The notes beneath the pieces are model-generated. The model made no database searches. It had not been told where the DNA came from and saw nothing but the letters and a program-made list of their open reading frames with translations. This document shows positions 1 to 38,658 of a stretch of 38,658 nucleotides of DNA, piece by piece. The DNA lies in the UHGV virus genome UHGV-0206453. One strand, given 5' to 3'. Source of the DNA: a virus. A program made the position numbers and the translations under genes. Positions within the stretch are counted from its first letter, which is position 1, and every line of letters starts with the position of its first letter.

Positions 1-49
1 TTGCTCCGTGTATTCACTCGTTGGAATGAATACACAGTGCTTATTCGTA

Positions 50-520
50 CTAATAAAATACCCAATTTTCTGTTTCTTGGTTGTGTCCAAAGTTATATTC
101 AATATCTGGTGTTGATGTATCAATATTTTTCATCCCATCAACAAGAGTTGATACAACAGCCAAATCTTGTTTTATTCTCATTAAATGGTATTTCTTCCGG
201 CGCAATAAACTTTCAATGGCAAGTTTCTTCGTTGGGAATGCAAAAGATCTTTCTGCATTTTTTGCTACTTTCTTAATTGCATATCTATTTCTCTTTTGTT
301 TCCATTCCTGTAACCACTGATTTGGTGCTGGTTTAAAATTAACAATCCAATGCGCAGGAACCAACCATGCATAATGCTCTGTCTGATGAAAAGCTATATA
401 TTGAAGTGCGAATATTTTGATTCCATCTTCTTCAACTGTCGCCTGGAATCTCCAGAAAACAGGCATTCCATCATGTTCAGTTTCTGATTCAGGAAAAGGT
501 ACGCTCCATGATTTTGTCAT
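50..520 (-). CDS. hypothetical protein (156 aa), translationally coupled to N; 3' two-thirds of gene strongly AT-rich
   Basis: ORF track 50..520; ATG 8 nt after N stop, preceded by GGTGAG; no family recognised; sits where lambda/P22 carry ral/sieB-type accessory genes. Confidence 0.55.
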   Translation of the reverse strand: MTKSWSVPFPESETEHDGMPVFWRFQATVEEDGIKIFALQYIAFHQTEHYAWLVPAHWIVNFKPAPNQWLQEWKQKRNRYAIKKVAKNAERSFAFPTKKLAIESLLRRKKYHLMRIKQDLAVVSTLVDGMKNIDTSTPDIEYNFGHNQETENWVFY

Positions 521-528
521 ATCTCACC

Positions 529-855
529 TCAAATAAGTGGTTTGCTGCCTAATTTCATTTTCTGGCGACCAACACAAGTCACACCCATTTCACTGCGTGG
601 CTTGCTGTACCATGTGCGCTGATTCTTGCGCTCAATACGTTGCAGGTTGCTTTCAATCTGTTCGTGGTATTCAGCCAGCACCGTAAGGTCTATCGGATTC
701 AGTGCGCTTTCTACTCGTGATTTCGGTTTGCGATTCAGCGAGAGAATAGGGCGGTTAACTGGTTTTGCGCTTACTCCAACCAACAGGGGATTTGCTGCTT
801 TCCATTGAGCCTGTTTCTCTGCGCGACGTTCGCGGCGGCGTGTTTGTGCATCCAT
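529..855 (-). CDS. N: antitermination protein N
   Basis: Internal ATG of ORF 529..987 with AGGAG RBS; protein MDAQTRRRERRAEKQAQWKAANPLL... matches lambda N (arginine-rich motif) nearly residue for residue. Confidence 0.9.
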   Translation of the reverse strand: MDAQTRRRERRAEKQAQWKAANPLLVGVSAKPVNRPILSLNRKPKSRVESALNPIDLTVLAEYHEQIESNLQRIERKNQRTWYSKPRSEMGVTCVGRQKMKLGSKPLI

Positions 856-1012
856 CTGGATTCTCCTGTCAGTTAGCTTTGGTTGTGTGTGGGAGTCGTA
901 GTCCTGAACGAAAACACCCCGCAATGGCACATTGGCAGCTAATCCGGATTCGCACTTCCGGCCAATGCTTCGTTTCGTATCACACACACCAAAGCCTTCT
1001 GCTTTGAATGCC

Positions 1013-1043
1013 GCCCTTCTTCAGGGCTTAATTTTTAAGAGCG
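1013..1043 (-). promoter_or_regulatory. nutL (boxA CGCTCTTA, boxB GCCCTGAAGAAGGGC hairpin)
   Basis: Minus-strand reading gives CGCTCTTAAAAATTAAGCCCTGAAGAAGGGC between pL and N, as in lambda. Confidence 0.75.
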
Positions 1044-1081
1044 TCACCTTCATGGTGGTCAGTGCGTCCTGCTGATGTGCT

Positions 1082-1144
1082 TAGTATCACCGCCAGTGGT
1101 ATTTATGTCAACACCGCCAGAGATAATTTATCACCGCAGATGGT
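1082..1144 (-). promoter_or_regulatory. pL promoter with operators oL1, oL2, oL3
   Basis: Three 17-bp lambda-type operator sites TATCACCGCCAGTGGTA, CAACACCGCCAGAGATA, TATCACCGCAGATGGTT; minus-strand -35 TTGACA and -10 GATACT. Confidence 0.85.
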
Positions 1145-1294
1145 TATCTGCATGTTTTTTATATAGATTTATTTTTTGCAGGGTTGTGTGGATTGGGAAG
1201 GTGATCGAGAGATCTGAATTGCGATGTTTAGTGAGTTGTATCTATTAATTTTGAAATAAATACAATTGGTTATGCGTTTTTTGGGGGGCGTTAG

Positions 1295-1323
1295 GCAAAG
1301 AAAACCCGGCGCTGAGGCCGGGG
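1295..1323 (-). terminator. rho-independent terminator downstream of the rex-position gene
   Basis: Minus-strand hairpin CCCGGC-ctcagc-GCCGGG followed by TTTTCTTTG, 9 nt after stop of CDS 1332..2267. Confidence 0.5.
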
Positions 1324-1331
1324 CAATAAAG

Positions 1332-2267
1332 TTATTCTGCGTCAATATCTTCTACGGTTAGTAGAGGGTGTACCTTATCAAGCAATTGGATGAAATCTTC
1401 ATAAGTATCGCTTGCTTGCATGAGTGTTGTTACCCCTGTAAGTCTCTTTTGAAGAAGACCATATCCAGTTCCCTCTGATAGAAACTGATGCATTTTTGCA
1501 CCTGCCTTTTTTGCTTTTGCTCTTTCTTCCTTTAGCGCATTTCTTAGCTCTGGTGCCATGCGGTCATAAGTTATGTTATTCACAAGATGACCAAAGTATT
1601 GCGGTCTCCGCATGTTTGCTTTGAATGGGACTCCTCTGAGTCTACATAACTCCTCAAAGAATTCTGGCGGATATGTGCTTACCCATGGTCGCATTTCTTT
1701 AGCGATGAATTGCTCAAGGAGTTTTGCCAGTTCATCGCGCTCTCGTTCTTTTTGGTATCCAGTCGCTTCATCAACGAGCGCAACGGCGCCAACTCTAGCT
1801 AGAGCTTTATAGAGCGCTTTGGCTTTTGCAGCTGTATTCAAGTGATGCTTTTGTCGTAGGGCTCCATCCCTCTCAGCATCTGTCCATGCCTCGCAAAGCG
1901 CTGGTAGCATAGTAACGTCAATGCCATAAGCGACACCTGCACCTGATGTATTTTTATATACAATTGGTTCTGCTAGCGCTTCTCTTAGTTCATCGGAAAT
2001 ATATGGCTGAAGCTCATTTGCTTGGAGAACATATGGTAATTGACCTGGCTTCCCATTTGGGACCCATCTTGGCATTTTTGAGCCAACAGATACACCGAAT
2101 GTTTCTGCCAATCCATTTGCACCTTGCATTGAAACCACTCTGCGACCATCAGGCAAAACAGCACAAGAAACACCTGTCGCCATTAATCCTGTGTGAGTTG
2201 GCTTTGGAGCTGATCTAACGATTGCTGACATTGCTGCTGCTTTTTGAGCTCGTTTTTTAGTATCCAT
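1332..2267 (-). CDS. hypothetical 311-aa protein in rexAB-equivalent position (candidate superinfection-exclusion/abortive-infection protein; possibly P63C-like)
   Basis: Internal ATG of ORF 1332..2324 preceded by GGGGGA; not RexA/RexB; flanked by own AT-rich upstream region and terminators; family assignment from memory only. Confidence 0.7.
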   Translation of the reverse strand: MDTKKRAQKAAAMSAIVRSAPKPTHTGLMATGVSCAVLPDGRRVVSMQGANGLAETFGVSVGSKMPRWVPNGKPGQLPYVLQANELQPYISDELREALAEPIVYKNTSGAGVAYGIDVTMLPALCEAWTDAERDGALRQKHHLNTAAKAKALYKALARVGAVALVDEATGYQKERERDELAKLLEQFIAKEMRPWVSTYPPEFFEELCRLRGVPFKANMRRPQYFGHLVNNITYDRMAPELRNALKEERAKAKKAGAKMHQFLSEGTGYGLLQKRLTGVTTLMQASDTYEDFIQLLDKVHPLLTVEDIDAE

Positions 2268-2479
2268 AAATCCCCCATATGCTTGGTTATGGTGATGATA
2301 GCTTATTTCAAATAAGCAGGGCAATGATAGCTAAATCATCAATTAGCTACAAAATGCATCATTTTTATTTATCTCATTGATATGTATATATTTATCGATA
2401 AAATATTTTTAGCTATTCTGTGATTAAGCTAAATATCAATGCTAATTAATGCGTTAGCACAATGTGTGGATCACTACCA

Positions 2480-2506
2480 ATAAAAAAGGCCGCACTTCTG
2501 CGGCCT
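2480..2506 (-). terminator. rho-independent terminator immediately after cI
   Basis: Minus-strand GGCCGCA-gaagt-GCGGCC hairpin followed by TTTTTTATT, directly after cI stop. Confidence 0.6.
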
Positions 2507-2510
2507 TTCA

Positions 2511-3227
<717 letters not shown>

Positions 3228-3233
3228 TTAAAT

Positions 3234-3299
3234 CTATCACCGCAAGGGATAAATATCTAACACCGTGCGTGTTGACTATTTTACCTCTAGCGGTGATAA
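3234..3299. promoter_or_regulatory. oR3-oR2-oR1 operators with divergent pRM and pR promoters
   Basis: TATCACCGCAAGGGATA, TAACACCGTGCGTGTTG, TACCTCTAGCGGTGATA; pR -35 TTGACT and -10 GATAAT; GGAGG RBS before cro. Confidence 0.85.
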
Positions 3300-3315
3300 T
3301 AGTTGCATGTACTAA

Positions 3316-3525
<210 letters not shown>

Positions 3526-3532
3526 ATAACCC

Positions 3533-3563
3533 CGCTCTTACACATTCCAGCCCTGAAAAAGGG
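3533..3563 (+). promoter_or_regulatory. nutR (boxA CGCTCTTA, boxB GCCCTGAAAAAGGGC)
   Basis: Canonical lambda nutR boxA/boxB directly after cro stop. Confidence 0.75.
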
Positions 3564-3643
3564 CATCAAATTAAACCACACCTATGGTGTATGCATTTAT
3601 TTGCATACATTCAATCAATTGTTATCTAAGGAAATACTTACAT

Positions 3644-3937
3644 ATGGTTCGTGCAAACAAACGCAACGAGGCTCTACGAATCGAGAGTGCGTTGCTTAAC
3701 AAAATCGCAATGCTTGGAACTGAGAAGACAGCGGAAGCTGTGGGAGTTGATAAGTCGCAGATCAGCAGGTGGAAGAGGGATTGGATTCCAAAGTTCTCAA
3801 TGCTGCTTGCTGTTCTTGAATGGGGCGTCGTCGACGACGATATGGCTCGATTGGCACGACAAGTTGCTTCGATTCTCACCAATAAAAAACGCCCGGCGGC
3901 AACCGAGCGTTCTGATCAAATACAAATGGAATTTTAA
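3644..3937 (+). CDS. cII: cII transcriptional activator
   Basis: Internal ATG of ORF 3584..3937; MVRANKRNEALRIESALLNKIAMLGTEKTAEAVGVDKSQISRWKRDW... matches lambda cII. Confidence 0.95.
   Translation: MVRANKRNEALRIESALLNKIAMLGTEKTAEAVGVDKSQISRWKRDWIPKFSMLLAVLEWGVVDDDMARLARQVASILTNKKRPAATERSDQIQMEF
3652..3665 (-). promoter_or_regulatory. pRE cII-binding motif TTGC-N6-TTGC
   Basis: Plus-strand GCAAACAAACGCAA inside cII codons 3-7 equals minus-strand TTGCGTTTGTTTGC, as at lambda pRE. Confidence 0.55.
3881..3909 (-). terminator. oop-type antisense RNA terminator inside 3' end of cII
   Basis: Minus-strand GC-rich hairpin (CGCTCGGTTGCCGCCGGGCG) followed by TTTTTTATT, as in lambda oop; the oop promoter side has diverged. 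Confidence 0.5.
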
Positions 3938-3959
3938 CAACATCCAACGAGGTAATTAT

Positions 3960-4232
3960 ATGCGAAACAAAGGCTTTAATCCACCTGATACACACAAAGA
4001 AGTTAAGCGTTTGCGCTTCCTTCGTTCCATTGATGAAAGAACTCAAATCTCTTTTGTGAAAGTTGCCAGAACTGAGCTTCTGAAGGCTGAGGCGAGGGCG
4101 TTGCTCCCGTCTCTACCAAAAGAGGAGGGATATACGTTCATTCCAAACGCATTTCTGGAAAAGCTGCTCAAAGAAGACATATCCGTAAGTCAGTTTAACG
4201 ATGTTCTTAAGGTCTTTCGTCAAGGCAGGTAG
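3960..4232 (+). CDS. hypothetical protein (90 aa) between cII and replication initiator
   Basis: Internal ATG of ORF 3651..4232 preceded by GAGG; lambda homology ends just after cII. Confidence 0.55.
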   Translation: MRNKGFNPPDTHKEVKRLRFLRSIDERTQISFVKVARTELLKAEARALLPSLPKEEGYTFIPNAFLEKLLKEDISVSQFNDVLKVFRQGR

Positions 4233-4234
4233 TT

Positions 4235-5182
4235 ATGAGCAATACAGCAAAAATCTACGATTTCAGCGCCGCACACGAGCGCAGGAGCAACAGGATGGAG
4301 AACCAGAAAACTGGTTACATTCCGTTGTACCGGAGCATTCTGAAACAGTCATGGGCGAAAGATGTTTATCTTCGCACCCTGTGGGAAAACCTTCTCCTGA
4401 ATGCCGCCAGAAAGCCATACAAAGCGAATTTCAAAGGTCATGAATGGCATCTGCAACCCGGTCAACTGGTTGTGACAGCAGCTGATTTAGGTCTTCAGTT
4501 ATGCGACAGGCATGGCAAGCCAGCAAGCCGCGATCAGGTTGAGCGGATGCTTCAGGTTTTTGTGAAAGAGGGGATGATCACCATTGATGGAGAGAAGCAA
4601 AAAGGTCGTGTGATCACCATCACAAATTACCATGAATATGCTCAAAAAATGGACAATTCACCCGCACATGAAGCCGCACAAACAACCGCACATGACGCCG
4701 CACATGACGAAGCCAGTAATGGCGCGGCTTTCAGCGTACATGCCGCACATGAAAGCGCACATGAAGCCGCACAAACAACCGCACATCATGAACAAGAAGG
4801 TATTAACAAGAATATAAATAATACCCCCCTACCCCCCAATGGGGGAGGCGATGGGCAGGTTAAACCTGAACGTCGCAAGGCAGAACGAATCGATTACGAA
4901 TCCTTCCTGAACGCCTACAACACCGAAGTCGGTGACAGACTTCCACACGCTGTTGCGGTCAACGAGAAACGCAAACGCCGCCTGAAGAAAATCATCCCGC
5001 AACTGAAAACGCCAAACGTGGACGGTTTCAGAGCGTATGTCAGGGCGTTTGTGCATCAGGCCAAGCCGTTTTACTTCGGAGACAACGACACGGGCTGGAC
5101 GGCAGATTTTGATTACCTGCTGAGGGAAGATTCGTTAACGGGAGTACGGGAAGGGAAGTTTGCAGACAGGGGGATTGCATGA
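4235..5182 (+). CDS. replication initiator, lambda O / P22 gp18 family, with internal origin repeats
   Basis: 315 aa; N-terminus [10 protein letters not shown] resembles lambda O MTNTAKILNF; central repeat-encoded [17 protein letters not shown] segment; followed by helicase gene. Confidence 0.8.
4662..4790. repeat. two clusters of four 12-bp iterons (CCGCACATGAnn) inside the initiator gene; putative replication origin
   Basis: ccgcacatgaag/ccgcacaaacaa/ccgcacatgacg/ccgcacatgacg at about 4662-4709 and a similar set at about 4743-4790, followed by AT-rich stretch and C6/G6 inverted repeat. Confidence 0.7.
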
Positions 5183-6555
5183 GACAGGATATCGAAGCGA
5201 GCGTTATCGGTGGCCTGCTGATTGGTGGATTAACACCAACTGCCAGTGACGTTCTGGCAACGCTTGAGCCGGAAGCGTTTTCAATTCCGCTCTACCGGAA
5301 AGCCTTCGAGGTTATCCGCAAACAGGCGCGAAACAGAAACCTAATCGACGCGCTGATGGTTGCCGAGGCGTGCGGAGAGGAGCATTTCACGTCAATCCTG
5401 ATGACCAGCAAAAACTGCCCGAGTGCCGCAAACCTGAAGGGATATGCCGGAATGGTCGCGGATAACTATCACCGCCGTCTGGTGCTGGAAATCATGGATG
5501 AAATGCGTGAACCAATTCAGAGCGGAACCATCGACGCATCAAGTCAGGCGATGGATGAACTTGTAAAACGGCTCTCAGCCATCAGAAAGCCCCGTGACGA
5601 GGTTAAACCTGTACGGTTAGGGGAAATCATTACTGACTACACTGACACGCTTGACAGGCGTCTGAGGAACGGAGAAGAGTCAGATACCCTGAAGACCGGA
5701 ATCGAAGAACTTGATGCCATCACCGGAGGGATGAACGCGGAAGACCTGGTGATAATCGCTGCTCGTCCTGGTATGGGGAAAACCGAACTGGCGCTGAAGA
5801 TTGCCGAAGGCGTTGCAAGTCGCGTTATTCCTGGTTCTGACGTCCGGCGCGGAGTGTTGATTTTCTCGATGGAAATGAGCGCATTGCAGATTGCAGAGCG
5901 AAGTATTGCCAACGCCGGGAGGATGTCGGTTAGCGTGCTGCGAAATCCTGCATCGATGGATGACGAGGGCTGGGCACGTGTTGCTAACGGCATGAGTCAG
6001 CTTGCAGATTTGGATGTATGGGTAGTCGATGCCTCGCGGTTATCGGTCGAAGAAATACGCTCAATCGCAGAACGGCACAAACAGGAAAATCCAAACCTGT
6101 CACTCATCATGGCGGATTATCTTGGCCTGATTGAGAAGCCGAAAGCAGACCGCAACGACCTCGCAATTGCTCACATCTCAGGAAGCCTTAAGGCGATGGC
6201 GAAAGACCTGAAAACGCCTGTTATCTCCCTGAGTCAGCTTTCGCGCGATGTTGAGAAGCGACCAAACAAACGCCCGACAAACGCAGATTTGCGTGATTCA
6301 GGAAGCATTGAACAGGACGCAGACTCAATCATCATGCTCTATCGGGAAGCAGTATATGACGAGAACAGTAGCGCCGCACCATTTGCTGAAATCATTGTGA
6401 CGAAAAACCGTTTTGGCTCGCTTGGTACGGTTTACCAGCGGTTCTGTAACGGACACTTTGTTGCATGTGACCAGGATGAAGCCAGACAGATTTGCACAGC
6501 ATCAAATGCACCTGCTGCGCGTGGCAGACGATATGCACAAGGGGCTGACGTATGA
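5179..6555 (+). CDS. replicative DNA helicase, DnaB family (P22 gene 12-like)
   Basis: 458 aa; Walker A GMGKTE, DnaB C-terminal motifs; start overlaps initiator stop. Confidence 0.9.
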
Positions 6556-6580
6556 CCATCTACATCACTGAGCTAATAAC

Positions 6581-6611
6581 AGGCCTGCTGGTAATCGCAG
6601 GCCTTTTTATT
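6581..6611 (+). terminator. rho-independent terminator after replication genes
   Basis: AGGCCTGC-tggtaatc-GCAGGCCT hairpin followed by TTTTTATTT. Confidence 0.6.
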
Positions 6612-6657
6612 TGCATCAGAAACAGAGTGAAGTGAGAGCATGAGTAACAGCTAATAT

Positions 6658-6828
6658 ATGTTTTACGCAATCATCGACGATGAAGATGGGCTTGTTTCAG
6701 TAGCGCATGAAAAATACGGTGAAGTTAAGGCGGTATTCCGCACTAAAGAGGATGCTCAGAGAGCTATTGATTTACAAGATGATGAGAACGGTCTCCGCAT
6801 AAGAAAATGTGAAATCGTACAGGCCTAA
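6658..6828 (+). CDS. hypothetical small acidic protein (56 aa)
   Basis: ATG..TAA ORF below track cutoff found by hand translation (MFYAIIDDEDGLVSVAHEKYGEVKAV...); weak RBS. Confidence 0.35.
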   Translation: MFYAIIDDEDGLVSVAHEKYGEVKAVFRTKEDAQRAIDLQDDENGLRIRKCEIVQA

Positions 6829-6853
6829 CACCCCAGCACACTAATGGAGAGAA

Positions 6854-7054
6854 ATGATGACAACGATTGGTGTTCTTTACGACGGGTGGACAAAAGAACG
6901 ATTAAGACGTCATTACAAGATGGCAAAAGTTATCCGCAACAAGCCCTATCGCAATGACTATCGAAAGGTGATGGCAAATAACATGCAGAAGAATATCGAC
7001 AGGATATTCCCGCGCGGAAAGGCTGTGTGGCGCTTACTTAAAAATGAGTGGTGA
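6854..7054 (+). CDS. hypothetical protein (66 aa)
   Basis: ORF track; GGAGAG RBS upstream. Confidence 0.5.
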   Translation: MMTTIGVLYDGWTKERLRRHYKMAKVIRNKPYRNDYRKVMANNMQKNIDRIFPRGKAVWRLLKNEW

Positions 7055-7356
7055 TGGAGAGGAATATGGACGAATCAAGAAAGCAGTTTGAAGAAAGTTG
7101 GTTGCGACGTGGAGGCGAATCTTCAGACCTTATCCGTTACCCTGAAAATCACCATGAAATTGGCAGCGGTAATATTGGTGGTCAATACGTGATTGACGAT
7201 GTTCAAGGCCACTGGCAAACGTGGCAGGCATCGCGAGCAGCTATCGAGATTGAGCTTCCTGAAAGCTTTACCATGCATAGTGGGCGAACCCCATATCTGT
7301 ATGTAAGCGAGGTGCAGAGCGCCATCCGCGCTGCTGGAGTCAAAGTGAAGGAGTGA
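7054..7356 (+). CDS. hypothetical protein (about 100 aa)
   Basis: ATG overlapping upstream TGA (TGATG coupling) within ORF 7048..7356. Confidence 0.5.
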   Translation: MERNMDESRKQFEESWLRRGGESSDLIRYPENHHEIGSGNIGGQYVIDDVQGHWQTWQASRAAIEIELPESFTMHSGRTPYLYVSEVQSAIRAAGVKVKE

Positions 7357-7358
7357 CG

Positions 7359-7769
7359 ATGAAGCAAACAATCTTCCTCCGAACTAAGCAACAACAGCAA
7401 GCCGCAATCAACGCCATCCTCGCAACACCACTCGATAAAGACAAGCCAGTCACCATCCGCATTACTGACTACAAGCGCAACCTTGACCAGAACGCAAAAT
7501 TTCACGCGATGCTGGCGGATATCGCTCGTCAGGTTCAATGGTGCGATAAATGGCTAAAACCAGAACAATGGAAGGTTTTGTTGATCAGCGGTCATGCAGT
7601 GGCAACAAAACAGGAAGCTGATGTTTTGCCCGGCCTTGAAGGCGAATACGTCAACATTCGCGAAAGCAGCGCGCAGATGAGTGTGAAGCGTATGGCAAGT
7701 CTAATTGAGTACACGACAGCATGGGCTATTGGTCAGGGTGTCAGATTTACCGACAGGAGGTACGAATGA
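7359..7769 (+). CDS. ninB: NinB (Orf-family recombination mediator)
   Basis: GGAG RBS then ATG; [21 protein letters not shown]...[22 protein letters not shown] resembles lambda NinB. Confidence 0.85.
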
Positions 7770-7942
7770 GACGACAGCGACGAAGTATCACCGACATAAT
7801 CTGCGAAAACTGCAAATACCTCCCAACGAAACGCTCCAGAAATAAACGCAAGCCAATCCCAAAAGAATCTGACGTAAAAACCTTCAACCACACGGCTCAC
7901 CTGTGGGATATCCGGTGGCTAAGACATCGTGCGAGGAAATGA
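7766..7942 (+). CDS. ninE: NinE
   Basis: Internal ATG of ORF 7721..7942 with AGGAGG RBS; [32 protein letters not shown]... matches lambda NinE. Confidence 0.75.
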
Positions 7943-7944
7943 CA

Positions 7945-8292
7945 ATGGATTATTCACAGTTAAGTGATTTTGAAATTAACAAGAGAGTATTTAAAGCGAT
8001 AGTAGGAGCAAAACCATTAGGTTATCCGCACAACGCAGATGGACGGTCTGTCGGCAATGAATCAAATGGTAATTATCGATGGTACGACTACTGCAATAAT
8101 CCTGAAGATGCAGAGCCGATTATCGTAGAGAACAGAATTGGCATTATTCCAGCGCCAGAAAATGGATTATGGAAGGCAGCGCATAGAAAAGTTGGCAGTG
8201 ATAGTACCCCATATCATATGACTCAAGATGAAAACCCTCTCCGCGCCGCCATGATTGTCTTTCTCATGATGCAGGACGCCAATAATGCTTAG
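7945..8292 (+). CDS. hypothetical nin-region protein (about 115 aa)
   Basis: Internal ATG of ORF 7903..8292, GAGG 8 nt upstream. Confidence 0.55.
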   Translation: MDYSQLSDFEINKRVFKAIVGAKPLGYPHNADGRSVGNESNGNYRWYDYCNNPEDAEPIIVENRIGIIPAPENGLWKAAHRKVGSDSTPYHMTQDENPLRAAMIVFLMMQDANNA

Positions 8293-8461
8293 CCCATCCC
8301 AATCCCTTCAATACCAGAAAGAAAGCGTCGAGCGAGCTTTAACGTGCGCTAACTGCGGTCAGAAGCTGCATGTGCTGGAAGTTCACGTGTGTGAGCACTG
8401 CTGCGCAGAACTGATGAGCGATCCGAATAGCTCAATGTACGAGGAAGAAGACGATGAGTGA
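8285..8461 (+). CDS. ninF: NinF (Cys-rich small protein)
   Basis: Hand-translated 58-aa ORF MLSPSQSLQYQKESVERALTCANCGQKLHVLEVHVCEHCCAELMSDPNSS... matches lambda NinF. Confidence 0.7.
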   Translation: MLSPSQSLQYQKESVERALTCANCGQKLHVLEVHVCEHCCAELMSDPNSSMYEEEDDE

Positions 8462-8666
8462 TTACCTGAAATGGTATCTCTGCCACCGCTGGTTAATTAA
8501 GTTTGCTGTAAAAGACTGGATGACAGCGGATGCCAACAAGCTTAAACAACGAAAGGACTATTACTATGCCAGAATGAAGGAAAACTACTGCTCAATTCGC
8601 ACTCGCATATTTATTAAAAAAGACCTTCAGTCAATTCTTCAATTGCGAGGGAAGGTAAATGGCTAA
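8454..8666 (+). CDS. hypothetical protein (70 aa)
   Basis: ORF track; ATG overlaps ninF 3' end. Confidence 0.45.
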   Translation: MSDYLKWYLCHRWLIKFAVKDWMTADANKLKQRKDYYYARMKENYCSIRTRIFIKKDLQSILQLRGKVNG

Positions 8667-8949
8667 CCTACGCAAAGAAGCGCGCGGCAGAGAATGCCAG
8701 GTACGTATTTACGGTGTATGCAATGGCAATCCTGAAACTACAGTTCTGGCACATTACCGGATGGCTGGAATTTGCGGAACGGGAATGAAACCTGACGACC
8801 TGATCGGCGCATGGGCTTGTAGCGCGTGTCACGATGAAATCGACCGACGCACCCATAATCTCGACAACAAAGACGCCAGACTTTACCACCTCGAAGGCGT
8901 GATCAGGACGCAGGCGATACTGCTGAAGGAGGGGAAGATTAAGTCATGA
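8659..8949 (+). CDS. YbcO-like DUF1364 putative nuclease
   Basis: 96 aa; MANLRKEARGRECQVRIYGVCNGNPETTVLAHYR...ACSACHDEIDRRTH resembles E. coli DLP12 YbcO. Confidence 0.7.
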   Translation: MANLRKEARGRECQVRIYGVCNGNPETTVLAHYRMAGICGTGMKPDDLIGAWACSACHDEIDRRTHNLDNKDARLYHLEGVIRTQAILLKEGKIKS

Positions 8950-9308
8950 ACGAATATCAGTTTGTGCTTCCTTACCCGCCGTCGGTGAATACCTACTGGC
9001 GAAGACGGGGAAGCCAATACTACATCAGCGATAAAGGCCAGAAATACCGAAAAGACGTTCAGCAAATCATCCGCCAACTCAAGTTAGATATTTTCACCAA
9101 ATCACGACTCCGTATCAAAGTCATCGCAGACGTTCCAGACTCCCGCCGCCGCGACCTCGACAACATCCTGAAAGGTTTACTCGACTCCCTTATCCACGCC
9201 GGATTTGCGGAAGACGACGAGCAATTCGATGACATTCGCGTAATTCGTGGTGTGAAAGTACCAGGCGGACGGCTTGGAATAAAAATCACCGAACTGGAGG
9301 ACGTATGA
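8946..9308 (+). CDS. rusA: RusA Holliday-junction resolvase
   Basis: 120 aa; PYPPSVNTYWRRRG...DSRRRDLDNILKGLLDSL motifs typical of RusA. Confidence 0.9.
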   Translation: MNEYQFVLPYPPSVNTYWRRRGSQYYISDKGQKYRKDVQQIIRQLKLDIFTKSRLRIKVIADVPDSRRRDLDNILKGLLDSLIHAGFAEDDEQFDDIRVIRGVKVPGGRLGIKITELEDV

Positions 9309-9493
9309 ACGCCACAATTCAAACGATACCAGAGCTTCTTATCCAGACACGAGGCAATCAGACCGAAGTGGCGAGGATGCTTTCCTGCGCAAGAGGAACA
9401 GTGCTCAAGTACAACCGAGACAGCAAAGGTGAGCGTCACGTAATAGTTAACGGCGTCCTGATGGTCAAACAGGGCAAGAGGGGAAGACCATGA
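9305..9493 (+). CDS. ninH: NinH-like protein
   Basis: 62 aa; ...TIPELLIQTRGNQTEVARMLSCARGTVLKY... resembles lambda NinH. Confidence 0.7.
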   Translation: MNATIQTIPELLIQTRGNQTEVARMLSCARGTVLKYNRDSKGERHVIVNGVLMVKQGKRGRP

Positions 9494-10113
9494 GACTCGA
9501 AAGCGTAGCTAAATTTCACTCGCCAAAAAGCCCGATGATGAGCGACTCACCACGGGCTACGGCTTCTGACTCTCTTTCCGGTACTGATGTGATGGCTGCT
9601 ATGGGGATGGCGCAATCACAAGCCGGATTCGGAATGGCTGCATTCTGTGGTAAGCATGAACTCATCCAGAACGACAAACAAAAGGCTATCAACTATCTGA
9701 TGCAATTTGCACACAAGGTATCGGGGAAATACCGTGGTGTGGCAAAGCTCGAAGGAAATACTAAGGCAAAGGTACTGCAAGTGCTCGCAACATTCGCTTA
9801 TGCGGATTATTGCCGTAGTGCCGCGACGCCTGGCGCAAGATGCAGAGATTGTCACGGTACAGGCCGTGCGGTTGATATAGCAAAAACAGAGCAGTGGGGG
9901 AGAGTTGTTGAGAAAGAATGCGGAAGATGCAAAGGTGTCGGCTATTCAAGGATGCCAGCAAGCGCCGCATATCGCGCTGTGACGATGCTAATCCCAAACC
10001 TTACTCAACCCACCTGGTCACGCACTGTTAAGCCGCTGTATGACGCTCTGGTGGTGCAATGCCACAAAGAAGAGTCAATCGCAGACAACATTTTGAATGC
10101 GGTCACACGTTAG
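9490..10113 (+). CDS. Q: late antiterminator Q (lambda type)
   Basis: 207 aa; near-identical to lambda Q as remembered (MRLESVAKFHSPKSPMMSDSPRATASD...). Confidence 0.95.
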   Translation: MRLESVAKFHSPKSPMMSDSPRATASDSLSGTDVMAAMGMAQSQAGFGMAAFCGKHELIQNDKQKAINYLMQFAHKVSGKYRGVAKLEGNTKAKVLQVLATFAYADYCRSAATPGARCRDCHGTGRAVDIAKTEQWGRVVEKECGRCKGVGYSRMPASAAYRAVTMLIPNLTQPTWSRTVKPLYDALVVQCHKEESIADNILNAVTR

Positions 10114-10155
10114 CGGCATGATTGCCACGGATGGCAACATCTTTACGGCATGATA

Positions 10156-10193
10156 TTGACTTTTTGAATAAAGTTGGGTAAATTTGACCCAAG
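10156..10193 (+). promoter_or_regulatory. late promoter pR' with Q-utilisation region
   Basis: -35 TTGACT, 18-bp spacer, -10 TAAATT, identical to lambda pR' core; homology to lambda breaks a few bases after the start site. Confidence 0.75.
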
Positions 10194-10384
10194 AATGGCA
10201 GATTTATATCCGTTCACATTCTTTCATCTTTTACCCACCTCATCTTTAAGTTCTAAGCGCACTGACATGCGCATCATAAACTCGAGAGCACATAGGAATA
10301 GAGCCTGAGAAATATCGCTTTTGGCGACTTCTCTCGTGGTGATATTTCTATGTCAGCAGGCTCTAATATCTATGTGGTTCGCCT

Positions 10385-10876
10385 ATGTTAAAACGTGAAG
10401 ATGCATTGAGACTTTTTAATTACAATCCAGATACTGGAATTCTTACATGGAAGAATCCACCTCGGTCCTCTAGATTTATCTATGGCGCTGTTGTTGGCTA
10501 TAAAACAAATGGATATCTGCAGGTAAAACTTTATGGAATGCGGCTATATGTCCATAGAATTGCATGGCTGATGGTTTACAATGATTGGCCAACCGATGTG
10601 ATTGACCATATTAATGGTGATAGGTCTGATAACCGGATAGCCAATCTTCGTGTTGTTACTAACACTCAAAACTCATGGAACAGCAAGATGAGGAAAAATA
10701 ATTCATCTGGTGTGAAGGGGGTGACTTTTAATTCTGCTGCAAACAAGTGGGTTGGAAGAATTAGGGTCAATGGTAAAAGGATTCATGTAGGGTGTTTTGA
10801 CGATATCGAGGAGGCTAGAAAGGCAATGGAAAATGCCAGGATAAAATATCATGGTGAATTCTCCAGTATGGGATAG
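10385..10876 (+). CDS. HNH endonuclease with C-terminal AP2-type DNA-binding domain
   Basis: 163 aa; HNH core HRIAWLMVYNDWPTDVIDHINGDRSDNRIANL; AP2-like SGVKGVTFNSAANKWVGRIRVNGKRIHVGCFDDIEEA. Confidence 0.85.
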   Translation: MLKREDALRLFNYNPDTGILTWKNPPRSSRFIYGAVVGYKTNGYLQVKLYGMRLYVHRIAWLMVYNDWPTDVIDHINGDRSDNRIANLRVVTNTQNSWNSKMRKNNSSGVKGVTFNSAANKWVGRIRVNGKRIHVGCFDDIEEARKAMENARIKYHGEFSSMG

Positions 10877-11009
10877 ATGGGTTAATTCGCTCGTTGTGGT
10901 AGTGAGATAAAAAGAGGCGGCGCTTACTACCGATTCCGCCTAGTTGGTCACTTCGACGTATCGTCTGGAACTCCAACCATCGCAGGCTGAGAGGTCTGTA
11001 AAATGCAAT

Positions 11010-11067
11010 CCCGAAACAGTTCGCAGGTAATAGTTAGAGCCTGCATAACGGTTTCGGGATTTTTTAT
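11010..11067 (+). terminator. tR' (6S RNA) terminator
   Basis: CCCGAAAC...GTTTCGGG hairpin followed by ATTTTTTAT, same sequence as lambda tR'. Confidence 0.8.
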
Positions 11068-11472
11068 ATCTGCACAGCAGGTAAGAGCATTGAGTCGATA
11101 ATCGTGAAGAGTCGGCGAGCCTGGTTAGCCAGTGCTCTTTCCGTTGTGCTGAATTAAGCGAATACCGGAAGCAGAACCGGATCACCAAATGCGTACAGGC
11201 GTCATCGCCGCCCAGCAACAGCACAACCCAAACTGAGCCGTAGCCACTGGCTATCCTGAATTCATCAGTGATAGTTACGCTGCGGACTTCTACACATGAC
11301 CTCGTGAAAGCGGGTGGCATGAGGTTGCGCTAACAACCTCCTGCCGTTTTGCCCGTGCATATCGGTCACGAACAAATCTGATTACTAAACACAGTAGCCT
11401 GGATTTGTTCTATCAGTAATCGACCATATTCCTAATTAAATAGAGCAAATCCCCTCAATGAAGGGGTAGAGC

Positions 11473-11676
11473 ATGTACCGTATGGACAAAATCAGAGAAT
11501 GGTTCAGTTACAGCTTCGGAGGACTGACTGCGATGGGTGGCATTCTCTCCCTGAATGACTGGGCTGTCATCATTGGTATTCTTTGTACTGTCGGCACATT
11601 TGGCATCAACTGGTACTACAAGCGCAAAGAGCGCGAGGACAGATTGAATGGCAATGTCACCGGCACTACGAAATAG
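11473..11676 (+). CDS. class II holin with dual-start motif
   Basis: 67 aa; MYRMDK dual Met start, two predicted TM segments, charged C-terminus; immediately precedes endolysin. Confidence 0.7.
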
Positions 11677-11918
11677 CGTAATAGCGGCGATAAGTGGCGG
11701 GGCTATTGCTATAGCATCAGTGTTAATCACTGGCCCAAGTGGTAACGATGGTCTGGAAGGTGTCAGCTACATACCATACAAAGATATTGTTGGTGTATGG
11801 ACTGTATGTCACGGGCATACAGGAAAATAGACTGGCCCCCTGAATCTCCAGACAACCAATATCACTTATTTAAGTGATAGTCTTAATACTAGTTTTTAGA
11901 CTAGTCATTGGAGAGCAG

Positions 11919-12284
11919 ATGATTGATGTCTTAGGACCGGAGAAACGCAGACGGCGTACTACACAGGAAAAGATCGCTATTGTTCAGCAGAGTTTTGAAC
12001 CGGGAATGACAGTCTCCCTTGTTGCCCGGCAACACGGTGTGGCAGCCAGCCAGTTATTTCTCTGGCGCAAGCAATACCAGGAGGGAAGTCTTACTGCTGT
12101 GGCCGCAGGAGAACAGGTCGTTCCTGCCTCTGAACTTGCTGCCGCCATGAAGCAGATTAAAGAACTCCAGCGCCTGCTCGGCAAAAAAACGATGGAAAAT
12201 GAACTCCTTAAAGAAGCCGTTGAATATGGGCGTGCAAAAAAGTGGATAGCGCACGCGCCCTTATTGCCCGGGGATGGGGAGTAA
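11919..12284 (+). CDS. insC: IS2 transposase OrfA (InsC)
   Basis: [53 protein letters not shown]... matches IS2 InsC. Confidence 0.9.
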
Positions 12285-13147
12285 GCTTAGTCAGCCGTTG
12301 TCTCCGGGTGTCGCGTGCGCAGTTGCACGTCATTCTCAGACGAACCGATGACTGGAAAGATGGTCGCCGCAGCCGTCACTCAGATGATACGGATGTGCTT
12401 CTCCGTATACACCATGTTATCGGAGAGCTGCCCACATATGGTTATCGTCGGGTATGGGCGCTGCTTCGCAGACAGGCCGAACTTGATGGTATGCCTGCGA
12501 TCAATGCCAAACGTATTTACCGGATCATGCGCCAGAATGCGCTGTTGCTTGAGCGAAAACCCGCTGTACCGCCATCGAAACGGGCACATACCGGCAGAGT
12601 GGCTGTGAAAGAAAGTAATCAGCGATGGTGCTCTGACGGGTTCGAGTTCCGCTGTGATAACGGAGAAAAACTGCGAGTCACGTTCGCGCTGGACTGCTGT
12701 GACCGTGAGGCACTGCACTGGGCGGTCACTACGGGCGGCTTCAACAGTGAAACAGTACAGGACGTCATGCTGGGAGCGGTGGAACGCCGTTTCGGCAACG
12801 AGCTTCCGGCGTCTCCAGTAGAGTGGCTGACGGATAATGGTTCATGCTACCGGGCTAATGAAACACGGCAGTTTGCCCGGATGTTGGGGCTTGAACCGAA
12901 GAACACGGCGGTGCGGAGTCCGGAGAGTAACGGCATAGCAGAGAGCTTCGTGAAAACGATAAAGCGTGACTACATCAGTGTCATGCCCAAACCAGACGGG
13001 TTAACGGCAGCAAAGAACCTTGCAGAGGCATTCGAGCATTATAACGAATGGCATCCGCATAGTGCACTGGGTTATCGCTCGCCACGGGAATATCTACGGC
13101 AGCAAGCCAGTAATGGGTTAAGTGATAACAGGTGTCTGGAAATATAG
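12242..13147 (+). CDS. insD: IS2 transposase OrfB (InsD), expressed as InsCD via -1 frameshift
   Basis: 301-aa ORF overlapping insC in -1 frame; DDE integrase-type sequence matching IS2 InsD. Confidence 0.9.
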
Positions 13148-13483
13148 GGGCAAATCCAGAAAAGACATCATGCTCGGTAAAACGTATACCAAAGCAGAAT
13201 GCAAAACACTCTTGAATAAAGACCTTGCCACGGTCGCCAGACAAATTAACCCGTACATCAAAGTCGATATACCGGAAACAACGCGCGGCGCTCTTTACTC
13301 ATTCGTTTACAACGTGGGTGCTGGCAATTTCAGAACATCGACGCTTCTTCGCAAAATAAACCAGGGCGATATCAAAGGCGCATGTGATCAGCTACGTCGC
13401 TGGACATACGCTGGCGGTAAGCAATGGAAAGGGCTGATGACTCGCCGTGAGATTGAGCGTGAAGTCTGTTTGTGGGGGCAACA

Positions 13484-13921
13484 ATGAGCAGAGTAACCGC
13501 GATTATCTCCGCTCTGGTTATCTGCATCATCGTCTGTCTGTCATGGGCTGTTAATCATTACCGTGATAACGCCATCGCCTACAAAGAGCAACGTGATAAA
13601 GCCACATCCACAATCGCTGACATGCAGAAGCGTCAACGTGATGTAGCAGAACTTGACGCCAGATACACAAAGGAGCTTGCTGATGCTAACGCGACTATCG
13701 AAAGTCTCCGTGCTGATGTTTCTGCTGGTCGTAAGCGCCTGCAAGTCGCCGCCACCTGTGCAAAGTCAACGACCGGAGCCAGCGGCATGGGCAATGGAGA
13801 AAGCCCAAGACTTACAGCAGATGCTGAACTCAATTATTACCGTCTCCGAAGTGGAATCGACAGGATAACCGCTCAGGTTAACTACCTGCAGGAATACATC
13901 AGGACGCAATGCCTTCGATGA
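13484..13921 (+). CDS. Rz: i-spanin Rz
   Basis: ATG overlaps endolysin stop; [31 protein letters not shown]... matches lambda Rz. Confidence 0.85.
13683..13868 (+). CDS. Rz1: o-spanin Rz1 (lipoprotein) embedded in +1 frame of Rz
   Basis: Within ORF 13653..13868; signal peptide ending in lipobox LVVSAC, proline-rich mature part. Confidence 0.75.
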
Positions 13922-14357
13922 TAGCGATAATTTTACTCATCATCCTTCACATCTGGCTCTGTAGACAGGGTGATGATCACTTCTGGAGTGAATCCAGATT
14001 AAACATCTCATTGCTGATGCTTGATATTGAGCATCTGGCGCGCGGTAAGGGGCTGCGTTGAGATAAGAGCCAGTTCATTACAAAGCCTATCTACGGGTGG
14101 GCTTGATAATGAAACCGGAATTTATTCTGGGCAACCAGTTACGGCAGTACAGCGAAACAACCAAAGCCAGTAAGTGGGGAAATAACACTGGCAGCCACTG
14201 AAAGATGAACCTCCTGCCTTATGGCAAAAAAGATTCTTTGTAGTGGCGGACTGATGGAAAGACATCGGATAGAATAAAACAGTGGCTAGGGTAGCTCCCG
14301 AAAAGCGGAATCGTCACCGCCAGCCACTGAATCTATGACGAACAACTAGACGAGGTT

Positions 14358-14576
14358 GTGATGGATGATAACGGAAACCAATGGATCAATGTTGAACACC
14401 GGCTACCAGAAAGCAAAGAAGGGATGTGGTCTAAAGAGGTTATAGCTCTTACTGATACTGGTGACGTGTTCAAACTATCATGTATGGGCTCTTACTGGCA
14501 GAGAACCAAGGCATTCATCGATTCAGGAGCAAGCAAGGTTACACACTGGATGCCGCTTAATTACCCAGATGATTAA
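14358..14576 (+). CDS. DUF551-like phage protein
   Basis: 72 aa; WINVEHRLPE ... THWMPL motifs. Confidence 0.6.
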   Translation: MMDDNGNQWINVEHRLPESKEGMWSKEVIALTDTGDVFKLSCMGSYWQRTKAFIDSGASKVTHWMPLNYPDD

Positions 14577-14593
14577 AACGGATGAAAAATGAA

Positions 14594-14618
14594 AGGTCGC
14601 TCAGGCGGCCTTTTTTAT
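14594..14618 (+). terminator. rho-independent terminator
   Basis: Imperfect GC hairpin (AGGTCGC/GCGGCCT) followed by TTTTTTATT. Confidence 0.5.
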
Positions 14619-14723
14619 TGCCATCACAAAAGCCATTCCCTACAGAGTGGCTTTGATAATGGCTTATACCCTACACGGGTTAACTTAACTGATATCCCTT
14701 TTAACGGATAAACGGAGCCAACA

Positions 14724-14873
14724 ATGGCAGAGATTATTCCTATGACTGAAGAACAGAAATTCCAGTTAGAGATTTACAAACTGGTCATGAACCAGAACGC
14801 AGCCGCAGAGGAAGCATTTCAGTTCATTGGCACTGACGAGCTGAAGCTTGAGCTATTCAAAATTCACTTCTAG
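14724..14873 (+). CDS. hypothetical small protein (49 aa)
   Basis: Hand-translated ORF MAEIIPMTEEQKFQLEIYKLVMNQ... with GGAG RBS; in-frame TAG followed by 30 more sense codons. Confidence 0.4.
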   Translation: MAEIIPMTEEQKFQLEIYKLVMNQNAAAEEAFQFIGTDELKLELFKIHF

Positions 14874-14968
14874 TCAGGTGGCGCTAATTCAGATATCACG
14901 ACCCGAACTATCGAAGCGGTGCGTAAATCGAAGGAAGCGTTAGACCTGTTCACTACCGGAGCATAAAC

Positions 14969-15409
14969 ATGGCGCGCCCAACAAAGTATCAAGAGGCGTA
15001 CGCCGAACAGGCACGCAAACTGTGCTTGCTGGGCTACACCGATGCAGAGCTTGCTGATTTCTTCGAAGTCAGTGAGTCAACTATTAACAAGTGGAAGCTT
15101 GATTATCCTAAGTTTTCGGAGTCCATAAAAAAGGGTAAGGCCGTCGCTGATGCAGAAGTTAGTGATCGTCTTTATCAACGCGCTATGGGCTTCGTGGCTC
15201 CAGACATCGATATTCGTGTTATTGAAAACAGAATTGTCGAAACTCCGCTTGAGAAGTATTACCCGCCTGATACAACCGCTGCCATCTTCTGGCTTAAGAA
15301 CCGACAGAAGGATAAATGGCGCGACAAGGTTGATCACGAGCTAACAGGCAAAGACGGCGGCGCAATCCAGATTGAAACATCACCGATGAGCACTCTATTC
15401 GGAAAATGA
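14969..15409 (+). CDS. terminase small subunit
   Basis: 146 aa; HTH-like N-terminus, GGAG RBS, immediately upstream of and overlapping large terminase. Confidence 0.8.
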   Translation: MARPTKYQEAYAEQARKLCLLGYTDAELADFFEVSESTINKWKLDYPKFSESIKKGKAVADAEVSDRLYQRAMGFVAPDIDIRVIENRIVETPLEKYYPPDTTAAIFWLKNRQKDKWRDKVDHELTGKDGGAIQIETSPMSTLFGK

Positions 15410-16821
15410 CCTCGATTAATCCTATCTTTGAACCGTTCATTGAGGCGCATCGCTACAAAGTCGCCAAAGGCGGTCGAGGTAGCGGTAAATCATGGGCAAT
15501 TGCGAGACTGCTTGTTGAAGCGGCGCGTCGGCAGCCGGTGCGTATTCTCTGCGCTCGTGAACTGCAAAACAGTATCAGCGATTCGGTAATCCGGTTGCTT
15601 GAAGACACCATAGAGCGGGAAGGGTATTCGGCTGAGTTTGAAATTCAGCGTTCAATGATTCGTCATCTCGGAACGAATGCTGAATTCATGTTCTACGGCA
15701 TCAAAAACAACCCGACGAAGATTAAATCGCTCGAAGGCATTGATATCTGCTGGGTGGAGGAAGCGGAAGCGGTAACGAAGGAATCATGGGATATCCTGAT
15801 ACCAACCATCCGCAAGCCATTTTCCGAAATATGGGTGAGCTTCAACCCGAAAAACATCCTCGACGATACCTATCAGCGATTCGTAGTAAACCCTCCCGAT
15901 GATATTTGTCTGCTGACGGTGAACTACACCGACAACCCGCACTTTCCTGAAGTTCTCCGTCTGGAGATGGAAGAGTGTAAACGCAGAAACCCGACACTGT
16001 ATCGTCACATCTGGCTTGGTGAGCCGGTAAGCGCAAGTGATATGGCAATCATCAAACGTGAATGGCTTGAAGCTGCAACCGATGCGCACAAGAAACTCGG
16101 ATGGAAAGCGAAAGGCGCTGTTGTTTCTGCACATGACCCGTCAGATACAGGGCCAGATGCTAAAGGTTACGCATCGCGCCACGGTTCGGTAGTTAAGCGC
16201 ATTGCCGAAGGTCTGCTGATGGACATCAACGATGGTGCTGACTGGGCTACTTCGCTGGCGATTGAAGACGGCGCTGACCACTACCTGTGGGATGGTGATG
16301 GTGTTGGTGCTGGGCTACGCAGACAGACAACGGAAGCGTTCTCCGGCAAGAAAATCACCGCCACGATGTTCAAGGGCAGCGAATCGCCATTCGATGAAGA
16401 TGCGCCGTATCAGGCCGGAGCATGGGCTGATGAAGTCGTACAGGGTGACAACGTTCGCACTATTGGCGATGTGTTCCGCAATAAGCGAGCGCAATTCTAT
16501 TACGCACTGGCTGACAGGCTGTATCTGACATATCGGGCGGTTGTTCACGGTGAGTATGCAGACCCCGACGACATGCTGAGCTTCGATAAAGAAGCAATAG
16601 GCGAGAAGATGCTGGAGAAGCTGTTTGCAGAACTTACGCAGATTCAGCGCAAATTCAATAACAACGGGAAGCTGGAGCTAATGACTAAGGTCGAAATGAA
16701 GCAGAAGCTCGGTATTCCATCTCCTAACCTGGCTGATGCGTTGATGATGTGTATGCATTGCCCGGAGTCGGCTGCGCAACCCGACTATTCCAGTTACTCA
16801 ATTCCTTGTGGTGTAGGTTGA
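15406..16821 (+). CDS. terminase large subunit (ATPase/nuclease)
   Basis: 471 aa; Walker A KGGRGSGKS, Walker B ICWVEEAE, nuclease-domain acidic residues. Confidence 0.9.
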   Translation: MTSINPIFEPFIEAHRYKVAKGGRGSGKSWAIARLLVEAARRQPVRILCARELQNSISDSVIRLLEDTIEREGYSAEFEIQRSMIRHLGTNAEFMFYGIKNNPTKIKSLEGIDICWVEEAEAVTKESWDILIPTIRKPFSEIWVSFNPKNILDDTYQRFVVNPPDDICLLTVNYTDNPHFPEVLRLEMEECKRRNPTLYRHIWLGEPVSASDMAIIKREWLEAATDAHKKLGWKAKGAVVSAHDPSDTGPDAKGYASRHGSVVKRIAEGLLMDINDGADWATSLAIEDGADHYLWDGDGVGAGLRRQTTEAFSGKKITATMFKGSESPFDEDAPYQAGAWADEVVQGDNVRTIGDVFRNKRAQFYYALADRLYLTYRAVVHGEYADPDDMLSFDKEAIGEKMLEKLFAELTQIQRKFNNNGKLELMTKVEMKQKLGIPSPNLADALMMCMHCPESAAQPDYSSYSIPCGVG

Positions 16822-16822
16822 T

Positions 16823-19021
16823 ATGGCAGAAAAAAAGATGACTGACTGGCATCGCAAGGTGCTGTGCAACTTTGATAATGCCTGGTCAGCAACGCAGGAT
16901 ATGCGTGAGCAGATTATTGAGGCTCAACGTTTCGTCAGGGTGTCCGGCGCACAGTGGGAAGGCAGCACAAACGCTGGTTACTCATTTGATGAAGGCAGGT
17001 TTGAGCATTATCCGCGTTTTGAACTGAATAAGATTGCCCGTGAATGTGATCGCATCATTGGCGAGTATCGACAGAATCGCATCAGCGTTAAATTCAGGCC
17101 GAAGGACGATAAGGCATCGGAAGCGTTAGCCGAAAAGATGAACGGCAAATTCCGCGCTGACTATCAGGAAACATCCGGTGGCGAAGCGTGTGATAACGCA
17201 TTTGATGATGCTGTAACGGGCGGATTCGGTTGTTTCCGCATGTGTGCCGATTACGAAGATGAAATGGATCCGAGTAACGAGCAGCGCCGCATCAGCCTTC
17301 TTCCTGTTTACGACCCAGCGACATGCGTCTTCTTCGATCAGGACAGCAAGCAATATGACCGCTCTGATGCTATGTGGGCTATGGAAATGTTCTCCATGAC
17401 GCCTAAAGCGTTCGAGGCTGAATACCCTGATTCCATCGCGGCAAGCCTTTCTCGTGATGACACTGGCACTCAATATGACTGGTCAACGCCTGATGCCATC
17501 TATGTTGGACGCTACTACGAAGTTCGCATAGAGAAGGTGAAGCTCACAGCATGGCGTAACCCTGTTAGCGGAGAAACGGCAATCTATGATGAAGAGCAAA
17601 TCAAAGATATTGTTGACGAGCTAACCGATGGTGCATTCGAGCTGATCGGTGAGAGGACAGTGAAGAAACGCAGAGTTTATTGCGGTCTTCTGTCTGGCGC
17701 TGAATGGCTGGAAGAACCGAAGCGTATTCCGGGTGAACATATTCCTCTCATCCCGGTATATGGGCGTCGCTCATTTGTTGATAATCAGGAGCGAATCGAA
17801 GGCCACGCAGCAAAAGCGATGGATGCACAGCGTCTTGAGAACCTGATGGTTTCCATGATTGCAGATAACGCTACTCAGGCTGGCGGTGATGGCATTCCTA
17901 TCGTGGATGTTGATTTCATTCCCGGCCCATTAATGAATCACTGGGCAGAGAGGAATAAGAAAAGACCTGCAGTTCTTCCCATGACCAGCAAGAAGGACAA
18001 AAACGGAACGGTCATTTCAGAGGCTCAGGTTGCTGGCTGGACACCTCCGACACAAATGCCTCCTGCTCTTGCCGGGCTATTGCAGTACACCGGAACGGCT
18101 ATTCAGCAAATTACAGGTGCGTCGCAGCTTGAGAACATGCCGAGCAACGTCGCTACCGATACCGTTGATAGCATCTTTAACCGGATGGACACGCAGTCCT
18201 ATATCTACATGGACAACATGGCTAAATCCATGCGCCGTGCTGGCGTCGTGTGGCTTTCTATGGCTCGTGAAGTCTATGGCAGTGATACGCCGATGCGTAT
18301 CGTTAATGAGGACGGCAGCGATGACGTGGCGCTGATGACTGGTGAAGTGGTTGACCGTCAGACAGGGCAGGTTATCGCGCTTAATGACCTTTCGCAGGGT
18401 AACTATGAAGTGACTGTCGATGTTGGCCAGTCGTTCGCTACTCGCCGTGATGCAACGGTTAAGTCGTTACTTTCCATGCTGGCACTTATCCCACCAGGGA
18501 CTCCGAAGCACGACCTTGTATCGTCGATGATTCTCGACAATATGGACGGCGAAGGGATGGACGACCTGAAAGAATACAACCGCAATCAGTTGCTTCTGTC
18601 TGGCGTTATCAAGCCGAGAACGCCTGAAGAACAGCAAATGGTTGAGCAGGCGAAACAACAACAGGACAGTCAGCCAGATCCGGCTATGGTTGCTGCGCAA
18701 GGTCAGCTTCTTGCTGGTCAGGCTGAATTGCAGAAAGCGCAGAACGAACAAGCAGCCATTCAGGTTAAAGCATTCCAGGCACAGACGGATGCTCAGGTTG
18801 CTGCGGCAAATGTTGTGAAAATCCTCGCATCTGCCGATAGCCAGCAAAAATCTGATATCCGTGAGGCGCTGAAACTGCTCGGACAGTTCCAGCAACAGCA
18901 AGGAGATAATGCCCGTGCTGATGCAGAGCTTGTCCTGAAAAGTCAGGCACAGGGCCATGCGCAGCGCATGGACATCAGCAGCATCCTGCAAAAATCAACT
19001 CAGCAACAACCACAGCAGTAA
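16823..19021 (+). CDS. portal protein (P22 gp1 family)
   Basis: 732 aa; C-terminal segment PDPAMVAAQGQLLAGQAELQKAQNEQ mirrors P22 portal barrel region. Confidence 0.9.
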   Translation: MAEKKMTDWHRKVLCNFDNAWSATQDMREQIIEAQRFVRVSGAQWEGSTNAGYSFDEGRFEHYPRFELNKIARECDRIIGEYRQNRISVKFRPKDDKASEALAEKMNGKFRADYQETSGGEACDNAFDDAVTGGFGCFRMCADYEDEMDPSNEQRRISLLPVYDPATCVFFDQDSKQYDRSDAMWAMEMFSMTPKAFEAEYPDSIAASLSRDDTGTQYDWSTPDAIYVGRYYEVRIEKVKLTAWRNPVSGETAIYDEEQIKDIVDELTDGAFELIGERTVKKRRVYCGLLSGAEWLEEPKRIPGEHIPLIPVYGRRSFVDNQERIEGHAAKAMDAQRLENLMVSMIADNATQAGGDGIPIVDVDFIPGPLMNHWAERNKKRPAVLPMTSKKDKNGTVISEAQVAGWTPPTQMPPALAGLLQYTGTAIQQITGASQLENMPSNVATDTVDSIFNRMDTQSYIYMDNMAKSMRRAGVVWLSMAREVYGSDTPMRIVNEDGSDDVALMTGEVVDRQTGQVIALNDLSQGNYEVTVDVGQSFATRRDATVKSLLSMLALIPPGTPKHDLVSSMILDNMDGEGMDDLKEYNRNQLLLSGVIKPRTPEEQQMVEQAKQQQDSQPDPAMVAAQGQLLAGQAELQKAQNEQAAIQVKAFQAQTDAQVAAANVVKILASADSQQKSDIREALKLLGQFQQQQGDNARADAELVLKSQAQGHAQRMDISSILQKSTQQQPQQ

Positions 19022-19111
19022 TTAACCCATAACGTGCAATGGCTGTCTTTATGAGGCCTGGCACCCTATTGCCTTCCGATGGGCTGAACATCGAGTAAAC
19101 AGGGGTAACAA

Positions 19112-20005
19112 ATGGACCAGATGGCAGAAAACACACCAGAAGTTGAAATCGAAACCGACGCGTCAGAGCAGATTCCTGATGATGTCGAACTGGCTGAAGA
19201 AGTCGAAACAGAAGATGGCAGTGAGTCCTCCGGCAATGATGCAGAGGAAGCTACTGAAACTGATGACGACGAATCAGAACAGGAATTCTACTTTGGTGAC
19301 GAAAAGCTGGATTCGCCAACCAGCGAAGATAGCGCAGAGCATGGACTGGTAAAACACCTGCGCAAGACGATTAAAGAGAAAGATCGCGAGCTGAAAGAGC
19401 TGATGCGTCAGTTTCAGAAACCCGTCGAGCAGCAGCCGGTAATCACTCAACCACCGCGAATGCCAAAACTGGATGATGAGGACATCGGTTTCGATGAAGA
19501 AATCTATCAGCAACGCATGGCTAAGTGGGCAGAGGATAACGGAAAGTACCAGCAACAGGAGATGGCTCGCAAGCAGAAGGAGCAGGAGCTTCAGGCTGCT
19601 TATCAAGAGCGATTATCCAAATATCAGCAACGTGTTAAGGCTCTCAAGGTTCCTGGCTATCAGGAAGCAGAACAGGCCGTACTCGAGGAAATCCCCATCG
19701 AGACACAAAACGCGATCCTGTTTGAGTCAGAGAAGCCGGAAATCGTTGTTCTGGCGCTTGGTCGCAACGCTGAACTGCGCAAGCAACTGGCAGAAGCTAC
19801 CAACCCCGTAGCAATTGGTCGTCTGCTGGAACGTATCGAATCTAAGGCCAGAATCATGCCAAAAGCAAAAACCACGGCAGCCACAACCCCGACAGTTAAG
19901 GGGAGCAACGGCGCAGTAATCAATAACCTCGACAAACTGAAAGCCAAGGCGCTGGAAACTGGTGACTGGACGCCGTATTTCGCCGCTAAAAAGGCAAAAA
20001 AATAA
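19112..20005 (+). CDS. scaffolding protein (P22 gp8-like)
   Basis: 297 aa, acidic N-terminus, coiled-coil-rich, basic C-terminal helix-turn-helix; between portal and coat. Confidence 0.8.
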   Translation: MDQMAENTPEVEIETDASEQIPDDVELAEEVETEDGSESSGNDAEEATETDDDESEQEFYFGDEKLDSPTSEDSAEHGLVKHLRKTIKEKDRELKELMRQFQKPVEQQPVITQPPRMPKLDDEDIGFDEEIYQQRMAKWAEDNGKYQQQEMARKQKEQELQAAYQERLSKYQQRVKALKVPGYQEAEQAVLEEIPIETQNAILFESEKPEIVVLALGRNAELRKQLAEATNPVAIGRLLERIESKARIMPKAKTTAATTPTVKGSNGAVINNLDKLKAKALETGDWTPYFAAKKAKK

Positions 20006-20023
20006 CCTATCGGAGCATTAAGC

Positions 20024-21277
20024 ATGGCTAACCAATTAGCAAAAGACCTTGAAATCATGTTCGAAAACTACGTTGAAGGCTTTGAGGCCGCCTGCGTAGT
20101 TTCCCGTAACGCTAAAAAATTCCGTCCCGGTGATACAGCAATGCAGCGAGCAGGTGATGTTCTGTATCGTCCACAGCATTACCACATGAACATTGAGGAA
20201 GGCCTCGATCTCAGCAGCAAAACGCCAACAGCACTGGTTCAGCGCCTTGTTCCTTCTGTGTTCAAGGAGCCGAAAAACATTCTGTACACTCTGGATGCGC
20301 GTGAAATGCGTGACCCGGAACATAAAACTGAAGCTGGTCGCGCCGCAGGTATGCGCCTTGCTGCACAGATTGACTCTGACCTGATTTCCATGGTCACGCA
20401 GCGTGCTACTAACGTGATCACAATGGCTGACTCAACCACTGGTTCACAGGGCCGTGATTTGTGGAACTGTGCGGCAGGTATTGATGCCACCATGACGGCG
20501 ATTGGTGTACCTCAGGGTATCAACCGTCGCTCTTTCTGGAACCCCTTCAACTACAAAGATCTTGCTGGCGAGCTTGGTCACCGTGCCTATGCTCAGGGAG
20601 CAACCCTGACAGCATACGAAAAAGCGCAGATCCCTCCGGTTGCTTCCTTTGATAGCTACAAGACCGATATTTCTGGTCGATTACCGAAAGGAAGCGCTGA
20701 ATCCTTGACAGTATCAGGCCAACCTGAACACAAGGTTGAAGCGAAAGATTCAAATGGTATGCCAGTTGATAACCGACAGGGGACCATTACGGTATCTGCA
20801 TCTGGCTTGCAGGTTGGTGATGCGTTCACCATTGCCGGTGTGAATTCCGTACACCAGATCACAAAAGATACCACCGGGCAACCGCAGGTATTCCGTGTTC
20901 TGGCTGTTAGCGGAACTACCGTAACAATCTCTCCAAAGATTCTCCCTGTTGAAAATGCCGATGTTGCGAGTCGTCCATATGCAAACGTCGATGCCAAGCC
21001 GGCAGCATCAGCAGCAATCACCATTCTCAACAAGAACGCAGCACCTGCTAACCTGTTCTGGGCTGATGGTTCTGTTGAGCTGATGTACGGCAAACTGGCG
21101 TTCCCGACTGGTCAGGGTCCACAGGTAATGACAGCAACCACCGAGCAGGGCGCTACGCTGATCATGTCTTACGCCTTCGACCACATCAAAGGCGTAACCA
21201 CTGCTCGTTTCACCACTCTGTACGGTTGCTCTGTACTGGTTCCTGAATATACGGGCATCGTTATTGCCGGGCAGTAA
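20024..21277 (+). CDS. major capsid (coat) protein, P22 gp5 family
   Basis: 417 aa; gene order and conserved segments (FWADGS etc.). Confidence 0.85.
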   Translation: MANQLAKDLEIMFENYVEGFEAACVVSRNAKKFRPGDTAMQRAGDVLYRPQHYHMNIEEGLDLSSKTPTALVQRLVPSVFKEPKNILYTLDAREMRDPEHKTEAGRAAGMRLAAQIDSDLISMVTQRATNVITMADSTTGSQGRDLWNCAAGIDATMTAIGVPQGINRRSFWNPFNYKDLAGELGHRAYAQGATLTAYEKAQIPPVASFDSYKTDISGRLPKGSAESLTVSGQPEHKVEAKDSNGMPVDNRQGTITVSASGLQVGDAFTIAGVNSVHQITKDTTGQPQVFRVLAVSGTTVTISPKILPVENADVASRPYANVDAKPAASAAITILNKNAAPANLFWADGSVELMYGKLAFPTGQGPQVMTATTEQGATLIMSYAFDHIKGVTTARFTTLYGCSVLVPEYTGIVIAGQ

Positions 21278-21282
21278 TTTTG

Positions 21283-21307
21283 GTGGGGCTTCGGCCCCAT
21301 TTTTATT
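21283..21307 (+). terminator. rho-independent terminator after coat gene
   Basis: GGGGC-ttcg-GCCCC hairpin followed by ATTTTTATT. Confidence 0.6.
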
Positions 21308-21318
21308 GGGAGAAGACA

Positions 21319-21507
21319 ATGGCACGAACAATGCTCTATAAGCCGGGCAACATGATCACCTGTGGTCAGGTTGCTGTCGATTACATCATTGTTGATGACG
21401 AAGAAGTTAAATCTCACCTGAAAAAAGGCTGGGTAAAAACTCCTGAAGAAACCGCAACGAAGCAAAAAGTGGCTAAGGCGGAAGAAGATGGCGAAAACGA
21501 AGGGTGA
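21319..21507 (+). CDS. hypothetical small protein (62 aa)
   Basis: Internal ATG of ORF 21280..21507 with GGGAGAAG RBS. Confidence 0.45.
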   Translation: MARTMLYKPGNMITCGQVAVDYIIVDDEEVKSHLKKGWVKTPEETATKQKVAKAEEDGENEG

Positions 21508-21949
21508 TCTCGTTCTAAAGGCTTTACGAAAAGCCGGACTGTATTCCAATGCCACGTTGACAGATGCTGACCCTCAGGCAATTGAAGATGCCATTAATGA
21601 CCTCGAAGACATGATGGCAGCATGGCAGGCTAAAGGTATCGAGCTTGGGTATCAGTTTGCTGATACAGAAAACGGCATCATGCCGTTACCTGACGATGAT
21701 TCAGGTATCCCTGCATGGGCAAATGATGGCGTCGCTTTGAAACTCGCTGTGCAAGTGTGCATGGATAACGTCATTCAGCCGTCAGATGCTCTCCTTACCG
21801 CTGCTGACAGTGCATATCAGACAATCTGTATCGCTTTAACCAAAATACCACCACTTGAGCGGCGAAATGACATGCCTCGCGGTAGTGGTAACAAAAGCGC
21901 GTTTACGTGGAATCGGTTTTACATCGAGAAAGATGATCCGAGTACGTGA
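21488..21949 (+). CDS. head-to-tail adaptor (P22 gp4-like)
   Basis: 153 aa; KTKGDLVLKALRKAG...ATLTD...EDMMA resembles P22 gp4. Confidence 0.8.
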   Translation: MAKTKGDLVLKALRKAGLYSNATLTDADPQAIEDAINDLEDMMAAWQAKGIELGYQFADTENGIMPLPDDDSGIPAWANDGVALKLAVQVCMDNVIQPSDALLTAADSAYQTICIALTKIPPLERRNDMPRGSGNKSAFTWNRFYIEKDDPST

Positions 21950-21958
21950 GGTGAATAA

Positions 21959-23377
21959 ATGCCGATTCAGCAACTTCCGCTTATGAAAGGTGTCGGCAAA
22001 GACTTTCGAAACGCCGACTATATCGACTATCTGCCAGTGAATATGTTGGCTACACCCAAAGAAATCCTTAACAGCAGCGGATATCTTCGCTCATTCCCGG
22101 GCATTGCCAAACGTTCTGATGTGAACGGTGCATCTCGCGGCGTCGAGTACAACATGGCGCAGAATGCTGTTTATCGCGTATGTGGTGGCAAGCTGTACAA
22201 AGGAGAAAGCGAGGTCGGTGATGTTGCCGGAAGTGGTCGCGTATCAATGGCGCATGGTCGAACATCTCAGGCGGTAGGCGTTAATGGTCAACTGGTCGAG
22301 TATCGCTATGATGGTACGGTTAAAACAGTCTCAAACTGGCCTACAGACAGCGGATTCACTCAGTATGAGTTAGGTTCAGTCCGCGACATTACACGCTTAC
22401 GTGGGCGTTATGCGTGGTCAAAAGACGGCACGGATTCATGGTTTATCACTGACCTTGAAGACGAATCGCATCCTGACCGTTACAGCGCACAATATCGCGC
22501 AGAATCGCAGCCGGACGGTATCATCGGCATCGGAACATGGCGAGACTTCATCGTCTGCTTTGGTTCATCGACGATTGAATATTTTTCCCTGACTGGGGCA
22601 ACCACCGTTGGTGCCGCTTTGTATGTCGCACAGCCATCACTGATGGTGCAGAAAGGCATTGCCGGGACTTACTGCAAAACGCCATTCGCTGATTCGTATG
22701 CGTTCATCAGCAATCCGGCAACAGGTGCGCCGTCTGTGTATATCATCGGCTCCGGTCAGGTATCACCAATCGCCAGCGCGAGCATTGAGAAAATCCTCCG
22801 CTCCTACACTGCTGATGAACTGGCTGATGGCGTGATGGAGTCTCTGCGATTTGATGCGCATGAGCTGCTGATTATCCACCTTCCGCGCCATGTTCTTGTT
22901 TACGACGCATCTTCAAGTGCCAATGGTCCGCAATGGTGTGTGCTGAAAACAGGCCTGTATGACGATGTGTACCGCGCTATCGACTTCATTTACGAAGGCA
23001 ATCAGATAACGTGCGGCGATAAGCTTGAATCGATGACAGGAAAATTGCAGTTCGATATCAGCAGCCAGTACGACAAGCAACAGGAACACCTGCTGTTTAC
23101 TCCGTTGTTCAAAGCGGATAACGCCAGAGTTTTCGACCTTGAAGTTGAATCGTCAACTGGAGTTGCGCAGTACGCTGACCGCCTGTTCCTCTCTGCAACC
23201 ACTGACGGCATAAATTACGGACGTGAGCAGATGATTGAGCAGAATGAACCGTTCGTTTACGACAAACGCGTTTTGTGGAAGCGTGTCGGGCGAATCAGGA
23301 AAAATGTCGGCTTCAAACTTCGCGTTATCACGAAGTCACCTGTAACTCTGTCTGGCGCTCAGATAAGGATTGAGTAA
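21959..23377 (+). CDS. tail hub protein (P22 gp10-like)
   Basis: 472 aa, same length and position as P22 gp10. Confidence 0.8.
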
Positions 23378-24078
23378 TGGCGGATTCATCACTGAATAAT
23401 CCTGTCGCGGTTCAGGCTACGCGCCTTGATGCTTCAATTTTGCCACGCAATATATTCAGCCAGTCTTATCTGCTGTATGTCATAAATCAGGGAGCTGATG
23501 TCGGTGCAATTGCTGGGAAGGCAAATCAGGCTGGCCAGGGCGCTTACGATGCCCAGGTAAAAAACGATGAACAGGACGTAGAACTGGCTGATCACGACGC
23601 AAGAATCACCGCAAACACAAAAGCGATAAATCTCCTTGAGGTCAGGTTAACAACCGCCGAAGGGAAGATAGTCGTACTGCGTAGCGATGTTGATTACTTG
23701 CTGGATGAGGTTATCGATATTCAGGCGCATCTGGTCACTGTTGACCAAAGACTGGATGGCGTAGAAAGCGATGTATCTGACATTAAGAGTGATTACGTAT
23801 CGAAAACCGTAACAGAATCGCAGTCTCTTGCGTCACCGCTGGATGTAAAAACATCATATTCAGTTGATGGAATTCAGGTAGTTGGAGAAAGGCAGACTGG
23901 ATGGACTGCAGCCACAGGTACGCCATTTCTTGGCTCATTCAACGCAAACCAGTCATACACTGTCGGCACTACGTACACGCAATCCGAAGTCGCAGCTCTC
24001 GCAACAGGTTTGCAGCAGGCGCGGCAGCGTATTCTGGCGCTTGAAACAGCACTTAGATTACATGGGCTGATTGACTGA
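23377..24078 (+). CDS. tail needle (P22 gp26-like)
   Basis: 233 aa; [36 protein letters not shown]... closely matches P22 gp26 N-terminus. Confidence 0.9.
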
Positions 24079-24533
24079 TGATTACATTCAAACCAACGCG
24101 AAACATCGACCTGATCGAAGCAGTCGGAAATCACCCTGACATTATTGCCGGGAGCAACAACGGTGATGGATACGACTACAAACCTGATTGCCGTTACTTT
24201 GAGGTGAACGTGCACGGGCAGTTCGGCGGCATTGTTTACTATCAGGAGATTCAGCCGCTGACATTCGATTGCCACGCCATGTACCTGTCAGAGATTCGAG
24301 GCTTCAGCAAGGAAATCGGGCTGGCGTTCTGGCGATACATTCTGACTAACACCACCGTTCAGTGCGTCACATCGTTCGCCGCACGCAAATTCCGCCACGG
24401 TCAGATGTACTGCGCAATGGTTGGCCTTAAGCGTGTAGGAACCATCAAGAAATACTTCAAAGGCGTGGATGACGTGACGTTTTACAGCGCCACACGCGAA
24501 GAACTAATCGACTTCCTGAATCACGGGAGATAG
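24078..24533 (+). CDS. P22 gp14-like assembly/ejection-associated protein
   Basis: 151 aa; position between needle and gp7 homologue as in P22. Confidence 0.55.
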   Translation: MITFKPTRNIDLIEAVGNHPDIIAGSNNGDGYDYKPDCRYFEVNVHGQFGGIVYYQEIQPLTFDCHAMYLSEIRGFSKEIGLAFWRYILTNTTVQCVTSFAARKFRHGQMYCAMVGLKRVGTIKKYFKGVDDVTFYSATREELIDFLNHGR

Positions 24534-24535
24534 CC

Positions 24536-25228
24536 ATGTTATATGCATTTAAACTGGGCAGAAAACTGCGCGGCGAGGAACCTTATTGCCCTGAAAAGGG
24601 TGGGAAAGGTGGCAGTTCTGATAAAAGCGCAAAGTATGCCGCAGAAGCTCAGAAGTATGCAGCAGACCTGCAAAATCAGCAGTGGCAGACGATCATGAAA
24701 AACCTTGCTCCGTTCACGCCTCTTGCGGAGCAGTATGTTAACCAGTTGCAGAATCTTTCCAGTTTAGAAGGTCAGGGGCAGGCACTTAATCAGTATTACA
24801 ACTCTCAGCAGTATAAAGACCTTGCAGGTCAGGCGCGTTACCAGAGTCTTGCTGCTGCGGAGGCGACGGGTGGACTTGGTTCGACAGCCACAAGTAATCA
24901 ACTGGCTACGATCGCGCCGACACTCGGTCAGTCTTGGTTATCAAACCAGATGAGCAATTACAACAATCTGGCAAACGTTGGGCTTGGTGCGCTGCAAGGT
25001 CAGGCAAACGCCGGGCAGACGTACGCCAACAACATGAGCAGCATTGCACAGCAAAGCGCAGCACTTGCCGCTGCTAATGCCAATAAACCATCAAGTCTTC
25101 AGACTGCAATTAGCGGTGGCACGTCTGGTGCGATTGCCGGTGCAGGTCTTGCCAGCCTTTTGGGAACATCAACGCCTTGGGGCGCTGGCATTGGTGCTGG
25201 TATCGGATTGCTTGACTCGTTGTTTTAA
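24536..25228 (+). CDS. ejection protein (P22 gp7-like)
   Basis: 230 aa, Q/N/A-rich low-complexity protein in gp7 position. Confidence 0.7.
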   Translation: MLYAFKLGRKLRGEEPYCPEKGGKGGSSDKSAKYAAEAQKYAADLQNQQWQTIMKNLAPFTPLAEQYVNQLQNLSSLEGQGQALNQYYNSQQYKDLAGQARYQSLAAAEATGGLGSTATSNQLATIAPTLGQSWLSNQMSNYNNLANVGLGALQGQANAGQTYANNMSSIAQQSAALAAANANKPSSLQTAISGGTSGAIAGAGLASLLGTSTPWGAGIGAGIGLLDSLF

Positions 25229-25237
25229 GGGGTAATC

Positions 25238-26533
25238 ATGGCTACTTGGCAAAGAACAAACGGCGGATTGTTGGCTGGTATCGGCGGCGTCAACTCAAAC
25301 GCTCCGAGCGTAAATGACATCGGCAATACGCTTCAGCTTATCAGGCAGAACAATGATATTGAGCGTTCAGGCGCTAACAATGTTGGGCTGACTGCTTTGC
25401 AAGGCCTTTCAGGTATTGCGGTGGTGTTTCAGCAGGAAAAGCAGGCTCAGCGGCAGAAAGAATTTCAGCAGGCATACGCTAATGCTTATGCGTCTGGTGA
25501 TCGCGGTGCTTTGCGTCAGTTGGCTACTCAATATCCAGAACAGATTGAATCCGTTCGTAAAGGCATGGGATTCATTGATGAAGATCAGCGTAATTCTATC
25601 GGCACCTTAGCGGCTGGCGCACGCCTTGCGTCATCGTCTCCAGAAGCAATGCAATCATGGCTGCAAAACAACGCCAAGGAACTGGCGCGCGTCGGTGTTG
25701 ACCCTAACAACGTTGCTCAGATGTATCAGCAGAATCCTTCAGGATTTGGTGAGTTTGTTGATCACCTTGGAATGGCTGCTCTTGGCCCGATTGACTACTT
25801 CAATGTTCAGGACAAGATGGCTGGTCGTGAAATTGACCGAGGCAGGCTGGCAGAGACAATCCGCAGCAATCAGGCTGGAGAAGCACTAACAGCTCGTGGT
25901 CAGGACATCCAGATACGTGGACAGAACATCAGCGCACAGAATGCTGCTCTTTCCCGCGAAATACAAAGAGCAGAATTACAAGAAAAGGCTCTGGACAGAC
26001 AGATAGCCAGAGAAAGCAATCAGTTAAAGCTTGAAGAGCTAAAACAGAAACAGGCAGATGTTCGGCAAAAGGCTGACATAGCCCGCGCTGACAGGCAGGC
26101 CGCCGCTCAGGGTGCAGTTGATACGTTCAGCACCGCGCTTGATTCTCTCAACGAGATAGAGCAAAGCCCCGGCCTTTCAAAAGCAGTAGGAATTCGCTCA
26201 GCGTTTCCGACAGTTCCTGGCTCTGATGCGGCTAACTTTGAAGCAAGGCTCGACACCTTTAAAGCTCAAACATTCCTTCCTATGGTGCAGTCTCTGAAGG
26301 GTATGGGCGCTCTTTCAGATGCTGAGGGTAAAAAATTATCCGATGCGGTTGGTGCCCTAAGCCCCAAAATGAGTGAAAAGGCTTTTCGTGACTCTATCGG
26401 AAAGATTAGAAATCAGCTTGAAAGCAAGTTGAGCACTGTTAAAAAACAGTTTGATTATCAGGAGCCGGTGCAGAATATGCCAGGGCAACAATCTACTACT
26501 GGCAGTAACTTTTCTTCACTATGGGGTGATTAA
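25238..26533 (+). CDS. ejection protein (P22 gp20-like)
   Basis: 431 aa, position and composition. Confidence 0.7.
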   Translation: MATWQRTNGGLLAGIGGVNSNAPSVNDIGNTLQLIRQNNDIERSGANNVGLTALQGLSGIAVVFQQEKQAQRQKEFQQAYANAYASGDRGALRQLATQYPEQIESVRKGMGFIDEDQRNSIGTLAAGARLASSSPEAMQSWLQNNAKELARVGVDPNNVAQMYQQNPSGFGEFVDHLGMAALGPIDYFNVQDKMAGREIDRGRLAETIRSNQAGEALTARGQDIQIRGQNISAQNAALSREIQRAELQEKALDRQIARESNQLKLEELKQKQADVRQKADIARADRQAAAQGAVDTFSTALDSLNEIEQSPGLSKAVGIRSAFPTVPGSDAANFEARLDTFKAQTFLPMVQSLKGMGALSDAEGKKLSDAVGALSPKMSEKAFRDSIGKIRNQLESKLSTVKKQFDYQEPVQNMPGQQSTTGSNFSSLWGD

Positions 26534-28530
26534 TGGCTAAAGCATGGAAAGATGTTATCGCCTCTCCACAGTATCAGGCGTTAGCACCAGAACAAAAAGC
26601 GCAGGCTCAGGAGCAATACTTCAATGAAGTCGTGGCCCCGCAAGCCGGAGAAAATGCAGAGCAGGCTAAGCAAGCTTTCTATGCTGCCTATCCATTGCCA
26701 TCTGTGCAGCCAGTGGAGACACAACAACCAGAAGCACAGCAACAACCACAGCAAAGTGGATTTATGTCTGATCTTGGTGAAGCCGTGAAAGAAACTGGTC
26801 GCGGACTGGTGCAGGCTGGCGTGAACGTGGCAAACATACCTGCATCAGTTGCCGATGCTGTAACAAGCGCGGCGGCATGGGCTGGCGGTAAACTCGGTAT
26901 TGGCGATGGTACATATCAACCAGCGCCACGAGTAACAACGCAGGGATTAGAGCAGGACTTTGGCCTTCAGCAAGGTGCGCTGACTCCACAAACGACAGAG
27001 GGAAGGGTATTTGCTGAAGCATTGCCTTACCTCACTCCTGCTGGCGTTGAGAGAGCGGCGGTACAGGCACCAACACTTGCTGGTCGAATTACTCAGGGGG
27101 CAACTCGCCTTCTAGCAGAAAACGCAGTTGGATCACTTGCTGCAAATAGTGCGAAAGATGATGCGGAAGCACTCGCCACCGATTTAGGCGTTGGTGTACT
27201 TGCTGGCGGTGCTATTAACGCTGCCGGACGTGGATTAGGTGCAGCTTATCGTGGCGTTCGTGGTGCTATCGCGCCAGAAGCGCAGCAGGCTATCAGATTT
27301 GCAGAGCGTGAAGGAGTTCCTCTGCACACCACAGACCTGTTACAACCGACTTCCCGCATCGGGAAAATGGCGCAAACGACAGCAGAAAATATCCCTCTGG
27401 CTGGAACAAGCGGAATGAGAGCAACGCAACAGGAAGCGAGAAGCCAGTTGGTTCAGAGATTTGCTGATAAATTCGGTGAGTATGATCCAGCGGTTGTTAT
27501 TGACAGCCTTAAAGCGAAAACATCAGGAATTCGTCGCGCCGCCGGCAATCGACTGGAGCAGGTTCAGAATGCTATGGCTGGAGTAAACATTCAGCCTGCG
27601 CGAGCAATTCAGCAGATTGATACAGAAATATCTAACCTGCAGAAGCTTGGTAAGGTTGCTGATAACGAGACTATTTCAAAACTTCAGTCATATCGTGATG
27701 AGCTTGTTCGCAATGCTGGCCCTGATGGTCCGGTAAATCTGGATTTGAAGCAATTAAGCGACCTGCGCAGCCAGTTCAGAATGGACGTGAAGGGTGAGCG
27801 ACCAGTGTTACCAAACCGTTCCGATGCCGCCATTCAGCGCGTTTACAAGGCAATGACTGACGATATCAATGGTGCCATTGGTCAGAATCTTGGCAACGAT
27901 ACTCTCCGTAAATATCAGCAGGCCAATGCCGTCTACGCTGACGAAGCGGCGAAACTAAAGAATACCAGGCTGAAGAATGTTCTCATGAAAGGCGACCTGA
28001 CGCCGGAAGTTGTCAACAACATGCTATTCAGCAAGAACAAATCGGAAATTAAGACGCTGTATAACTCAGTTGGTCGTGTTGGCAGGGCGCAAATGCGCAA
28101 TGGCATCATTGGAAAGGCGATGGAGAAATCAGGTGGTTCCCCTGACCAGTTCCTTCGACAGCTTAACATCCTGCAAGACCAGACTGGCATCACATTTAAA
28201 GGTCAGGATGCTGCTTATCTGAAAGGATTGAAAAACTACCTGCAATCCACGCAGCAGGCTGCAAAAGCGGCAGTAACAACACCAACAGGGCAGCAAACCA
28301 TCCCGTTCATTATCGGATATGGGACGGCAATGAACCCGGCGACAACTGGTGCAGCAGTAAGCTACGGACTTCTTACTCGCGCCTATGAGAGCGAACCATT
28401 CAGAAATGCAATGCTCCGAATGGCAAATACCCCACGCGGATCAACATCGTTTGAGAAAGCCATGCAGCAGGCGCAAAAGGCCATTAACGCCCTGACTCAG
28501 GGTGCCAAGTCTGATGCGTTGTCATGGTAA
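26533..28530 (+). CDS. ejection protein (P22 gp16-like)
   Basis: 665 aa, last gene before tailspike as in P22. Confidence 0.7.
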   Translation: MAKAWKDVIASPQYQALAPEQKAQAQEQYFNEVVAPQAGENAEQAKQAFYAAYPLPSVQPVETQQPEAQQQPQQSGFMSDLGEAVKETGRGLVQAGVNVANIPASVADAVTSAAAWAGGKLGIGDGTYQPAPRVTTQGLEQDFGLQQGALTPQTTEGRVFAEALPYLTPAGVERAAVQAPTLAGRITQGATRLLAENAVGSLAANSAKDDAEALATDLGVGVLAGGAINAAGRGLGAAYRGVRGAIAPEAQQAIRFAEREGVPLHTTDLLQPTSRIGKMAQTTAENIPLAGTSGMRATQQEARSQLVQRFADKFGEYDPAVVIDSLKAKTSGIRRAAGNRLEQVQNAMAGVNIQPARAIQQIDTEISNLQKLGKVADNETISKLQSYRDELVRNAGPDGPVNLDLKQLSDLRSQFRMDVKGERPVLPNRSDAAIQRVYKAMTDDINGAIGQNLGNDTLRKYQQANAVYADEAAKLKNTRLKNVLMKGDLTPEVVNNMLFSKNKSEIKTLYNSVGRVGRAQMRNGIIGKAMEKSGGSPDQFLRQLNILQDQTGITFKGQDAAYLKGLKNYLQSTQQAAKAAVTTPTGQQTIPFIIGYGTAMNPATTGAAVSYGLLTRAYESEPFRNAMLRMANTPRGSTSFEKAMQQAQKAINALTQGAKSDALSW

Positions 28531-28590
28531 TGTAGATGTAAATTACAGTTAAAAATTAAATTGCTATGGAGTTGATTGAGCTTTTTGCTT

Positions 28591-28618
28591 ACATTAATGC
28601 AAATTTCTGCATTAATGT
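28591..28618. promoter_or_regulatory. perfect palindrome ACATTAATGCA-N6-TGCATTAATGT upstream of tailspike
   Basis: 11-bp perfect inverted arms in the AT-rich gp16-tailspike intergenic region; operator-like. Confidence 0.35.
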
Positions 28619-28720
28619 GTGTTTAATATGAATAGAAGATCATTTTTCAAATCAATAGCGTCATTTGTAGCATTAACTCCATTATCTTCTTTATCAAACA
28701 TGTCTAATAGGATTGCACAC

Positions 28721-31099
28721 ATGACTAATATAACACCAAATGTGGTTATAGGAATGCCTTCGCAACTCTTCACTATGGCGCGTTCTTTTAAAGCCGTAGC
28801 CAATGGCAAAATTTATATCGGTAAAATTGATACTGACCCGGTAAATCCTGAAAACCAGATTCAGGTTTATGTAGAGAACGAAGACGGTTCTCACATTCCT
28901 GTTGCACAGCCAATCATCATTAACGCTGGCGGATATCCGGTATATAACGGACAGATTGCCAAATTCGTTACTGTACAGGGCCATTCTATGGCTGTTTATG
29001 ATGCGTATGGTGCACAGCAGTTTTATTTTCCGAATACGCTGAAGTACGATCCAGATCAATTTAGCTACCAACTTTCATCTGCAAATGGTGCATATCTTGT
29101 TGGTTATGCAACGTCAACTGTTGGTGATTCACTTGATGATATTAATAATGGAAAAATAGTTACCAGTTTTGTGTCAGATTTGAATGCTGATAATAGGGAT
29201 ATTATTTTCGGGCAAACAGGTAATGTATATATACCAAGTAATATAACAGTAAGATGCAACCTTCTTCCTGACGATGACGTAACAAAATTAACTGGAGAAG
29301 GAAAAATTCTCACCAGAGATCCATGGGGGAATGAGCACATATTTGATGTTGGATTGGCAACTCATGGCAGTAAATTTACATGCAGTGGTGTTATTAATCA
29401 ACATGCCAGATTGAATGAATTATGTAGAGTTGGAATTGTTGGAGACTCAATCACTGACGGCGCATACGGTGCTGGATGGTCAGCTAATCCAACCGATTCT
29501 AATGGTGACCTATCTTCAACTAACTACGATCACAATAGTAATGGTGGTTCAGGTTCTTGGTTTCGCACATTTACCGACTGGCTTAACCGATTTACTAAAA
29601 ATAGTGCTTACATATTTAAGGCTGAAAACTGCGCATCTTCTGGAAAGCGACTCATTGACGGGTGGGCTAATCGTAACTTCGATCATGGATTTTTCAAAAA
29701 TACAGCATACGGAAATACCGCACCGGATGTGTGTTTTCTTTCAATGGGCGTAAATGATAATGGGCAGATTGATAGCATTGGATTTGATCAGTATCTATAT
29801 CGTTTCGAGCAATTTATTCGCAAAGCTTGGGGTTATGGATGCGCTGTCTGTGTCGTCTCAATGAACCAAAATGGATCACAATGGGGAGCCCTTGAAGCAT
29901 CAATTAAGAAGAGCATTGAAAGATTGATGCCTGCTGTAGAGTTTCTTGACCTATCACAGGCGGTTACAGATATGTACAGAGATGTTGGCAGTCACACTCT
30001 TCAGGAAATAGCTCGTAGACCTACAGATGGGACTTTTGATGCCACGCATTTTGCGCCTCTTGGACACCAATATATTGGTGCTTATGCCGCAAAGGAATTT
30101 ATGCCTTATCGAGTTCATATTGCGAAGAATGGTAACAACTTCGTACCGAATGTTGATAATGATATACAGGCTATCGGTTACCCTTCAGGCGCTATTTACA
30201 GCGTTAGCATGGAGAGATTGAGCGGTAACACATATCTTAATGGAATAACAGGGTGGGGAACGATAAAACCATCATCTGAAAATGTTACTATCCGTTACTT
30301 TATCTGGTGCGATACATCAGATTTATCAATGGTTATTTTCGAGCCTTATAACCCTTCCTATGTTACTGATGGCCGAGCCAACTCATTTTCAGTTATAGAG
30401 CAAGACATTCGTAATGGCGTATATATATCTGGCAACATTGCAAGCAACGGGATTGCGTCATTTACAAACAAGTTGACAACGAGAACAACAACCCTCAAAA
30501 AAGGATTGAATCAGATAGAAGTTATTTATGATGGTTCCCCATCAAAAGTATATCCACCAGGGCTGTTGTTTAGAGGAGATTTGAAAGAGTCATGCTCGCA
30601 AAATGCTTCAGTGTATCTTGCTGAAAATGCAATAAAAGGAGTATATGGGCAGGTAAGGGATAGAGCTGATTTGTTATTGTCGTATGCGGCAGAAACTGCT
30701 AATGATGAATCTCCTGATATGTATGGTGCAACTAAATCACCAAATGTTCAAAATGTTGCTTTATCATCAATTCCTGTTGGCTGCGGAGTGGTTTTTTACT
30801 ATAAACCTTCTTCACAAAGCGGAGTTGTTGCAAAGAGAACTTCAACTGGAATTGAGATTTCAACAATGCTTTTCGGCGAACTAACAGTTGTTGGAACTTT
30901 AACATGTGATGTTACAGGGGAAGTAATGCTCACAGCTAGTTTGAATGGCTTAACTCCCACAATAACAGTTAAGCCAACTACTGGTGCAACTGTTACTAAT
31001 CCTGTTCCCGGTTTCTCTGGTGGAAAAATAGCTCTAATAAACAAAGGAGCAAGTGGAAAAACATTATCTGTGAAATATTCTTCACACTATATTATTTAA
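28721..31099 (+). CDS. tailspike: P22-type head-binding N-domain fused to SGNH/GDSL esterase-type receptor domain
   Basis: Internal ATG of ORF 28619..31099; N-terminus [38 protein letters not shown] matches P22 gp9 head-binding domain; SGNH blocks [21 protein letters not shown]. Confidence 0.85.
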
Positions 31100-31162
31100 A
31101 CAAATACACACAAAGCTTGCACTGAATTGCAAGGCTTTGTGCTATTCGATAGTTAAGGTGGA

Positions 31163-32320
31163 TCACTCCACCTTTTCATCAAGCCAATCCGCCCACCATT
31201 GCATCATTTCTCTGCGCTTATCGAGATACTGAGCATGGTTGTAAATTCCACGTACAGATCCGCCGTTGGCATGTGCCAGTTGCACTTCAATGGCGTCGGC
31301 AGGCCATTCGTGCTCGTTCATAATCGTGCTGAATTCATGCCTGAATCCGTGACCGCTTTCCAGACCCTCATAGCCGATTTGTTTGATCACAAGCAGTACC
31401 GCGTTCTCGCAGATTGGCTTCTTCTTATCGTTGCGCCCGGCAAAAACAAACTCTGATACAGGCTTGGTGATTGAGCTTAGCGTAGTGAGAAGTTCAACTA
31501 CCTGGTCTGACATAGGAACCACATGAATTTTGCGTCCCTTCATCACACTGGCGTCAATGGTGATAATCCTGTTTTCAAAATCGACGTTCTTCCATAGCAT
31601 GGAACGAAGCTCTTTTGTTCTTAGGGCTGTGTAGCGCAAAACTTTAGTCGCAATGAGCGATACGATGCTTCCTGAAAATGTTGCCAGTGCTTTGTTGAAT
31701 GCAGGGATCTGGTCTGCAGGAAGAAACGGGAAGTTCTTCTTGCGGTATCCTTTCATGGCGTCTGCAAGGTCAGGTGCCGGGTTATATTTAGCCCTTCCGG
31801 TGACAATAGCGTAACGGAAAACCTCTCCGCATCTTCTGCGGGCTTTGTTGGCTCGCTCCATTGCACCGCGATCTTCAAATCTGCGGATTACTTCCAGCAG
31901 TTGCATCGGCTCAATATCCTGAATTTCAAGGCCGCCGATGATAGGTAAAATGTCGTCATCAAACATTTTTGCAAGTTCAGTCGCATACCCTACTGACCAT
32001 ACTTGCTTCTTGTGCTCGTACCATTCCTTGTAAATCGCACTAAAGGAATTGTTGTTAGACGAAGCCTTTTTCGCCTTTACCGGATCGATGCCAACCGAGA
32101 TGTCTTTCCTCGCAGTCCATGCTTTATCCCTTGCCTCTTGCAAAGTCATAAGCGGATATTTTCCGACGGTCAGGATTTTCTCCTTACCGTCAATCTTGTA
32201 GCGAAGCTGCCATACCTTTTTCCCGGATACAGGGACATAAAGGTACAGGCCATTACCATCGAGAAGGCGGTATGGTTTTTCTTTCGGCTTTGCTGCTTCA
32301 ATCTGCTTAACGGTGAGCAT
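31163..32320 (-). CDS. int: tyrosine integrase, P4-like family (N-terminal arm-binding domain)
   Basis: ATG at 32320 within ORF 31163..32356 (alternative GTG at 32356); LTVKQIEAAKP N-terminus; catalytic motifs HGFRH, LAHANGGSVRGIYNH. Confidence 0.9.
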   Translation of the reverse strand: MLTVKQIEAAKPKEKPYRLLDGNGLYLYVPVSGKKVWQLRYKIDGKEKILTVGKYPLMTLQEARDKAWTARKDISVGIDPVKAKKASSNNNSFSAIYKEWYEHKKQVWSVGYATELAKMFDDDILPIIGGLEIQDIEPMQLLEVIRRFEDRGAMERANKARRRCGEVFRYAIVTGRAKYNPAPDLADAMKGYRKKNFPFLPADQIPAFNKALATFSGSIVSLIATKVLRYTALRTKELRSMLWKNVDFENRIITIDASVMKGRKIHVVPMSDQVVELLTTLSSITKPVSEFVFAGRNDKKKPICENAVLLVIKQIGYEGLESGHGFRHEFSTIMNEHEWPADAIEVQLAHANGGSVRGIYNHAQYLDKRREMMQWWADWLDEKVE

Positions 32321-32575
32321 GGGTAAAAATCCGGTGGGTAAAATTATTTTATCCACTTTTTACCCGTCACGGAGTGCGGCTGTCAACGATCTGACGCGAA
32401 CCATTACGAACTGTGAATCTACGGAAGGCTTGATATTCAGGGGATTTTGCGGACTGGTACGGATGGGAGCGAACTGATAAATGGTGTCCCCTGCAGACAT
32501 CTACTTGAAGCAGCAGGGGATTGATTGGAATGGTGTTTTTTAGATGTGAGAAATATTTTACCCGCTATTTTACCC
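32321..32575. other. candidate attP: tRNA-Arg-like 3'-end core flanked by repeated TTTTACCC arm-type motifs
   Basis: Plus TGGTGTCCCCTGCAG (about 32482-32496) is the reverse complement of a tRNA 3' acceptor end plus CCA; five TTTTACCC/GGGTAAAA motifs in both orientations. Confidence 0.55.
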
Positions 32576-32770
32576 ATTGGCGCGGCTTAAGAGCTTATTT
32601 TTGAATTCACAATGGTCACGATATAACCATCTTGCTCGCCCGTGGATAACTTTGGCTTTAGGCAGGTCGCCGGACTTAATCCGGTCATAAATGAAGGTTT
32701 TACCGAAGCCAGTATCGGCCATGATGAATTTCAAATCAACCAGTGAATCAGGCTGTAGTTCGTGTTGCAT
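32570..32770 (-). CDS. AlpA-family excisionase/regulator
   Basis: 66 aa; FIMADTGFGKTFIYDRIKSGDLPKAKVIHGRARW typical AlpA/Xis HTH; GGAGA RBS. Confidence 0.75.
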   Translation of the reverse strand: MQHELQPDSLVDLKFIMADTGFGKTFIYDRIKSGDLPKAKVIHGRARWLYRDHCEFKNKLLSRANG

Positions 32771-32802
32771 GAGTGCTATCTCCGAATAGGGAATCGAACC
32801 TG

Positions 32803-32826
32803 CAAATCAGGCAATAAAAAACCGCC
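32803..32826 (-). terminator. rho-independent terminator upstream of alpA-like gene
   Basis: Minus-strand CCGCC-tgat-GGCGG hairpin followed by TTTTTTAT. Confidence 0.5.
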
Positions 32827-32878
32827 ATCAGGCGGCTTGGTGTTCTTTCAGTTCTTCAATTCGAATATTGGTTACGTC

Positions 32879-33178
32879 TTATTCGATGCGCACTCCTGGT
32901 ATTTCGCCTTTTGATATTGCTAAGTCATAAATTTGCGCGGCACTATACCCATCTCTCATCCATGAATCTAAGGCGCTAACAGCCTCGCTACGCTTTTTAT
33001 CTTCTCTCTCATTTTTGATATCAACGAGGACATCAACGCAATTAAGGCAAATGTGGATTTTGTCCTTACATTCGATCATGGCGGCTTTTCCATGATTTCC
33101 GCCACACAGTGAGCATAAATCTTCAGGGTCTGGCTGGTATTTCTGTAACGTTAGAGGGTTGAATGTTGAACAGACCAT
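32879..33178 (-). CDS. hypothetical Cys-rich protein (about 99 aa)
   Basis: Internal ATG of ORF 32879..33190 with GGAG RBS; CxxC...HxC...CxxC pattern suggests zinc binding. Confidence 0.5.
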   Translation of the reverse strand: MVCSTFNPLTLQKYQPDPEDLCSLCGGNHGKAAMIECKDKIHICLNCVDVLVDIKNEREDKKRSEAVSALDSWMRDGYSAAQIYDLAISKGEIPGVRIE

Positions 33179-33190
33179 AATCATCTCCAT

Positions 33191-33214
33191 AAAACAAAAC
33201 TCGCCGTAGCGAGT
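33191..33214 (-). terminator. rho-independent terminator
   Basis: Minus-strand ACTCGC-tacg-GCGAGT hairpin followed by TTTTGTTTT. Confidence 0.45.
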
Positions 33215-33364
33215 TCAGATAAAAGAAATCCCCGTCAGTGCGAGGATTGTTAGTTGCGCTCTGCTGCTGCCTTAGCCATTACCATATCCACCAAACTTCA
33301 CCAGACATGATTCTCGCAATCACTATCATCACCAAAGTGATAATCACAACTTTAACTGGCGGCA

Positions 33365-34147
33365 TCATTCACCATCCTGCTGCGGTGCTGCTGGATATGC
33401 TTTTCTCATCCAATGCGTGGCGTCATGAATAACGAACTGATATTCATCATCAGTAAACATCGAGCCATCCCACTGTAGCCCGTCAAGAACGCCTCTGGAT
33501 GGAGAGAATACCCAGATATCGAAATCGTATTTCTCCGGCATTCGCTCACTACAGCTTATCCAACCATCTGGAATTACCGGAGAGTTGCCACCCTGAACAG
33601 TAGGTATATCCGGACCTTTGCGAATCGCCCTGGCAAGATCGATTTGGTCGTCGTACAACCAGTCACCTGTTTGCGGATGATTGGCTTCTGCCAATTGTGC
33701 AGCCCACTCCAGGCCGTCTTTGTGTCCTTGCAGATAGTCCAGCGGTAACTCATCACTATTACTTACAGGTTCGGCCTGAAGCATGGCGGCGCGATATGCG
33801 TTCCAGCCAACAGCTTTTCCGTGTTCAAACGCGCTGTCAAAGTCATCATCAATTTCCATCGCAGCGGGCACAGATACCGGCGCTGGCGGGGCGGTGTAAA
33901 GCGGCGTTACTTCTCGCAGCGGGTCGGCATAAGCATTGCCACTATCGAAGCTGACGTTGTTTTTTGCGCCGCCGCCTGACAGCAGCCACGCCACCGGCTC
34001 CTGCTCCATGCCAGCCGTCAGCGCTTCCAGTGCGATTTTGAAGATTTGCGCATCGAGTTGCGCTTCTTCAAAATCAGGGTAATGGGTTGTTACCGCAAGA
34101 CGGCGCTCAAGCTTCTCAATCAACTGCTCTTTGGTGAAGGTGCTCAT
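33365..34147 (-). CDS. hypothetical protein with C-terminal DUF551-like domain
   Basis: 260 aa; C-terminus SCSERMPEKYDFDIWVF...ATHWM parallels the DUF551-like ORF at 14358; GAGGA RBS. Confidence 0.6.
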   Translation of the reverse strand: MSTFTKEQLIEKLERRLAVTTHYPDFEEAQLDAQIFKIALEALTAGMEQEPVAWLLSGGGAKNNVSFDSGNAYADPLREVTPLYTAPPAPVSVPAAMEIDDDFDSAFEHGKAVGWNAYRAAMLQAEPVSNSDELPLDYLQGHKDGLEWAAQLAEANHPQTGDWLYDDQIDLARAIRKGPDIPTVQGGNSPVIPDGWISCSERMPEKYDFDIWVFSPSRGVLDGLQWDGSMFTDDEYQFVIHDATHWMRKAYPAAPQQDGE

Positions 34148-34150
34148 GGG

Positions 34151-34585
34151 TTAGTCCTCACCTTTCTGTTGCACTACCGGAACCGATAAATCGACGCACC
34201 AGGAGATAACGCCGAATTGATCATCGTTCTGCGCTTCACCCCAAACGTAATATTTTGATCCTGGCCGACCCATTGCCGGGTCAAATACTTCTATGCCGCG
34301 TTCTGCCGTTAACGACATCAGAATCTGATGCAGGCCGCCTTTGATGTTCAGTGACGGAACGGTCAGGAAGTAAATAAACCCGTAAAGCAATTCGGCCTTG
34401 CGCTGGCTTCCGTAAAAATACGGGATTTTGTAATAATCCAGCGCGTCGTCGAGCCAGTCTGTTTTGTCGTGGAATTTCTGATGCCAGCGTTCCACTACCT
34501 CATCGACAGGTTGACCGGCAACCATTGCAACGCAGGTAGCCATGCAGGTGTTAAATGTTGGCTGCATTTGATGTTGAAGCATCAC
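34151..34585 (-). CDS. hypothetical protein (144 aa)
   Basis: ORF track; start overlaps upstream stop. Confidence 0.5.
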   Translation of the reverse strand: MMLQHQMQPTFNTCMATCVAMVAGQPVDEVVERWHQKFHDKTDWLDDALDYYKIPYFYGSQRKAELLYGFIYFLTVPSLNIKGGLHQILMSLTAERGIEVFDPAMGRPGSKYYVWGEAQNDDQFGVISWCVDLSVPVVQQKGED

Positions 34586-35166
34586 TCCCCCTTACCGATG
34601 CCAGCGGCGCGGTCTATGCGTTCGATTTCAGCCAGAATTAAAGCCCCTGCTTTTACCAGGTTGCGACGGCGGGCATTTGGCTTCCACCATGAAGCATCCC
34701 AAGGCCACCCCCACGGCTTGCCACCATTGCGGTTAACAGTTCCTGTTTCGTTTATGTAACAAACCGCCGCCATTGCCAGTTCCCCGTTGCAGTGTTCGTC
34801 ATCATGCTCTGGCATCCACCCCTCAACCGATTGTTGCCGCTGGCGCTCTGCTATCACATCCAGAATTGCAGGATTGAATGCACGCGCTTCCAGTTCTGCA
34901 ATGCGCTTCTCTGCTGCTTCAAGCGCAACGCGCAGCCTCCCAACCGTAAGCGCAATATCCTCGTTCTCCTTGTCGCGGCGTTTGATGTATTGCTGGTTTC
35001 TTTCCCGTTCATCCAGCAGCGCCTGGGTTGAAAGCTGCGATATAACGAGGTTGTTCTCTGCGTTGTTCTGTCCATCAAAGCCGGTCCATTTGATAACGTC
35101 TTCACATCGTTTATCACCGGGCGTATGCACCGCATACGTACCAGTAACCCGTCGAAATAAATGCAA
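34582..35166 (-). CDS. hypothetical coiled-coil protein; N-terminus possibly frameshifted
   Basis: ORF begins with TTG; a 38-codon ORF in another frame with AAGGAG RBS and ATGA-coupled ATG lies just upstream. Confidence 0.45.
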   Translation of the reverse strand: MHLFRRVTGTYAVHTPGDKRCEDVIKWTGFDGQNNAENNLVISQLSTQALLDERERNQQYIKRRDKENEDIALTVGRLRVALEAAEKRIAELEARAFNPAILDVIAERQRQQSVEGWMPEHDDEHCNGELAMAAVCYINETGTVNRNGGKPWGWPWDASWWKPNARRRNLVKAGALILAEIERIDRAAGIGKGE

Positions 35167-35226
35167 CCCATTCTCCTTGTGTTGCCTGTTTTGCTAACTC
35201 ACGCAGTGCCTGATAGTCAATCTTGC

Positions 35227-35808
35227 TCATTGGATGACTCCTTTACGAAGCTGTTCGGCGATATCTTCGAGAACGCCATCAGAGAATGAGCGATCAAAAT
35301 CGCCTTCCGGCGCATTAGCCATAAACTCAGTAGAGGTAAGAATCATCCGGGCAATATCAGCGGCGTTCTTCGCAGTATCATCAATAAAACCAGCTTCCCA
35401 GGCAGCCAGCATTCTGTTCGCCACAAAGTAAGCGCCCTCCTTGCGTGCTTCAGTCTTCACTTCAGCCAAGAAAGCGTCGGTGACTTGGGTTTGCGGCATC
35501 CTTCCGTCTATTGCGCAGATATACGCATCAGATAGTTCACCCTGCTCGCCGTCAAACACGTAGCAACTCTGTACGATAAATTTATTCAGCCACGCATTCT
35601 CCACAGCCAGCGCCGCGCACTTGGCCTCAAGGTTATCAATCGTGATTCCAGCAGAACGACACTCCCGCAACGCCGTTTCCAGTTTTGATTCAAGTTCACC
35701 GAACTTACTCACCAGATATTCAGCGTTTGTTTCGTTAACCTTTAAATCTCGTGGGATGCATTTACCTTTCAGAAAACCATCCATCTCAATTAGTGACATT
35801 TGTTTCAT
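35227..35808 (-). CDS. hypothetical protein (about 193 aa)
   Basis: ATG at 35808 overlapping upstream TGA (ATGA coupling) within ORF 35227..35826. Confidence 0.55.
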
Positions 35809-35969
35809 TTCTTCCCACTCCGCCACATCGCATTCAGATATTTGTTGTCATTAACAGAACCGAAACTATTTCTTTTAAGCAATTCCTCTCTCGATGGCAT
35901 TGGCTTTACGCGTTGGCGAATAATCATTTCTGCCGGAAGAATGCCGGGATTGTATGCAAGTCCTCTCAT
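35805..35969 (-). CDS. hypothetical small protein (about 54 aa)
   Basis: Internal ATG of ORF 35805..36002 with GAGGA RBS 7 nt upstream. Confidence 0.4.
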
Positions 35970-35979
35970 GGTAAATTCC

Positions 35980-36276
35980 TCAGTCATTACTGATAGCGCC
36001 ATAGCGTGAGCGGTAATTACGCAGGCGCGTGTCGATATATTCAGGGAAGTGGGTATATGTGGCTTTGCGGAATGGTCGGATTGATGTTTCGTTTATTCGG
36101 TCTTTTTCCTGTTTTTCTGCGAGTTGTATATCGCGTCGGTACTTACGTTCTTCTTTTGTTTCTGGTGGCAGAGCAAGAAACGCGCCGAGATTATTCTTGA
36201 TATTTTCCAGCACCTCCGATACGGAATTGCCGGAACAGCGGCGCGGGTCATCCGCACCATACAGAGGCGCTGGCAT
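35980..36276 (-). CDS. hypothetical protein (98 aa)
   Basis: ORF track; AGGAGA RBS. Confidence 0.5.
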
Positions 36277-36292
36277 ATTTTTCTCCTGTTGA

Positions 36293-36841
36293 TTATTTAG
36301 CTAATTTTTTCCAGATTGCTGAAACGTATTTGGCTTGGTGGATGGCATCATCAAGCGCGTTGTGGCGAGTTCCTTTGAATGGCATATCTCGCTTAGGGTC
36401 GAATCCTATTACCTTTCCAAGCTCGACGATTGTTCTTACGTCGCGGTCATTCCACCACTGCCACGGAACTGGCTGCCCTGTCAGCGAATAACTGTTGCGG
36501 AGAATAACGCAGTCAAATGATGCTCCATTCCCCCAAACCTGAACGAATTTGTGGTTAGCGTTCTTTATGATGAATTCAGATAACCATGAAAGAGCCGTTG
36601 AAAGCTCCTGAGTGTTGCTGGTTAGCGATTTTCTGGCTTCTTCACTCTGTTCCATCCACCATAAAATCGTTGAAGCGTCAGGACGCGCCCGATATCGCAT
36701 TGATGACTCAAGCGAGATATTTACCGAGAACTCTTCTCCTGTTTCTCCGGTATTCGGGTCAAAGAACACCGCCCCAATAGAAATAACAGGCGCGTATGGC
36801 CCGTTGCCCATTGTTTCAAGGTCAACCATTAAGTGATTCAT
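36293..36841 (-). CDS. DnaQ-like (DEDD) 3'-5' exonuclease
   Basis: 182 aa; MVDLETMG exo I motif, later H..ALDDA-type motif; AAGGA RBS. Confidence 0.7.
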   Translation of the reverse strand: MNHLMVDLETMGNGPYAPVISIGAVFFDPNTGETGEEFSVNISLESSMRYRARPDASTILWWMEQSEEARKSLTSNTQELSTALSWLSEFIIKNANHKFVQVWGNGASFDCVILRNSYSLTGQPVPWQWWNDRDVRTIVELGKVIGFDPKRDMPFKGTRHNALDDAIHQAKYVSAIWKKLAK

Positions 36842-36849
36842 GTAAGTCC

Positions 36850-37365
36850 TTAAATTGCGTGAATAGCGTGACGAGGGAAGGGGAGAGTTACTGGTGCAAA
36901 GGGTATATCGTCGTCAAAATCCATAGGTGGTTCGCTGTGATTCCCTTGCTGCTGAGGTTGCTGTCTTTGTTGCTGACCGTTATTTCGCTGAGGTGAAGAC
37001 TGTTCATTGCCTCCTTGCTTGCCACCAATCATTTGCATAGTTCCACCAACGCCCACGATGACTTCAGTAGTGAACCGATCCTGTCCGCTTTGATCCTGCC
37101 ATTTTCTTGTCCGCAATTTGCCTTCAAGATAAACCTCAGAGCCTTTTCGCAGATATTCGCTGGCAATTTCTGCCAGTTTCCCGCTCATTACCACGCGGTG
37201 CCACTCCGTCTGCTCCTTTTGCTCTCCAGTTTGCTTATCACGCCATTGTTCTGACGTAGCAACTGTAAGGTTTGCAAATGCCGTTCCTGATGGTGAATAT
37301 CTGATTTCTGGATCATGCCCAAGGCGACCAATAATGATCACCTTATTTACGCCTCTGCTTGCCAT
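36850..37365 (-). CDS. ssb: single-stranded DNA-binding protein
   Basis: 171 aa; [23 protein letters not shown]...TEWHRVV...[11 protein letters not shown] closely matches E. coli SSB including acidic tail. Confidence 0.9.
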
Positions 37366-38073
37366 TTATGCCGCCTGTTTTAGTTCGTTAACTCTGATGT
37401 TCATTACCTGAACGCATTTAGCCTGCGCCTCCTCATTTCCAGCCATTAATTGCCAGTCACGCTGATAACGCTCGATGAGTTTTTTCTTATCAGTTTCTTT
37501 CGATGCATAATCGCTGAAGTCTTTCAGGATTTGTTCGCAGTCAACCGATGGAGATTTCTGGTTGGTATTTTCTGGTGATGGTTTGTTATCTGATGCTGTG
37601 ATTGCCCATCCCGGCAGCGATGGAGGGAGCCAGTAAAATCCTGTTCCATCCTTCAGTTTTGCCCTGTGCCACCCCTGCTTTTTATCGAGAGATGTTTGTG
37701 CGAAACCTTCCTCAAGGTTATACAGATACCGACCGATTCCCCACTGAACGGCAGCGCGCTTCATTGCACCGGAACGACCACCTTTGACGGCTTCTACCTG
37801 CGTGTTTTCAGCAGCATCCCATTTGGTTACCCATTCGGAATCAATCTTGATTGATATGCCGCATTCAACTCCGCCGTTGTTGGGAATATCGCGGTATTCA
37901 TTGCGCCATCCTGCTTTGCCGCAAACATCGTCCAGGCGTTTCATGATTGCCCGGTTCGTGACATAAGCCAGCACCATAGCCCACACTTTGCCATCGCGTG
38001 TTTTACCGCTTTGCTGTATTCGCCATTCGATATCTTCAGGGCTGAATGGCTCATCGAATTTGTTCAAATCCAT
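37366..38073 (-). CDS. single-strand annealing recombinase, Rad52-like core with P22 Erf-like C-terminus
   Basis: 235 aa; C-terminal ILKDFSDYASKETDKKKLIERYQRDWQL...CVQVMNIRVNELKQAA matches P22 Erf C-terminus; GAGGTG RBS. Confidence 0.8.
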   Translation of the reverse strand: MDLNKFDEPFSPEDIEWRIQQSGKTRDGKVWAMVLAYVTNRAIMKRLDDVCGKAGWRNEYRDIPNNGGVECGISIKIDSEWVTKWDAAENTQVEAVKGGRSGAMKRAAVQWGIGRYLYNLEEGFAQTSLDKKQGWHRAKLKDGTGFYWLPPSLPGWAITASDNKPSPENTNQKSPSVDCEQILKDFSDYASKETDKKKLIERYQRDWQLMAGNEEAQAKCVQVMNIRVNELKQAA

Positions 38074-38081
38074 AATTCACC

Positions 38082-38270
38082 TCAGAATGGTAATTCGGAT
38101 GGGGAGGAAAGAAATTCGCGCTCATTCATGCGCTCTCTTTGTGCTTGCCATAAACAAAGTTGTTTCTTTGATTTATCTCCCGCTTTACGCCAGTAACGAG
38201 CCTCAGCAATGTGATATTCTCTTTTTAATCGACTTAACTCTGGAGTTTTCGCCAGCTCTACCGGAATCAT
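38082..38270 (-). CDS. hypothetical small protein (about 62 aa)
   Basis: ATG overlapping kil stop (ATGA) with GGAGG RBS within ORF 38082..38282. Confidence 0.5.
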   Translation of the reverse strand: MIPVELAKTPELSRLKREYHIAEARYWRKAGDKSKKQLCLWQAQRERMNEREFLSSPSELPF

Positions 38271-38380
38271 TTTGACCTCCATTTTCTGTAGGCTTCGACG
38301 GCCTCACGAAACATCTTTTCATCGCCAATAAAAGTGGCGATAGTGAATTTAGTCTGAATAGCCATAAGTGTTTTATCCAT
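38267..38380 (-). CDS. kil: Kil-like host division inhibitor (37 aa)
   Basis: Internal ATG of ORF 38267..38506; MDKTLMAIQTKFTIATFIGDEKMFREAVEAYRKW resembles lambda Kil N-terminus. Confidence 0.6.
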   Translation of the reverse strand: MDKTLMAIQTKFTIATFIGDEKMFREAVEAYRKWRSK

Positions 38381-38513
38381 TTTTTGGAACTCCTGGCTGA
38401 TTAAGTACGTCGATGAGTCGTTTCCATCCGTCACGTAATTTACGGGTGATTCGTTCAAGTAAAGATTCGGAAGGGCAGCCAGCAACAGGCCACCCTGCAA
38501 TGGCATATTGCAT
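38373..38513 (-). CDS. cIII: cIII (FtsH/HflB inhibitor), C-terminally shortened relative to lambda
   Basis: Hand-translated 46-aa ORF MQYAIAGWPVAGCPSESLLERITRKLRDGWKRLIDVLNQPGVPKNG with AAGGAG RBS; matches lambda cIII to residue 46; stop overlaps kil start. Confidence 0.8.
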   Translation of the reverse strand: MQYAIAGWPVAGCPSESLLERITRKLRDGWKRLIDVLNQPGVPKNG

Positions 38514-38575
38514 GGTGTGCTCCTTATTTATTTACACATAACGAAAACGCCTCGAGTGAAGCGTTATTGGTATGC

Positions 38576-38603
38576 ATATAAAAAGGCCCTCACATCGGAG
38601 GGC
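38576..38603 (-). terminator. rho-independent terminator upstream of cIII in leftward operon
   Basis: Minus-strand GCCCTC-cgatgtg-GAGGGC hairpin followed by TTTTTATAT; a weaker AACGC...GCGTT hairpin lies just downstream. Confidence 0.5.
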
Positions 38604-38658
38604 AAAGAAGATTTCCAATAATCAGAACAAGTCGGCTCCTGTTTAGTTACGAGCGACA

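Follow-up and report, generated by a model that had tools for sequence, protein, structure and literature searches.

A P22-like tailspike carrying a G7C-type receptor module, most likely one that would strip acetyl groups from O22 O-antigen

The window analyzed here is the whole 38,658-nt stretch of viral DNA (UHGV virus genome UHGV-0206453), and the gene of interest is an open reading frame on its plus strand at positions 28,721 to 31,099, which the ORF listing and translation give as 792 codons plus a stop. Direct reading of the sequence revealed a Shine-Dalgarno-like AGGA at 28,709 to 28,712 (plus strand), 8 nt before the ATG, and homologues that are 91 to 95% identical, which PGAP names "phage tailspike protein," have a start identical to that of the window gene. 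A longer, GTG-initiated ORF from 28,619, with a Tat-like RRSFFK motif, is probably spurious; we rejected this start because the PGAP homologues and all head-binding proteins begin with MTNIT and because the ATG has a ribosome-binding site. The exact 792-aa protein was also present in one Logan/ENA assembly, and its protein cluster has 97 members.

As judged by ORF order and Pfam labels, homologues of the ejection proteins gp7, gp20, and gp16 are encoded upstream, and the tailspike gene closes the virion module. The first 25 kb of the 38.7-kb genome was 96% identical to CUS-3 over 64%, and the phage backbone also matched Kapi1; these sequence matches suggest a CUS-3/Sf6-like temperate E. coli phage (P22-like, Lederbergvirus type). 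A hairpin terminator at 31,105 to 31,143, assigned from terminator-like matches on both strands (31,116 to 31,133) and from sequence reading, lies between the tailspike and integrase genes, which converge on it. As far as the end of this hairpin the window resembled the STK78-E prophage, beyond it the two sequences diverged, and the attP crossover likely lies just past it; no tRNA or tRNA fragment to define attP was found in the window. The gtr conversion module was absent from the window, whereas gtrABC was present in three of the four related lysogens. The targets of the 4s gtrO22 knockout primers were not found, at ≤8 mismatches, in the gtr clusters that accompany homologous spikes, in the other loci compared, or in the window.

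The protein begins with a P22-type head-binding (virion-attachment) domain (aa 1 to 113; positions 28,721 to 29,059, plus strand). The full Pfam Head_binding profile (PF09008) matched aa 1 to 113 with an E value of 3.3e-64, and in phmmer searches aa 1 to 119 matched head-binding structures of Sf6 gp14 (7sg7) and P22 gp9 (2vky, 1lkt, and 8tvr) with E values of 1e-48 to 4e-64, bearing out an assignment made beforehand from the sequence for the first ~110 residues. This domain is ~90% identical to that of Sf6 gp14, and at the DNA level the gene is 88 to 94% identical to those of other E. coli and Shigella P22-like phages, but only to ~nt 340. It is followed by a very AT-rich linker and module junction (aa 114 to 146; 29,060 to 29,158, plus strand; GC3, 9%) that was identical across all five alleles compared. 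Similarity to P22-like spikes stops at aa 120 to 142; that to esterase spikes built on other adaptors starts at aa 145 or earlier.

Four plus-strand domains make up the remainder. A region corresponding to "domain 3" of phage G7C gp63.1 (aa 147 to 210; 29,159 to 29,350) was recognized by PF21562 (E = 4.9e-26), aligns to the gp63.1 structure (4QNL), and was modeled with a pLDDT of ~90. The SGNH esterase catalytic domain (aa 211 to 470; 29,351 to 30,130) is defined by its motifs, its alignment to 4QNL, and its predicted fold. Next lies a galactose-binding-domain-like beta-sandwich (G7C_GBD, aa 471 to 618; 30,131 to 30,574), which was matched by PF21988 over aa 484 to 617 (E = 1.3e-9) and by 4QNL, the alignment extending to 4QNL residue 664; among O22 lysogens it occurs as two allelic variants that are 86 to 88% identical. 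Finally, a C-terminal all-beta domain (aa 619 to 792; 30,575 to 31,096) was confidently modeled and matched 4QNL at the fold level. A sequence search of the PDB with the C-terminal 189 aa returned only noise (E ≥ 0.4); kinship of this domain to 4QNL is visible only with Foldseek, and the domain is needed to reach the TMq of 0.73 over 815 columns reported below. It is conserved to aa 784 to 792 in Kagunavirus and Pectobacterium spikes and has two allelic variants of its own (~80% identical).

Both sequence and predicted structure relate the part beyond the linker to gp63.1. A phmmer comparison with 4QNL gave an E value of 8e-80 over aa 149 to 618, and the best Foldseek match of the AlphaFold model was again 4QNL (E = 5.3e-59; TMq, 0.73; TMt, 0.69; 815 columns), with a further match to the GDSL protein 4rsh (TMt, 0.76). 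The model (pTM, 0.76) had pLDDT values mostly of 83 to 96 over aa 150 to 792, with dips to 74 to 76, while the head-binding region (aa 1 to 138) was badly modeled (pLDDT, <50). Strands and helices alternate over aa 235 to 460 of the esterase domain (pLDDT mostly 83 to 96, with one dip to 74), and from this high-pLDDT region and the Foldseek matches to 4QNL and 4rsh the domain is predicted to have the three-layer alpha/beta/alpha SGNH fold with a parallel central sheet; beta-sandwich domains follow this core. No right-handed parallel beta-helix was present in the confident part of the model, and the P22, Sf6, and HK620 spikes aligned over only the first ~120 residues. The original prediction had proposed an esterase rather than the usual beta-helix glycosidase and had named a beta-helix with buried SGNH-like motifs as the contrary outcome of structure prediction and known esterase tailspikes as the comparison to make; the beta-helix did not appear, and the comparison led to 4QNL in sequence and in predicted fold. 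Residues 147 to 792 are thus a homologue of the gp63.1 esterase tailspike module and, on sequence and modeling grounds, a putative esterase.

The SGNH signature blocks, seen already on first inspection of the translation, are present in the superfamily's order: block I (GDS, in an 11-residue stretch at aa 237), block II (the Gly block, G308), block III (GxND, as GVNDNG at aa 343), and block V (DxxH, as DATH at aa 440). The predicted nucleophile S243 (codon at 29,447 to 29,449, plus strand) falls within the GDS block, N345 (29,753 to 29,755) falls within GVNDNG, and D440 (30,038 to 30,040) and H443 (30,047 to 30,049) belong to DATH; the codon of G308 is at 29,642 to 29,644. These blocks align with GDS, GWND, and DTTH of 4QNL. 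All five residues were invariant in an alignment of 30 sequences (homologues 30 to 77% identical) and were kept in all five alleles, whose sequences vary by as much as 8% of residues. Because invariance extends to 30% identity, the motifs reflect homology and not chance. The generic SGNH model of Pfam, Lipase_GDSL_2, scored 25.1 bits, under its cutoff of 32.9, probably owing to long insertions such as aa 248 to 298. This lowers the certainty that Pfam by itself can give but leaves the homology to 4QNL unaffected, and the SGNH assignment therefore rests on that homology, the conserved blocks, and the predicted fold.

The tailspike gene differs in base composition from its surroundings, with a GC content of 39.7% compared to 48.4 to 51.4% in the ten upstream structural genes (a deficit of ~10 points against neighboring genes) and 47.7% in the whole window. 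The low GC content agrees with the original prediction, which placed a shift to AT-rich sequence after the head-binding domain; the location of the shift does not. The head-binding domain has a low GC content as well (41.6%), and GC already begins to fall in the intergenic region upstream of the gene, so the composition step and the domain junction lie at different places, and we rejected AT-richness as a marker of that junction. The receptor module lay 8 to 10 GC points under neighboring genes in three prophage lineages but only 1 to 3 points under them in phage Shashou, which gives only partial support to the view of AT-richness as an intrinsic property of the module.

The distribution of the module bears out the accompanying idea that it is exchanged horizontally. 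It was found behind at least four adaptors (PF18668, PF12571, PF03906, and PF09008), carried by siphoviral, podoviral, and other phages and by prophages. The combination of head-binding domain and esterase module is not unique to the window, since ~14 clusters share it; Proteus phage Brookers, which combines a head-binding domain with domain 3 and whose match ends at aa 246, was not counted as having an esterase spike. Literature searches found no description of an esterase spike in a P22-like phage or Lederbergvirus.

We then considered which hosts carry the module. DNA homologous to the receptor part occurred in 4 of 5,426 complete E. coli genomes, and DNA of the O22 wzy and acyltransferase genes occurred in 10 of the same 5,426; all four carriers were among the ten. 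The hypergeometric probability of this overlap is 5.8e-12 and becomes 3e-6 to 6e-9 when just two to three independent events are counted; the four genomes behind the association may be related in part. It is not a matter of single clonal inheritance, because the four carrier prophages have two downstream contexts and three distinct alleles. Moreover, prophages of E. coli O22:H16 are represented in a protein cluster whose receptor part is 89% identical. That the module would define host range, as had been anticipated, fits this strict association. The O22 gene cluster encodes a hexapeptide-repeat acyltransferase. According to secondary reports, experiments have established gp63.1 as a tailspike that deacetylates O-antigen (PMC10743462, PMC6393563); the O-antigen of E. 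coli strain 4s is O22-like and WclK-acetylated, gp63.1 deacetylates it and strictly needs the acetyl group (PMC6393563, PMC4728585, PMC10743462), and the acetyl position on it is given, second-hand, as O3. The Kagunavirus phages Shashou, Sciku, and Snoke were isolated on strain 4s (PMC6776780, PMC6753286, PMC6776784). At only ~35% identity, the substrate of gp63.1 is not transferable by homology alone. Relatives ~80% identical are plentiful in Enterobacter hormaechei prophages, which indicates that the module also works on some non-E. coli glycan.

Taken together, these results are best explained by a P22-like spike with a gp63.1-type module that deacetylates O22-type, WclK-type acetylated O-antigen, a reading to which we assign a probability of about 0.7. 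On this reading, aa 1 to ~113 would dock the spike, presumably a trimer by homology, on the tail hub in the manner of the P22 and Sf6 spikes, and a complete gp63.1-type receptor module would stand in place of the beta-helix glycosidase. The spike would bind the host O-polysaccharide and hydrolyze its O-acetyl ester while leaving the backbone intact, with Ser243 as the likely nucleophile, His443 and Asp440 as the base, and Gly308 and Asn345 forming the oxyanion hole. The substrate would be O22-type O-antigen acetylated by the hexapeptide-repeat (WclK-type) acetyltransferase of the O22 gene cluster. Deacetylation would be a productive, receptor-modifying step, as shown for gp63.1, by which the virion works down through the O-antigen shield, or locally weakens it, until the outer membrane comes within reach of the tail needle; at release, receptors on debris would be destroyed. 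Since lysogens retain the O-acetyltransferase, they may stay adsorbable, which would be unusual for an O-antigen-specific temperate phage that has no conversion module.

The alternative that survives best, although it is distinctly unlikely, is an active esterase directed at another acetylated glycan, such as a K capsule, colanic acid, enterobacterial common antigen, or an N4-receptor-like glycan. Klebsiella prophage SGNH receptor-binding proteins have been tied to capsule types (PMC13123978), colanic acid genes, including those for the acetyltransferases wcaB and wcaF, occur in the lysogen, and close homologues are found in Enterobacter, which has no O22. However, the near-universal colanic acid and enterobacterial common antigen would not explain why four of four carriers fall within 10 O22 genomes, the isolation of the nearest phage relatives on O22-like strain 4s (documented for three) would be left unexplained, and the characterized homologue acts on O-antigen. 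We give still less credence to a catalytically dead SGNH domain that serves as a carbohydrate-binding scaffold in a lectin-like adhesin: the subthreshold Pfam score and the presence of two extra beta-sandwich domains that could bind glycan are compatible with it, but the five catalytic and oxyanion residues would hardly then stay unchanged across alleles and in 30 homologues with identities as low as 30%. Lipases and peptidoglycan O-acetyl esterases are among the members of the SGNH/GDSL superfamily, and one JGI homologue is automatically named "lysophospholipase L1-like esterase," so that a lipase, or an esterase for O-acetyl groups of lipid A or peptidoglycan, acting on the envelope itself might be envisaged. 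This seems very improbable given that the protein is homologous to the gp63.1 tailspike family in particular, flanking carbohydrate-binding domains included, that the gene position and adaptor are typical of a receptor-binding spike, and that the serogroup-specific distribution is unlike that of a conserved envelope lipid target. Finally, a conventional P22-type beta-helix glycosidase with fortuitous SGNH-like motifs, favored by nothing but the head-binding domain and genomic position, is refuted by the strong 4QNL homology, by Foldseek, by a model of alternating helices and strands and beta-sandwiches with no beta-helix, and by the restriction of P22 and Sf6 spike matches to the first ~119 residues.

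P22-type virions are the most thoroughly understood case of a spike whose cleavage of O-antigen carries the particle to the membrane, with lipopolysaccharide (LPS) triggering DNA ejection. How a short-tailed phage crosses thick O-antigen without cutting it is the subject of a "cut or pull" debate (PMC10743462). G7C, the sole well-studied esterase-spike case, uses a branched adhesin on an N4-like particle and is hard to dissect, whereas a P22-like phage offers a single spike type, solved tail structures, established in vitro LPS-triggered ejection assays, and, by prediction, a defined substrate. Strain 4s is already at hand along with wclK, gtr, and rough mutants. All this would make the question directly testable, and the spike is a moderately interesting candidate for a tractable P22-type model of infection without O-antigen cleavage. 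A bolder conjecture, against which we would put the odds, is that a P22-type virion infects without any O-antigen cutting, processive deacetylation moving the particle or collapsing the O22 shield locally, and that shuffling of the galactose-binding and C-terminal domains tunes the spike to O22 subvariants, glucosylated or not. Among O22 lysogens, the two galactose-binding-domain variants and two C-terminal variants are shuffled four ways, and the C-terminal variant cotravels with the presence or absence of the gtr conversion cluster. In practical terms, the association offers a host range prediction at the serogroup level (O22, including Shiga toxin-producing strains such as O22:H8) and a further example of prophage spikes typable to O-serogroups, and the protein is a candidate reagent for O22 detection or for weakening the O-antigen shield.

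Among known systems, G7C gp63.1 has the same module order (domain 3, SGNH esterase, galactose-binding-like domain, and C-terminal beta domain), shares the catalytic residues, and probably has the same host glycan, O22-type acetylated O-antigen. In contrast to the window phage, which is temperate and P22-like, G7C is a virulent N4-like podovirus, and the N-terminal domains of gp63.1 attach to fiber gp66 in a branched adhesin, whereas the window spike has a P22 head-binding domain that fits onto the tail hub; the 4QNL match begins at chain residue 181, and the gp66-attachment domains were not found in the window spike. The nearest phage relatives are the spikes of the Kagunavirus siphophages Shashou, Sciku, Snoke, and Schulenburg (78.5 to 78.9% aa identity over aa 145 to 792), which are uncharacterized and differ in having a PF18668-type adaptor on a siphovirus tail tip; the Shashou spike, whose gene has the small GC deficit noted above, is annotated as an "endosialidase." The tailspikes of P22 (gp9), Sf6 (gp14), HK620 (gp9), and CUS-3 share the head-binding domain (66 to 90% identical) and the gene position after the ejection protein genes, but they cut their glycans with a beta-helix endoglycosidase or endosialidase, while the window spike, whose model lacks a beta-helix, should spare the backbone. 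The E. coli 4s phage Hf4s, temperate and P22-like, is likewise a Lederbergvirus-related podovirus; it uses the O22-like O-antigen and is sensitive to the acetylation of this glycan; its spike is reported to be glycosidase-like and Peacock related and is accompanied by a gtr conversion cluster, unlike the esterase-type spike and gtr-free genome described here. The G7C-like SGNH spikes found in Pectobacterium phages (PP99, Q19/PP47/PP81, and Possum, along with the CB1/Nepra type), which are 33% identical over aa 117 to 784, and the Klebsiella prophage SGNH receptor-binding proteins also fuse an esterase module to lineage-specific adaptors, and deacetylation without depolymerization has been shown or proposed for them; their adaptors (T7-, SP6-, and N4-like), hosts, and glycans differ from those of the window spike. 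Set against these systems, the protein, known as a sequence but uncharacterized, joins two well-known parts in a new way and does not amount to a new kind of system.

The tailspike gene (28721-31099, plus strand; 2379 nt, 792 codons) is preceded by homologues of P22 virion genes (portal, scaffold, coat, gp4, gp10, gp26, gp14, gp7, gp20, and gp16), and 63 nt after it comes a convergent tyrosine integrase gene. By our reading of the sequence, AGGA lies 8 nt 5′ of the ATG; an in-frame upstream GTG (28619) was considered as the start but is used by no homologue. Over the window's first 25 kb, CUS-3 matches 64% of the length at 96% identity, and other E. coli P22-like phages match nearly as well; the 38.7-kb window is therefore essentially an entire Lederbergvirus-type genome. 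The 190 nt that precede the spike gene (28531-28720) are very AT-rich (~33% GC) and contain an inverted repeat (28590-28619; 12-bp stem, TACATTAATGCA...TGCATTAATGTG) flagged as terminator-like. The open reading frame that starts at the GTG, at the 3′ edge of this repeat, encodes a Tat-signal-like “NRRSFFK” and is probably not translated.

The original prediction was of a P22-type head-binding N terminus joined to an SGNH-esterase receptor domain. Pfam placed Head_binding at aa 1-113 (E = 3.3e-64), followed by Gp63_3rd_G7C (aa 147-210; E = 4.9e-26) and G7C_GBD (aa 484-617; E = 1.3e-9); Lipase_GDSL_2 (aa 240-450) scored 25.1 bits, under the curated 32.9. The SGNH motifs are present in order at aa 237 (the GDS block), aa 343 (GVNDNG), and aa 440 (DATH), and G241-D242-S243, G308, G343, N345-D346, D440, and H443 are invariant in an alignment of 30 homologues 30 to 77% identical to the query. 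In a PDB sequence search, residues 149-618 matched chain residues 181-664 of 4QNL, the phage G7C tailspike gp63.1 (E = 8.3e-80), whose GDS, GWND, and DTTH motifs coincide in the alignment with S243, N345, D440, and H443; no PDB sequence match was detectable for the C-terminal domain. An AlphaFold model built from the 30-sequence alignment had high confidence from aa 150 to the C terminus (10-residue-block pLDDT mostly 83-96, with dips to 74-76; pTM 0.76), and the head-binding domain was the sole poorly modelled part because few alignment rows contain it. In the confident region, strands and helices alternate, as is typical of SGNH cores, and two all-beta regions follow; there is no beta-helix. 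Foldseek against the PDB also returned 4QNL as the top match (E = 5.3e-59, TMq 0.73, TMt 0.69, 815 columns); since residues 149-618 alone could give a TMq of ~0.59 at the most, the fold match includes the C-terminal domain. The spikes of P22, Sf6, and related phages matched only the first ~120 residues, both by sequence and by Foldseek. Thus, the observation behind the original prediction is real, and sequence, fold, and model together support its interpretation of the receptor part as SGNH-esterase type rather than beta-helix glycosidase.

The exact protein is already on record in a 90% cluster (n = 97) whose named members are all E. coli “phage tailspike protein.” Its receptor module occurs behind several adaptors: PF18668 (very many, in E. 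coli, Enterobacter, Citrobacter, Proteus, and Providencia), PF12571 (Vibrio and Providencia), PF03906 (T7-type), and PF09008, the P22 head-binding domain (about 14 clusters). Two of these contexts were examined at the locus level. The receptor part is 89% identical in an E. coli prophage that we read as a different short-tailed type, its internal virion protein genes being T7-gp14-like, and ~80% identical in a siphovirus-type prophage of Enterobacter hormaechei. The best deposited-phage matches are four Kagunavirus siphophages (78.5-78.9% identical, aa 145-792), and the combination of head-binding domain and esterase was found in none of the deposited phages. PHROG 21878 aligns to aa 1-743, which means that this architecture already has an entry in the PHROG library. 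Likeness to P22-like spikes stops at aa 120-142 and likeness to esterase spikes with other adaptors starts between aa 117 and 157 (closest, 145), which places the exchange point in the very AT-rich linker (aa 114-146). The 625-aa spike of the Proteus Lederbergvirus isolate Brookers (L004 3001-4878, OL539469.1) shares the head-binding domain and the next ~130 residues (48.5% identity, aa 1-246), and its C-terminal part differs, with no match to the window protein; because the match covers domain 3 and then stops, the junction may lie after domain 3 in some lineages. The tailspike of the Kagunavirus Shashou (L002 4575-6947, MK931440.1) is annotated “tailspike endosialidase,” and the label is likely wrong: the region equivalent to aa 145-792 has 79% identity with the window protein and is an esterase module of the G7C type.

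The AT-rich shift that had been taken to mark a mobile receptor module was also found, at 39.7% GC for the spike gene versus 48.4 to 51.4% in the ten preceding structural genes. However, the head-binding part is also low (41.6%), and the fall already begins in the upstream intergenic region; the step therefore sets the gene as a whole apart and does not fall at the domain junction. The module lies 8 to 10 GC points under adjacent structural genes in three settings (window, 39.7 versus about 50; E. coli podoviral prophage, 41.5 versus 49.7; Enterobacter prophage, 46.4 versus 55.9), and the deficit is only 1 to 3 points in Shashou (46.9-47.7 versus 49.3). The O22 gene cluster has 31% GC. The bias fits a mobile, often exchanged module but does not identify a donor.

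Among 5426 complete E. coli genomes, the head-binding part was matched in 1069 and the full spike gene in only 4 (91.6-95.3% nucleotide identity); sensitive blastn with the receptor part alone found the same four and no others. In one of these, STK78-E, PGAP labels wzy and wzx of the O-antigen cluster “O22 family,” and a 194-aa hexapeptide-repeat acyltransferase is encoded between them. Counted by DNA match to this wzy plus acyltransferase, only 10 of the 5426 genomes are O22 (one an O22:H8 strain), and all four spike lysogens fall within them. With four independent lysogens, this overlap would arise by chance with a probability of 5.8e-12; with only two or three independent events, the value is still 3e-6 to 6e-9. 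Their independence is supported by differing contexts, since the STK78-E prophage adjoins the pao/ykg region without conversion genes 3′ of the spike whereas the other three carry gtrC-gtrB-gtrA and IntS there, and by a divergence of up to 8% between the spike alleles. Prophages from strains named O22:H16 are found in the 89% cluster. Strain 09A19CPO009, one of the ten (NZ_CM148343.1 1942720-1944507, H110), matches at 100% coverage, but the annotation there lists wzy and a glycosyltransferase and no acyltransferase; O-acetylation may have been lost naturally in this strain, which would then resist esterase-spike phages.

Plating on E. coli 4s yielded the phages Shashou, Sciku, and Snoke (PMC6776780, PMC6753286, PMC6776784); the O-antigen of this strain is described as O22-type with an extra glucose (PMC4728585). 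The esterase gp63.1 is reported to remove the lateral O-acetyl from this O-antigen and leave the backbone intact, an activity essential for infection, with rough or acetylation-deficient (wclK−) mutants being resistant (PMC10743462, PMC6393563); treatment of cells with the G7C deacetylase reportedly weakens the O-antigen shield enough to let other phages in (PMC4728585). Because three separate lines agree (the serogroup of the lysogens, the strain on which the nearest phages were isolated, and the glycan on which the solved homologue acts), we infer that the substrate is acetylated O22-type O-antigen. The ~80% relatives are abundant in Enterobacter, which shows that the module serves on another glycan as well.

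We compared five spike alleles (window, with the variable domains at 30131-31096; STK78-E, L001 6001-8379; and the lysogens STEC711, G3, and XYEH3934, 4001-6379 of L007, L008, and L009). The linker is identical in all five, and the SGNH domain is 97.7 to 100% identical. The galactose-binding-like domain occurs in two variants (86-88% identical), as does the C-terminal domain (about 80%), and since all four combinations are present, the sequences indicate within-gene recombination among phages that draw on a common pool of O22 hosts. The C-terminal variant tracks the downstream context (gtr/IntS versus no gtr), which could reflect simple physical linkage or a functional link. In L007, L008, and L009, a gtrC/gtrB/gtrA O-antigen glucosylation cluster and IntS follow the spike (6478-10328); the window and STK78-E lack gtr, and in the window a different integrase, of P4 type, stands directly 3′ of the spike (31100-32356). 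In the siphovirus-type Enterobacter prophage that carries the 80% spike, gtrCBA comes immediately after the spike (L013 10413-13131), with a GtrC only 24% identical. A post-spike hairpin is common to the window (31100-31162) and STK78-E (L001 8380-8480) for ~45 nt, and the subsequent divergence suggests an attP crossover between terminator and integrase stop codon and a window that represents the phage genome in circular, non-integrated state; no tRNA fragment was detected in the window with ARAGORN. In STK78-E, a second small phage-like element with integrase, baseplate protein, major capsid protein, and recombinase immediately adjoins the P22-like prophage (L003 24736-36484; NZ_CP162185.1 3704735-3716483).

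The P22 virion carries six spike trimers. What is shown here is the architecture, the conserved residues, and the associations; each step of the proposed mechanism is suggested by analogy with gp63.1 and P22. Spike trimers would dock through the head-binding domain, and the beta-sandwich domains would hold the O22 chain while Ser243 acts as nucleophile on the acetyl ester, His443/Asp440 provides the base, and Gly308/Asn345 forms the oxyanion hole. Removal of one acetyl group after another would let the particle advance, or collapse the shield locally, and the needle could then reach the membrane; enzymatic receptor destruction should also aid the escape of released virions from debris.

Module swapping of this kind is well documented, and the sequences already stand in databases under a generic name; the literature available to us yielded no account of a P22-like phage with an esterase spike. 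What the analysis adds is a specific, testable prediction of an O22 substrate and a prospective simple system, of P22 type, in which to study infection that leaves the O-antigen uncut. G7C-like SGNH modules have been described on T7-, SP6-, and N4-type adaptors in Pectobacterium phages, and SGNH receptor-binding proteins are reported to be common in Klebsiella prophages (PMC13123978). The receptor module of the window spike belongs to the family of G7C gp63.1, and its adaptor, the head-binding domain, belongs to the P22 family.

Follow-up and report, generated by a model that had tools for sequence, protein, structure and literature searches.

Genes and sites on either side of attP

On the minus strand of the window, by which we mean the whole 38,658 nucleotides of the virus genome UHGV-0206453, the gene torI, the attP core and the integrase gene int follow each other in this order, so that int and the gene for the recombination directionality factor (RDF) lie on opposite sides of attP (Table 1). 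The integrase is identical to IntS of E. coli K-12 in 385/385 amino acids and matches the Pfam families Arm-DNA-bind_3, Phage_int_M and Phage_integrase. The RDF protein of 66 amino acids is identical to K-12 TorI (66/66), and TorI is the recombination directionality factor of the prophage KplE1/CPS-53 (PMC2951348). A preliminary description of the locus had labelled this gene 'alpA-like'. The label is imprecise, since the protein is TorI, although it has a basis in that some databases name relatives 'AlpA family' transcriptional regulator. In our search the 66-aa protein matched no Pfam family at E <= 1e-3 and thus did not match the AlpA profile (Phage_AlpA) either. The TorI relatives that we found form a narrow family with at least 59% identity; those with a name come almost all from Enterobacterales, and the contexts that we inspected target argW.

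At the nucleotide level, 651 bp around the site (32250-32900) are 99.4% identical to Shigella phage Sf6 and 98% identical to coliphage HK620. When attP was split at the core, the half holding the P arm was found to be 98% identical (329/335) to the attR of K-12 KplE1, and the half holding the P' arm 97% identical (172/177) to its attL. By these identities the region is the attP/int/RDF module known from KplE1, HK620 and Sf6, and the phage that carries it here is a P22-like mosaic; every feature of that module that can be tested from sequence is present. Because the proteins are identical and the attP halves nearly so, the published dissection of KplE1 applies directly. KplE1 (CPS-53) of E. coli K-12 has the same IntS, the same TorI, the same 16-nt core, five GGGTAAAA sites, five TorI pentamers and the promoter PintS. 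It is, however, a 10-kb defective prophage, whereas the window holds the attP (excised) configuration on an apparently complete P22-like genome.

With Sf6 and HK620 the window shares the features annotated there as attP core, arm repeats, pX/PintS, pI, hkaB/gene 17 and hkaC/gene 18. The remainder of the window is a different mosaic from these two phages, with a cI/cro/cII set of the lambda type and a tailspike with a G7C-like esterase, and no phage record covers at least 80% of positions 26000-32300. Sf6, HK620, CUS-3, Kapi1 and IME10 all integrate at argW.

Since attP sits between the two genes, int and torI end up at opposite ends of the prophage. The preliminary description had pointed to this placement of int and the small upstream gene as a departure from P22, and it was right to do so: int and RDF gene at opposite prophage ends are a hallmark of the KplE1-type module (PMC2951348), the split of the two genes across attP has been published as a difference from P22 (PMC2951348, PMC8787464), and the placement has been described again for phage Kapi1. 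The core, the arm-type sites, the TorI sites, PintS and the split of int and RDF gene across attP are all published already, and there is nothing new in them.

Table 1. Features of the recombination locus, with positions in the window
Feature	Position	Strand	Basis or remarks
Integrase gene intS	31163..32320	minus	Tyrosine recombinase with arm-DNA-binding N-terminal domain
P' arm, three putative IntS arm-type sites	32321..32365	minus	Motif positions and identity to KplE1 attL; GGGTAAAA 32365-32358 (P'1), TTTTACCC 32343-32336, TTTTACCC 32328-32321
PintS promoter	32357..32386	minus	-35 TTGACA 32386-32381, -10 TAAAAA 32362-32357
Five putative TorI binding sites in two blocks	32387..32474	minus	Pentamers and arrangement as in PMC2951348; I1 GTTCG 32474-32470, I2 GTCCG 32454-32450, I3 GTTCG 32411-32407, I4 GTTCG 32401-32397, I5 GATCG 32391-32387
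attP core CTGCAGGGGACACCAT	32481..32496	minus	argW nt 61-75 plus one T; published 16-mer
Degenerate in-register T-loop remnant	32497..32505	minus	Adjoins the core on its 5' side; 27 lineages aligned with argW
P arm, two direct putative IntS arm-type sites	32556..32575	minus	GGGTAAAA 32575-32568 and 32563-32556
RDF/excisionase gene torI (hkaC in HK620, gene 18 in Sf6)	32570..32770	minus	RefSeq name torI
Second tRNA-like piece (T-piece) ATTTGCAGGTTCGATTCC	32790..32807	minus	16/16 to argW nt 46-61
HK620-annotated cII site TTGCCTGATTTGC of the putative promoter pI	32802..32814	minus	HK620 annotation, offset +31113
Intrinsic terminator of the upstream 933W L0063-like gene	32812..32838	minus	Mosaic boundary of the recombination module

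The attP core and the T-loop remnant beside it

The sequence CTGCAGGGGACACCA occurs once in the window, on the minus strand at 32482-32496, and equals nt 61-75 of argW. Extended by one T it becomes the 16-nt core that is given for KplE1 in PMC2951348. It covers the 3' strand of the T-stem, the 3' strand of the acceptor stem, the discriminator and the CCA; the K-12 argW gene reads ...AATTGCAGGTTCGATTCCTGCAGGGGACACCA, also given as ...GGGCTAATTGCAGGTTCGATTCCTGCAGGGGACACCA. IntS carries out recombination between this 16-bp core and argW, the host gene for tRNA-Arg(CCU), whose 3' end has the identical sequence (PMC2951348), and the records of Sf6 (AF547987) and HK620 (AF335538) mark the attP core at the equivalent position. 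The attP with an argW-type 3' end as its core, which the preliminary description had read from the letters, is thus a published site. Integrated relatives break at the core, as seen in attL and attR of K-12 and at dozens of attL loci, and matches to E. coli genomes stop at query position 419-421, i.e. at the core. Junctions elsewhere, which had been named as an observation that would speak against this attP, were not seen among the relatives, whose junctions fall exactly at the core. This phage may likewise integrate at argW with its junctions at the core, where its near-identical integrated relatives break.

For the comparison with diverged modules, TorI-family loci were gathered from species-representative genomes, viral contigs and assemblies, and 27 diverged modules were aligned. 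Nearly every one of them has TTCGAT just 5' of the core, in the exact register of the tRNA T-loop and followed, after nnn, by TGCAGGGG. This flank reads TTCGAT-GTA-TGCAGGGG in most lineages, GTAGAT-GTC here (32505-32497) and TTCGAT-TCC in argW. The six T-loop columns TTCGAT agree with argW in 25, 27, 17, 26, 26 and 19 of the 27 lineages, whereas the three nucleotides between TTCGAT and TGCAGGGG never agree with the tRNA (GTA/GTC vs TCC). Read from this alignment, attP copies argW imperfectly but without a break from the T-loop on, and the conserved register of the TTCGAT motif beside the core suggests that IntS or TorI reads it.

ARAGORN found no tRNA gene anywhere in the window, and Rfam gave no tRNA match at E <= 10 over positions 32200-33000, where only sub-threshold sRNA matches appeared. 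The tRNA content of the window amounts to two linear argW fragments, and no cloverleaf was detected.

Arm-type sites, PintS and TorI sites

The window has 8 copies of the octamer TTTTACCC where 0.88 would be expected, and five copies of GGGTAAAA/TTTTACCC lie within 32321-32575 (32321-, 32336-, 32358+, 32556+ and 32568+, the sign giving the strand). In KplE1, the N-terminal domain of IntS binds five GGGTAAAA arm sites; TAAA is common to all P' sites, one of which, P'1, overlaps the -10 element of PintS (PMC2951348). From the motif and the near-identity to the dissected attL and attR of KplE1 we assign three putative arm-type sites to the P' arm and two to the P arm, which bears out the earlier suggestion that the five repeats are arm-type sites and agrees with what is published. 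The P' site at 32328-32321 abuts the ATG of int, the P site at 32575-32568 overlaps the stop codon of torI, and the P arm sites are kept in 27/27 aligned lineages.

The PintS sequence agrees with the experimentally mapped PintS of KplE1, where this promoter, situated within the P' arm, drives int under repression by IntS and TorI (PMC2951348). TorI of KplE1 directs excision and has five sites of the form GTTCG/GTCCG/GATCG between the core and int (PMC2951348); the region holding the five putative TorI sites here is almost identical to KplE1 attL.

A second argW-derived piece upstream of torI

When argW was compared with the window by blastn-short, the best two matches were nt 46-61 (E 5e-4) and nt 61-75 (E 2e-3), so that both fragments that had been suspected of tRNA origin do match argW. 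The remaining argW matches in the window were of at most 11 nt and at chance level, or imperfect (E >= 0.49). The second piece, which we call the T-piece, is an exact 16-mer, TTGCAGGTTCGATTCC, on the minus strand at 32790-32805, while the 18-mer ATTTGCAGGTTCGATTCC, with the additional ATT of the preliminary description, reaches to 32807. The preliminary description had recognised a real tRNA segment, matching argW in 16/16 positions, but had placed it at 32780-32797, about 10 nt off, and it lies partly outside the described region of 32321-32800.

The T-piece spans the end of the variable loop, the 5' strand of the T-stem, the T-loop and the first C of the 3' strand, and it ends 6 nt ahead of the torI Shine-Dalgarno sequence (SD) GGAGA (32783-32779). 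T-piece and core lie on the same strand and in argW order, about 285 nt apart; in argW itself the two abut and have one nucleotide in common. The exact 16-mer together with this adjacency to the core in argW marks the T-piece as apparently argW-specific. In K-12 KplE1 the T-piece is likewise found upstream of torI (L003 10476-10493).

A description of the T-piece as tRNA-derived was not found in the annotations and literature searched, a search that left some primary KplE1 papers and the HK620 and Sf6 genome papers outside, and a literature text search for GGTTCGATTCC with integrase returned nothing relevant. Williams' 2002 scheme of tRNA sublocations is not known to contain a detached T-arm copy ahead of an RDF gene.

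Conservation and copy number of the T-piece

The block (C)AGGTTCGATTCC(C) precedes, by a few nucleotides, the SD of the RDF gene in E. coli, Citrobacter, Serratia, Pantoea, Edwardsiella and Hafnia-type modules. It is shared by the E. coli/Shigella phages and KplE1, and the RDFs of the other modules that carry it are only 74-85% identical. Conservation was assessed on 16 lineages anchored on the motif, using a 14-nt block. Mean pairwise identity, with phylogeny ignored, was 85% for the T-piece block and 95% for GTTCGATT, compared with 29% for the 18 nt upstream, 60% for third codon positions of the RDF gene and 91% for its first and second codon positions. From these values the T-piece looks to be under purifying selection across diverged Enterobacterales modules, and because it is conserved it is probably functional. 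The additional tRNA nucleotides at its ends differ by lineage, with TTG at the 5' end in E. coli and TG at the 3' end in Serratia, which fits one old tRNA-derived segment with a selected centre.

In the viral-contig loci of E. coli, a T-piece stood upstream of torI in 80/80 and was the exact 16-mer in 75/80. Throughout these 80 loci it stays with torI, while the sequence on its other side is exchanged: three different terminators, sometimes with extra genes, are joined to the same T-piece. Phages of the 933W type match positions 32813-32900 only.

Copy number varies among the modules between 0, 1 and 2. Two tandem T-pieces, 16 nt apart, were found at three loci (L124, L125 and L128) and two partial copies at another (L121). 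The T-piece is absent from the Klebsiella phages Chronis and RCIP0114, from Cronobacter, Mixta and several Pantoea modules, and from locus L013, where a clean deletion of 24 nt relative to L012 has removed it. The attP-proximal TTCG is intact in 14/17 lineages with a T-piece vs 1/8 without, counted in this sample with phylogeny ignored. Hafnia-type modules keep the T-piece though their I1/I2 sites read GTTCT/GTCCA. We also considered whether the T-piece tracks the T-stem of the host tRNA and rejected the idea: argW reads TTGCAGG...CCTGC almost everywhere while T-pieces read G/C/A-CAGG, and only the Proteus type differs.

The T-piece as a candidate operator

We asked what a conserved T-arm copy ahead of the excisionase gene might do. 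The T-piece is probably a cis-regulatory site for the module's own proteins. Whether it is more precisely a DNA operator for these proteins, a function assigned at the level of its class, we regard as an even call. Its finer form, a tRNA-derived operator that gates RDF expression either by imitating the left attB half or as a sixth TorI site, we put forward tentatively and hold to be somewhat doubtful. The joint reading, in which the locus is the KplE1/HK620/Sf6 module and carries a separate, selected T-piece as a candidate operator, appears likely to us.

TorI could bind the T-piece through the GTTCG pentamer, which is the pentamer whose mutation abolishes TorI action (PMC2951348). The T-piece contains it within GGTTCG, the same hexamer as in TorI site I4. 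Alternatively, IntS could bind the T-piece as a duplicate of the left attB half; the T-piece is identical to the left flank of attB. Binding of either protein would feed back on expression of the RDF and on read-through into int in the circular phage. IntS and/or TorI would then sense their own levels via the T-piece, and a fragment of the target tRNA would have been recruited to control which way recombination runs throughout a family of Enterobacterales phages.

Several observations weigh against this proposal. GTTCG has a G before it and an A after it in the T-piece, unlike in the I-site consensus (C/A)AGTTCGC. The attL fragment of KplE1, which contains the real argW T-loop, has only five TorI sites, all of them on the other side of the core (PMC2951348), and since this work reports no site in the argW T-loop, TorI may not bind the T-piece sequence. 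Many functional-looking modules without a T-piece likewise count against an operator role, as does its retention in the Hafnia-type modules with GTTCT/GTCCA at I1/I2. A requirement for recombination itself is unlikely for a T-piece some 290 bp from the core; excision of KplE1 in vitro proceeds on attL and attR fragments whose ends are set by published primers (PMC2951348).

Other accounts of the T-piece

The preliminary description had taken the two pieces as parts of a single older attP core, about 32 nt long, which the arrival of the RDF gene and P arm by insertion or exchange had broken in two; on this view the T-piece would be a functionless relic. The adjacency of nt 46-61 and 61-75 in argW, with the same strand, the right order and one common nucleotide, is what such a split would give, and the T-piece does sit at the mosaic boundary of the module. 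Yet in nearly all lineages the stretch from the P arm to the core contains an in-register T-loop remnant of its own. Because attP keeps this remnant, the T-piece is an additional copy and not the split half. The Serratia-type T-piece, which reads CCAGGTTCGATTCCTG, extends to CCTG and overlaps the tRNA coordinates of the core itself; since the copy runs into positions that the core covers, a simple split cannot give it. A relic would also hardly be conserved like non-synonymous codon positions between random flanks, or occur in tandem duplications. As judged from these comparisons the T-piece is a separate second copy of the argW T-arm, and we consider the split quite unlikely. A likeness to tRNA by mere coincidence has a vanishingly small probability in our view. 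Sequences such as the T-loop-like GGTTCGAxTCC are common and carried by every tRNA gene, but here 16/16 positions match, at E 5e-4, the very tRNA that the adjoining core targets, with strand and order in agreement; the next-best argW matches are at chance level, and the motif recurs in diverged modules.

Two further accounts give the T-piece a role in torI or int expression other than that of an operator for IntS or TorI. In one, the T-piece belongs to a cII-activated integration promoter pI and its tRNA likeness is incidental: cII would bind TTGCCTGATTTGC, which overlaps the 5' end of the T-piece, and transcripts starting at or after the torI SD would yield Int without the RDF, as from lambda pI. 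The HK620 record indeed annotates a 'phage integration' promoter at the equivalent of 32777-32815 with its cII site at 32802-32814, Sf6 has pI (and bsq2) there too, and the window encodes a CII of the lambda type with a canonical pRE site, TTGCGTTTGTTTGC, at 3653-3666 beside lambda-like cro and cII. A promoter would also make sense immediately downstream of an intrinsic terminator. These annotations are, however, predictive and not experimental. The repeats read TTGC-N5-TTGC and thereby lack the spacing of TTGC-N6-TTGC that is found in the phage's own pRE and in sites of the lambda type. TTGC-N5/6-TTGC shows no enrichment in the window (11 copies vs 7.4 expected), the first TTGC of the putative half-site is TTAC both in K-12 KplE1 and in roughly a quarter of the E. 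coli loci, and a consensus scan finds no sigma-70 promoter in the T-piece region. In other lineages neither the TTGC repeats nor any -10 element is conserved, while GGTTCGATTCC is. We therefore regard the promoter account as unlikely. In the other account the T-piece acts in the mRNA, where its UUCC end pairs with the torI SD or a hairpin like the T-arm forms, throttling translation of the RDF. Several minimum-free-energy folds of the leaders do pair AUUCC or UUCGA with GGAG, and copies of the Edwardsiella type make a 6-bp hairpin GACAGG...CCUGUC. But the mean probability of an unpaired SD is 0.21, vs 0.28 with the T-piece shuffled; for single lineages the difference seldom exceeds noise, and leaders of the Edwardsiella type show the opposite sign. 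The pairing of the T-stem is not conserved, no covariation is possible, and the conservation of the 5' half AGGTTCG would be left unexplained. We rate this role in the mRNA as very unlikely.

If the T-piece is an operator for TorI or IntS, as we propose, it would be a missing control point for expression of the RDF, which decides between prophage maintenance and excision in the KplE1-type model system, and it would show a tRNA fragment recruited for regulation. What may be new at this locus is only the second, selected copy of the argW T-arm directly upstream of the excisionase gene, and it occurs in many Enterobacterales prophages, including KplE1 of K-12. The analysis also corrects the idea of a split core and calls the N5-spaced 'cII site' of the HK620 and Sf6 annotations into question.

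Comparison with lambda and with integrases that target the T-loop

The attP resembles that of lambda in its hetero-bivalent integrase, in having arm and core sites, in the location of the RDF sites on one arm and in a promoter that has been proposed to provide Int without the RDF. In lambda, however, a shared transcript covers int and xis, which both lie to one side of attP, with pI inside xis, whereas here attP separates int from the RDF gene. Also unlike lambda, the module gives int an autoregulated promoter of its own in the P' arm and targets a tRNA gene at its 3' end. In integrases that target the T-loop, such as that of mycobacteriophage Ms6 (PMC1762012), the T-arm of the tRNA likewise lies within the extended homology of attB and attP, which reads TTCGAT-nnn-TGCAGGGG here. 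Unlike in those systems, the uninterrupted identity used by IntS begins only after the T-loop.

The host phage

The phage is a mosaic of P22-like and lambda parts and is not Sf6 or HK620 itself. Its immunity region is of lambda type: besides cI (237 aa), it encodes a Cro of 66 aa and a protein resembling CII, the latter two of which look lambda-like, and it includes a canonical CII site, TTGCGTTTGTTTGC. The tailspike is itself mosaic, with a P22-type head-binding domain and G7C gp63.1-like domains. It also shows a weak, below-cutoff GDSL/SGNH esterase-like match with the motif GDSITDG, which suggests that the protein deacetylates O-antigen and is not a glycosidase. Window positions 26000-32300 are not covered to 80% or more by any phage record.

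Features of the window discussed here
Feature	Position	Strand
Lambda-type immunity region	2511-3937	
CII site	3653-3666	
Mosaic tailspike gene	28619-31099	+
46-aa ORF (hkaB of HK620, gene 17 of Sf6)	32360-32500	-
Segment holding the three nt between T-loop remnant and core	32497-32505	
STnc130-like match	32720-32847	+

The attP core and its flanks

Between the T-loop remnant, a degenerate argW T-loop copy, and the attP core lie three nucleotides that read GTA or GTC in attP but TCC in argW, the tRNA-Arg(CCU) target gene. Across the 27 aligned loci, none of the lineages agrees with argW at the first two of these. One possibility is that this constant attP/attB difference lies where the strand-exchange region ends; another is that it serves to discriminate C-type from B-type sites. 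In Klebsiella-type modules (phages Chronis, L004, and RCIP0114, L005; attL loci L151, L189, L201 and L206) the core ends in ...GGGGACACTTGT, as opposed to ...GACACCAT otherwise, so that argW is restored in their lysogens without an encoded CCA end.

The core and the TorI sites are covered by the 46-aa ORF, for which no Pfam match was found. Integration would split this ORF, which means that it is either no gene or one expressed from the excised genome only. On the strand opposite the torI 5' end, the T-piece (the second argW T-arm copy) and the terminator, Rfam reported a sub-threshold match to the enterobacterial sRNA STnc130, with 25 bits where the gathering score is 55 (E 0.21). This match is probably due to chance.

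Variation around the T-piece and in other loci

Upstream of the RDF gene, three viral contigs (L124, L125 and L128; about 1455-1490) carry a T-arm-like motif in tandem with a 16-nt period, CAGGTTCGATTCCCGT CAGGTTCGATTCCCAT, while in L121 there are two copies, both partial. In IME10 (L133, 880-1210) and E. coli ET151 (L134, 360-800), additional small genes lie between two intrinsic terminators just upstream of the T-piece. Both insertions are joined at a common TTTTTTATTG sequence, apparently a preferred point for morons to insert.

The typically enterobacterial module, T-piece included, also occurs on contigs attributed to MAGs of Actinomycetes and Parachlamydiaceae (L010, L024), assignments that likely reflect contamination or mis-binning. 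Proteus hauseri (L021, 2492-4067) has a compact layout in which the RDF gene is convergent on int and argW lies right behind int. Its argW differs in both T-stem (ACAGG/CCTGT) and acceptor (GGGAACG), and the phage-side arm carries CTCAGTTCGC repeats in tandem.

Follow-up and report, generated by a model that had tools for sequence, protein, structure and literature searches.

In bacteriophage lambda, CIII (NP_040620) is a 54-aa protein encoded at positions 33299..33463 of NC_001416, and kil occupies positions 33187..33330, with an overlap of 32 nt between the two genes; lambda kil overlaps both cIII and gam (PMC3961180). According to the passage of PMC1838920 that cites Kornitzer et al. 1991, CIII inhibits FtsH competitively while being degraded by it in turn, and residues 14-37 of the lambda protein are "essential and sufficient" for its activity. 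Nearly all Kil homologues possess a C-terminal RSK/RSSK motif, and Kil minus its N-terminal five residues remains active (PMC11762379). The 37-aa-type Kil of phage HK629 causes a division block that is ZipA-dependent (PMC11762379; Naha, Cameron and Margolin 2025). In phage HK620, a 141-nt cIII gene overlaps a 114-nt kil gene encoding 37 aa, which is followed by an hkaM-like ORF; the 46-aa cIII product (NP_112048) carries the GenBank note "shorter than similar proteins due internal stop codon". The literature that could be searched contained no experimental work on a 46-aa CIII.

In this work, the cIII-kil locus of the virus genome UHGV-0206453 was compared with these systems. The window is the whole stretch of DNA that was analyzed (38,658 nt), and strands are given as (+) or (-). 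As a result, we report that the locus, which has the same gene arrangement as HK620, is a real and ordinary cIII-kil pair with a widespread, previously annotated short cIII allele.

Results

Genomic context of the locus

UHGV-0206453 has the mosaic genome of a P22-like (Lederbergvirus-type) phage and the immunity of lambda. Its first 25 kb align with CUS-3, Kapi1 and their relatives at ~96% identity over 59-64% of the query. The cII gene (3644..3937, (+)), which encodes an FtsH substrate of the kind that CIII protects, matched the Pfam model Phage_CII with E = 5e-48 over 90/91 positions. We take cI, cro and N to be lambda-type from recognition of their translations, cII being the only one of these genes that was checked against a model; the N ORF lies at 529-987 (-). 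In the place of lambda rexA/rexB, downstream of the lambda-type cI, lies a possible moron or exclusion gene, an ORF of 311-330 aa (1332-2324, (-)) that has a P63C domain (Pfam E = 6.6e-23) and belongs to phrog_2384, a family of unknown function. A 156-aa ORF (50-520, (-)) located between N and the end of the window matched phrog_1636 with E = 5e-112 and had no Pfam match; if the window is a circular genome, this ORF would sit just upstream of the cIII-proximal terminators. A match to the int-alpA sRNA (RF02996) was found at 14279-14341 (+), with 42 bits against a gathering score of 35.8.

The recombination module (36293-38270, (-)) comprises an hkaM-like ORF, a Rad52/Erf-like annealing protein, SSB, and an Rv2179c-like 3'-5' exonuclease. 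This module is unlike lambda gam/bet/exo, and its Rad52/Erf-like protein differs from the Sak4-like one of HK620. Its first gene, the hkaM-like ORF of 62 aa (38082..38270, (-); phrog_1723, E = 1.6e-33), is at the same position as HK620 hkaM, and its ATG overlaps the TGA of kil in the sequence ATGA. The mosaic junction of this non-lambda module with lambda-like DNA lies inside the last kil codons.

The short cIII gene and its product

The cIII coding sequence is an ATG-initiated ORF of 46 codons plus TAA at 38373..38513 (-), and its product in the ORF list is MQYAIAGWPVAGCPSESLLERITRKLRDGWKRLIDVLNQPGVPKNG. This protein matched Pfam PF02061 (Lambda_CIII) with E = 3e-30 (104.4 bits against a cutoff of 25.7) and phrog_550 with E = 2e-28. 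Positions 1-42 of the 42 in the Pfam model are covered by CIII residues 2-43, so the missing tail lies outside the conserved domain. The Pfam E values of CIII and Kil (8e-22, see below) rule out a chance ORF. NCBIfam contains no CIII or Kil model: the window CIII gave only a sub-threshold SecE match, and nothing was returned for lambda CIII, for either Kil, or for the 79-aa ORF described below.

The initial annotation of this DNA had proposed that the cIII frame follows lambda through residue 46 or so and then terminates, losing the lambda C-terminus and keeping the central helix, and the alignments bear this out. Against lambda CIII residues 1-46 the match is gap-free and 45/46 positions are identical (98%), the only difference being I36V; within the amphipathic helix region (residues 14-37) 23/24 positions are identical, with I36V as the sole change. 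The stop codon TAA (38375..38373, (-)) occupies codon 47, and UHGV-0206453 CIII ends at Gly46, whereas lambda CIII continues for 8 residues (SNTYGYPD), the last 8 of its 54. With the stop at codon 47, UHGV-0206453 CIII is not a lambda-length 54-aa product with the SNTYGYPD end; this end is typical of lambda CIII and is not family-defining, since it falls outside the Pfam model. The lambda C-terminus assumed in the initial annotation is correct: cIII of NC_001416 truly encodes 54 aa.

The CIII proteins of HK620 and JEP4 are 100% identical to that of UHGV-0206453, and HK620 has the same TAA and the same overlap of 8 nt with kil. Compared to HK620, codon 53 of the remnant tail is changed from CCA to TCA, Kil codon 28 is Val and not Ile, and a 4-nt insertion is present upstream of the cIII Shine-Dalgarno sequence. 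A second cIII N-terminal class (P0014, 48 aa, beginning MIYAIAGGARMGVFQLNESLL) possesses the same helix, the same ...PGVPKNG end and the same TAA, and differs from UHGV-0206453 CIII in its N-terminal 16 residues. To see whether this class is the HK022 type, the HK022 record was searched with tblastn, which found no cIII between int and gene O (positions 20000-32000).

One base in two reading frames

The minus-strand text at the cIII end and kil start is CCAAAAAATGGATAAAACA, within the wider context CCAAAAAATGGATAAAACACTTATGGC. Counted from the start of the kil ATG (38380..38378, (-)), the cIII TAA begins 5 nt further on, and the ORF coordinates give cIII and kil 8 nt in common, ATGGATAA (38373..38380, (-)), in agreement with the overlap of cIII stop and kil start noticed earlier. 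The base at 38374 (-), which is A here and C in lambda in the DNA and protein alignments, is read in both frames. The change from C to A turns cIII codon 47 from TCA to TAA (S47stop) and kil codon 3 from CAA to AAA (Q3K): the cIII frame is GGA TCA AAC in lambda and GGA TAA in UHGV-0206453, and the kil frame is ATG GAT CAA and ATG GAT AAA, respectively. Translation past the cIII stop gives NTYGYSD between two stop codons, a remnant of the lambda SNTYGYPD end. This remnant, including the old TAA (38349..38372, (-)), is untranslated in the cIII frame and corresponds to kil codons 3-11.

When the window is aligned at the DNA level with HK620, JEP4 and lambda, no gap appears between the cIII start and kil codon 34, and the kil ATG of lambda is at the identical site, within cIII codons 45-46. 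Because cIII ends sooner, via one nonsense substitution and with no rearrangement, the two genes overlap by 8 nt and not by the 32 nt of lambda. The earlier description of a compact cIII-kil arrangement does not stand in this respect, as the DNA is collinear with lambda and the pair is no more compact. The operon position, ribosome binding site, thermoregulator RNA and kil start position are common to lambda and UHGV-0206453.

The kil gene and its product

The kil coding sequence (38267..38380, (-)) has 37 codons plus TGA, and the 37-aa Kil, MDKTLMAIQTKFTIATFIGDEKMFREAVEAYRKWRSK, ends in ...KWRSK and thus contains the RSK motif. It matched Pfam PF06301 (Lambda_Kil) with E = 8e-22 (76.8 bits against a cutoff of 27.6) over 31/31 positions. 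The helix-turn-helix core of Kil (residues 4-36) is present, and the alignment to lambda Kil extends through Trp34. Homology with lambda stops within the kil 3' end, after ...AAATGGA, where the different recombination module starts, and because lambda homology ends inside kil, the protein has 37 aa ending in RSK, as opposed to the 47 aa of lambda Kil ending in ILILKLRSSKSIH. The HK629 Kil is also a 37-aa protein with an RSK C-terminus and the same Lys3; it is 36/37 identical (97%, as is HK620 Kil), residue 28 being V in UHGV-0206453 and I in HK629. By analogy with lambda Kil and HK629 Kil', the UHGV-0206453 protein would be an FtsZ-ring inhibitor peptide causing ZipA-dependent ring disruption. 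The kil Shine-Dalgarno sequence AGGAG (38390..38394, (-)) is located 9 nt before the kil ATG, inside cIII codons 40-42, and is kept in all upstream haplotypes listed among the IMG/VR loci, for both cIII alleles.

A 79-aa ORF in the kil frame (38267-38506, (-)) extends back through most of cIII. This ORF was rejected as the main Kil product, though not rigorously, on the grounds that the Pfam Kil model and lambda Kil start at the internal ATG with its own Shine-Dalgarno sequence; almost every locus keeps the extension open, simply as a result of cIII conserving this DNA. The HK629 RefSeq record labels the 79-aa extended ORF (L223, 1650-1889) as Kil and leaves cIII without annotation. Both CIII and Kil matched phrog_2461 ('Kil', 89 positions), and one protein of 72 aa (P0038) is an in-frame fusion of cIII(1-23) to Kil.

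Regulatory elements

The order of the early leftward operon, namely N, tL2-type terminators, cIII and kil, matches that of HK620 and lambda. A pattern scan together with the HK620 annotation identified terminator-like hairpins at the HK620 tL2A position (38586..38603, (-)) and tL2B position (38546..38565, (-)). The cIII translation-control RNA, Rfam RF01804 (Lambda_thermo), was found by cmscan at 38468..38526 (-) over model positions 1-59 of 59, with 88.5 bits against a gathering score of 50, and extends over the ribosome binding site of cIII and its first codons. The cIII Shine-Dalgarno sequence AAGGAG (38520..38525, (-)), 6 nt before the ATG, is invariant compared with lambda. The 4-nt insertion, GTAA, is situated at ~38532-38535 (-), ~19-22 nt upstream of the cIII ATG and just outside the Rfam thermoregulator element (...TATGTGTAAATAAATAAGGAG versus ...TATGTATAAATAAGGAG in lambda), and is common to ~12 of ~208 IMG/VR cIII loci.

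Distribution of the short allele

The short cIII allele is already known: it is annotated in HK620, has its own RefSeq record and is frequent among prophages of E. coli. The 46-aa CIII corresponds to WP_001198866.1, which occurs together with the Kil protein WP_000361831.1 in PGAP-annotated E. coli chromosomes, where the gene has 141 nt and overlaps kil by 8 nt. Since a protein search at 90% identity places the 46-aa and 54-aa CIII in one cluster, exact look-up and DNA patterns were used instead. By exact look-up, the 46-aa CIII is present on at least 1000 public contigs, and the 37-aa Kil likewise on at least 1000. A 459-nt query around the locus had matches in 326 phage records and in 2276 of 5426 complete E. 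coli genomes. The same TAA and 8-nt overlap were found in the Stx phages examined (one Stx1a and one Stx2a). In IMG/VR, the DNA pattern scan detected 99 contigs with the TAA context and at least 120 with the TCA context.

A sample unselected for the tail was obtained from the first 80 IMG/VR cIII loci matched by a 25-mer of the central helix. The lambda-type TCA codon was found in 44 of these loci (43 of them encoding 54 aa and one shortened earlier), 14 encode the 46-aa form, and 22 a form of 41 aa. This 41-aa class (...ITRKLRDGWKR followed by VEVLLCAMK and a stop) diverges within residues 14-37 and has no kil ATG behind it. A cIII 25-mer also matched species-representative genomes of unrelated phyla, including Shewanella, Pseudomonas, Enterococcus, Bradyrhizobium, Kitasatospora, Paenibacillus and other genera. 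Several of the matched contigs measure ~48.4-48.5 kb, most of them have low coverage, and their cIII tail and Kil do not differ from those of lambda. Judging by these features, the matches in unrelated taxa look like lambda DNA contamination of assemblies and give no information on host range.

The TAA was seen with lambda-type and ARMGAFQLN-type N-termini and with Kil of both 37 aa and 47 aa, which indicates that it was carried across backgrounds by recombination or arose more than once. The 37-aa Kil accompanies 77 of the 99 TAA-context contigs; recombination has joined the TAA to the 47-aa Kil in 12 cases, with 5 cases of the reverse exchange.

Sequence variation in the short and full-length alleles

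Variation in codons 1-44 was examined in 73 lambda-type TAA alleles, a pattern-selected sample of related, non-independent sequences. Among variants occurring more than once, 10 were synonymous and 2 were conservative replacements (I36V and K44Q); all other replacements were singletons. An extra stop was present in 1 of the 73 lambda-type short alleles, as compared with 1 of 116 full-length alleles. These counts, which are indicative given the relatedness of the sequences, indicate purifying selection on codons 1-44 of the short alleles and not decay.

The tail behaves differently. Its last 9 nt are changed in 16/97 short alleles against 0/120 full-length alleles among the matches listed, a contrast (Fisher p = 1.2e-6) that is likewise indicative for related and pattern-selected sequences. 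Fifteen of the 16 changes are silent in Kil and the remaining one is Kil T10S, while in the cIII frame they would replace a residue or abolish the stop; the most frequent one, CCA to TCA, is carried by UHGV-0206453. The confinement of tail drift to short alleles is an argument that these phages really leave the tail untranslated. In the full-length alleles among the matches listed, residues 47-54 show perfect conservation; a role for the tail could account for this, although kil also constrains the same bases.

Discussion

The locus is best explained as an ordinary lambdoid pL gene pair, cIII-kil, carrying a common short and probably working cIII allele, a reading to which we assign a probability of about 0.88. 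The proposed scheme is as follows. One C to A substitution changes cIII codon 47 to TAA and Kil Gln3 to Lys at the same time. The resulting 46-residue CIII retains both the conserved N-terminal residues and the amphipathic helix of residues 14-37, and by homology with lambda CIII this helix would competitively inhibit the membrane protease FtsH, thereby stabilizing CII and favoring lysogeny. The 37-residue Kil would block FtsZ-ring assembly via ZipA. Each gene has its own ribosome binding site, with cIII translation presumably under the known RNA structural switch. That the 46-aa CIII may inhibit FtsH as the 54-aa form does is suggested by the literature and by homology, and the population evidence, taken with PMC1838920, makes it probable that its function is retained, as the initial annotation had supposed.

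An alternative is that the nonsense codon inactivates cIII, leaving a pseudogene in phages that enter lysogeny without CIII. A premature stop does remove 8 of 54 residues, and some annotators omit the gene, as in the HK629 record, which has no cIII feature. Against inactivation, the whole Pfam domain, residues 14-37 and the regulatory RNA are all intact, synonymous polymorphism exceeds replacements in the short alleles with almost no further disruptions, and the allele has spread over many phage backgrounds; loss of the gene is therefore highly unlikely. It is scarcely credible that the stop is a sequencing error, or that it is read through or recoded to produce full-length CIII. The frame beyond the stop still reads NTYGYSD to the old stop codon, and an A-run (CCAAAAAATGG) precedes the stop, which would suit such a scenario. 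However, the tail remnant is conserved because the same bases code for kil, and its changes, which are silent or mild in Kil and replacements or stop loss in cIII, occur in short alleles only, contrary to what read-through would require; an error is contradicted by hundreds of independently assembled sequences, and by curated phage genomes as well, that show the identical TAA. A -1 frameshift on the A-run was also considered and rejected: kil is in the +1 frame with respect to cIII, so the slip enters neither the tail nor the kil frame.

A further explanation, compatible with the working short allele favored here, is that the substitution spread through an effect on kil, either by Kil Q3K or because ribosomes finishing cIII at the kil start alter translational coupling and Kil dosage, the shortening of CIII being a tolerated by-product. 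The base at 38374 is indeed dual-coding, the cIII stop lies only 5 nt after the kil ATG, and the TAA is linked strongly, not absolutely, to the 37-aa Kil type. On the other hand, kil has its own AGGAG at a 9-nt spacing in both alleles, the dispensability of Kil residues 1-5 (PMC11762379) makes it improbable that Q3K matters much, and the linkage may represent hitch-hiking with the neighboring recombination module, so that we regard this explanation as unlikely. Neutral hitch-hiking, an effect on Kil, or altered CIII turnover could each account for the spread of the allele, and whichever of them applies, the identity of the feature is unchanged.

Since the allele had been recorded before, the discovery value of the locus is small, and its use is mainly practical, in annotation. 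A 46-aa cIII ending in ...PKNG should be entered in annotations as intact and not as a pseudogene, and the 79-aa kil-frame ORF, called Kil in the HK629 record, should not displace cIII. The site is also a neat case of a nonsense change in one frame being a mild missense change in the overlapping frame, with the abandoned cIII tail drifting only where the surviving frame stays silent. That the TCA/TAA site is a maintained functional polymorphism and not a neutral one is unlikely. Given that CIII is itself degraded by FtsH, loss of the last 8 residues could alter CIII turnover, and, were the polymorphism functional, a cIII ending 5 nt past the first base of the kil ATG could shift Kil dosage. 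In that event, the two alleles would set different lysogenization frequencies or different degrees of division arrest in lambdoid and Stx phages.
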